From positions 1-64,000 of the forward strand of contig JYFJ02001475.1 in assembly GCA_000934665.2 (NCBI GenBank): 64,000 bases of DNA. The letters run 5' to 3'. Position 1 is the first letter of the stretch. Every line of letters starts with the position of its first letter. The DNA comes from Catajapyx aquilonaris. Lineage: Eukaryota. Made by a program: the position numbers and the translations under genes. Below the pieces are notes generated by a model. It was not told the DNA's origin. It did no database searches and worked only from the letters and a program-made list of their open reading frames with translations. This document shows positions 1-64,000 of the stretch, one piece after another.

Positions 1-338
1 ACATGCCGCAATACCCACATAGTGACTCTTATTTGCTTCGAAAATCCACCACTTCCATACATTGCCCACGTTTTCATTGTTTACAAGGCAACTGCAGGGG
101 TCAGATGGGATGGTTTCCATCAACAAGTTTGCAGTGTTGGTTTCTGCAAATGGTGGTCATCGACTGAACACAATTTATGTAGCCAACACTTTATTTACAT
201 CTGCATGATACACACACACACATAAAAAGTCAAATCATGTTGCAACATATCTTGTCCAATCCATGTAAGTGTCAGTTTCAAGTTGAAAGGGAATTTTTAA
301 ATGTAACTGGACAATTACCATGTGTACAGTACCAAATC

Positions 339-1856
339 CTAATCCACTGCATGTGACACTTCCTGATGTTTTTCACAGATTTCTTTCCTCTTGTGATTGT
401 TTAATGCAGCAAGTGAACAATATGACTCCTGGCAATACTCACAAGTAAATGGTCTCTCAGGACCATGAAGCTTCAGGTGTCTTTCCAGTCCTTTACGATA
501 ATAAAACGATCTCTCACAAAAGTTGCATGCAAAAGGAAACTTTCCAAGGTGGACAGTCATGTGCTTAATTGCCTGCCACTTGCTAGAAAAATGCTCAGTG
601 CAATATTGGCAATAAAAAGGTTTCTCTCGAGTATGTGTCATCACATGCTTTAGTATGCCATAATGAGAAGAAAATTGTTTTTGGCAAAAGTCGCAAATAT
701 ACGGCTTTGTATGCTTCCTTCTGTGGGTGAGTAACCTTCCCTTCGTCGTGAAGGACATGCCACAAAAGTCGCAACTCCACGTCCCCAGATTATTAACAAC
801 TGGACAATGCAAATTGTGGAAAGTAATGTACTTCTCTGCAGTTTTGCACACGTTCCACAATCCATCTGCTTGGCTTCCCATGTTGTTGGTCCCAGTGGAC
901 TCCAGCGGATCATAAACTTCTTCAGGGATTTCAGGTTTTATCGTCACCATTTCTTCCCCAGATGTCTCCAGTTCATCAAGTGCATCAGAATCTAAATCCT
1001 CGTCGAATACCTCTGGGCATTCTAGCTTAATCTGCTCCCTCCCTATCTCCTCTGTTGGAATGACATCATCTTCTTCAATTTCTTCCTTGACTTTCATTTG
1101 TACACTAAAAGAAGAAGAAGCAATTTAAACATTAGGTATTCCCTTGTATCCAGAGTTTCATTATCCGAAGTTTGAAACTACTCGCATTAAAGAAATATCA
1201 AATATAAAAAATTCACCAGTATCTACTTCATGAGGTTGGGTGCAATATTTCCGTCCAGTTTACAATTCATTTTGAAAAGGTTTGCTGCATCTTCTAAATG
1301 TCTATGGACCATTACACATCATGTTTCGTTAAAAAGTATAAGTCATGAGATCAGGGCCGGCGTTAGGTGAGATGGCGCCCGGTGCCGTTTCTGCCCCCCT
1401 CCCCCCCCCCCTCCCCCTCCGAAATTTCGTAGATCCGGCACTGCTAGCACCGGCCCTGCATGAGATCCTGGGATTCTGTGAATCCCACCCATCCAGAACA
1501 ACTTCAACTCATTTTACCTTTACGTACCTCTCAAATGAAGGAAAATTTGATTGGCAACTTTGATTGTCAGTCTCGGCAGCAGGGACATCAACTTTTTCAG
1601 GGCTCTCGACTTTCATCACCTCTTCTCCTGTGCTCCCCAGTTTATGAACGTCATCAGCAATGAAATCTTCCAGACTTTCTTGCTTAATCTGCTCCATCCA
1701 ATCGTCGTCGATTGTAATGCTGTCATCTTCTTCCTTAATTTCCTCCTTGATTGTCACCACATCTGGAACTTCATCAGACTGCCTCGTGCGCCTGAAATGT
1801 CCTTTTCTTGACTTCCTCTTTCGTGAAGGTTGTATTGCCTCCTGTTCATTCGGCAT
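339..1856 (-). CDS. C2H2 zinc-finger protein (ZF gene 1), 2 coding exons 1856-1528 and 1104-339, ~364 aa, 4 C2H2 + 1 C2HC fingers
   Basis: ORFs 1509..1907 and 339..1097 join in frame through donor GAG|GTACGT (1528/1527) and acceptor TTTTAG|T (1105/1104), phase 2. CxxC-x12-HxxxH repeats with KPY/KPF/RPF linkers. Start taken as the first ATG after acceptor TTGTAG| at 1882. Confidence 0.88.
1352..1458. mobile_element. hAT-type MITE (107 bp) in intron of ZF gene 1
   Basis: Terminal inverted repeats CAGGGCCGGcGtTAG / CTAgCaCCGGCCCTG. Perfect 8-bp target-site duplication CATGAGAT at 1344-1351 and 1459-1466. Confidence 0.88.
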
Positions 1857-2005
1857 AGCCGTTCCGAAATAGGATGGTAGCCTACAAGAATAAATGATCG
1901 ATTTCATTTGCCATGGCGCTACACTTTGTACTTCAGTTGTGCATACCCTTGCCTTAATTGCAAGTTTACAACCCGTGGAGCCTGCTTTACAAGTGTTTCT
2001 ATCGA

Positions 2006-2089
2006 AGGGTTAGTCACTTGTACGGTGGACTTCAGCTGCAGGACTGTGTCTCAGTTTTATATGAAGGACTCCATAAGTGACTAACCCCT
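2006..2089. mobile_element. short MITE-like inverted-repeat element
   Basis: GGGTTAGTCACTT ... AAGTGACTAACCC inverted ends. The right end matches 20351-20376 in reverse complement at 25/26 nt. No clear TSD. Confidence 0.55.
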
Positions 2090-3394
2090 CGGTTTCCATC
2101 AGTCCTTGAGAGGCTCCCCCACACCATGCTCCCAAAGTACAGAAGGCGCCAGATGGATTACCCGACTCGCCTGAAGCTGGAATGAGAACTCAGCAGAAAG
2201 TTTCACGCTCCATTTTGGAAGGGGGGGAACTGACAGATGAAAGAGCAAAGAGGGGGAGGGGAAGAGTTGCATTTTCTAATTTTTTTATATCGAAATCTCA
2301 TAATCTAACAACCTATCACAATGGAATTATTGTTTTAAATTGACTGTACCAATTATCTTGTATGTTATCTTCGGGTGCATTCGGACTCGCGTTGTAAACT
2401 GCCAGTACCGTATACACAAGTTGAGTCCGATACGGTAGGCATCTCCAGAAGATGATGAAAAGTCAACGCGAAATTCAGATAAAACTCTTAATTATGTACA
2501 GTAATTGTAGGAGCTGTAAGTCAGGGCGGCAACTACAGAATGATTGCAAGCACTGCAATATGAAACTGCATATCGTTGGTGCGTTATTGTGCATACCTAA
2601 CGGCGGGTGAGTTTGAGCCGCAGTTTGAAACGTGAGCTGATTACACAGGCCTGCAATTAATACCTAGTACCGCTTTACTTATTAACACTTGATTTGCTTT
2701 ACAAAATAATCTTTCAAGAGTCAAACAACATTATTAGCAGCATTCCAACTTGATTTGCCATCTATAACAAGGCAGACATCCACAGACATCTTTGGACGAA
2801 TGGACATACCTTATTACTGTCAATTGAAATATTTGAAAAGGAAACATTTTGACTTAGCAGTGCCAAACACAGCATATCCGACATTTATTCCGTCAAGTAC
2901 TTTGCAGTAAGCCTTCCCCTTGACAATATAGAGCTGTTGGTCATGACACGGACAGATTAAAATAACTGCTGTACATTGATGTGGAATGGCTTGCAGGAAT
3001 TTTATTACGAGCTGGCCACGTGTCTGGCAAGCAGGATAGGCTTGTGTGTTACAGACAAATAAAGGTCATGCGCAAGCCTTCCCTGGAACTTTACAAATAT
3101 ATGGACGTATAAGCTTCATTTTCACATGGTGATAAGTCTGTTGAACACAATAAGTGAATCACAATTCAATACAACATTCATCACTAAACTGTCCCAATTC
3201 TATGCTTACTTTGAATAGTTCACTTTGAAATTGTCCATCTCGGGCCACGCACAATTACTGCATAGTGGAATGGGTTTTCAATCACACTGCGCTCTACCAC
3301 AGCTACCTAGGTCGCACGCACAATCACACCACTGAGAAGAAGAATCTTTCTAGCAACAGTCCCCGAAATGTAGAATTTTAGTGATGCAAGTGCC

Positions 3395-4911
3395 TCACCT
3401 CATGTGAGTTTCAAAATGCTTCCGGAAATTGCCACGTTGAGTAAATGATTTCTGGCAGACGTCACACATATATGGTTTCTCACCAGTATGTGTTTTTCTA
3501 TGCTCAATTAAACCGCCAGCTGCAGCAAATGACCTCTGGCAATACTCGCAAGTGTAGGGTTTCTCACCTGTATGGGTCCTCCTGTGACGTCTTAGACAAG
3601 CACGTTCAGCAAAGGACTTCTGGCAGTACTCGCAAATATAGGGTCTCTCACCTGTATGCTTTCTCTTGTGACTGATTAACATTGCTTTACGAACGAATGA
3701 CTTCTGGCAATGCTCGCAAGCATATGGTTTCTCACCAGTATGCATTCTCTTATGATGCTTTAGGGCAGTAATTGCTTTAAAAGGTTTCTGGCAATATTCA
3801 CAAATTAGTGACATCCCATTAGTGTGCATTTGCATATGTCTTTCCAAGGCTGCATAAAAGTGGAAAGATTTGTGACACGCATGGCAAGGAAATGGCTTCG
3901 GGTGTGTTCTAGTGTGCTCATCCCGGCATCTGCATGTGACAAATGATTTCTCACAAAGGAGACAAATATATGGCCCCACATCACCAACCGATGACTTTCT
4001 TGTTTCACATGACTCAGCTGTTCCTAGTGAATCTTCAGTTTTTTCAGGCATGGTGACCACAACAGCTTCTTTCATTGGCTCTTTCTGTGCTGCAGGACGG
4101 TGAAGTTTTCTGAAGGTAAAAAAGTTTTTGTGTCTTGGAATTGCCAGAGTACATTTCTTTACTGTATGCATGGTGTTCTTTTTGCTACCTTGGCATAGTT
4201 CATTACAGCTGAACAGCTCTCTTACACATACAGTATGTAAAGAAACTTTCATTTACAGGAAATGGAATGTCAGAAATAGTTAGTGGTATACTACGCTGCT
4301 ACTTTGAAGCAGTTCGTTTTGAGCAGTTCTTTCCAGTTAGTGGCTATCAATAATTTTTGTGGCTTAGTGTGGCATGTAAGTTACCTTGTTCCATCTGGCG
4401 AAAGAGAAGATCATGTGTGGAGGAGTAATTTTGGAAACATTTATACTACTTACTCCCAAAACTCAAATGATAAATGTTGGAAAACCACACTGTGTGGCAT
4501 AGTGAACAGTACTGTTACGCATTCTAGTTTATGAACAAAATCAAAACTGAATAGAAGATATGCAATGTAAGGACATGAAGTTTTGGTTAGCTGGCTTCCT
4601 ATACATTAATTTTCACTCGCATACCTATTAAATGCAGACCGAATGGACTCCCAGCATAATTTCCCAGGGGATGAAACTATGCTGTCATTGTCTGTGGGGT
4701 ATTGCGGATGTGCCGCCAGTCCTTGCTCCCGTGCAGCCACTTCCTTAAGCAAATCCTCAATTCCTGATCCTTCCAACACTTCTGGAGTCTCCTGCTTAAT
4801 CTGCATCAGCCATGGCTCTTCAGTCGTAATGCTATCGTTGTCATCATCAATTTCTTCCTTCACTACTACTTGCAAATCAGCTTCTTCCTTCACTCCCATT
4901 TGGAAAGCCAT
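3395..4911 (-). CDS. C2H2 zinc-finger protein (ZF gene 2), exons 4911-4625 and 4109-3395, ~333 aa, 7 fingers
   Basis: Donor AATAG|GTATGC (4625) and acceptor TTCAG|A (4109), both phase 2. Seven CxxC...HxxxH units, the last four preceded by canonical HTGE[K/R]PY linkers. Confidence 0.9.
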
Positions 4912-5294
4912 GATTCTGGGGAAAAAAATAAGCATCATAACATTGGATCCCAGATGTGTACGTAGTGGTCAACAAAAAATGGCTAACTCCACCAGTTATT
5001 TTCCATGCAGAGAAGAAAAGGCAAATGATTCCCACCACCCACACCCTTTTGTCTCCAAATATTAATAGGTGCTTATTCGACCACCACGAAATCACCTGGC
5101 TCTTATTCTCTCGCTTGTCCGTTTTCCGTCGGCCCTTCAGACGTCACTCAGAATACGCCGGTTCCACAGCTGCAATGACCTGCCCAACATCCGAGCCACC
5201 GATAACCGAAGAAAGGTGTCGGGAAACTCCCAAAGATTCCTGCAGCAACCGAGGCTGGAGCAGAAGGAAACAAAATATCATCGCCATTCACCAG

Positions 5295-5349
5295 GCGGCA
5301 TGTTGCTGGGCGCATTCGGATCCACGCCCTTCGAATCAATTTATCGATA
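5295..5349 (-). promoter_or_regulatory. putative core promoter of ZF gene 2 (YY1-like motif, GCATTCGGA motif, DRE TATCGATA)
   Basis: GCGGCATGTTG 5295-5305, GCATTCGGA 5312-5320 and perfect DRE TATCGATA 5342-5349, just upstream of a 5' exon ending at donor CCAG|GTGATT (~5096). Confidence 0.5.
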
Positions 5350-6427
5350 ACATCGCGACAAGAACATCGATACTTATATCATGCCATAATATTATTTAAG
5401 GCATTAAATCATTGCAGGCCATACATTATGAAGTATCGACATAAATATTCCCTCAAATTTTGTAAGGGCAGGTATACCATACGTACGAAATATAAGCAAC
5501 AACCTGTGCACTGCAATTATTTTTATTGGTAATAATCTCATCATAGATCACAATTTTTGCATGTCTTGTTGTTGTGTAGCCCACATGCTCCAGGTATTTT
5601 CTACCCACAATATTATGAACCTGAATTTGGGATGTAACATGAAAAAGTCATTCAGAACACTGCTATTGGTATACTCCCTCTTAAACCTCAACCTTTCCAA
5701 CAACTCTGAAGAATGAAAACCCGCACATCACAGAAAATGATGTGACTTATTACTGGTATGCAATAATTGGAGCAGCTTAAGTTTTCTGAAGAAGAAAAAG
5801 TTTTTGCGTCTCGAAATTGCCAGAGCAGAATTTATTCTCTACTGGTCAGTTTGCTATATCATATACAGCTCTTGTTTGCACATATCGCTACACTTCCGCC
5901 AAAAGGTCGTAACCACCAAATGGAATATTTTCCATAAGGCAGATATGACGTTTTGGTCGCGTGAAAATCTATTGTACTGGTGTATACGACTGAACAGGAA
6001 ATGCATGTTCATCCCTATGCTGGCCTGGCCAACTAGCAGTATGACCTTTTGGCAGATGATTAAGTGGCAATCAAACAGGTGTTTCCTTGTGGCAACCCAA
6101 TCCCTGGCAAAGGAACTGTACCGACATAGTTAAAACGATGCAAAACACACTCAAGTGACAAATCTGAACAGAATGGACATGTTCGGGTGCGTGTTGTAAC
6201 ATCTGGGCAAGAGTATCGATGTACCAAATACAATGCCGATATATCGATATATTTCAGGTTTTAGATTGCGGAAAGGCAGTCTGTAAATTATACATAAATT
6301 CTTCATTGCACAGGGCAGTTCATTTTATGACAATTTACATTATGGTTTTATACACCACATACTGTATATAAACATGGTTAAGAATAAGTGAACAGCAAGT
6401 GACAGCGTGTGTAGATGGTTGTGGTTG

Positions 6428-7198
6428 CTAATCAGTATGTGTTTTCTCATGTGAAATCAATGATGCTTGTTTCCTAAAAGTCTTTTGGCAAATTTCACAT
6501 GTGTAAAGTTTCTCGCCATCATGAGAACTTTCATGCAAAGCCAACTCGTCCTTGGCGCACGCCTTGTAGCAAATTTTACAGAAATAAGCCTTGTGACACA
6601 CCTTCCGTCTCTTATGCTGCGTGAAACTCCAAAGAGTCTTAAATGAGTTTTTGCATACATCACATATAAATGTTTTTGCGGTTTTGCTTATTGCAGAATG
6701 AGAATTACAAGGGGGGGATGCCCTAGCTTCACTGGGTGCACCATGCGGATCCGAAACCTTATCACTGGCAGTCACCAGTGACTTCTGATGAGAATCATTG
6801 CAAGGCTTAGCTTTAAGACATTCGAACCTCTTATGCTTTCTCAATATCCATAAATCACTAAATGACATGTGGCACGTGTAACACATAAACTTATTAGCTG
6901 CTGCTGCTGAATTGGAAGGTGCCTTGATAATCGCACAGGTAGAGTTTCCTTCCGCATTGGACGCCCCTCGGGATAACCCAAGCGGATCTACCTCGTCAGC
7001 GACAACCGGCACTGCCACTACCATTTCTTCTTCGGCTGGTTCCAACCCCACATCTTCATTAGCTGGCTCCAACTTCACATTATGAGTACCTTCCTTGGTC
7101 ATTACATCATTATCCACTACAAGTGAAGTCTCTTGTTGCGACTGTTGCATGTCCTCTGCGCAATCTTCCGCTTCCGCTTTAACGGCTATTCTGGACAT
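6428..7198 (-). CDS. C2H2/C2HC zinc-finger protein (ZF gene 3), 256 aa, 4 fingers
   Basis: ORF with CYTC..H...C, CDVC..H....C, CKIC..H...H and CEIC..H...H. Acceptor TTTTACAG lies 4 nt upstream of the ATG; a 5' UTR exon donor AAG|GTGAGC is at ~7283. Confidence 0.88.
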   Translation of the reverse strand: MSRIAVKAEAEDCAEDMQQSQQETSLVVDNDVMTKEGTHNVKLEPANEDVGLEPAEEEMVVAVPVVADEVDPLGLSRGASNAEGNSTCAIIKAPSNSAAAANKFMCYTCHMSFSDLWILRKHKRFECLKAKPCNDSHQKSLVTASDKVSDPHGAPSEARASPPCNSHSAISKTAKTFICDVCKNSFKTLWSFTQHKRRKVCHKAYFCKICYKACAKDELALHESSHDGEKLYTCEICQKTFRKQASLISHEKTHTD

Positions 7199-8728
7199 AG
7201 TTCTGTAAAATGATCATGTAACACTTGTAGGTAGATTCCATCCAACAATCTGAAGCTAGCAACACAATTAGGAGTGTGCTCACCTTATGAGACAGCCTTT
7301 GACGCTTTTGAGACACCTTCACCATCAGTTGCTCCTGTGCTCCGTTGTATTCTCCAGTTCCTTCGCCTCTTCCAGAATGTGGAGGTGTTCTGTATGCGAT
7401 CCAAGCCAATTCAGGCCAAATCGCAATGAACTGGAGTTAATTTCCAGACCGCTTCAGACAAATCAATCAAGCAGCAGAACTGCAGAAGCCACCATGATGA
7501 ATCCAGGTCTCATTCGTGCTCTTGCCCTGGAAAGTATCGCACATCGATTATTTGCCTCACTCACTCTTATTTATTTTATTTACTTACATTATCTTAACAC
7601 CACTGGAAAGTACCTCGTGTTTCATAATTAGGGCTACATTGATGTCAGTAAAAAATATGTCATAATTAATATGGCAACTCTGGGCTAATTCCCGCTAGAT
7701 GTCAGATAAAGCAAGAGGATCGTATAGGCTTGTACTGTATTTTTAAATATTAATATTCCCTGACGATGACGATGATAATGATGATGAAGACAGTAGCAGC
7801 AACAACAACAATAATGCCCCATATTATTATGACAAAATAATACAGCACGACTCATTATTGTTTTATACTTTGCTATTATTATAGTTTTATGGTACTACAA
7901 AAAAATTTACTGTCACTTTGACTACAAAACATATTACACATATTACAGGTCTCGCATGTTACATGTGCGACAGAATGAACATTTTTCATGTGCGCACGTA
8001 ATTGACTGTACCCATAAAATGTACTTGGGCAGAGTTCGCACTGGAAAGGGTCTCTCGTCCGCTCTCACATGTGTGGATCCAGGCGTGGCAAATTACATGA
8101 CTTCGTACGTAAAACTCCTTGTTGCACTAATGGCATGCAAATGTGTTCTCGTCTTATGTTTCAATGCAGCACTGGGGTCGACAAAAGTGTTTTTGGCTCA
8201 TAACGCAATATGTTTCACTAGGTCAGAATTATTAGAAAATGCTGGCTTTTAGCTGATGTCACACAAGTAATAAGGTTTCTTATTGCCAGTATGTGCTCAT
8301 TGTCCCTTGTGCCTAGCAACAAATTACTTTTGACATACGTACATCACACATCAAAGGCTTTTTGCCAGCATGCATCTTTTTATGTATGTTCAGGTTGCTT
8401 GAAGTTCTAATATTATGGCTCACCACACACTGTATATCACAGACGAAATTTTTAATCACAGCTGATAAGTGATAATGTTTTGATTGTCAATCGAGGAACT
8501 GGCAGGATCAGCACTGTACTCATTGCATTCACAGGCGGAAATCACCTCAAAGGGCTCTGCGCAATAATAGTATGCTCTTCCATAACATGGCTTAACTAAC
8601 ACTATTGCCGTCTCTTTCTTCTGAGTCCATTTCAGCTGGTTTAACCAGGGATTAAAATCCCTGGTTTAACTTTGATGCTCGGTGCTGCATTTTCCATTTC
8701 AGGCTCCTCATCCAATAACAAGAGAACC

Positions 8729-10606
8729 CAGGGCCGGATTAAGGGCAGGGCCCAAGGGGCCCGGGCCCTGGGCCACCCACCAAGAGGGGGCCTCCCACCA
8801 ATATAGGCAATAATATTTTTCTCTATGTGCAAGCATATAAACAGATATCAAGCAAATTTAGCTTTTTTAGCCATATGAAAGAACTGTCTTCAGACGAGCT
8901 TCAGGCCGCAGCAAAGCAGCTCCTCAGGTCTTATCCAGATGTCTTGGACATTACATTTATTGATGAACTGTGTCAGTTTGTAACATTTGCCAATATCTTC
9001 ACAGACGAGGAGCCAAAAGATATCAGCACTAAGCTTTTCCTGTACAGACTTATCATAGACAAGGGTGTTAGTCCGGGCCCTAAGCGTCTTAACCTTGCAT
9101 TTTGGGATAAGAATGTGCCACTTGGCACATATGTTCCTTAGGCCTATAGGAGCAATTCCAGAGTTGCAGGCAACTGATCGGCCCCTTAGGTCACGAGTTA
9201 TGCGGTGTTGCCAACATGGCCGGGGATGACCTGAGCGTTTTTAACGTTGCATTTTGTGATAAGAAGGTACCGCTTGGCACATATGTTCCCTAGGTCTGTA
9301 GGAGTCGTTTGAGAGATGGCGGCCCTTGATCGGCTCCTTAGGTCAGGAGTTATGCGGTGTTGCCAACCTGGTCCTGGACATAAGCGTTTTGAACCATTTT
9401 TAACTTTGCATTTTGGGATTTTGGCAAGCATGTTCCCCAGGCCTAGAGGTTCCATTCGAGAGTTGGTGGCACCTGATCTGCCCCTTAGATCACGAGTTAT
9501 GCGGTTATGCTTAGGTTCCGGACCAGGTTGGCAACACCGCATAACTCCTGACCTAAGGAGCGGATCAAGTGCCGCCATCTCTCAAATGGATCCTATACAC
9601 CTAGAGAACATGTCTGCCAAGTGGCACCTTCTCATCACAAAGTGCCGAGTTAAAACGCTTAGTTCCCTGATCAGGTTGGCAACACCGCATAACTCGTGAC
9701 CTAAGGGACCGATCAGTTGCCTGCAACTCTGAAATTGCTCCTATAGGCCCAAGGAACATATGTGCCAAGTGGCACCTTCTTATCCCAAAATGCAAAGATA
9801 AAAATGGTACAAAACGCTTAGGTCCAGGACCAGGTTGGCAACACCGCATAACTCCTGACCTAAGGAGCCGATCAAGGGCCTCCATCTCTAAAACGACTCC
9901 TACAAACCTAGGGAACATATGTGCCAAGCGGTACCTTCTTATCACAAAATGCAACGTTAAAAACGCTCAGGTCATCCCCGGCCATGTTGGCAACACCGCA
10001 TAACTCGTGACCTAAGGGGCCGATCAGTTGCCTGCAACTCTGGAATTGCTCCTGTAGGCCTAAGGAACATATGTGCCAAGTGGCACCTTCTTATCCCAAA
10101 ATGCAAGGTTAGGCCTGATTTTTGCGCATAGGGCCCGGACTATGTGCAGGACACTTTCCCAAACGTTGAGACAGCTCTACGTATATACCTTATTTTGATG
10201 GTATCAAACTGTAGTGGCGAGCGCTCCTTCTCAAAACTCAAATTAATTGAGAACCGATTACGGACATCCATGAAGCAGGAACGTTAGGTAAATCTGGCTA
10301 TCATGAGCATCGAGTCAGATATACTGCGTGAATTGGACTTCAGTGACATCATCAGCGACTTTGCCGCATGAAAATCGAGAAAAGTGTCTAGAGTCTCTGG
10401 ACTGTAGTGGTTATAACTCCATCCATTCTCTGACTTAAATTCAATTATTTTAACTTAATTTGGTTCCTCGAGTTATAGAACTTAATTTGGTAAGAACACC
10501 TGTTCATTATTTTCATTTCGACATATTCCCCNCCCCCCCCCCGAAACTATGGGCCTCCCACCACCAAAATGGGCCCCGGGCCACCCACATCCTTAATCCG
10601 GCGCCG
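8729..10606 (+). mobile_element. non-autonomous hAT DNA transposon with decayed C-terminal transposase (hAT dimerisation domain)
   Basis: TIRs CAGGGCCGGATTAAG / CTTAATCCGGCGCCG. 8-bp TSD AGAGAACC at 8721-8728 and 10607-10614. Transposase remnant ...LIIDKGV|QDTFPNVETALRIYLILMVSNCSGERSFSKLKLIENRLRTSMKQER*VNLAIMSIE with in-frame stops. Confidence 0.93.
9069..10142. mobile_element. foldback non-autonomous DNA element nested in the hAT transposase (TAG termini, 3-bp TSD; Academ-like)
   Basis: TIRs TAGTCCGGGCCCTAaGCG / CGCaTAGGGCCCGGACTA. TSD TGT at 9066-9068 and 10143-10145; its removal restores K-G-V-Q-D. Arms are long inverted repeats built from ~150-bp subunits containing TTATGCGGTGTTGCCAAC. 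The superfamily assignment is inference. Confidence 0.85.
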
Positions 10607-10874
10607 AGAGAACCTCTTGCTTTAACAGAACCATACGCAGGTCATCCACAGCCATGTGATATTTTGCCACTTTGCTCCCCACTGCTCTCAGACGCATGGT
10701 TTTGTAGGAGGGCAAAAACTACAATAAGGTAAAAATGTATTTTGAAATAATGAAACCCTATAAATATATTGCTAAATTCAAGTTTGAGCATACGCTAGAC
10801 ATGTCTCTCTGCAATTTCCCAACACTTTCGGTACAATTCGGACCATTAGGTTAATAATATTGTTTTATTCATTA

Positions 10875-11132
10875 CTAGCAGCGGAACCTGTTCTTCGCAC
10901 GACCTGTTGCCGCAACAACAACAAGGGGTAGATCACTCAGCTGTTGAGCATACAATGGACTTGTAAAAAAGCCGGACTTCAGCCCAGACTTGGGGCCTTA
11001 TGCCGCTCAATAACGGGACTTGATGACGAGTGATTTACCCCTTGGTTGCCAAGGAAAAGAGGTTGCATGACAACAGGTTGCCATATGGTAACCAAATCTG
11101 GACAAACAAACAAACAACCTCTGACTTAGAGA
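10875..11132 (-). mobile_element. non-autonomous Helitron-like element
   Basis: On the minus strand it starts TC after an A, has a (GTTT)n run near the 5' end and a GC-rich CGTGCGAAG motif near the 3' end, and ends CTAG before a T. Confidence 0.6.
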
Positions 11133-11623
11133 TTATTTTCATGACACAATTTGTATTCTGTATTCTGCTAAACCAGCAGCCGCATCAGTCCAAATGGAGA
11201 TTACGGGGTCATTGAGAATTGCACTACAGAAACACTATGGTATCAATCCTCTCAGCATATTATTGCTCCCCATTAATTTTTGCGATCTAATTTGTGAACG
11301 TCAACGCAATTCAAATTTAAAAAACCCAAACGGATGTTCGATTAATCGGACGCCATCTTGGGGGGGAGGGGGGGGGGCTCATTCCGGTGGCTGGCATGAT
11401 GACGGTAGTGCGAATATACGGTAGGCTTGCACGAGACGCGATCGAGACGCGGTCCAATCGCGACCGGGACGCGATCGAGACGCGATTATGTCTGGTTTCG
11501 ATTCTGAACGCGCTCGATATGGTCCCGATTTAAACGCGTCTCGACCCAGTTTCGACCGCGTCTCGACCGCGTCCGAGACGCATGCGCCTGTTGGCACCCG
11601 TGTCTCTAGACGACGGGGAAAAG

Positions 11624-13118
11624 ATGGCGGAGGTGCGGGATGGCGAGAGTCGAGGGATGACCTGGAGCTACACCGAGTCCAAGGCTCTGATAGGCATCTG
11701 GGCGCAGGAGGAGATGCAGATGCAGCTGGAGGCTGCGGGGCTGAAGAACAGCACGGTGTGGGCCAAGATCTCGAACATGCTGGTGGAGATGGGCTTCCAG
11801 AAGAGGGGCTGGAAGCAGGCCAGGGAGAAGGTGAGACGACTGAAGAACAACTACAAGGCTGTCAGGAAGATGAACTCCATGGGATGCGGGGAGGCCAAGA
11901 CGTGTCCCTTCTACCCCCAGCTGGATGCTGTCATGGGAAACAAGCTGTCCATGAACACCCCGAATCTCATCCAAGGTGCAAGCCTTAACGACTCAGGTGT
12001 GTAAGCCATGCACCTTACGTAACTGGCAAATTACCACTACGTTACGCTGAGTTGACGTGTCCACTGTGCCTTTGCGTAACGATCATTGTCGTTAGCGGGC
12101 AACGTAACAAGTACATAACATGGCGGATCCTTATCACTGTGATCTAAAGACAGACAATGTTGCCTCTGTGCACCCAACTCAGCGTAACAAAATCATCATC
12201 ATCTTTCACAGCATGTCCCAAAATAATATTGGGTCCAGCGAATAATGAGGTCGTCATGCATTATTATTCTGCGTAATAATATCGGTAATGTCAATCTGAA
12301 TTTACAGATGCGGAAGAAGGAGTTGGTCCCCACTGCCTTCCTGTGGAAACGTATTACGACAAGGATGCGGCAGGTAATGACAGTACTTACGACCTAAATT
12401 ATGGTCACATTTGAGTTCATAATGACCATACACTGTTCCATAGATTATTAACAATTCACCGTTTCATTTCAGATGGTGACAGTGTCGGGGAACATAATGC
12501 AGAGAATCCGCTTGATATGTCTATGAACATGGAGGAGGAACATGCAAGTACATCTAGCGTGGAGGAGAGCATGCACCATGCAGATACGTCCAGTGCAAGA
12601 GAGTCAAATGGCAGTGAAATAGGTGCAGCTCATAATATCCAGGCAGCACCACGGGAAGGTAATTAGTTGCTTGAACGGCCCAAAGAAACATTGCAGAGAT
12701 TACACTTCCATTAGCTACTACCAAGCCGCCCATGACTCAATACATTACAGCAAGAAGCGTACTTTTAAAAAATCCTGCAAGGTTCCCATGGGCCAATTTC
12801 TAGGGGCAATTACATGGATAGTATTATTAACTATTTTACTCTCTCATAGTTGGAAGTCGGGCTAATAAGTCATATCGCAAGTTGGAAGCTGCCTTGAAGG
12901 TTACCGTGGACAAGTTTCTGCAGCATCAGGAGCGGCTTGAGAATGCGTTCATGACGCATGAGAAGGAGATGCTGAAGGCGGAGCTGGAAATGGAGGAGGC
13001 CAGAAGGCGTGAGGAGAGAGAGTGGAGGGAAAGGCAGGAGGCGAGAGAAGATCAAAGGCGAGCTGAAGAGAGAGCTCATGAGCTCAAAATCCTGGAGCTC
13101 CTTGCATCCAAAAAATAA
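11624..13118 (+). CDS. Myb/SANT-like (trihelix, MSANTD-type) DNA-binding protein with C-terminal coiled coil; Harbinger ORF2-like; exons 11624-11996, 12308-12373, 12473-12658, 12850-13118; ~297 aa
   Basis: N-terminus WSYTESKALIGIW...VWAKISNMLVEMGFQKRGWKQAREKVRRLKNNY...CPFYPQLDAVMG is a typical Myb_DNA-bind_4 pattern. Three phase-1 GT-AG introns give one open frame ending in an E/R-rich coiled coil (ERAHELKILELL). Confidence 0.88.
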
Positions 13119-13519
13119 TCTTACAAAATGTTCTTTTGTAATATATGCATGCTTCCAGAGCTTTATAATTTGTCATTGTTATGACAGCGAAGAAGAAAAA
13201 CTGAACTTTTGTGATACACTTCTCTTATTTGTCTCTATGAGGTTGGAAGAGAAGGATACGTTAGTGCTTTTTCTTTTTGAGATTCTTCATTTTTGCAATA
13301 AACTGTTATGCAAAGTATCAAGCCTTCAATTTTGACAAACAATGCATAAAGTCTCACATCAATTAACATAATTAATATGAAGTGTGTGTGGATATTGGAT
13401 AATTTCAGAAGTACAGCCATTCCCAGACTTACGTACCTCTGACACGTGTAAAACATTTCCAAGGTGCTCAAAAAATCCCAGGTTCAAATTCTATTATTGC
13501 AGGTCTGTTGTTCTAGAAT

Positions 13520-14321
13520 CTAGATAGTATGACCTATAATTGCCCTAATATGTCCACAATGGATTTGCACACCTACCGGATATTTTGCAGAGTTCCTTTG
13601 CTGATCCCTACGAGATGGGTGGTGATTCTCTGTGTTTGTATCAAGTTTCCACAGGCAGATAACATTTGCAAAGATGGGTGATGTCCTTTTTTCCAATACG
13701 TCCACACAATCTCTGAAAATGGATCCTTATTAGAGAAGCGACATAGTTGTTACTTTTATCAATTCTCTCATTGCTCAGGGTTAGATCTACCAAACATACA
13801 GTATACCTCATGCTTCAGAATTGAGCTCGCATCCATTTGCATGCAAATTATTGCTTTCTGTCACTGTGCCACATGAAACATAAATCTTGAATGTCTTCAA
13901 CATTGTATGGATGAGCTCAACTTTGAAAATAGTTTTTTTTTTGTATTGGTTATTAATATATTGTAATATGCACCATGCAATCTACCGTGAAGTTTCTCAC
14001 CCTGAAATTCTCCAACAATCATTAATTGTCCAGCATCCTATGATGCGAGTCCAGAAGTGAGGATCGCTGGTCTTCATCCCCATCACTGTCCACAATGCAG
14101 ATGCCTCCAAAAATCAAGAGGGAAGTGCACAGAAAATACTGCAGCCTCGCCTGCTGCATAGCGTAAAACTTCCTGACTCTAGCTCTATGACGCTGAAGTA
14201 TGGCAGCCAAGCGACTATGCGAATCAGATGTGCATTCATCCTCCTTTAGGAGCCGAATCCTCCTGTGTTCTCTTTGTTTACGAAGGAGGTCCAGGTAGTA
14301 TAGTTGAGCATTTTCTGCCAT
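13520..14321 (-). pseudogene. decayed PIF/Harbinger transposase (HARBI1-like N-terminal half)
   Basis: Frameshifted pieces in colinear order: basic/hydrophobic N-terminus (14321-), HFWTRIIGCW..ND / LLENFRV (~14065-13990), ICLWKLDTNTE, HLVGISKGTLQNIR*VCKSIVDIL (13617-13546). These resemble the W..ENFRM ... LWRLAT..EY..I.HLFG.....V...V..VC.AI pattern of Harbinger transposases. No DDE core recognisable. Confidence 0.7.
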
Positions 14322-14640
14322 CTCAAGTCGAATGTTCCAGAAAAGACGGCATGTTTGCTGTGGAAAATGTCTGTTGCACCTCTGCCCACCAGGGAGGCAC
14401 CTCTGTCATGGAAAAATTAAAATGTGATTAGGCATATCCAATGTCTAAAAGGTAGACTCAGATGTGCGGTTCTAATCATGATTGCTACGGCCTTGCATAC
14501 ACACACCCACACTGTTCCAAGTTAATTAAAATCGCCATTGTGACATCATCTTATTGCAGATATTCACAGTACAGATGCACTACCTAACTTCGAAAGTGTT
14601 TGGTTAAAAATTAATAAATTGTTTACTAGTAATTTTTCAC

Positions 14641-15072
14641 CAGTTTGTATATTACGTTGTGCTGTACTCGTGTACTGGCAGCAAATGACTTCTGATGGAA
14701 GTCATGCAAGAAATGCCAATCTCGGCATACACGTACCTTTTTATGCCTCTTCCGCTTCCTATAATGCCCAGACGCTGCAGGGCATAAATCGTAGGTTTCA
14801 TCGCAGTGTGGCACCGTCTGGTTGCCAATTGATGAACACGCAGGTGGCGCACGTCCATTGCATTCTTTGCCCTTTTCTTTCGAATGCTGCGCCTCAGAAG
14901 GGTCATCACAATCTTGAGTCATCTGGTCCACTTCCACTGGTACCATGTCGACACTTGGACCCACTCGATCCATTTCCGTCTCCTCATCTTGTTGTGTTTG
15001 AACCATCCATGACTGTCGCACAGGGATGTATTGCTCTCTTCCTACCACTTCCTCCACTGCCGCAAGAGACAT
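14641..15072 (-). CDS. possible coding exon of unknown product (144 codons), can splice in frame to the 14402-14022 ORF
   Basis: Acceptor CCACAG| just upstream of the ATG, donor CTG|GTGAAA at 14641 (phase 0), in-frame acceptors at 14403 and 14358. Promoter-like motif at 15312-15335. No recognised domain. Confidence 0.35.
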
Positions 15073-15958
15073 TCTTCTGTGGAATATTAAAAATAGTTAA
15101 ATAATAATCAGAAACCACTCTGTCTGACAATGTCCTGGGCATGCCATTTCCTGGTGGTTCACTGGTGTCTTGTACATATTCTAGCTTACCTATAGAGTAA
15201 CGACGTGCTCACGGTTTTCTGCCTATCTGACGCTGTAATAATTGATGCTGTAGCTCGTAAATCCTGTTACTTTCATATGAAATAAAGCGTGTGAAAATGC
15301 CGACAGCTGGACGCCATTTTGAAGTCGCATTCCGACGCCTGTTCCTTAAATGCAAGAACAACTTAAATGGCGGCCAATTTGAAGCTTGAAATAATACTTT
15401 TTCTAGCTGTCACTTTCGTCCAAAATGGCCAAAATCCAAATTATTTATCATTTTGTATTTCAAATCATCAATTACAAACACTGTGGCCGTAAATATGAGC
15501 AATACTCACTGATACAGAAATATTCAGTCACATTCTTATTTGACATGTAATGTACCATATTTGACATCATATAAAGATGCAATATACCCCCCAAAAAATC
15601 GTCCTGCATCTTATACGATAATACACTAAAAACTTCATTTTTTCCTGAATATGATCTGCAGAAATGGGGATGCTTCTTATATGCGATCAAACATGGTAAA
15701 TGGTACTGCCCGTTTCCGGATCACTGGCGTCAGCATGTCCCTTTTGGATCTGAAGAGATGAGCAGGATGGACACTCAAAGTGAGCATACATGGCCATCAC
15801 TTTGGCAGGGTGGATCACCCAAGTACAAGATTGCGGTAAGATACGAGTGCAATAGGCTCATTATACACGACAGTTAAAAAGGATTTAATTGGTCAAAAAA
15901 AAATGCAACACAAGACAATATATTTATGAAAGCAACCGTAATGTCCCAAATTTTCACT

Positions 15959-19600
<3,642 letters not shown>

Positions 19601-20104
19601 TTTCACTGGATTTCCTCGACAGAATTTTCTTCAGCAGAGAACCTCCGGTCGGCCATCACCCGTCAGCAGGGTTGCCAGATGAGGACGCTCATCCGCAGAT
19701 ATCGCACTACTATTAAATAATACTATTATAATATAACACTACAATAATACTTTATTATTATAAAAGAGTAGTCATATATTTATAGGATCAATGTGCGTTG
19801 CCAGATGCAGCAATTTGCAGAGCCATCTGGCGGCCGATTATCCCGCCACTTTTCAAATAGGAAAATGAGCCATTTATGCAACAAGCGCTTGCTTTTTTTT
19901 TGCAAATATTATTCAACACAGAAGCATAAATAGGAGTGTGTGTCCCGCTTGTTTTGGAGTGTTCATACAGCTGATTTTTTCCTTACCACAAAAGAGGCTC
20001 GCGTTTTTTGGGGCGGGTGTCTGCTCAGCACAAAAAAAAAAGCGGCTGCGTGAATGGTCCGGCAACTTCAAAGCGCCGCCGCTGCTTCTTTTCTGCAGCT
20101 AAAA

Positions 20105-21367
20105 ATGGCGTTGAGTAAGAAGGCTTTTGCTGAGGCTAAGACCAAAGAGAAGTTTTACAGGAAGGAGAGGCTCATACAGGAGGTGCAGACCAGGCCGGCA
20201 TTGTGGGACAAGAGTCGGAGGGACCACAGGGTGAGGGAAGTCCTCAACGCGCAGTGGCAGGAGGTGGCAGATGCAATGGGAAGTACATGTAAGTACGTGC
20301 CACATACCGTATACCGGAGTAACTGTAGCAAGTACGCCTTGTAATAAACAAGGGGTTAGTCACTTATGAAGTCCTTTGTACACTGCGCCCGAAGTCCGGT
20401 TGAATTCCAAGTAAAGTCGGTAAAGCCCATTGAAGTGAATAATCCGTCAAAAATAATTCAGTATGACATGTTGGTTAATTGCAGCGACTGAAGTACGAGT
20501 GACGTGGAAGAGCCTGTTGGACTACTTCTGCAATGTGCATTATACTGCGACTCACATGCGTAATGAGGTTAAGTGGGCACACTATGAGTCGATGATATTC
20601 ATGCGGGATCAGGTGGAGATGAGGAACAGAACGTGAGTCAATGCGTACTGTAATTGTCAGGTAATTTTAATAACTGAAGTTGTGGTTCACTTTCAGGTCA
20701 AGAGGAAATGGAGTGTCGGATGATTCTAATGACATGCTGTATGTGGAGATTAACCCGGGTTCGCAGATGAATGAGACTCAACCAGCGTCGCCCCCAAGCA
20801 TTGATCCCACGACCCAGCAACTTTACATGCCGGCGGATCCACACTCGTCTGCTGAACCTGCCTCGATTACGCCAGATCTGATTGTCACAAAGTCTGAAGT
20901 GCCACCCAACGACGCATGTGATGAAGACTCAACAGATGCATCAGTTGCCCCAGAACCGACTCCAAAACCCCAGACTGACACTACATCGGCAGCACCTGGC
21001 ATGGGAAAAACCAGGAGGCCTAGCAGGAGAAAGATGGAAGCAACTGACGTGATTGACGAGGAACTACAAAGTGTGGCAAAAAAGCTTAAGATCGTGGAAA
21101 GGTGAGACTTTTAATTAATTGTTTGAAGAGGTTGACCACTTGTAAACATTTCGCATTAATTGGTGACATCGTTCACTCATTTTCAGCGAATTGGAGGAGA
21201 ATTCAAGGCACCTGGAAGACAAATATCGGGGCTTCTGTAATTACATGGCAGGCCTTTTGAGAGATGATGTTCCAGAGGAGTTGAAGCATAAGTGCATACA
21301 GGACTTAATGACAGTGATACATGCGTATGTAGCCGGAAAGCGACCCAACATACATGTTCCTGATTAA
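20105..21367 (+). CDS. MADF-BESS domain protein (Harbinger ORF2-like); exons 20105-20288, 20485-20632, 20697-21101, 21187-21367; ~305 aa
   Basis: MADF: LIQEVQTRPALWDKSRRDHR...QWQEVA...WKSLLDYF...KWAHYESMIFM. C-terminal BESS-like DKYRGFCNYMAGLLRDDVPEELKHKCIQDLMTVIHAY. All introns GT-AG and phase-consistent. Confidence 0.88.
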
Positions 21368-21720
21368 CACTGCAAAAATTTATTATTGTATGGGCGCATG
21401 GCAACAAAAGATTATCTCTGTTAGGAATGCTGTACATATTGTTGAAAAAATTATGTAATTCTGCCAGTGAAATGATGTAACATGGATTCCAAATTGAAAC
21501 AGTTTAAGATTGTTGTAAATTGTTAACTTTTTCTGGTTCATCTTCAGAAAATTTGAAAAATTCAATATTGATTTTTTTTCAGTGATATTTCCAGGCTTGA
21601 CCACCATGCCCTTGCCCCTCTTGCACCTGATATTTTGTATATAAAAACAACAACACTGTAAATAAAGCCTTTTGGTTACTCGATGGCCTGAGCTACAACA
21701 CAACTTGCCTTCTTGCACTG

Positions 21721-23992
21721 TTACGTGTCCATTTTTCTGCAATCATCGTCCCACTGCCAGGGTACTTCTCCAGCGGACGAAGAAAAATAACAGGTGAAGT
21801 CCTTCCTAACATTTTGTGCAGCTGCGGTCAAATTTCTTGTCTGAATGGGTTGCAAGTTTTCCAGACCCAAAGGAGATGACACTTGCTCGTTAAAATCCTC
21901 CCGCCATTCTCCGTCCTTCACTTCCCCACTGACGTCCACATAGTCTGCATACCAATCTGGACAATACACCTTGTCGTTAATCCCTGCTTCTTCTGCCATC
22001 ATGACATTGTGCAGCACAAGGCATGCTCTGGTCACCTGCTGAATGGTGTCTGGTTTCAGTGGCAGGGGCTTGCAGAATATCTTCCACTGCTGGGCAAGAA
22101 TTCCAAAGGCATTCTCACTGCAGCGTCTGTTGGAGTACATGAATTAGCATCAAACAACTGAAACAAGAATAAATTATTCAATGAACTTTTTCAGAAGAGA
22201 CCCACCTTCACAGGATTTAAAAAGGATGGGTACAAGTAGCCTAATGTAGGCTATTTACCGATGAGCATTAAAAGTAACTATGCAAAAGTTAACTGATTAA
22301 AATAAGCTGCTTAGTGCCAAAAAAAAAATCAAGAGAAATTGGACAAGTATTTTGGATGTCTAGTCCATGTTAAAATCTCCTCTACTTTTATCTGAAGATT
22401 AACAAATAATTCAACTTAACTGGCTCGATTTAGGCGATAGTTGAAAACTTGCTCCTCTGAAGTCAAGAATTCACAGGAATATGGCTGCAGAATATTCTGT
22501 GACATCGGAAAGGCAACATCACCAATTAGGACGTATGGAGCCACTATATCAGAGCGTGGAAGAAGTGACGCTTCGGGAAAGAGGAGTGTTCCTGATTCCA
22601 CAGCCTGGCCCAGATCAGAAGCTTTGAATGCTCCATCACCACTTCTGCAGCCATAGGTGCCAATGTCCACTGTGATGAATTTGTAGTTAGCATCCACTGC
22701 GGCCATTAGCGTAACAGAATTTTGCCTCTAAAGTGATGAAATAAATTAGTACGATCTCTGCCATGCTGCATTTTGGGTGCAGGTATACCATGTAATTCCT
22801 AGTGAGGGAGCTGGAATTTTTGGGTGGGTTGATGATCACGTGTTTCCCATCTAGAGATCCACAACAGTGGGGAAATTGCCACTGCACAGCAAACTCATGG
22901 GCCAGTCTGGCCCAGTGTTTAGCCGTGACCTCCTGAAAATGTTACAATGTTACATGAAATCAAACTTTGAATGCATGCAACTAACAGTATGACCTACAGG
23001 GAGGTAGATGGGCTGCAGAACATCCCAAAGAGCTGCGGTTGTTTCTTTCACAACATTGTGCACAGTTGAAATGCCTATACAAAATTCTGTTGCCATTGCA
23101 GAATAGCCATTACCACTTGCTAGAAACCTGTGGGATTCAAGCCTATGTAATGACAACCAAAAGTGCAAGAGATTTTTAATAGTCTCAACTGCAATTAGGT
23201 TATTTTAAACTGGAATTATGTGAATTGGAGCCACTGTAACTTATCCAACTTTGCCACTATGACAATATCATATACGAACATGACATACTCAACGCATCTT
23301 CATGATACGAATGGTGAGTTTATACCGTACCTCAAAGTAATAGCGAGTCGGTGAGATGGAGACAGGGGCTCTCTAGTCATGCAAAACTTCTGCAACCTAT
23401 CGCTAAGCAGTTGTGTGAGTTTATCAAACACTGAAGGTGACATCCGCATGTTCATTCTGAAGTAGTCGGTATCCCACACTCCCTCCACCTGCATCTGGAA
23501 AGAAAATATATTTTAGGCTACATGGCAGTGTAACTATTATACATGTTGGGTTCCCACAACCACTAAAGAGACATCGGCTTATTTTGATAATATGATTAAT
23601 AGTATTGGAACCCTAACACAATAATTTTGGAAATTGTTTCCAAATTATGTCTTGCAAGGAATGTTTTTTACTTTCGTAATGGTTGTGATACCCAAGTCTG
23701 CAAAGGCTTGTAACTTTGCAACACCACAGAAGCTAACATCCCGCATGTCAAAAAACGGAAGAAATCATAATGTGCTTATTACTTGTTGATGATAGACACC
23801 AAGACTCTTTCTCCTGGAGATCTCCAAGACCCCAAACCTCTTATTACGCAGCCTTTTCTTCATCATCAGCAGCACCTCCATCCGCAAAAGGAGGCACTTC
23901 TTCCGCAACAGCAGCTGATGCAATCTTGTATGATCCACTGTCTGGCCCACTCTGTTTCCCCAAGTCCTTATAAGATGGTCACTGGAATTCAT
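21721..23992 (-). CDS. PIF/Harbinger transposase / HARBI1-like DDE nuclease; exons 23992-23783, 23494-23331, 23127-22998, 22932-22789, 22727-22420, 22126-21721; ~453 aa if the last intron is spliced (donor is TT, not GT)
   Basis: Motifs FRMNMRMS..FDKL, RLAITLRFLASG, WQFPHCCGSLDGKHV, LMAAVDANYKF, IGDVAFP, FNYRLNRARRCSENAFGIL, ACLVLHN. Four canonical introns; the fifth donor reads AG|TTAAGT. Confidence 0.88.
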
Positions 23993-24559
23993 AGGCTGTA
24001 AAAAATAAATTTGTTACAAAAATCAACGAGTGAAAACACTGTACTTTTCAATTATTGCTCTTGTACGAAACTACACGGTGACTGTCAAGTCTGGATGCAT
24101 AATGTACGGAAAACGAGAGAACGATCTAACGTCATCGTTCCTTCCATTGTTGCTTTTTGTTGACACTGTTTACTCATACTGTTTTGCGAGAGTATTTACA
24201 TGGAAACATTGATGGCATCAGATCGTTCACTCATTTTCAGTACATTAGGTAATAATAGAGTATTGTCCGTTGCCAGGACACTATTTGTCAACCAACAATG
24301 CAATATTATTACCGATGTGTCCAGACTTTATGGTCACCCTGTGCAGTGTTGCAAGGTAAATAATTTTTTGCAAATCTTCACAATGCACTCTTGCAATTAT
24401 TGTGGAGGTTGTTGATTTATGGGCAACATGAGTACCACAAGTTGTGTCATCAGCCTCAATGACATGGTTCAAGTAATATTTTTTCTGATTAAAAAAAAAT
24501 ATATATATATATATCAATGCTTGTGGAGAATATCTTGCTGCAAGATATGTTAATTATGC

Positions 24560-24786
24560 AACTTTCTATGGATGCAACCATTTTAGTAACTGCTGGCATC
24601 GTCATCGCTTCTTCCTCTGTTGGCTCCACCTTCGAGTAAGAGGCACTGCAGGATTCAGATTCCTCTGGTATGAACAATGATGGTTCCTCCTTCACATCCA
24701 CATGCAGCAGAGTTTCCTGCTTCATCCAAGTCCCTTCAACAGTCAGGTTATCTTCCAGCTCTTTCTTCACAACAGCAGAACACATG
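24560..24786 (-). pseudogene. finger-less fragment of the ZF gene family (N-terminal acidic module only)
   Basis: VVKKELEDNLTVEGTWMKQETLLHVDVKEEP...KVEPTEEEAMTMP resembles the N-termini of ZF genes 1-4. Same promoter motif at 24929-24952. No fingers found downstream. Confidence 0.55.
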
Positions 24787-25246
24787 TTGCTATAGGAGCA
24801 GGAGTACTTTAATGACACTTCTATGTGATCATGCACACTTCTCCCATTTTTTCTTACCCACTGTTGTCTCCTGTGTAGTCCATTATTAGATGTTAATTAA
24901 GAGGAAACTAAAGAGGATGAATGGCAGCGGCCATGTTGGGGGCGCATTCCGACTGATGCTGTGAATTAAACGATGGCCAATAGGCGTGGTGGTGGTATCG
25001 ACCCCGCGATATTTAAACTGAAAAATCTTTCAAGACTAAATTGCAGGTTGTGTCTTTAAGTGTGGGAAGAGTTATTAAAGTTGTATTTGTCGATGTTATG
25101 TTCAACCACCATCTACAAAGCAGGCAGTCTGATACGATGGACAAGAAAATCACCTATAAATTTGGTTGGTCAGGAATCAATTTTAGCGAAATTTCATTCA
25201 TTTAAACATTTATTGAGGGCCTATTAGTTTCATATATTTTGACAGA

Positions 25247-26020
25247 CTAGTATGATTTCTCATATTTGGGCTCTTCGTACTTGGGCTGCTCGTATCCGTA
25301 GGATGGCTTCTCATATTTCGGCTGTTCATATCCATATGACTTCTCTTCGTATTTGGGCTGCTCGTATCCGTAGGATGGCTTCTCGTACTTGGGCTGCTCG
25401 TAGCCATATGATGGCTTCTCATATTTCACCTGCTCGTAGCCGTAGGACTGCTTCTCCTCGTACTTGGGCTGCTCATATCCATATGACTGCTTCTCATACT
25501 TGGGCTGCTCGTAGCCGTAGGACTTCTCCTCGTACTTGGGCTGCTCGTATTTCGGTTGCTCGTACCCGTAGGATGGCTTCTCATACTTTGGCTGCTCATA
25601 ACCATATGATTTCTCCTCGTACTTGGGCTGCTCGTAGCCGTAGGACTTCTCCTCGTATTTAGGCTGCTCGTACCCGTAGGATGGCTTCTCGTACTTGGGC
25701 TGTTCATATCCATATGACTGCTTCTCTTCGTACTTGGGCTGCTCGTACCCGTAGGATGGCTTCTCATACTTGGGCTGCTCGTAGCCGTATGACTGCTTCT
25801 CTTCGTACTTTGGCTGCTCGTATTTCGGTTGCTCGTACCCGTAGGATGGCTTCTCATACTTCTGCTCGTAGCCGTATGAAGTGGGCGCTGGAGTCATCTC
25901 GTAGTACCCAGCATATGAAGAAGCCACAAGGGCCAGGAAGATCACAAGCAGAAGCTACAAAAGGGAGAAAATAATGAGACATATTACAACCAACCCAAAT
26001 TGCAAACTCACCTTAGCCAT
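25247..26020 (-). CDS. secreted Tyr/Glu/Lys/Pro-rich tandem-repeat protein; exons 26020-26012 and 25954-25247; 238 aa
   Basis: ATGGCTAAG|GTGAGT and TTTTGTAG|CTT (phase 0) give signal peptide MAKLLLVIFLALVASSYA. 16 copies of SYGYEQ(P)K separated by YEKP/YEEK/YEEKQ. TATA box upstream and AATAAA at 25214-25209. Confidence 0.9.
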
Positions 26021-26100
26021 TGTTGCTCAAAATATATGAAACTGGATACTGAATGTAGAGTTGAGCTGAGACGAAAGAGAACGACATTGGGGCAGGCCAG

Positions 26101-26112
26101 GCTTATATAGGG
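26101..26112 (-). promoter_or_regulatory. TATA box of the repeat-protein gene
   Basis: CCTATATAAGCC on the minus strand ~85 nt upstream of the ATG, followed ~30 nt later by a pyrimidine-rich Inr-like stretch. Confidence 0.7.
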
Positions 26113-27551
26113 AAAGAACTTGGTTCCTATTGGCCCAGCAGCTTGTATGCAAATGTATAGAGACACGTGACCGCATTTGCCAGAAGGAATTACTATATGA
26201 GCATAAGATAACAGCTTTCGGAGAAGAATGATATGCAGCAAGAAAAAAATAGTTAAATGCCAAAATCAAACTTCTCTCACATGTTCCATTTGCAATCTAC
26301 ATTTCATACAGATTTTTTTTGGTTCCAAGCTGGTTATTATTAAGCAGTTTCTTTGTATTGTATCGGCACTGTTGCTAATATTAGGTTGAAGGATTACTAT
26401 TTTTTAAACCAGTACAGTGAAGTGGGACCTAAACCTGCAATTTCACATGTTAAAAAACTTATTCAGAAAAATTGATACATGCAAATAAGCCTTTCGCTGG
26501 AGTTCGTGTGCTGCAGTTTGATCCGATATTTCCCAGAGTCGTCACCTAACGCCTCATAGCGACCACTTGAGGAACAAGGCGATCCTGCTAAACCTTAATC
26601 ATGGCCGTCTGTAACGTGCCAACATTATTAATGTCATTTATACAGGCGTTCATGCGAATTATTTTAAATGCGGTATGCATGAGTAGTGCTTACGTCATGC
26701 AGTGGCATCCCGCTGATATACCGACATCGAATTATGCCAAGCTCCCACATGACGAATGGCTATAAATGCGTATCAATTAACACTGCGGCCACCTCACACA
26801 AATAAATACATAATTGGCACGGTGGGACGTCATCCAGCCAGTTATTTAGAGTTAACTTATAATTAACATTACTCGCAAAATTAGGGGCTGATTGTATGTT
26901 CATCACGACACTTGTTTCTGATTAATTAGAAGTTAACTCGTTGCCAAAATTTATCAACACTGGCGGCCACTACCAGTTGGTCACATAGGCTGGAAAAGAC
27001 ATGTCACCACAATATTCTTGATGATGAATGGCAGAGAACGTGGCTGACGATTGATTTCTGCTTCTGGAACTTGGGGGAACATGAGAGGGACCCACCTTCA
27101 CTAAATTTCTGAAAACGCTGACAGAGGATTCGGTCCCATCAGTGGCTCGAAAATCCAGACCAACTTTTGGTGACCATCATGGAACGATCTTCCACTTCTC
27201 ATTTTTTTTTTTTTCGTTTTTTTTTTTGTTTTTTTGTTTTTTTTTTTTTTTTAAAAGGGTAAGCGTAAATAATGAAGCGCCTGGCAAGTTCCTAGCATTT
27301 ATTGCATACATAAACTTTAGTACACATGCAACATGTTCTCCAAGGTTGCACTGTACGAATAGGCTATGGTGATACAGTATCTGCAAAGTGTACTGCAAAC
27401 AATGGGCCTTTAACATTGTGACATTTGCTAATGAAAGGAGTATAAACTACGCCATTTCCAATTCTAGATAACAATGTACGACCAAACTTTGTCGTACACT
27501 GGCGCATAGGGTGTCCCAAAAGTCAGCTTCTCATCTGGCGATTATGTCATC

Positions 27552-27705
27552 GCGACTAGCCAAAATTTGGTAAAACATATAATCAGTATGACAACCATTA
27601 ATTAGATGGTACGTAGTACTATTTTCACGCTCTGCACACTCCTGCCACACTCAGGTGCGAGAGACAGTGGTACTATCAGATCGGACAAACATCCGACGAA
27701 GATAC
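27552..27705 (+). repeat. dispersed repeat (copies at ~44040-44200 and ~56805-56900)
   Basis: Copies 1 and 2 share GCCAAAATTTGG, TAATCAGTA, CGTAGTACTATTTT and CGGACAA.CATC.GACG. All three share TGCACACTC.TGCCAC and TACTATCA. Confidence 0.6.
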
Positions 27706-30700
27706 TGTACTATACCCAATATACAAGGTGTGTCTCACAAATCATATGTCCCCCTCCTTCCCCCCTCTTAACCCAAAGTCGGCACATTCCCACACCCCCG
27801 CACTGCATAGTCTCCCCTCTCCTCCACCCCCTTACTCCCTCCCTATAACCCGTACGAAACAAGCAGCGCAGCGCAGGATGAACCCCCCTCTACCCCCGAC
27901 CCAACTGTTGGAAAAAGCCCTCGATCCGTTCTTCTGCTGCAACAGCCAACCACAGACCAGTTTTGGAAGTGGAGGAAGGCAGGCGGGAATTGTGTTCGGT
28001 TGTAGTGCGTTGTGGCGACGGTTATATTCCGTAGGTGGTGCACGCTGCGTTGGATGGATTGCTCGGTTTAAAATGGTGTGTGACATATATTTTCTTTGCG
28101 AGTGAGCACATTCTTTATTATTAGTGACAATTAATTAATAGTGGGCCAGAAAATGCTGAAAGTAGGCCAAAATCAGTATTTCGGACAAATTCTTCTCACG
28201 TCAACACTGGCATGTATATTGACAAGCTTGAGTGGCAGCTCGGTAGTAAATGACATCTCAGTTTACTAGGGACGTCAAGTAACGCCATTAAAATTTAACT
28301 CGCAAAGAAATGCACTTCTTGAGTTCTGACTTCATTTCCTTCAACAGGCGCCACTTAAACCCTGACCTTCCACTGAATGAAGGAAGGCCAAAATAAGAAG
28401 TGTTTACGTCCTCGCCAGACACGTTCCTTTGATTAGTTTCATCAAGAGCCTCACATTTGATAGTTTAAAAAATATAACTGGACATTATGAGAGGTCATAT
28501 AATGTGAAGAACACGCGAACCTGTGACTGTGTTGCTCCGGATAACTAGGTCCAGACTACGCAGGATATGAGTGATTTTCCAGGTAAGTTATGTAATTATT
28601 TATGTAGGATATTTATTGAGTTCTATGCCGGCCTCATCTCCGCTATCACATCTGCCTATCGGCATAGATCGATATCACGACCGTGACATTTTATAATCCT
28701 TCTCCTCCCTTTACGTAACCTAAAGCCGGCTCTTGTTGTTCCAATCCTAGTTAAAACCCCTCGTCCGTCAAATAGAGGTGCTTGACCATTGTAATAATCC
28801 GCTATGTTGTGGGACCGCTTAATACCTAATTTTAAAACCACAATGAGGCGCTGACGTAGCTCAAAGTGACTAGTCAGTGCTGCTCTCTTCAGTTCAATTC
28901 AAAAATTGCTAATTAATCCAAATTGTTTTTAAAAACGAGCAGATGACTAAAAATCTAACAGCTTGTACAAGTGTCCTATATATAGGACGGTAGTTTCACA
29001 TTTCATTAAACCTCGCTAGAACTGGAGTCAAACGGTGCGGAAATCAGAAATAACCTGATTAATTCCGCATGGTAGCTTCATATAATCCTCAAGAGGCATA
29101 CCTTCTTAGCCTTTTCGGTACCGACCTAACAGGGTGAGTCATAAGATGAATCTAGAATGCAAAAGCATGCTTATCAATTAATCTTTATCGTATAGGGGGG
29201 AAAAATAGGAACTTGGTCTCTGCGACTTTTGACGGCTGAAATGTACCGTGCGACTATCAGTGATTGATTCTAGTATCGATTCAACCTATATTTTCCTGCC
29301 CCCTAGGGTGGGCCCTCCTGTATTTTTTATTGGGGGACAAAATGTGCGACGGATGAAACCTGAGATTCGATGTATGGTTGTCCTGGTAACTGGTTGTGTT
29401 GAAAATGTTTGGCAATTTCCTTCTGATAAGCCTTTTCTGGGCACATCTTGCATCTCAGGTTTCCTTGAAATCTGTCAACGACACTGGGGTTGCCTCTACC
29501 TCGACAGGCGCTCGTCACTCATTTGTCGCCTTGGGGTCTCACCACTTTTCCCAAGGATACCGTGATTAATGGGCTTCCTAGTTGAAACCGTATGGGGAAA
29601 ATGTGTGGCAACCAAGACAAGTCCTCATTCGTTATCGTCATTAGCGAGACATCTAGCTATACACTCCAACATTGTTTTGAACGACTATTGTAGGCTATTC
29701 CATCATATCACCAACGTGCATGTAGTCACCAACGTGCATGTAGTACTACTTTCTCCCAGAGGGCAGCATCAGTGTGCAAAGAGGCCATATGTGCGCCATC
29801 TAGTATCCGCATTTCGTACTATCCGTCCAATTGGTTCACTAACCTGCAAAAAATATTTGTTGAAAAATCAGAAGTTTCCCACATTTGGGGAGATATTCCA
29901 ACTAGGGTTCTCTTGTGCCTCGAAGTTTTATTAGCAACAATTTCCAGGGAATGGTCCGGGGAAAAGTACCTTTTGTCAGCGATGCAAAAAGAGTGTTCCA
30001 GAGCAAGCTTTCTGGTCGCGGCCAATGAAACTCATTAGTCCGGTTAATTATCCATCCCGGAGTTGCGGAATGCATTTGGGAAGTTAATCTAGGTTGGTTG
30101 CAATCCGCCGCATACACACCCTTCCATTTTCTACTTTCTGCCTCATCCTGTATCCCTCAGTGGCCAACATACAACAATCAATTTTTTTAAAATGTGTGTG
30201 TATTTTGCAACAATGTTGAAGTGTGTAACAATCTAGGGCAGGGCTGAGACTCGAGTACGAGCATGCTCCTAGCTATTAGTTTCATCTCACGCACTTCTAG
30301 AGATGCAATTAGGTATTACAGCAACCCACTCAAGTTTGAGTTTCTGAAAACGCCATCAGGCATTTTCAGCCAACTAAATACATTCAGAATGAACCAAGCC
30401 TGTAATGCTGAATCAACATAACTGCAAAATCACTATTACGTTGTCAGAGATTAGCTTAATTTTTTGGCCCATTGTCTCCAACCTGATATTGCACTTTGAA
30501 CTAATTAATGTAGAATGAGCTGTACTTGGAAGGCACCTTTTCACATCAATTGGGTCCTAGCCTTGGATTTGCACACAAATAGCTTCTTCAAACAAACAAA
30601 AATTCATTTTAAAATTATGACAATTTTTTTACATGGGTTTACAAAATGTAGGTTAGAACCCCCAGTAATTATGCAGGTTGCTTCCTAGAACACAAAAATT

Positions 30701-33700
30701 GTCACCTGTCCGTATACACAAACTATTTAAAATTTTAACGTCCCAAATTGCGCGTGCCACGTTAATGGACTTGCCATGATAACTAACGCTCTACTAGAAC
30801 CTTAGCATGCTGACAACAACTTCCTCCTGCATTATTTATCTGGATCCACCAGCTTTAACATCTCTTTAACAGTACAAATGTTCAGTGGCCAACAGGGAGC
30901 AAGTACTGCGGGGTGGGAGGGTGGGTGGGGTGTGTTTGCAAAAAAAAAAAAAAAAGAGTAAAAGAGAAACTCGCGTGAAATTCGCAGCACTTTGGTCCCC
31001 CGCCATCAGGATCGATTCTGGAGCCTAGGAGTTGGGGGCTACAGGTGTCCTGACTTTATTTCACATGCGAGGCTTGCAAGTAGTTACAGGGTTGGACTTA
31101 AGTGAAGAATGACAAAAGTCCAGGGTCCACTGGCCTCTCAGATAGATCTTTTGTGGGAGTAGGAGACCCTAAGGGTTTCACAGGAAACGGATGGAAATTC
31201 GGTCGTATTTCAAAGTTTATGGTTGTACAGGGTGAGTGTAGAAGGCGATTTGGATACAGGGTGAGTGTAGGAGGCGATTTGGATACAGGGTGTTGCATAA
31301 GTTTCAGTTTGGAGCATGTGAACCGAGCGTTGGATCAATGTTGTGGTCATGTGCTGCCTCTGGTGAATAAAATTGTAAGTGTATGCTATCTGATTGGAGG
31401 TGAATAACTAAGTGATCAACTAGTGCTCGAATAAAGCTGGTGTGCCTAATTTCAGCACTCTCAGAGGTGTGGAAGTGGGTTAGGTAGTCCGAACAAACAT
31501 GCATATAAGTAAATTTATAAGTATAGAGATACCGCTGGGAACAATAACGATGAAATAAAACATTAAAATCCATTATCTGAACAAACACCGTAGATGTCAA
31601 AGTAGAGCAAATAGTTACCGTACTATCCACTGGTAATTTGAGGAATTTTGGCTGCTGTGTATACAAAAATGTGCAGACAAATTGCATGCGTGCAAGTTCC
31701 CTTTTTAAACATTACCGCCTACGGTTATTTCTAGGCCACAAATTTGCGGCATGAAATAGGGGCTACTGTACAGCAGTGGTCAAAGGGGAGCTTGGCCATA
31801 CGCCTAACACAACATGTTAATAAATACCAAGGGTGTTATTCACTTTTACCACAACCCATGTTTAAAAAAAATTGCAGTAAGTCGACCAGTGAAGCAGATC
31901 CAGCTGGGCTTATAAAGTTTACTTTTTTCCCTTGCAAAATTGTGATTGACATACAGCAGACCACTTTTTCCACCTTATGCATATTATATGACAAGGAAAG
32001 GCCGGCTACATAACCACCAGCACTCTAGAAAGGTGAAATATTCACATTTCTATATGATGGTCATTTGACCCCTATTTTTTTGACTACAATGTGCATTATT
32101 ATTGTTAGCATGAATTGATTAACATTAGAGTTAGCATAACGTTGGGTTAACTCTGGGCAAATCGGATGCATGTTACACTACCCGTACATTTCGTGTCCCA
32201 CCCATTCCTTTTATTCTCAACGCGTGCACTTGTCCGATTAAAGAGCGCCCAGTATTTCAATTCCCAGACCACATTTCAGAGTAACCTGATTATCTAGAAA
32301 AACCGAATAGTCCAGGTAGTAATTTCCAGCAGCAATTGTACCCAAAGAACAACAATGTATATAGCCTTAGCTTTTATAAATTCTTCTCCTTATTTTCCCA
32401 AATAGCATAGAAATGTTATTTTTATGTGAACGGTGGTCACAAAAGAAGCTGCAGAATTTCATTTCCTGTACTATCCTGTAAGACGGTGGGTCTTTAGGAG
32501 TAATAACCAGACTTGGAAGATACAGTGCACATAGATGTCTCCTTTTGTGTCTTCTCAGGCGTGGTAGTCAAAGGCTGGTGGTTCACAGAATCCAGTTTTA
32601 ATACTATGTCTGGCAACAGTGTCTATGCAGCTGTATGGTTTATCCTAAATGCAGAAAGTCAGGGCTGTATATGGCTGCCATATAGTTTCGCAGAGTTGGT
32701 GCAACATGAAAGGCATAGTTTGGTGGGGCTGTTCAAGTGCAAGTGTGCAAGTACGTTGCTCAAAATGCGGGATTAAACACACTAGCATACTGTCCTAAAC
32801 TCTGAAACAAGTACTGTACAAGTTCACATGAAACGTCAAGTTGTAAAACAAAATCTGGTAATGTGGACACACCCATATATAAACAGGAAAATGACATTTT
32901 ATGAGTCACACAGTGGATGTGAATTATCTGGTGTTGAACATTACAGCAAGTAATTACCTCGTTAATATGGTAAGTCAATTGACTCATATTCGCGGCATGC
33001 TGTAAGTGGCTTATGGACAAACTAAGGCAAACTGACCACCACAATATAGCAGCTTAAACACAGATATAGCAACGCGTAATATCTTCGCGGTTCATATACC
33101 CGTTGTCCATTTAATGAGCATGACCCACACTTCAGGGAAGAAATCCTTCGCGAGTAATAATAATGAGCAGCACTCGCCGTATGGTCATCATGAGGTTGTA
33201 ACACAAGCTCATTAATACCTACACCTGAGGGGGTCTTTATCACCGCCACTTGAAAAGGGAAAAATGTATTATAATTGAAGAGGGTTACCACAGTAATTAA
33301 CTTTTTCCTACAAATTTGATGGTAGGCTACAACCTTACTAACTTTTCTGTAATTATCATAAGAAGATGGTCGTTACGCACTGTAGATTGGGACGCCAAAC
33401 ATTTTGAAGAGATAAAACCTGTCGGTTTTTAATCTCAAGTGCAACAGATGTTTCGCTACAAAAACAAATACCTCCTGACATAATGAGCGAAACGAGTAAC
33501 CTATAATGTAACCATATGCTTTCAATTATCCATAATCCTGCGTATCTGTCTAGCATCATATTTCCCATTTGACGCATACGCTGCCGCTATATCCAGGCCA
33601 ACCCTCCATTTACGTGTGTGTGTAGTCTCTACTTATTAATTCCAAGCTAGATTCAAACTATACTCTTGTTAGCACATCGATGTAAGCCACATAATCAATA

Positions 33701-36700
33701 AATTAGGGTATCCTTATTAACCTTCAGTTCGAAACAACACGATTAGAATCAATATTTTCTCAACTATCTTACTGCAACTTCAACTTAATTAATAATGGCC
33801 TACACAAAGTTCAGCGTTGAGTTATTTACGCCACTGTTTCTGTTCTATTGGTGAAGCCCATTTAAAGATTTATAATGAGCCAGCAAACAGGGATTTTCTC
33901 TCGGTGTAGGAACGTTCCACAGACCAAAATGGACAAATTCACTGTCCCGCAAGTATATACGACACAGTGTACAGTGGCAGTCCTGGCCAAATTCTGGCAC
34001 TGCCTGGTTTGGCACTGCTAATGGCCCTTGGTAGGAAATTGGTGGAGGGTTGCAAAGTGAAAGGCAGCGTTGGGAGGATTCCACAGCAGCACAGCACAGC
34101 CTAATTCTACTCAACGGGATACATTTGCCTAATTACGTCCCATCGTCACTTGGCCACAAACTCCCACGTACATATTCAAAAGGCCATGGCTACTATATAG
34201 CTTGGGAAGACCTTTCGCAATGAATTCCTCAGAGAGATGTGCTAATTTTTGCAATCAAGTAATTATCTAGTAGCCATTAATATAAGTTAAACACACAATT
34301 ACAGGGGTATTGAAACTTCCAGGATGTTGAGAAGTTTGCAGAAATTTTTCGTTGTTGTTGCTGTTTTAGTGGTGTGAACTACTTTGGAGATGAAAGAGTT
34401 GAAGCAGGAGGTCGCCATGATGCGAGAAAAGCCAGATTCCAAGGGATGACAGACTTAAGTCGGCAAAAAAAAAACTTTTAAAAAAGTGTGGCAAAAACTG
34501 AAAAGTAGGTCGAATGTTTGTAGAGAATTAATCCGATTGTAGGATACACCCAAAGTGCAATTAATCCCATTCATTAATATTGTACAAAAAAAGAGGACCG
34601 AATTTATGCTAACGTGAATAAAGTCGAGGCATCATTTCCATAGATAGCGAAAAGAGAGTTACACTAATGCTCTTTGCCCAACTTTTAATTACTCTCAACC
34701 GCTTTCCTGACTTGACTTGGAAATTCCTTCGACTTTCAAACTCCTCGGAAAACTTTCCATCACCATTTCGAACTGGAAAAAAGGGTTCTTAAGTAAACAA
34801 CTCGACCTTTTCAAGTTAATCTTATTATCCATGCCCTGAAGAGTGTAAAAATATCACGGTTTAAAGTCTCAGACCGCAAAAGTGACAAAATAAATGGGTG
34901 TTAAATATTGAGATTTTGTTTACTAGGTGGTAAAGTTATTATTTGACTCCAGTGGGTTATTTTCAGGATGATGAGGATCTCCAGGGGTTTTTCTTTCCTT
35001 TATTAAAGGGCCTCTAACTTTAACCGCCATTATAATTCATCACACTAATTGAACTTCCTCAAAAATCGATGTTGGTTGGGATAAAAATGGAAGGATTCTT
35101 AGCGACCTAGTTTTCTTTAGAATTCGGGACCTTTATTGGCTGATATGTTGATGTCCGGGTAGGTAAATATCATCAATCAAAAGGGGATTGATCTACAAAG
35201 AGTAAGTCTGAAAAAATTAATCAGAACATTTTGCGTCGTATTTTAAAATGTATCTGGCAGGTTATTTTCTGCTCAGTTTGATTTTTCTACACATGAACTA
35301 GCACCTCCAAACTGATTCAATCAATATGATTATTTATTAGAGTTAAATACTAAATCACTATGAAAAGCTGTCAAAATGCATTATTTAAGCAGTTTCTAAC
35401 ACTCCAAAAAATGATTACTTGGCACACTTTGGACAAGTGCATGATACTACAGCTTATCCCTTTTGTAGTACAGTACCTACGATGAGATCGACATCTCGCG
35501 TTTTTGTGCGATCAATTTCTCCATGGCGCCTTGACTTCTCACACAATCGGCACAACACGCAATTAATAAATTAAGGTTGAAAAAAAATGGCATAGATAGT
35601 AGAGCCCAAAATAGCTCTTACAAACCTTGAAAATGAATCTCCCCATGGCAAACACACACCTCTTTAATGGACCCAGACCTTTTTCAAAAACCCAAGATCG
35701 CAGCTTTTTTTTTTTCTTTTTTCCTTTTCATATATTGAAACGTCGGCGTGAACGTAGCCAATTCTCTCCTTTGGCCCGCCAAACTTGGCAAACTTCATCA
35801 AAGAACGGCGGAACAAGTTTCTCCACTGGCCGGAACCGAGACTGTGATAAGAAGAAAATCTTCTCTAATTGGCTCCTTCCCACTCTTTTTTCGTTCTTTC
35901 TTTTGGCGTCTTCTCTATTCCCAACAGCTCTTTAGTTCTGCTTTAGAGCACTCCAGAATTATTGGCATGATATTGTCACTGATTAGTAAAATAGCCCATC
36001 AAATTATTTGATAATATTTATTGAATTCAAATTATTTGTCGAATATGTTTATGAGCAAATGAACAATAGGCATTAATTATTTCCAGGTCAATTGTCCAGT
36101 TGTTCCCACTACTGACCAAAGACAAACCTTGACAATAACTAAAAGGGACACTGTCGTCTCTATAGTTCCAACGACAACTCAGATCCACAATATCTGAGCA
36201 TATCTCCATGATTCAGGGCCCATCCCAAAGAGCACTCAATCACTGAATATGACAGCGATTAAAAGGTCATCCTCCGGGTTTCTGGGTGTGCGTGGGCGTG
36301 TCTGCTGGCACCGGATATTATCAGAGATCGATAAAGTCCAGGTTCCTCTAGGATTGTCAATGCCAAAGGGCAGACACCTCTTCAGAGCACCCGTCGTCCT
36401 TGTTAACTCAATTAGAAGCCTAAGGAAGGTCCTCCACTCCTGGTTTTCTGGACAATTCCAGGCCACCATTTTCTTGGCAAGCTGGCATCAAATTGAATCC
36501 CGGCACTTGCCGTCATTCCCTATCTAGGATTTTGCAATCTGACGAAGGTTGGAGGCCAGTCGTGGGGCTTGCCACACTCTAATTTCATTCGAGGCCCAGT
36601 TTCAGCTGGGACGTGGAGGAAAATCGGTTTTGAAATACGTCAGGCTCGAATGGTATCGATTCCTTATTTATATTACGACGCTTTAATTACTAATGGGATG

Positions 36701-39324
36701 GGTATGTTTGAAGAGTTAATGGCGACAAAATGTGGCATCTGATGGTCACTAGGTCGTTGCTGTTGGGATTGACCAATTATGGCCCACGTTCTGATTGGTG
36801 TCTCCAAATCACTATCAATTTGGAGGCACACTTTGCATACATTGACTCCATTTTGAATCCAGCTCACACACTGGGTTGCATAACATGGCTCATAATTTGA
36901 GTATTTAAAAGCACCACGTGAAAAATGCTGGAAGCTGGATTATCGCTGCTGCGTCGCGCAGAACTATAAGCCAATGCAACGATTAGCAAAAAGGGCTGGG
37001 AACAGTTGCAGTTTTTTTTTGGCAGAGGTAGAACCTGAATCCAATTTTTGCAGTAGGGCGGCACTTGATTGTGTACCAAAAGGGGAGTGCCAATTGGTAA
37101 ATTTCGCAGGCACGACCGTAATGCGTTGAAATTAAAATTAAAAGTGGTTCAATTACAGAGTGCTGATAATTTTATTACCACAATATATTTCAGTTATACA
37201 AAGCTGTGATATTTTGAGAAAATTAAATACCGTACAATCCGACATATATATTTTAAAATTGCATATACACTTGTGTTCATAAAATTTGTCACGGTTTGAC
37301 TCTTTTAGTATCGAATTTATTACAAATCAAAGTCAGACTGTTATGGAAAGGAGAAAATATCCGCATGATTCATCTTACTATTGGAACCTTGATCTGCAAC
37401 AAAAATAACCGAAACTATACTTCAACGTGGCATATTCAAGGACCCGTATCATTATTTTCATAAATTCATAACGTGCACCTTATTGAGTGTGTCTGACTCT
37501 ACTTTCGTATTCTGCAGCAACATGATTTGCATAAAGAACATTATATGCATTACAGTACGAGCTTTATCTTGTGTTTGCAAGCAGGATAATAAAGGTAGGT
37601 CACGTTTTTTTTTCCAATGCATATACTGCTTATTTTACACTTTTTTATTACCGTCGCTACCTCTGCAAATCCTATATAGTCCCCTGGAACGTTTGCTGGT
37701 CGATAAATCAGAAAGTTTGTTACATTGGGCAGTAAATGTGAGGAACGAACTGAGGCCGGAGCCAACTTTCCTCTTTCACTTCCCCAACTCTATAGGATGA
37801 CGAAAACAACAACAACAAAAAACAAATTGATTCATTACACGGTGTCCATAGAGCGACCTTTACAAGAATTCTCGGACCTCTCTGAACAAATTAGGCTCTA
37901 ATTGGGATCAAGTTCTACGTCAGTTGATCTGGACGGCCTGTTTGTGTAATCATAATTTACTCCAATCGTACCTGCAGAATTATTCGTGTAATTACTTATG
38001 AGTATCCGAAATAAAATGATTGAACGTGGGACACTTGTCCTTGGGGCAATGTACGTGTAAGCATTGAAGTTACAGTGCTTTATGGCCTCCAATAAAATAA
38101 TAAACTGGACGAGGAAAATGGTCGCAAAGTTTCAGGCTTGTCACGCAAATTGCACAGTGACAAAAAAATCCAAGTGTAGCAATTAGACGTAATGCAATGA
38201 GCATATACGCACAATGTATGACACGCCAACAAATTTAGATTCCAAGGCAACAACTTCTTTACGAGAGCATCCCCTTCATAAAATTCAATTATATTCGACA
38301 GGAACTGTCATCGGAACTTGGTATAATCTGATTCCTTAGTTAGCTCCCGCAGCATCCTCGCAAGCAGAAATAAAATTCGACTGTAATCCAATCTGGGTGG
38401 TACCTGAATTACCAGGAGAGAAATTCCTGAAAATTCTGAAAATTTCGTTCTCATGGGAGGAGTGAATTTAAAAAAAGTGTCTCATCTATAAAACACAAGG
38501 TGAACCAGAATAATTGAGGTATGCATAAAAATGAGGATGCTGAATATCATGGTTACATGTTGAACACGGTTTCACCCTATCGAATCTTTCCCATCCAGAC
38601 AAGAATATCGATGAGATGATTTTTAGACTGACAAGATAGTCTTTTTTTCCACACCTGATACTATCTCCATTCCCAACTCAATTTGAGATCACATTTTTAG
38701 GTGTAAATGTAGGGTGTCTATAAACTGAATTTTTATTTAACCTCAATATGTCTTCACACTTTGTCCACATAACTTATATGGGCATTTGCCATAAAAGCAA
38801 ATGCATGTTGGGACACGGCCATTTTGCCAGGCCTCTAAATTGTCTATGCGGGAATTCCCCGGGTAAAAATATAATATATAGGAGTAGGGTTGGGTGGTAA
38901 ATCGTTTGTGCACGGCTGCATCTGGATGCCATAGTGGCACTTTTGTGACTGAGTTGGGAATTCCAAAGCACATTGCATTTTTTTTTTTTTGCAACGGTGG
39001 GTGAGTAGGGAGGGTTTGGCAATTCCAGAGACGCAAGTTGCGCTTGGCCAAACTGATCCTGATTGTCGCAAATTGAGCCCGGTTTGTTTGCCACCAGGTC
39101 CCCTCTTTTTCTTTCTAACACGATTGAATCTAACTCACTTGCTAGGTTTTCTAGAAAAAAGGTCACTCACGAATGACCTAGTTTAAGTTAATGAAATTTT
39201 AGACCTTGGCAAAATGTGGTTGTTGTTCGTACAAAATAACAATGAAGGAAAATGTTTGATGTACTATAGGGACGAATTTCTTTTAAACAAACGCAACCGA
39301 GTGCGCACCACAGTTCGCGCAACG

Positions 39325-39443
39325 TGCACGGTTGGCATTATCAGCCCTCTGCATAGTGAGTATACTGCAGTGTGCTTATTTCCAACGCTACACTTGGGAG
39401 GAAACAAGATGGCCGACGTTTGCGACGTTGCCAAATCTCTGGA
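39325..39443. repeat. dispersed repeat, inverted copy at ~43528-43635
   Basis: GTTGGCATTATC...CTTATTTCCAAC.CTAC.CTTGGG...ATGGC.GAC.TTTGCGACGTTGCCAA..CTCTG occurs in reverse complement at 43528-43635. Confidence 0.65.
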
Positions 39444-40646
39444 ATGTTGTTGAATAACCCCCACCCCCACTATTTATCCCGACATGTTCTTACGTCACAA
39501 ACTACAATGCCCCTTTCCGCAATAACCGGTCGTAAAGGTCTCAGCTCCATATCTTTCCTCTAAAAAAGTTGAGTCCGGGAGTAGCTCTTGACCCCGTTTA
39601 GATTGATAGCCTATCAAAGAAGCTCACAAAACTATACATGCGGCACATATGAAGTGGAGACGACCATTCGAGCCAACCTTTGTGACATACGGGGTCAAAA
39701 AAGTCAATAGAAAATTGGGTTGAATTATCGAATAATATAACATTATTCAAAATAACTTACAAAATAATTAAATTAAAGTTAAATTATAAAATATTTCGAC
39801 AGTAAGTTACGTTCTCTCATATTATGGCTGTTTTTTGTGTGTAAAATTCAACGTGGCTACTTTCTATCGACGCTTAAATGCCTCAGGCAATGAAACGAGT
39901 AGGTCGTTTACAATAGGTTGGTCAGCAGACTCGATATACCGCAAAAATACCAATATCCTCTGCCCTACGAGGCAAGCCTGGAGGAATTGGAGCAAATAAG
40001 ACGCAAAGCCGATCGGAATTGATGTATAACGATGTCTACCCCTCGGAACATGTGAGCCCATAAAACACCTGAGGCTTCCTAGAACCAGAAAAAAAAACCT
40101 TGGTCGAACGTGCTCGAATATAATGGTGTCGGTATAGACAGATTCAGCGGAGGTAAAGCATTGCTAAATGGGGAAAAAAGGGATGGTAGACGGCGAATCA
40201 AAGGCGAATCCACTTTTCCATTTGCTAAAAAATCCGTCGATTTTACTTTCTTTTTCTCTTTTTCTGGCCTTTTTCTGATGCCTAGAAGCGGAAGCACAGC
40301 CAATCGATGGCCCCTTTCGCCATGGGATTTACTTCCCTTTGTACCTGCCTCTAATAGGTCCTCGTCTATTCTACTATGCTGGCCCTCTTATCTGAAGGAA
40401 GAGTTATCACGCAATCCTCAACTTGAATTAGAAAGGAAGAGAGGAAGAAGAAGAGGATGAAAAAGCTCCTTCAAAATGTACGATGTCGGGACAGATGTGA
40501 AGAGAAGCACTTTTGGTCGAATAGAACTCGATACAGACGGTTATCTGATTCAGGTGTGACTTATTGTCAGGTGAATATTAGTCAGAAAAGCCATTCATTT
40601 TATTTAAAAAAAAATCGATTTGAGTTATTTTGAAAATTAATCAAAA

Positions 40647-40772
40647 TTGAAGCTGAAAATTTCAATGAACATTTTAAACAACATGAAGATTTTTTTTTTG
40701 TAAAAAACAATGTACCGTATGGTACAAAAATTATCTTTTGTTTGAAATGTTCATTGAAATTTTCAGCTTCAA
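40647..40772. repeat. AT-rich hairpin / MITE-like inverted repeat
   Basis: 28-bp perfect inverted repeat TTGAAGCTGAAAATTTCAATGAACATTT / AAATGTTCATTGAAATTTTCAGCTTCAA, extending imperfectly inward. Confidence 0.7.
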
Positions 40773-43700
40773 CACTTTCAGATCGAAGAATTTTCTAAAG
40801 AAAATATTACACTTTTCAGAAGATATTTAAACAAAATTCTGTATAATAGACATAACATACTCTAGTTACTATGTGATGGTCATATCTAATATTTGACAGT
40901 TTTTGACATAAGTTGCTTTTGCAAAAAAAAGCTTCATTATGAACCTAATCATGTTGGATTTATCACCATATAGTTTTATGCACTGTTCCCGTTTTGAAAA
41001 AAATACTGCATAAATAAATATTATACAGTATTTCTGGAAAATCAGATTTTCCAGGAACACCAAAAGTGCATAAAACAACTTTACTCACTGCACTTTATCC
41101 ATTACATTTGTCAATTTTTAAATTTCTCGATCTCTGTGCATCACATCTATTTTGATGTTAAATTATGGATATAGACCACGTTTACATAAACCTAAGCTTT
41201 GTGTAGTTAACGCCGCCTCTACGTCATGTCACTATAAAAATTGCATGACATGCTCGGTGTAGCCTATACAGTACACAGTCCAACGATGCACTGCAGCAAT
41301 CACGTCCAGCAAAAACTCCCGCAAATCTTCCCGCAACCGCAAGATCGATGAGTCAAAATGTACGAAACTCTTTAGAAAGAACGGCAAAAAAAAATCTTAC
41401 AACTTTCCATCCCTCATCGAGTTTTGCAATATCGTCAAAAGGCAACGACTGAGCTTCCCAGAGGCCTGGAAGGAAAGAAATGTGCGGAGGTCTTGGAGGC
41501 AGCTGGGGAGATACAAAGTGTCACTTGCGATGTAAAGGAAAGGATGGTTGAGGGGACATCCCGTGGAGCTACTTTGCCGCGAATCCGGTGAGATTTGCCA
41601 TTTGGAGGGTTCTCTGCCTCTCAACACTCTAGGGCCAACCTCACCCCCCATCCCCGCAACATGGCATCAGCCCTATCCTCCTCATTGCTATTCGACCCAA
41701 CCCATCACCATCCACACACACCCCTACATTTATTTTACGTCTTTTCCGCCGAGAGTGGGATCTACCAAGAGGTAGTCAGAAAGTTCTTTTAAGATTTTTT
41801 CTAAGAATGGAATTTTGACCTTGTTTGGTTATCAAAAGGTCACTCTTAGGTTTTGGTGGTGTGTTCATGTCACGTAGTCTTCTAGTTCAAAAGGCCATAC
41901 ATTTATACACTCGCGCATACGGTCATTTTTTGATGCCCAGAAAGTGTTTCGGCGCCCCGTTGCGGTGGAGAAGGGGAAAGGGTCGATGTGACGGGAGAGA
42001 CTGCTCACGATGTTTACATGCCGCCAGTCAGCTAGCAACTGAATAGGTCCTCCCTTCATTGCGCAGGCGCAGAACGGGGCCAATCGGAAGTGTCGGTTAA
42101 ACAATATACAGCGAGCCAATCACGTACGGTACAACGAAGGATTTTAATATTATAAATAAGCAAGCTTTAAATCATATCAAAAATTACTGACAAGTCTAAA
42201 ACTGCGATATTCCAGATTTGTTAAAAAAACTACTATTATAACATGATGCGGTTACTCTCCCCACTAGAGTAGGTTATGAATGTAGCTTCAATTTTTAACA
42301 TCATCCACACTCCGTTGGTGGGGAGCTCCCTCTCTCGGCACAAAAAAAAAGTCAATTACTCTGGATTGTCAAGACCGCGGCAATTCATGTCCGGTCTAAT
42401 TCGATTGCACTTTAAAATTACGTCGCTTTTTGCCAACTCACGGTCCCTTCCATCCCAGCAAATCGACACTCGTTGGTACCATTGTTTCGTCCGCTTTCGA
42501 CATTTCCAATCCGCAATCCCTAGCTTTATGTTCGTGGCTGCAACGCTCGCTCGCCTGCATATTCACAGCTATAGGAATAGGCGTCTCCATTCTTCGTCAT
42601 GGTCAACTCAGCCAATTGTCCTGTGCTACTGGACACGGAGGGACATTCCTTTCTAAAGTGGACGGACGGCTGGACTACACGTTGAACAAAAACTACATAA
42701 AATTAATATTTACAAAAATGTTACACCTAGTGCTCCACAAAAATTTCAAGCTCCTTTTGGCACACCTTGTCAGCCCCATTCAGCGTCTAAAACCCTGTAC
42801 ATGGACCGTATCATAATGTCCCATCGTCCTAAAGCCTTGCAGGGGGGCCGAACCTCGAGGCCACAAAAAAAACTCGAAAAAAAAGCAAAGAGGTGAGCGA
42901 AGTCAAGAGCTCGGCTCTGTTTGGCATGAAAAGAGGTGGGGTTTGTGCTGGAGGCTTCCCATTCCAAAAGACGCTCTTGGCATCCGAAGAGCCTCAGACT
43001 CCCCAGGATGAGATTTATCCCAGATCTGCCATCGCAGCCTTCATCAACTCGCAGATATTTACCCAGCTTCTACTGGTTACAAAAATGTCAGGGTTAGGTC
43101 AAAAAAAAAATGAAATGAAATGTAGGTTGCATCATGCTAGGATGAAACAAGGTACATTATTCAAATTATTATTTTTTTGTAATTTTCAGTCGTTCGCAAT
43201 GCATTTTTTAAAAATACCAATCTTTATGCAATGTGGCAGAAATTTAGGATTCGGATTATCATTGTGGGACCCCTGCTGGTGCTCGAAGTTCCGCTCCAAT
43301 TTCCTCTTCCAACATCATTCGGAGAGATTGGCGAATAATTTGCATGGGCGATAGTCGGGAGGGCGCTGAGCCCCTCACTTACATGATGCATTCAAATCTC
43401 CAAGCGAATCCACACACCTAATTTATACACGTGCCACCAATTCCAAATGGCGAATTCGATCGGAACAATAGAGATCAGAGTTAGTCAGATTTTTTTGGGG
43501 GGGGGGAGCGAAAGCAAACAAAGAGTTCAGAGGCTTGGCAACGTCGCAAATGTCAGCCATTTTGTCACCCTCACCCAAGCGTAGTGTTGGAAATAAGTAC
43601 TATACAGCTGTTGTTGATAATGCCAACCATGCAAGACTAGGTCCAATGTTGGCATAGCTTTCTACCTTCATTTTCATTTTTTAATAATCCAAAAAAATTT

Positions 43701-45309
43701 GCATAGTAATTTCGCACTCAAGCCACACAAGATCTGTAAAACAGTCCGCTTTTCTCTGCCGGATTTTCATTCGCGGAACTAGATAACAACACTTCCATTG
43801 TGCTAATCCCAGGGACTAGGGGAGTGCTAACAAAGAGCTGGCGAATCCTCCACCCTGGAGGGGTCTTTTTAGGGTTAATCTTTTAAATCGGCTTATGGAA
43901 TTGTCTCCCCGTAACCTGCTGTAAGCCACAGGGATTTCCTGCCTTCAAACCCTCCGGAACATCTCTTCTTCAGGACTTCAGGACTGCTCGTTACTGCATG
44001 TGTACTCGAGGTCACTCTAAACCAACTAGTGAACCATTTGCCAAAATTTGGCAAACCATGTAATCAGTACGACATTGAAAATCATGGCTCGCTGATTTTT
44101 CACGTAGTACTATTTTTGACGAAGAGATGGCTCATACTCCCTCTGCACACTCATGCCACCTAGCGATACTATCAGGCCGGACAAGCATCAGACGGAGAGA
44201 ATAAGCCTATTAGGAGAAATAAACCGTATGCCAATAACCGCTGTCAAAAATGTGACAACCTAATAGAACAAACCGGTTGAGAACACAGTGTTACTCGCAC
44301 TGTACTGCATTAACAGTTCAATTGAACTGGTGTGTGTTACCATCAACGGTTATACTGTATTTTTGACGCACCTGTTTTCCCTTGACAATGTAAAAGCAAA
44401 CACAATACCATCACTGCGTTCTTGCCTGACAATTAAAACAAGCTGCAATTAATCAGGGGGCCCAGATGCAGCAAATATGACGCTGTTGCTGTCCCGGTTT
44501 TAGCGTTTGTTCCGTGGCTTGTTTTGCAGGAACAACAAAAGAGCAACCTGATCGCACCCACCAATGGAGTAATCGATGGGTATGGCAAAGGATAATCTCA
44601 CCCATAATACCCTAGGATTTATGACGCAACTAATTGGTCAATCCATAGTTGGAAATATGCTGGGAGGGGGGGGGGGTTTAAAAGTATGCACCTTTTTTTA
44701 AATGGAATAGTTAGGTCCTCCAGCAGAGCCCATTTTGGCCCCCAATTTCAGCAGGCACGTTTCAGCACCGCTGATCACTGGATATAGGTGGTGATTAAGA
44801 AAATTTCTGACTCCGGGGCAGATTTGCATACGGGCCGATTAATCCGGGAATAATGAGGCAACACGCCCCCCTTTGCTTTATTGGACATTTTTTTTGCAGG
44901 CAGTAATTATAAGGACTTTTTTTTTCTGGGGGTGCAATTCTGAGCGCAAAGGCCTCCCATTACTGCTGCCTCACTCACTTCTTAGTAATAAATCCAGAAC
45001 TGTGTTTATCTTTAATTATGTCTCGGACTTAATATTGGGCCCGCCTGGAACGGAAGAATAACGGTGGATATAAAGAGTGCGCAGGATTTAAACTCTCCGG
45101 TTGCACATAAGTCGAGTGATCAATTTATTCCTCATCATTCACGCCAAGGATTGAAATGATTGACGAACGCCCCGGATATTATCTGGCAGCCGCTTCAGCA
45201 TTAAAGCTGCTGTAAAATGCATCATCGTCAAACGAGAGGGAAATATTACGCAACATGAAGTTTTGCGGGTATGTGAAAATGGCAACTATTTCGATCGTCA
45301 CGTATAATT

Positions 45310-45720
45310 GTAATAAACAAATAAATAAATTTTGCATAAGTAACTTTCAAATAAATAAATTTCGCATAAATAACTTTCAAATAAATAAATAACTTCAGAA
45401 TAAATAAGTAAGTAAGTACTGTAATTTTCAAATGTACCGTATACGGTAATATAAGTAAATAAATACATGTCAAAAAATGAAATAAATAAATGTCAAAAAA
45501 TAAAATAAATAAATGTCAAAAATATAACAATGTTAAAAAATAAATAAATAAATTTCAAAAAATAAAAATAAGATTTCAAATAAATAAGCAAACAGTAAGT
45601 AAATAAATTTCAAATAATAATATAATTAAGTAAATACATCTATCAAGGAAATAAATAAATTTTAAATAAGTAAATAAGTAAATAAATTTTAAATAAATAA
45701 ATAAAGTTCAAATCAACAAT
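45310..45720. repeat. AT-rich low-complexity satellite (AAATAAATAAATTTC-like)
   Basis: Repeated AAATAAATAAAT(TTC/GTC) units. Confidence 0.8.
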
Positions 45721-48254
45721 AGGACTAATATAAAATTTTATAATTTTCAAGAATATTATTATTGTTTTTTTTTTAGTTTTGTAAATTTTATAAAACAAAT
45801 ACCGGTACACATAGTACATACTATAAATTTGGATATGAAAATTTCAAATATATAAGTAGGCCTAATGCTGTATAATTAAAATAAATTAGCAAATGAATAA
45901 ATAAATAAATATTTACCAAACTGAACGAACCACCAAGAGCCCGCCATTTCCTATAACGAAACTGTACGAAAATTAAGGAATTTCCAGCCCATTATGCAAT
46001 ACAATCCCTTCGTTCATTGGCAACAACCGCAAACATTGAGGCGAGAAACCTCATCTGCTCGAGCGAAGACATTAATAATTAAAAAGGTGCGCAATTCCTC
46101 CCCGCAGCCACCTTCCTCCTGGAGAAGTCGCAAGAAGGAGGTGTCAAAGAGACATGATTAAGGGGCAACTCTATACATTTCCGTCGCGAAATCGCCTCAT
46201 CTTGGTCGCTCCATTCGCCTCAAAAGCACCGGTTTGATCAAAGGCTGCAACCCACAGCCTTTCCGATTAATTTCCGGGCGTTCGACGTCTAGAGACCCGA
46301 GGTCACCCTCTGGCATCGTCATGTGACCTCTCAGTCTTGGTGACCTTTTTTTTTTTTTGTGAACCCTGCAGTGCAAATTTTGTCAACCGGACGTTAATTC
46401 CCGTCGGTTGTTTCCCCTTCTGCTTCGATCTGGCCCTACAGCATGTTCCATAATGACATCTGGCACCTGATCATTTTATACAGGGTGTTTCAAAAATGTG
46501 ATATCAGAATGTGACCGGTTTGAATCTCGGTAATGAGAAGACATGTCCACATTAGGTGACCACACTGTAAGGTTCGTTACGAAACACCCGGTAGTTGATC
46601 TGGTGATTAAAGTAGACTCCAGGCTTGCATACCATTCAGGATGAGGCATGCGATGCTTTGGAGCGGAGTTAATCATGACAAATCCACTGCATACACGCGT
46701 TAAATTAACGCGACAGTACATTGTACATGTGAGCGTGTATTTCGGACTGGAAATAATTCGGGGGAAGGTCCCATTCTGCATAATCCGAGCTTTAATGTTC
46801 GAAACTATTCAGGCTTTAATTACTGTCACGTCGCAATGTTGCCTCACTTCATGTTAACTGGTGTTTTTGTTATAAGAATATTAAATTTTTAAAACAGTAC
46901 AAGGGAGGTATAGATTGATTTGGGACGCGTTCATTTCGTGGTTGTTGCTTCTCTTTGAACTGGTTTATGGAGCAAACAATCAATAACTATCTAACCCCCT
47001 TCCATGCTATACAGTATATTGAAATGTGGTGGTCCACCACTATGTACTGTAGTACATATAGTTAGTGAAAGTTCATGTTCATATAACGAACCTGAATAAC
47101 AAAAAAAATATGTAATGGCTTAAACTTGTTAATGAGACATTCAGTGGCGAAACGGAAATGAGTTCCAAATGAAGATGACTGGAAGAAATCGACATTTTCC
47201 ATTCTACAGGTGAAGAAATTTGAATTGCCTTACGTAATTGGATTTAAGATCTGCAATTGCACGACTTGTGCAGCAATTCAGACCTATACAGTGCAATATA
47301 GACGTTCCTTCTATATTGCATAGTATGTGCCGAAAAAATACGTTCAGCATCTTACTATTGTGAGATCAGTACTGTATATAACAACTGCAGTTTAAAACAT
47401 CGATATAAATCATTCATTTTTAGAGCACATCGGGCTGCATTCCGATAGTCCTGTACTATCAAATCTGGCCATTATCCAGTCATTATTTATGTTGAATTTG
47501 TAAATCTCTGTTTATAGGACTCTTAGGTGCGGTTTAAAAGATAAGACTGGGAATTATTCACAATAAGGCATAAAAAGATGTTAGGCACAGAATAAAAATG
47601 GCGAATATGTGGGTGCTTAATTACGTTGTGCCCATTACTGCAAACGTAACTATAAGCGTAAAATTAAATCCTTGATATAAAAAGGGGGGAACGTAGCAGA
47701 AAATGCGCATTGAACTTTTTTTTAAAAAATCAATAGCCTCACAATGTGCGGTTTAACTGCTAATATATAAAACCCACAAACCGTGCCAGATTCGCCCCTA
47801 GTGTTGGCGGAATTTGCATCATTATGGATGTCATCAACCCAACTTCCCGCATTTTTCATTTGGTTCATACCATCAAAAGTGTACAAACAGCGGACGGGCA
47901 GCAAAAACTTTTCCGCCCAATATCTTCCATGTTTGGCCAAATCATTTTCCCCTCCGGCTCATTTATCCCCGCATATCCACATTCAGACGAAAAATTTTGA
48001 TAGGTCTGTGCGACATGAGAATTTCCATATTGCCAATTCACTCTGCACAAACACATAGTCACATGGAATATACTGTTGACTATCATAATTATAAAAAACC
48101 AAAACATCGTTCGCCTACAGCAAAAGAAGAAAAAAAATTTGCAAGTTGATCATCGGTGTGCAGCTTCTAAATTAATTACTTCTGCCTGAAATATTTTATA
48201 CAAGTACGTTCGCATAAATAATACGCGACTTAAAAATAACTAGTAATACTGTAA

Positions 48255-48520
48255 TTTACAACAACAACAATAAATTATTTACAACAATCCACCGATAATA
48301 AATTATTTACAACGATCCACCGATAATAAAATTATTATTTACAACGATCCACCGATAATAAATTATTTACAATAAATTGATAAGAAATTATATGCAATAA
48401 ATTGATAATAAATTATTTATAATAAACTGATAATAAATTATTTATAATAAATTGATAATAAATTATTTATAATAAACTGATAATAAATTATTTATAATAA
48501 ACTGATAATAAATAATTTAC
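48255..48520. repeat. AT-rich minisatellite (~26-29 bp unit GATAATAAATTATTTA(C/T)AA...)
   Basis: About nine tandem units, drifting from ...ACGATCCACC to ...ATAAACT variants. Confidence 0.85.
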
Positions 48521-51500
48521 AATGAACTCAAAATAAAAAAACAAAATAAAATATGTGAGGGTTGATGATAGCTCTTAAATGAGCTTATGCATATTTAATA
48601 TATATGGGATATTAATAAAATATTAATTGAATGGCCGATATATACGTTATTTCCTTCAAATCACACAAAAGACGGACTTGCCACATCTCTATCCCCTAAT
48701 GTCCTTGTAAGGGAAAATCAGCCCATGGCTCCAAGCTGGTGCGGTATATTTTGACCCGAATTTTTCCAGAACTCATTTTACATCCAGCCCTAGGCCTATA
48801 GAACCGCTCTTTTGTCCAGTGAAGTGCGACGGCACTTTCCCACAATGCCCAAGTGTCGACAAATCCCTGATCATACACCTACACTTGAGGGCAGTCCCCC
48901 CCCCCCCCACCCCTTTTGCAGGCCCAATCAATTCCACGGGGGGACACAAAAAGCCCCCCTGGGCCAACGGAAAAGCACAGGCCTCCATTTATCACCAAGT
49001 AGGATATAGCAGAGCAAGGAACAATAATTTTCCCGCTTGTTTCCCCAAAGTTCCTCCAGGGCCTTAGAATCGATCAGGGAATTGTCCCCTCGGTGATGTT
49101 CTTCCCAGAGCCAAAGAAGAAGAAGAAGAGGCAACACCCTCTTGTTAATTACTAGTTTTGAGGGAAGCCACCGGTTGCAGGTGATGTCAAAAACAGACAG
49201 TTTTTACTCGATTAGCTTAATTAAAAGGCTTGGCCATAGGGCCCTGGTTATTGATGGGAATCACATGGGAACGTCAATTCCATATAGGTTTTGATGTTCA
49301 GCAGATAACTGGAGCTCGTTCTCTTTGCAGTGCTGGAGCAAGTGGCGATGCAATTGCGTTGGTGTGCTCGGTCGATATATGCTTTTCGGCTGTATAAAAC
49401 CGGTTGTCAGCAGGTTGGTTTCAAAGTCGAAATTGTATTAAACAGGACGTTCTAAGTTACGTGATTTTTAAAAACAGTTATGTACATGCAGGGATGCGCT
49501 GAATATAACAATCGAGGCGTGATTGGCCACCTCAGATGAGGTAATAAAAAAACTTCAGCTTATTGTTTTCAATTACTAATGGCCCATATGGTTGTGTGTT
49601 TGAAATTACCCTAATTACAAGTGAGCAGCAAAGGAACCCTTCCAGTACTTACTTTTTAGTGTAAGTTGTACGGTACAGGTTGTTGTCATGTAAACAGATT
49701 GCCATGAAAATATAACCTGGACAAAGAAACAAACAAACGTTGCCTTTTATTTTAAAAAATAAATATAAACTGAAAACTCAGTTCGTGTTAAACACATATG
49801 TCTTCTTCGCTTATGTGTAATGAATACAGTCATGTTCAAATTAAACTCCAGACGCGACACAGAAATTAGTACTCTCCCTCGAGGCCTGTAATGACGCCCA
49901 CTCCAGATTCATAACACCAAAATGAAGTTCCACATTACGCGTTAATTCATCCCTGTCATTCTAAAATCCAATAAAACGCACGCTTCTTATATTTTAAACC
50001 ATCCGAAAAGTGATTGGCAAAAGGACCGACGCCGACAGCCAGCCCCATTTCAATTGTTGGATAATTAGTTTTTTAGATCCCTTCCTTTAAAAAAAAATCC
50101 AGGTCACACCAAGTCCTATCTAGGTTTATTATTTCTGGTTCGACTGCACCCTCTTGCTGCCATTCGTCCCAGGACACGGTCGATACGGCAGAAAACTGTC
50201 TCTGCAGGTCATCCATTTCAACTGAACAAAAGACCTCCACCTATATACCAGATGATTTTTTTTTCTATGCCTTTTAAGAGCTTCCAACCAAACAAAACAG
50301 GGTCACACGTTATTGGCATTCAAACACGCATGTCCGGGTCTTTTTTTTGGAGAGACAAAATACATCAAAAAAATCCAGGGGACTCTTCACCTGATTAATT
50401 CATCAACCGAGCGGCCCAATCACAGAGTAGAAACTGCCAAACAAAATCCGTGGTGGTCTTATTAAAGGTGTCTGCACAAAGGGCTTTTGTTGGGATCGGT
50501 TTTTTGGGGGGGAATGTTTGCGGTTGAAAGTCGTACCTTGAGTTGTCAATTTACGGATCGGAATTGTGTGTGACTAGTTGAGGATGGCTGGATTTGAGCT
50601 AATTTGGGTATTGGCAAAGTTCATTTAGGTTTTTTTGTTAGTATGTTTATTTTTCTGGTTGACGAATTTGCTTCTTTTACGTACAGTGCAATTGATATGT
50701 GATATAACTTTTTCTTGGGGGGGTGTCAGCAAACATATTATGCAAGCTAGCTCCAATTTTCATAGCCCTTGATCAGGAAAGGTATCGATCGGATGTTTCC
50801 AATGCAGGTGATCATTCCCAATGGAAGAGCTGTTATCTCCAGCCGGCGGCATGTCGGCAACTTTGTTCCTCATATCGGTCGAATATTGCATAGATAAACA
50901 CCCCACATGGCTCATGCAGGTATGGAAATTGCAATTCTAGCCATGGAAATTATTATAACCTCGTGGTTTTGCAGAATACAAAATTTTTGATTGATTTTTT
51001 TTTTGTAGGTTTATACTGCTGTGAGCGTTTGGCCTCTCGGCGGATGCAAATTCGGTGGAATGCTAAAACGCTGCTGGTTTCAACCCTTAGCGATTTCCAA
51101 TTTCCGCTCTTTCGGTTGTCAGTAATGTTACACCCCAGAGTTTGTTTCAAGGAAGGGGCTCTCTGTTTGGAGAATCAAGTAGGGCCACTCTCAAATGGTC
51201 ACAAGGGATTGCCTGTGTTGCATTGGGGAACTGGTTGCGCAGATATATTGTTTCAAACAGAAGTGGAATAAACGATTTGTTCGTCACTGTACAGTACTTG
51301 TAATTCTTGGACGCATTTTGTGCTACGAAATTAAGTCCATAATAATTAATTAATGTTCTTTTCGATTTGTGTAACCACTGTAGCGGTTAACATGTACAGT
51401 GTAGGCCAATGGGCCGTACAATGTAGTATACTACTTTGTCAGTAATGGGCGAGGTCTGAACAAACAAAGAACATTGAGAAGCAAATTCACAGAAAATACT

Positions 51501-52264
51501 GTTGCCTATTCATGAATTATTTATTTCTACAAATTTTTCATTTTGCTATTTACTAAAACTACTTTTATTGTGCACAGCATATGGACAGTATTATATGCTC
51601 TGACTAGAGCAACATAAAATTTTGATGTTCCAAAGTAGAGAGAAAAACACGTATTTGCAAGTAGGCCTACAGTGCAGTACATGTACGTAACATGCTGTGC
51701 TCATTACACTGAACTGTAAACTCGGTATGAAATATCACAGCTGGTGCAGTGTGAATCAAATTAATTAGAATGTGGAATAATTTTACAGCCTATTTTCATA
51801 ATTTTAAATATTTTCACACGCACTGCACCAGTTCTATTGGCCTCTCCGAAATTTCATTCTTCCATACAGGATTTAGTGTACGGTAGTAATAAGTACGATG
51901 GTAATTACAATATTGAAATGCCCATTGCTACATGCCTAACTGAGGAGCCTCCTTATAACCCCTGTTAATCCGCTGGGCAAAAGTTAGAGTAAACCTCCTG
52001 CGAGTAATCATATTCATTTAAATATTGGGTCTGTAAGTGTTACAAGCTGCATGAAAGCCATCTAAAGCACATTGGCAGCCCTCTTCTTTCTGACATGGAC
52101 TCCTCCCCCGAGGGTATTTTCTAAGCTCTCTTCAATTTATGAAAGTGCTGACTCGAGCAAAGCCTTCAGTCCTGGGGTATATCGCTGACAACCAGTAAAG
52201 CACTCAATAGTCCCTCGTTTCTACGTTGCAGCCCAAAATAAAATTAGTAATTCCATTTAAGAGG

Positions 52265-52550
52265 AGGAATGTCTCAGGATGTCCGAAGGCATCCTGAGAC
52301 TAACCTAACCTAACCTAACCAGTCCAGTAACCAGGATGTTCCGGACATCCTGAGACATTCCTAACCTAACCTAACCTAACCTAACCTAACCTAACCAGTC
52401 CAGTAACGTGGATGTTCCGGACATCCTGAAACATTCCTAACCTAACCTAACCTAACCTAACCTAACCTAACCAGTCCAGTAACCAGGATGTTCCGGACAT
52501 CCTGAGACATTCCTAACCTAACCTAACCTAACCTAACCTAACCGGTCTAG
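52265..52550. repeat. composite array of (TAACC)n telomere-type tracts separated by a hairpin-containing spacer
   Basis: Four tracts of 4, 7, 7 and 6 TAACC/CCTAA units. Spacer AGTCCAGTAACCAGGATGTTCCGGACATCCTGAGACATT occurs three times (two small variants in the middle copy). Confidence 0.9.
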
Positions 52551-55500
52551 TTTGTATATACCAATGTGACAGGGATTAAGGGGAGTCCACCTCGTATTTA
52601 TGATGTCCCTCGCTCCAGGGGTCAATTTGGTGCTGATAGGGTTGGAAGGACTCGAGGTCATCATGGCCGGATGTAGAGAATGGGAAAGTGGCCTCATAAA
52701 GTCTTAAAGGTGGTATACCGGACACTCTAAACCTGTCCTTACAGTCCTCTAGCCAGCACACACTTCACAAGAAACCTCCACCAAATTAACTCCCAGATCT
52801 TGCTCATCTGAATAATGCCGAGTTGTCCCGTCAAGCTTCAGAATTAGAGGGGTTGGCCCAAATGAATCGCTCTGGAGCAGTTTAGACCACAACCAGCACA
52901 AAGCAAGTCCCCAGTTACACCCGAGTGCCGTAAGTTCCGCCACATGGCTCTAAGATAAGCTTTAAACGCTATGACTAGTATTAAACAGCGAGTGCTCCCA
53001 TAAATTTGGCGACACTGCAAAAATGGCCGCTGACGTGTCTGTCCGCAATGAAAAGCGTCACGTGTTCAGGTGGGAATTATTTCTCTTTTTTAAATGTAAC
53101 TCGATTCAATTTTCCTAGGTCGATCCGAAGCTGTGGGGGAAAAAAACTAGCATGTAAATCGATAGTTACTTTGCGGACATGTTGCACAATGTCCTTGGTT
53201 GTCGGTTGGCCAAAATTGTGAAGTTGCGAGCGTTTCATGGGGCTGCCTTTGACACCAATGCGACTCACTGGACTATGATAGTAAAACTGTGGTTACAAAT
53301 TTTTTAGAGGTTGGAGATCAGCTTATTTTGACAATTAAATCACAATTTTTCTTATTTTTTTAAAAAAAAGGAAGCGCATGTTACATGATCTCTTCTGGTG
53401 TTCCCCCCAAAAAATCTTCAGTTCCAGTTTATCAGACACCAAGTCGTTCCTGTCTGAATTACGAGGAGCTTTATTAGCCCCAAAGCCCCATTTCGTATCT
53501 GACTGCATAATACCCCCATGGCAAGTTCCAGCAAATGAAGACTTTTTGCAAAGAAAATATTATTTCTCACCCTCCAGCATCATTCAAAATGCTCTTATTT
53601 AGACCCTTCAGCATCTTCTGCCTTTGACGTTTTATTATCACTGCCTTGTGTTGTTGCTTTTTTCCCCATCAGAATTGATTTTCCTTGACAAAAGCTAGAT
53701 TTGTCTCGGGCATTTCCAACAATAATTTCCCGTTTTATTATCTCCGGGAATAAATCCAGAGCCAGCATCTTTTTTCCCTCAAAAAGGGCCACGGCTGGAT
53801 GTTAAGAGACATTCTGCCAGGTCCAGACACGACCTTTACGATCATTAAGATCCACCCGGACGGCTGCAAAATTACTGCCAATAAAGGCTGGCACGGCAGC
53901 CATATTTCGGACGAGTCAGTTATATGGACGGAGAAATCTTTGGGACTGCCGGAGACACGCAACCGTCCCCCCCCCCCAAAAAAAAATACATAACGATAAA
54001 AAGACAGGACCAGAAAATAGAGTGGAACAATCCTTTTGCAGTGTTATCGATTCAATAGTGCAGTTGCAGTACTGTGTGATTTTTTTCTGTAGTGTATTGT
54101 GGACATCTGGTGGACATCGGGGTATCTGTTGGCGCAACAGTTTAGATCGTTCACCTCTATGTAGACACCTAAATTATATTCCAAAATGAGTCTCGTCCCT
54201 TTGCGTTACACTAGTCATTCAAAACATGGGGTGTATAGTTATCGCCACCTCCTATTTTGATTGCTGCCATAACCCCCGCCATGAATCACACTAAAACCAG
54301 GCGCTAAAACCCCATTTGACATCCTATCCATGCTATATACACAAAGCATGAATACAAAAAACTGAGCTGGGGGGGGGGGGGGGNGGGGTGACTATCTCTT
54401 CCAACACTTGGCTGTCCATATACAGTGGCTCATGAATAGATTTATTAATTTTCAGCCCCGGTATGCAGCAGCAGTTCAAGTGTTAAAAACCCTAAGCATA
54501 GAACGTTGCACTACGTTAGATTTTGGCGAGACCAATATTCGTTCCAATTCATCTGATCTATTAATAGAGTGCTTCACAACATACTGACAACTTGCGATCG
54601 ATTCCAGGTGTACTCTTTTGCATAATGGAATCGGTTCTTTTTCATATTGGAGGGCAAGCTTATATCGCAGGGGTTGATCTTTTTGAATGAATGTTTTTGG
54701 GAAATTGAAAATTTGCTATTGATCAATAGAGATGTCTGAATGTGATATAATTATTGAGAGTCTGCACTGTATGTGATGCGAGTGTATAGGCTGAGCTACA
54801 CAGACGGAGCACTGTATAGATTTACAGATGAATAGAAAGCTGAATTTAAATCCTTGAAAGAAACCATTGTTCAATTTTCTGTATCACAACTCTCATTAGT
54901 TGCTAGAGAAATGATCCCATGATTACTCGTACGGTACCTTTCAATTTCCTTGTCAATTTATAGGTAAGTACAAGGTTCATACAGTATTTTAATACAAGTC
55001 TAGAAATATTTATTTTTTTATCAAAAAATTTACAAATTTGGCCACCACGATTAATCACAATTTTTTATTACTCCATCAGCGAATCAGAACATGACTAGTT
55101 TTCCCATAATGTTTTCGACCAAATCCGAGTGATGCTAAATATTTAGTGTATTCAAATTACGTCCAACACACCCGCCTGTCAAACTCCATACCAAAGTTAT
55201 AATGAACCCCTAAAAGTTTTGCATACCCCCCCCCCCCAACAGCCATTCATCCCCTAGGCCAATCTCCTGACACACACTCTTTTTTATGTATATAATTTTT
55301 TTGCTAAAAAGAGAGTTCAGATTGTGTCTCATGGTCTCCCGCAATCTATATCCGCAGTATAAGCGATCATTCATCACTTTGATATAGAGAGAAGAGCCCA
55401 TAGTGCACAGCTGTTATTGACTAAGTTTCCACCTACTTGTAACTCATTTTGCACCATGCTTTAACCCTGCTTTTTTTTCATTCCAGACGCCATGTAATAA

Positions 55501-58500
55501 CAAAAGGGGGCAACGCCATGACACTAATCATCATGGACAGGTTGTCTGCACCATGATACACCCTACACGCTTCATGAGCAAGAGGAGAAGGATTTCCGGG
55601 TGAGTAAAAAGTATTTAATACTAACTATAGCAACCTAAGCCTTTCATAATGCGACTGGTGTTAGTGCCACTTAAATTATCAAGAAAATAGGATAATGGGA
55701 TTGGAGGAAAGCTATGCCTGTAAAGCCCACCTAGCGTGCTCCTTGCATCATTATGGCTTCGAGGATTCTGGCGATTGAGCCACCTAAACGTGACACACTT
55801 TCAGTAACGCTAATTATTAACAATGAGATGAAATTTTACCTTTTGACTTTTGCATGTTGGATCGAACCAGGCACTGAAAATGGACATCATCAGTTATGTT
55901 TTTTTTTTGCATATTTTCACCAAACTGTCCTCGTCAGCCGCTGATACAAAAAGACCATACCATGGTAAGGGGAGGCAAAGCTCGAGTGCCAAAGCCGAGA
56001 TTGAGCCTGACGATACAACCTAAGCGAGAATCGATACCCAGGAGCCTGTCGGCCGTCCATTTCCGTCTTCTTCCATATTAGCCAGCTCCCTTATCAATTG
56101 ACTCTGACAAAGAGAACCGAGTCCTCTCCATGTCCGTACCGGCTGACTGATGGATTTGTTCCACCCTGTAACGGTGTTATCGTTAATTTTCAACTAAGTT
56201 CGAAGATGCTCTTGTCAGCTTTAAATACATATTATGAAAGGCTGCTGAAATGTGAGCAGGAGCCAATCAACACGTGCCAAAAACCAAAAACAGCAGCAAT
56301 AATAGATATCTAATTACGCACGTCCAACACAGGCTTTTGACGAATATCGGGATGTCTGTATAGTTTTAAACTCCGTTCAGGCCAATCAAATCTGTGCTAT
56401 ATACAGTATGGGTTTCGTATCGATGTGCGATTAGATTGCTGTTTTGCGGCCAGGTACTACACCTATAATGAGTGTATGTAATTGCCCTGCTGCGGTGCAT
56501 TGGATGTTAAATGCTGTGGTGCTGACGTCGACTGTCGCTCCCTGTGACATTGGAGGCCAGGTATAATTACACCGCTAGAAAGATATCCTCCAAATGATGT
56601 ATTGATACCTGTCTCATCTGGTTTGTGATTGGGCTCTTTGCGGCAGGTAGTCGACACCATACTGTAAAAGCTTTGATCATTCTGTGTGATGTATTATTAA
56701 CACTAAAAATCACTCAACATTTCCCTCTAAAACAGGAAAAATAGATTTCATTTAAAAAGTTTAAAAACGAACTAATTTGTGCACCTATTTTAGTTAATTT
56801 CTAATTAGTACCATACTCATCTCATAGATGGCGCGCCCTCCCTCTTTGCACACTCCTGCCACAGTGCGACGTGTATTGGTACTATCATGACAAACAAACA
56901 TGATTGTATGATTATACAGTACGAAGCCTATACTTGTGTACTGCTTGTCCATAAACATACCCTTCCAATCTAACCTTTTGGGAATCCTCTCCCAAAAAAT
57001 CCCGTTTTCCATCTCGCTTGCCCTGTTTTTGTTGATCATCCGAAAAAGAACACAACCTCCCTTATGCAGCACTATCGATGGTGTCAGCCCAAGTGGAATA
57101 AGACGGATGATTACAGGCAGGGGGGTATAAGCTTTTGTGTGAGTGGATGGAACGTCAAACCAGGGACATTGATCCAAGGGACTTTACCTACCAGACCCTA
57201 AAAATTGTGGGCGGTCTGCACTGCGGCGGATGGAAAACCATATCTGGGTATCCTCTTTAATCCTAAGATTTGTCTCATCATCAAAAGAATGGGATGGAAA
57301 AGGATCGAATTTGCACAATGAATCAGGAGAAAGTAGAGAAAATATATATACAGAGGGGTTGAGTGCGCAGATTTATTGACGTTTCCTTGATACTTTGGAC
57401 GGTTCGATGATAGCAATTCTTAGAGTGCACGTAAATGTTTCATTTTACCAGCCGTGTTCACAGCAGAGCTGGAGCGAAAAGTTGTTGGCCAGCCAGAAGC
57501 AAACATAGGTTTTTTTGGCATTTTTAAAGATTTATAAGGACCTCTGACTACAACTGCAGGACCTACGTTAAGACACAATGTTAATATTTCAGTAGAGTAT
57601 CTGACATGAAGATTGATTGAACTGGAATTCAAATACTGTTGTATTTTCATGGCCGATTTAACAAAATAAGAGACCAAAAGCGAGTCGTCGAATAATACCT
57701 GCAGTAAAAAAAAACCATTATTGATGAAAATGGAAAGGGCTGAAAATTACAGTAGCTCACGCACTGTATAAAATGTATGAAATAAAACAAACAAAAACAT
57801 AGGGAATTTTTAATCATCCACTTCAGTGAAAGAAGCGATTGATTATGACCCAAATATGGCTGAATTATTTTTGTTTGCTTTTTATGTGTTTAATGTGCAA
57901 ATGAAGAACTAACACAATAACTAAAAATTTAACGTATTGCACAATAAACATGGGACGCTAGGCATATCTGGGTTAATACTAAATTGCCCTCTTCAAGTGT
58001 TAACTTTTCCTCGTATTTATTAAACGAATTAAACCCATGCATTAGTGACTTACTCCTAAACGATTTATCCTCCATTTAATTTAATTTAATTCCCTCACGC
58101 AATTTCAAACGCCAAATCCCTAAAAGGCTGGGACGTTATAGGCATAAAACCGTGTGCCCGTAAATCCAGAAATCCTAAGTTCCCAGAAGTATCCTCGTTA
58201 ATAATTAGCGCCAGAGATTTTCCGAAACCCATCTAGAGACTTGCAATTCCCTCATAATTATTTCTTGCCAAAACGCCTTAAAGAAATATTTAATCACATC
58301 TGAGAGCATCCATATAACATTCCCTGTGCTTTTCCCCCTTCCCAAACAACTCTCTCTCTCTTTGGCTTTTACAGATCCTTCCCCCCTTTTGTTGTCTTGG
58401 ACCCCTCCCTATATATAGTTCCTTCTTCTTCTTCTTCCTCTTCCTCCTCCCCCGAACCCGAATTACACTTTGCGGAAATAGTTGCCGCCAATCCTTTCCA

Positions 58501-60072
58501 AGGACGCTGCGCCAGAATGCCGGCTTAACGCCTTGCAAAACAGGGCTCTTGAAAACCTATAGCTAGAGAAAGGGTGGTGGAAAAGACGGGGGTTCCCCGC
58601 AATTTCTTCCCTCACGTCTGCCAATTCGATGTCTTCAGCGTCGCATTTTCCGTCCCCCTTCCTATGCAGCACCCGGAGACAAATGGAGGGAGACTGTGTT
58701 TACAAAAACACCATCTCTGCCACTTGGACTGGAGGATTCTGGTCCTAGGCAGCCCAGAGGCTGTCAATAAGAGCAAGCAGCTTGCTGAGGTTACAGCAAT
58801 GTGAGGTTCTTCAAAAAGTGGGAAGAATATTTAAAAAAATTGAAGTTAGGCTGAAACTAGATATAATCGGAAGTAATTTCAATTTTTTGTGACGAAAACT
58901 TAAATTTTGACAACCATCCGTCTCTCTGCCAGACTATCGCTCCTATAGATTTATCCGAAGCTGTTTCACTACTGACAGCAGTCAAAGAATGTTTAAATAA
59001 TGATGGGAACGTCGCACATGACATCTTGACAATGGTGTGCTTGGCGTTAAGGGAAACCGAAATCAGCACGTGGCATGAATGAAAGGCTTGCTTTGATGGA
59101 TGGAAATTGCGGCATGTGGATCTGTACACGTGGATGTTACGAGCAAGTACCACTACAGTTGATTATAAAGTTCCTGAAATTCCTTCAGAAGCAGTGTCAG
59201 AGCTCAGGTTCAATTAAGTGAGCATTACTGTAGGAGTGTAGGTACATACTCTGCAATATTGGTAATTTACGATGTAACCCAAATTATTGTCATACAAATT
59301 AGCTTACAACAATAATAATCTTCATATTTTTGATTAACTTACTTTGAACACCCACACATTAATCGGCTATTGCTATTATTGCCCTATAATTATTACATTA
59401 CTCATGCATGACGCACTCACTTGTTATTTAATCATATCGCGTTGCATAAATGAAAGGCAATGACTGGCCCTGCCATCGACACCGAAATTTCCCCATCGAC
59501 CCAAAAAAGAACCACAACCCTAATTTACTTTTACGTGTCACATATGTCAAAAGCCTCCGATTTTTGGTGTCAGAAACTAACAGATAACGTCACTCACAAT
59601 GTACTCAAACTACAATTTGATTTATCACTCCCACTGTACATAATCACCATGCCCTCCAATGATAGCCCTCGGATCATTTTGAACCTGATGCTGCCTGATG
59701 CTTCAGCACAAGTTGTTTCGTAATGATTCAGACAAACAGGGCGAGGCACTGTCGTTTAAACCAAAGAACAATCTGACGTCACGGTTTGCCCCGCCTCCAC
59801 CCGACTCTTCCTTCCAATCATGCCATCGAATGGCTCTGCAAGCATACTACTGCGCATGCTCAGAAAACACGGCTGGTATGACGTCAGATCGTTCTTTGAC
59901 TTAAAGGACTGTAGATAGATGCATACCTTCCAGGATACTTAACGACCTAACGAAGCTGCGTACACCAAACGACACGTCTACACAAAATGATCCCATGATG
60001 CCTAGGAATCACCCTAGAAGTTTGTCCGAATCATTACAGAACACCCTATAGACAGCTCCAGGGAAAGGTCAG

Positions 60073-60073
<1 letters not shown>

Positions 60074-60128
<55 letters not shown>
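60074..60128. repeat. (CT)n microsatellite
   Basis: Uninterrupted CT run of ~55 bp. Confidence 0.95.
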
Positions 60129-60129
<1 letters not shown>

Positions 60130-61040
60130 AGGATATGACAGAAATCCGACTTGCAAATGGATGGTATAAAGTGCGATGGTGACCTTCCCTAAAGGGAAGA
60201 CTAGAGTTAGTCCTCCTGCAACAATTAAACGCGGCCCCCTCTTGTATCAAAATTCAGAGGAACAGCCTGAAAACGGCTCCAGGTCGTTAAAACCCAGGCC
60301 ATTAACTTTTACACCCAGTTGTATCATTTTCTAGGTAATTGGTTGAATTTTCATTGCAGTCCAAACGGCCCGTTGAGTCTGGACTGTCAGGAGAAAAATA
60401 GTGACCAAGAATTTTAAATACCGTACTATTCGATCTTCTAAACTGGGAGAGGTCCTAATGACTTTTGTTTGCTGTTGATCCTTCCCCTTCCATCATTTTC
60501 CAATGTACGGGTTCTGATCTTAATGGAATCTCCCTTGGAGCATTAAAAAAGATGCCTCAATTTGCATGGCCATGAGGTCTTCTTTCTGCTTGCCAATGCA
60601 AACTTCCTCACGATTTACATGTGCCTAGGGAGAGGCTATCCCCATGGGATAAGTTCTTTCCATGAGGCATAAAATCTACTCCCGAACTATTTTGCCGTTC
60701 ATACGATTCCAATATTTGGGAGCCAAGATGGCCGAAAATGATGTCCGGGAGAGGCGTTTAGGAAACGAAATCATCTATTTTGCATACCATACCTAACTTT
60801 TAGTGCCTGAGGCTTCTCTGGCACTAGCTTGTAACTGATGAAGCAGTCGGAACTGATAATTGGTTTCACAACCAGGAAGCATCAATATTCGTAGCCAAGA
60901 TGGCGACACATTCGCCAAAACGACGCCTGAGACACGTTTTGGAAAATAAATGATGTGCTTACAGCATAAACTTGATGGTAACTGTTGATGAATTATTAGC
61001 AATCATTTTTTTGATCCCTCAGGACCAATGAGGACACATC

Positions 61041-61627
61041 ATGGGAGAAGCTTGGCTACTGAGGTCGCTGTTTTTGGCGACTGTCATCTGTTCCTGCCTG
61101 CAGCCGCCAGGAGGGGCCGCCGATGCAAATGGAAAGGTTAGTATAGCCATATTCCATAGCAGCCTTGTCCATAGTTCACAAATTGGCAACACTGCCCGAT
61201 CCTCACTTGGATGTAGTTCGATTATGCATCTACCAGGTGGCGCACAGACTCCCGCTATGTACAATGCTGCCACCCTGTGGCAGAAAGCAGTACCACATGC
61301 ACGTTGGTGATAAGTCACCTCAGAGCCAATTTTACACAATTCATGATATCAATTTTAAGCGTTTTAGTTGCAAACTTGTGGAAATGAGTGGGAGTGTCCA
61401 ATATGTCGAATTTGATGTATTTTTGCAGGATAGCTGGGGTGGCTGGGAAGAGGAGGCTCTTGAAGTGGTGGAAGCCACATCCATGGGCAGTGCTGGATCT
61501 CTTTGCGTCACCGAGCAGTTCCGGATGGTACCAGCTCCGATACGAGCAGACGCCTTCGACGCTGCCAGACAAAAAGTGGACCTAGCATCGGCCTTTCTAA
61601 GCCATCTTCCATCTCTAGATACGATAG
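61041..61627 (+). CDS. first two coding exons (61041-61136, 61429-61627) of a signal-peptide-bearing gene continuing beyond the window; possibly a GPR158/CG31760-like class C orphan GPCR
   Basis: Acceptor CCCTCAG| at 61022, donor AAG|GTTAGT (phase 0), acceptor TTTTTGCAG|, donor TAG|GTAAGT. Translation MGEAWLLRSLFLATVICSCLQPPGGAADANGK-DSWGGWEEEALEVVEATSMGSAGSLCVTEQFRMVPAPIRADAFDAARQKVDLASAFL. The family call is from recollection of the F..ARQK.DLA..L segment and is unverified. Confidence 0.65.
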
Positions 61628-62730
61628 GTAAGTTAAGCAAAAATGCATCGAATTAATATTTTTTTTAGCTGTTGTGTAGAAGCCTGGAGGCTTGTAATTA
61701 TCTGCATGGATTGAGTTGCCGAGATTTTCCTACCTCGTTATATGCGACATCACCTGATGTCAAAAGTTCACGACTAATTTTATAATGGCCCGCCTGCTTT
61801 TAAAGTTCAAGCCAATACATATACACCGTATAATCTCGCAAGTTTGAAAATAGAGGGGGGGCACTATAATTGGCGGAAAAGTTTTTCAAATGAAATGCGT
61901 AATTATTATACGAAACAATTTTCTAATTGTCTTCAGTGTTAGTGTTGCAGAATAACCTATTTATTCCGGCCTATTTGCAAATGGAGCATATACATATTCC
62001 CAAATGTTCATACTGTAATGGACACACAGAAAACCGTTTCGTTGACTGTAAAGCAACTGCGGTATAGTGTTGTCCCCGCTGCTGAAACAAAGTTATATCA
62101 ACAAAATGGGATCCACTATAACAAGCTATTTCAACTGCGGCAAAATTACTTTCACTTACAGTACCTCGCTTATACCCCAATAATATGCATTGCATAATAC
62201 TATCGAAGAATGGAATGCATTGTTGCAATAACTCTTTCGATACAAAACTTCGGTGAACTTTCGCGTCATTTGGACAAGAATCACGACCAATGACTTTTCC
62301 TCTATATATTTGGGGGCAAGACTATCTCTATCCCTGTCTTATTTTTTATGTGAGTGGAAGGTGATGGGAGAAGACCATTTTCCAGGTTGAGAAGGAAGAT
62401 CCTCTCCCGGAGTATTGATTGGTGCTAGGGGTAGGAGGGGTGTAGAAGGTGGCCTTTTCCAAGGTGAAGAATAAGAAGCCTGAGGCTTTCCCCCCCACGC
62501 TGTCTTCATCATCCCATCTTCCTTACTTGAAAAGGCGCCTCCAGCATCAATTTTCAACCGGGTCTTGGTTTCATTTGCATCATTTGGTAGTAGATCCGGC
62601 CTCGAGCTCTTGACGTGAGGTCCTCACACTATGATAATATGTTGTATACAAAAACATGTGCATATGAAACTTCATGCTGAATTATTTGTTGTTAATTTTT
62701 TGCACATTTTTGTTAGCAAACGAATTAACA

Positions 62731-62940
62731 TCTATAAAATTGAAATTATATTCATGTTGTATGGTTTTGCTTTCTGATTGGTCCGCCGTATAACTCGTTC
62801 TGCGCAGGTGCAATGGGGGTGGAGGCAGCGCCTCTGGTGGTTGTGAGGAGGAACTATTCATTCGTTCGCTGTCTGCCGGAGTGTCTACATCGCTTCCTCC
62901 CGACCCCCGCACCCAGTGAGCGAAGCGAGGGTTTTTCTAG
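62731..62940 (+). mobile_element. non-autonomous Helitron-like element
   Basis: A|TCTATAAAA start; GAGCGAAGCGAGGG motif then CTAG|T end. Confidence 0.55.
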
Positions 62941-62976
62941 TAATTATTAAAAATGGAACTGCACAAGTGTCCTATA

Positions 62977-63184
62977 CAGGGTGGTCCAACATCAAGTGTC
63001 GTTTTATAACGGCGATTAATAGCAGTGATTTTGCGATGACGTAGCAGCGACGAGTAAAATGTCCCACTTCGGCGCATCTTCGGCGCCATCAAAGTGGGCA
63101 ATTTTACACGTCGCTGCTACGTCAATCGTAAAGCGCTTCTATTAATAGCCGTTATAAAACGACACTTGATGTTGGACCACCCTG
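62977..63184. mobile_element. Tc1/mariner-type palindromic MITE (208 bp)
   Basis: TA|CAGGGTGGTCCAACATCAAGTGTCGTTTTATAACGGC ... GCCGTTATAAAACGACACTTGATGTTGGACCACCCTG|TA. TA TSD; arms complementary nearly to the centre. Confidence 0.92.
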
Positions 63185-64000
63185 TATGTATAGAACTAGA
63201 TATATCTGGGTTAATTAGGATGAAAGTGTAGTGCAGTGGGAATGAATAGTTTCGTCAATATGTAGGTGGGCAATGAAGTGGGCTTGTGGGTTCATATGAT
63301 GAGAGTTTTAAAAACTGTGGTATTCAATATTGGTAAGGGTTAAAGCGTAAATGTCACAGAGAGTAAACGAGTTTTTCAGCTAAAATTAGTTTAGGGCATG
63401 GGCCTAATAAGGGGTCGTTCGTCCATAAAATAATTACCCGTAAAACTGCATTCCACCAAATTTGCTTTTCTCTTCCGTTAAAATCATGGTTGTAATTAAT
63501 TATTCCGCAACAGGGATTTTTTTACCTACCAATATGCAACTGGCAGGTCAAAGGTCACGTATGTTCATTTCATGGTACGCAGTTTAATTCGACTCAATAA
63601 TACTTTCGGCTCCGTTATCTCAAATCCGTTCCTGTCTTCTCTGGTAATCAAAATCGCATTAAGTTCGACTCTCTAATGCCAGCAAAAAATATTACTGCGT
63701 ATTGATATGAGCCTGAGCCATTCATCAGTCTGAAAAATCGCAAGAAACCGTGCGAAAAATCCGATGAGAAAAATACTGTTTTTTTTTCTTCTTCTTCTTC
63801 TCCTTCTTCAGTTCCAGCTGAATTCTACGGAGCTGAGATTTCCCAGAAACTTCCTGGCAAAAATCTAATTTCGCAAGTGTTGCCGTTTGCCAACGAGATT
63901 TCGAGATCCTGCCATCTCCAAAACCTATAACTCAACAGACAAGAGTGTTCTCCTTATTTTTTATGTCAGCAGTTGGCAAGCCTGATTTGCCATCAAATAT

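Follow-up and report, generated by a model that had tools for sequence, protein, structure and literature searches.

Genes around SMU1

The window analysed here is the whole stretch of 64,000 nucleotides from contig JYFJ02001475.1 of Catajapyx aquilonaris, in which SMU1 is flanked on both sides by the features given below. The models of the Myb, MADF and transposase genes were drawn by eye, and their last exons include the stop.

11426-11582, no strand: array of the 11-bp repeat CGAGACGCGAT, five copies in direct orientation (11432-11486) opposite 3.5 in inverted orientation (11535-11573)
11624-13118, plus strand: Myb_DNA-bind_4 gene, open, 297 aa, four exons (11624-11996, 12308-12373, 12473-12658, 12850-13118)
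13523-14405, minus strand: supposed decayed transposase of putative identity, a 99-codon ORF (14025-14321) and pieces ridden with stops and frameshifts (13523-13749)
15959-19600, minus strand: SMU1 coding region, start at about 19600, last coding exon 15962-16117
19601-20104, no strand: head-to-head interval from the SMU1 start to the MADF start, 505 bp
20105-21367, plus strand: MADF gene with a Pfam MADF domain, open model, 305 aa, four exons (20105-20288, 20485-20632, 20697-21101, 21187-21367)
21721-23881, minus strand: DDE_Tnp_4 (PIF/Harbinger) transposase gene, 416 aa with intron 5 removed, six exons (23783-23881, 23331-23494, 22998-23127, 22789-22932, 22420-22727, 21721-22126)
22419-22418, minus strand: splice lesion, the intron-5 donor being TT and not GT (cag/TTAAGT, the slash marking the exon end), with an in-frame TAA next to it (22418-22416)

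Overall, none of the three modelled coding sequences has an internal stop, and 10 of their 11 introns are GT-AG, the exception being intron 5 of the transposase. The gene in the middle is identified as SMU1 by its match to PDB 5o9z_L (E 1.1e-57, residues 175-257), together with Pfam WD40 matches and the reading of its exons, which bears out the earlier placing of SMU1 between the two sites. Judged by its composition, the DNA between the MADF and SMU1 starts is CpG-rich and of promoter type, with a CpG o/e of about 0.9-1.05, while the values are 0.72-0.84 in the MADF gene and 0.18-0.5 in the transposase.

The right-hand gene pair and its ends

The right module at 20.1-23.9 kb is a single PIF/Harbinger two-gene unit, and it is immobile, since TIR and target-site duplication are both absent. 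Its MADF gene on the plus strand is convergent with the DDE_Tnp_4 transposase gene on the minus strand, both reading frames are open (721 codons together), and a further copy of the module is not found within the 64-kb window. The convergent layout of transposase and partner is also present in two distant metagenome relatives, L002 and L009, whose partner ORFs match MADF (E 7.5e-4) and BESS (E 6.9e-6) respectively.

For the MADF gene, Pfam detects MADF_DNA_bdg (E 3.4e-8) in the plus-strand ORF 20054-20344, with exon 1 corresponding to profile positions 1-41 of 84; exon 2, the expected bearer of the second half of the domain, has no Pfam match on its own. All three introns are GT-AG. The sequence-only reading had described the pair as MADF-BESS and DDE transposase, and while both the MADF and DDE_Tnp_4 domains and the convergent orientation stand, the BESS part does not, as Pfam gives none in the last exon (exon 4) even at E<=10, nor does BLASTP give an alignment with the BESS ORF of L009. 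The last 15 residues of the MADF protein resemble the C-terminus of the partner ORF of L002 (pairwise E 0.009). By eye only, the C-terminal helix motif is BESS-like.

For the transposase, Pfam DDE_Tnp_4 is matched in two minus-strand ORFs, 22416-22727 (E 4.6e-8) and 21721-22143 (E 9.8e-6), and the catalytic residues are all kept: D in LDGKH, D in LIGDVAF and E in CSENAFG. The protein aligns collinearly with its relatives, including these motifs, and tblastn matches it at all 12 of 12 metagenome loci. Its nearest homologues are 43-55% identical at the protein level; identity to one protein relative, P0001, is 43-53%, and the C-terminal VPWQW is common to both (43-44% identity). Beyond the intron-5 donor, nothing is broken in this gene. 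A relative, L001, has intron 5 at the same position and phase with the donor AG/GTGACA, GT donors are present in all five intron-bearing relatives examined, and P0001 shows a 30-residue read-through where intron 5 of the window sits. Because the TT donor would leave intron 5 in and a stop is then met at once, the predicted product should be 282 aa long and should lack the catalytic E. The earlier description of an intact DNA-binding gene beside a crippled transposase therefore holds for the right pair, where the crippling is this one splice-donor lesion; on the left it is borne out for the DNA-binding gene, the transposase itself being unconfirmed.

The last exon behind the broken donor, 134 codons long, is still intact, so the lesion must be of recent date, if it is not a polymorphism or a fault of the assembly. 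Were the TT a private allele or introduced during assembly, the transposase would be whole and the pair would be co-domesticated, as are HARBI1/NAIF1 and the insect PLG/MADF pairs, rather than kept for the partner only. All 416 of the 416 transposase codons are open, every conserved motif up to VPWQW is kept, and the other four donors are canonical, all as this explanation expects. Nevertheless we consider it quite improbable: the window reads TT, and 94-96% of the words sampled from the stretch occur in four DNA runs, although these runs may be the assembly's own source and hence not independent of it.

The absence of TIR and TSD around either pair, as claimed from the sequence, is borne out, with counts in the flanks equal to those of shuffled controls. 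Around the right pair, neither the repeat search nor the 12-mer flank scan gives a TIR above shuffles, with 30 arm pairs at >=10/12 matches against 9-44 in 10 shuffles. Around the left pair there are 39 arm pairs against 23-46 in the shuffled flanks, and the repeat search gives none. No candidate arm pair with TAA/TTA flanks, that is, with a TWA duplication, is found at the right or the left pair. We note a weak AT-rich candidate end pair at 19904/24368 (10/12 matches, equal flanks TGC), with 0-2 such pairs in the shuffles.

How well open frames and missing ends go together was estimated by a simulation of neutral point decay, with substitutions only and ends assumed to be at least 15 bp. In it, both right ORFs stay free of stops with a probability of 0.15 at 2% divergence and 0.0075 at 5%, while a 15-bp TIR is missed by the scan with a probability of 0.004 and 0.058 respectively. 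The joint probability of open ORFs with missed termini stays under 1e-3 across all divergences simulated, and it is for this reason that open frames without termini speak for selection or else for a young copy that has had its ends deleted.

The left side of SMU1

The Myb gene is well recognised, with Pfam Myb_DNA-bind_4 at E 3.5e-16 in ORF 11534-12004 and with Myb_DNA-bind_4 clusters as its nearest ones in the Atlas (0.92). Its three introns are all GT-AG and all of phase 1, and its 5' end is CpG-island-like, with a CpG o/e of 1.14-1.35. By eye, its C-terminal exon is rich in glutamate and arginine and coiled-coil-like. The CGAGACGCGAT array precedes the Myb start by 40-190 bp and lies within the CpG-island-like stretch. 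Allowing at most one mismatch, CGAGACGCG has nine matches in the window, seven of them in the array, where 2.3 are expected for the whole window.

The supposed transposase downstream is a different matter. No DDE or other Pfam family is found in any of its frames at E<=10, phmmer against 1.84 billion representatives gives only one match, a spurious repeat, and the best Atlas score is 0.76, which leaves it unrecognised. Aligned with the right transposase and with L005, in single-frame and frameshift-tolerant modes, it is equalled by 36 to 193 of 200 shuffles, and tblastx finds nothing under E 0.1. Thus, of the left pair as first described, a Myb gene and a decayed transposase, the former is confirmed by its domain and its open 297-aa model and the latter is negative in all these searches.

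The sequence-only reading had gone further and taken the left pair for a second, unrelated Harbinger module whose transposase has decayed and whose Myb gene was kept. That transposase would now be an N-terminal stump with its DDE domain deleted, and there would be two independent partner-only domestications around SMU1. We find this picture unlikely. The Myb gene is indeed intact and has a CpG-island 5' end, and if the neighbouring relic is as old as it looks, a 297-codon frame would stay open with a probability of 0.0085 at 15% divergence. The minus-strand pieces at 13.5-14.0 kb, moreover, bear what we take to be a likeness to the N-terminal motifs of PIF/Harbinger transposases, and they would be convergent with Myb, as in the right pair. 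Against this, the stump is negative in every search above, no TIR or TSD is found at the left pair, and the stump is only about 400 bp from the Myb stop, so that the entire DDE domain must have been deleted. Since the left transposase passed no test, the notion of two unrelated elements at two stages side by side is unsupported; what we see is one module and an ordinary-looking Myb/SANT gene, whose tie to any Harbinger insertion at this site is unproven.

The fullest form of the two-module idea makes both DNA-binding genes host regulators from two independent, unrelated Harbinger insertions flanking SMU1, with the transposases at two stages of loss (one splice-disabled, one a stump), with each protein acting in cis, both on SMU1 and on the CpG-rich promoter of its own gene, and with the CGAGACGCGAT arrays as retained subterminal binding sites. 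We hold this to be very unlikely.

Readings of the right module and known systems

The right module is a transposon relic of a known type, for which insects offer precedents, as do vertebrates with HARBI1/NAIF1 and a teleost with ADF-1L. Our tentative preference, held at slightly less than even confidence, is a lineage-specific domestication that began as a pair and in which the MADF protein is now the part kept. Selection would have held the frames open while the termini disappeared; both genes would have taken part at the start, with the MADF protein retained today and the transposase inactivated only lately. The MADF protein would presumably be a sequence-specific DNA-binding factor, which by analogy with teleost ADF-1L may act on its own promoter and on that of the neighbouring SMU1.

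Ordinary debris is a real possibility, though we lean against it. Here a youngish Harbinger copy upstream of SMU1 would have had its ends deleted or rearranged, or have ends too short for the scans, with decay begun at the splice donor and the host retaining nothing; the Myb gene would be a relic or unrelated. The sole lesion is one base with an open exon behind it, as in a young copy, and the transposase body is CpG-depleted like silenced DNA. Teleost Harbingers occur in low copy number with both ORFs present, and they are transcribed (PMC9179366). Protein database searches give one distant match and no sign of conserved orthologues, in collections seemingly poor in fish proteins. However, a copy young enough for 721 open codons should still have its ends, and none are found; given this absence and the joint neutral probability, debris needs two terminal deletions. 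The CpG depletion is also far weaker in the MADF gene than in the adjoining transposase. As to domestication, an identical picture would come from a young copy with both ends deleted or from a family whose ends are very short.

Among known systems, the insect pairs of co-domesticated PIF transposase and MADF genes (DPLG7-DPM7, APLG1-APM1, APLG2-APM2 and LPLG2-LPM2) are reported to be single-copy, syntenic over 28-140 My and under dN/dS of 0.1-0.25 (PMC9710019). As in those pairs, adjacent DDE_Tnp_4 and MADF genes of one insertion have introns and open frames and no TIRs or TSDs (PMC9710019); unlike in them, the splice donor of the transposase is broken here and the promoter region is common with SMU1. 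PMC9710019 names as criteria of domesticated PIF/Harbinger genes an intact exon-intron coding region, loss of TIR/TSD, distant syntenic orthologues, dN/dS <1 and expression, among which the loss of TIR and TSD is found at the right module. In a published model, co-domestication of PIF genes out of a single insertion comes first, and their separation may follow. If the MADF gene is conserved and expressed, the locus would be a Harbinger pair caught just after transposase loss, which bears on this model of co-domestication and later parting, and it would add another case, beside ADF-1L, of a transposon-derived MADF gene poised on a host neighbour. If it is a mere relic, it is ordinary, as two-gene Harbinger copies are normal and low-copy in fish genomes.

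ADF-1L of the teleost Miichthys miiuy is a Harbinger-derived MADF gene reported to bind its own locus and an adjacent gene and to regulate both in cis (PMC11893794). Both are, by description, Harbinger-derived MADF genes beside a host gene and without a working transposase; ADF-1L is followed at about 800 bp by a Pol III 7SL gene (PMC11893794), whereas here the neighbour is SMU1, head-to-head. Autonomous teleost Harbingers have a DDE transposase and a Myb/SANT-like gene, low copy number, TIRs and 3-bp duplications (PMC9179366); the right module likewise has a transposase and a DNA-binding gene, but TIRs and 3-bp duplications are absent. The TIR length is given as 25-50 bp in PMC9179366 and as about 15 bp in PMC9710019.

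In vertebrates, HARBI1 and NAIF1 are a kept Harbinger transposase and its Myb-like partner, the transposase depending on the latter for its import into the nucleus (PMC9710019). Unlike the right module, the two genes are of ancient origin, shared from teleosts to mammals, and HARBI1 remains whole. The right module differs further in its adjacent convergent genes, its MADF-type partner and its transposase predicted to be truncated by the splice lesion. The HARBI1 and NAIF1 genes are not known to be linked. In Arabidopsis, ALP1/ALP2 and HDP1/HDP2 are Harbinger transposases and Myb partners serving as chromatin factors, with complexes demonstrated (PMC9710019); they are plant genes, and by description they would parallel the right module in the reuse of transposase and partner.

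The right-hand pair beside SMU1

Short introns and a G+C content of about 42% characterise the window, which is eukaryotic and which we take, tentatively, for part of a compact, teleost-like vertebrate genome. Between the two pairs lies the splicing-factor gene SMU1, one exon of which matches the solved human SMU1 (5o9z_L) with E 1.1e-57 in a PDB search, and further exons of which have WD40 repeats in Pfam. Six N characters occur in the window (18639-18642, 10532 and 54384), and the four at 18639-18642 are a short gap within SMU1. The Pfam scan of 16 ORFs gives a family in 4 and none in 12. Beside SMU1, it identifies MADF_DNA_bdg in a + strand ORF (20054-20344, E 3.4e-8), while DDE_Tnp_4 matches a pair of ORFs on the - strand, 22416-22727 (E 4.6e-8) and 21721-22143 (E 9.8e-6). 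The genes concerned are as follows.

Start codon near 19600, last coding exon 15962-16117, - strand: SMU1, from exon reading
20105-20288, 20485-20632, 20697-21101, 21187-21367, + strand: MADF gene, four exons, 305 residues, from a three-frame reading
23783-23881, 23331-23494, 22998-23127, 22789-22932, 22420-22727, 21721-22126, - strand: transposase gene, six exons, 416 residues

Neither the MADF nor the transposase model has an internal stop, and GT-AG introns are 3 of 3 in the former and 4 of 5 in the latter. The transposase aligns with its relatives over the full length, with the aspartates (LDGKH, LIGDVAF) and the glutamate (CSENAFG) kept. The two genes converge, with 353 bp between their stop codons, and the starts of the MADF gene and SMU1 are head-to-head at a distance of 505 bp. 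The observed/expected CpG ratio is 0.9-1.05 over 19.0-20.0 kb, 0.72-0.84 in the MADF gene and 0.18-0.5 in the transposase, a pattern suggestive of methylation over the transposase and of an unmethylated promoter domain around the MADF gene.

P0001, a database protein of 254 aa which is 43-53% identical to the transposase and is its sole database relative found, was aligned with the last transposase exon, and this alignment was used to scan contigs from metagenomes. The scan detects 12 loci with 33-55% identity, and these are matched by transposase exons 2-6; at E<=0.01 none of them is matched by the four MADF exons, the four exons of the Myb gene on the left or the two pieces next to it. In two of these loci, L002 and L009, a partner ORF lies immediately past the transposase 3' end on the opposite strand, as in the window. 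A scan of 51 ORFs finds a BESS motif in the L009 partner (E 6.9e-6), and the L002 partner has a MADF match (E 7.5e-4) whose 20.2 bits are just below the Pfam cut-off of 22 bits. The scan that gave this MADF match took in 72 of 137 listed ORFs, leaving out those over transposase matches and some short ones, and within this set no MADF partner is found in the long loci L010-L012. In addition, the window MADF protein and the L002 partner are alike at the C-terminus, over the final 15 residues of the former (pairwise E 0.009). Judged by content and layout, the right pair is a Harbinger unit; the sequence-only observation is half right, with this as its one true Harbinger pair. The DNA-binding partner had been called MADF-BESS, of which the MADF part stands; BESS is absent from its last exon by Pfam even at E<=10, and this exon gives no alignment with the L009 BESS ORF, so that the name should stand for a MADF protein whose BESS-like tail is unconfirmed.

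Searches elsewhere yield few relatives. The last transposase exon has one match (P0001) among 92 candidates in protein databases and none in the PDB, a near-relative protein search with exon 5 gives 0 of 1 candidate, and no relative is present among 54 pattern matches in viral contigs and 115 in genome contigs.

The transposase exons of L009 are interrupted by some 2.5 kb of sequence in which the opposite strand encodes a C2H2 zinc finger (ORF at L009:2472-2930, -; Pfam E 2.1e-14), probably a nested insertion. In the window, C2H2 arrays are present in three ORFs upstream of the pairs, 342-1124, 3398-4252 and 6431-7213 (- strand), with Pfam E down to 2.7e-35, and immediately right of the transposase there is an acidic ORF (24489-24896, - strand) in which we see a likeness to the N-terminal portion of zinc-finger genes of fish. 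The pairs are therefore set in a zinc-finger gene neighbourhood. At 25247-25954 (- strand) a 235-codon open frame consists of tandem repeats of about 12 residues of SYGYEQPKYEEK type (TRF periods 36/72/270, score up to 869); having a hydrophobic, signal-peptide-like N-terminus and no Pfam family, it probably encodes a secreted tyrosine-rich repeat protein.

The donor of the fifth transposase intron

The right transposase had been considered crippled, and the lesion concerned lies at the fifth intron, which opens with cag/TTAAGT, having TT in place of GT, and the frame meets TAA (22416-22418) directly. Intron 5 itself is real and old: P0001 has a 30-residue in-frame insertion exactly at its position, which we read as a read-through intron. 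Locus L001 has an intron identical in codon and phase (AG/GTGACA ... cag/A). Among the 8 metagenome loci with matches to both flanking exons, an intron is at this place in one (L001), five codons upstream in four (L003, L004, L006, L007), and there is none in three (L005, L008, L009). All five intron-bearing loci have a GT donor, therefore it is the window that is altered at donor position +1. In the frame reading, no other site of suitable phase could serve as donor, and the predicted transposase product ends after 282 residues, ahead of the catalytic glutamate. The exon that follows has kept its 134 codons open, so the lesion is either of recent date, or an allelic variant, or a mistake in the assembly; that it is not real and the right pair is whole seems quite improbable.

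Missing ends and the standing of the right pair

For Harbinger elements, PMC9179366 gives TIRs of 25-50 bp and PMC9710019 TIRs of about 15 bp, both with a 3-bp duplication. Our repeat search over 19300-24700 detects no arm pair around the genes of the right pair, save one 15-nt AT-rich match. In the right flanks, the 12-mer scan gives 30 pairs with at least 10 matches, compared with 9-44 in 10 shuffles, one of them with equal 3-bp flanks (0-2 in shuffles) and none with TAA/TTA flanks. Around the left pair, no enclosing TIR/TSD is found either: the 39 pairs there, none of which has TWA flanks, compare with 23-46 in shuffles, in accordance with the earlier statement that neither pair has such ends. 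Two candidates for the right pair were rejected, the 15-nt AT-rich match, 19746/24250, for its flanks AAT vs GTC, and the pair with equal flanks, 19904/24368 (10/12 matches, flanks TGC), for being AT-rich with a likeness that stops after 12 nt. Just past the transposase 5' end, at 24100-24247, a local hairpin with two 48-nt arms, 79% complementary and 52 nt apart, is MITE-like in form.

In a simulation, the coding sequences as they stand in the window were exposed to neutral substitution, with indels ignored and published TIR lengths assumed. At divergences of 2%, 5% and 8%, the MADF and transposase frames both stay open with probabilities of 0.15, 0.0075 and 0.001, and a 15-bp TIR pair escapes the scan with probabilities of 0.004, 0.058 and 0.166, respectively; for a 25-bp pair the latter is 0.0035 at 5%. 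The joint probability of open frames and missed ends is <1e-3 at all divergences tried, therefore point decay by itself fails to account for frames that are open while the ends are gone. Either selection kept the frames as the ends decayed, or this is a young copy with both ends deleted, or the ends of the family are unusually short. We consider it a little short of an even chance that the MADF gene has been retained by the host; that it is plain debris has a lower but still substantial probability.

The kind to which the right pair belongs is already well known. PMC9710019 summarises the vertebrate case of HARBI1/NAIF1 and the Arabidopsis cases of ALP1/ALP2 and HDP1/HDP2, and describes in insects at least four co-domestications of transposase and MADF, each from one insertion. 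According to PMC11893794, ADF-1L of the miiuy croaker is a MADF gene of Harbinger origin, reported to bind both its own locus and the 7SL gene next to it and to regulate them. Teleost Harbingers, according to PMC9179366, are low-copy and transcribed, with both ORFs kept. As criteria of PIF domestication, PMC9710019 lists syntenic orthologues in distant species, purifying selection, no related copies, and TIR/TSD loss; of these four, the loss of ends is what the right pair displays. Domestication is a plausible interpretation, and the right pair behaves like, and could be, a young member of the domesticated PIF kind; to class it as a domesticated gene would be premature. A literature search found no paper that has SMU1 together with Harbinger. 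The locus itself has, to our knowledge, no printed description.

The Myb gene and its neighbour on the left

The left pair consists of the following features.

11624-11996, 12308-12373, 12473-12658, 12850-13118, + strand: Myb gene, four exons, 297 codons, open
14025-14321, - strand: 99-codon ORF, part of the alleged decayed transposase (the stump)
13523-13749, - strand: broken pieces of the same

The Myb gene has Myb_DNA-bind_4 in Pfam (E 3.5e-16), and its Atlas neighbours are Myb_DNA-bind_4 clusters at 0.92. All three introns are GT-AG and each of phase 1, the last exon is rich in glutamate and arginine and coiled-coil-like by eye, and a CpG island marks the 5' end (o/e 1.14-1.35, G+C 0.56-0.58); a protein database search with exon 1 gives 0 of 58 candidates. 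The Myb gene is sound.

The decayed transposase claimed next to it finds no support. The pieces have no Pfam family even at E<=10 and no DDE domain, and tblastx gives nothing below E 0.1. Against 1.84 billion representatives the ORF has a single, spurious match to 27 residues of a repeat protein, and its best Atlas score is 0.76. Compared with the right transposase or with L005, the pieces do no better than shuffles, be it in single-frame local alignments (six exons, p 0.19-0.88) or in alignments tolerant of frameshifts and jumps, in which 163, 193 and 36 of 200 shuffles did as well for the three queries. The Myb stop is only about 400 bp away. By eye, the pieces recall what we take to be N-terminal motifs of PIF-type transposases; that the stump is a Harbinger relic is rather unlikely, and a second Harbinger module on the left is likewise doubtful. 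The left pair is a Myb gene with an unverified neighbour, and its interpretation as a Harbinger module is unsupported.

Between the SMU1 3' end and the stump, a 156-codon open frame at 14629-15096 (- strand), acidic, with a KRKRHKK cluster and no Pfam family, could be another exon of the stump's former gene, or noise. On the other side, the stretch 11426-11582 carries an 11-bp repeat in two blocks that face each other, at 40-190 bp before the Myb start codon, with CGAGACGCGAT five times and its reverse complement 3.5 times; 7 of the 9 window matches to its 9-mer fall here, 2.3 being expected in the entire window, and the far side of the left pair has no matching array. The spacing of one helical turn suggests a protein-binding array, which could be a promoter element or a remnant of transposon subterminal repeats.
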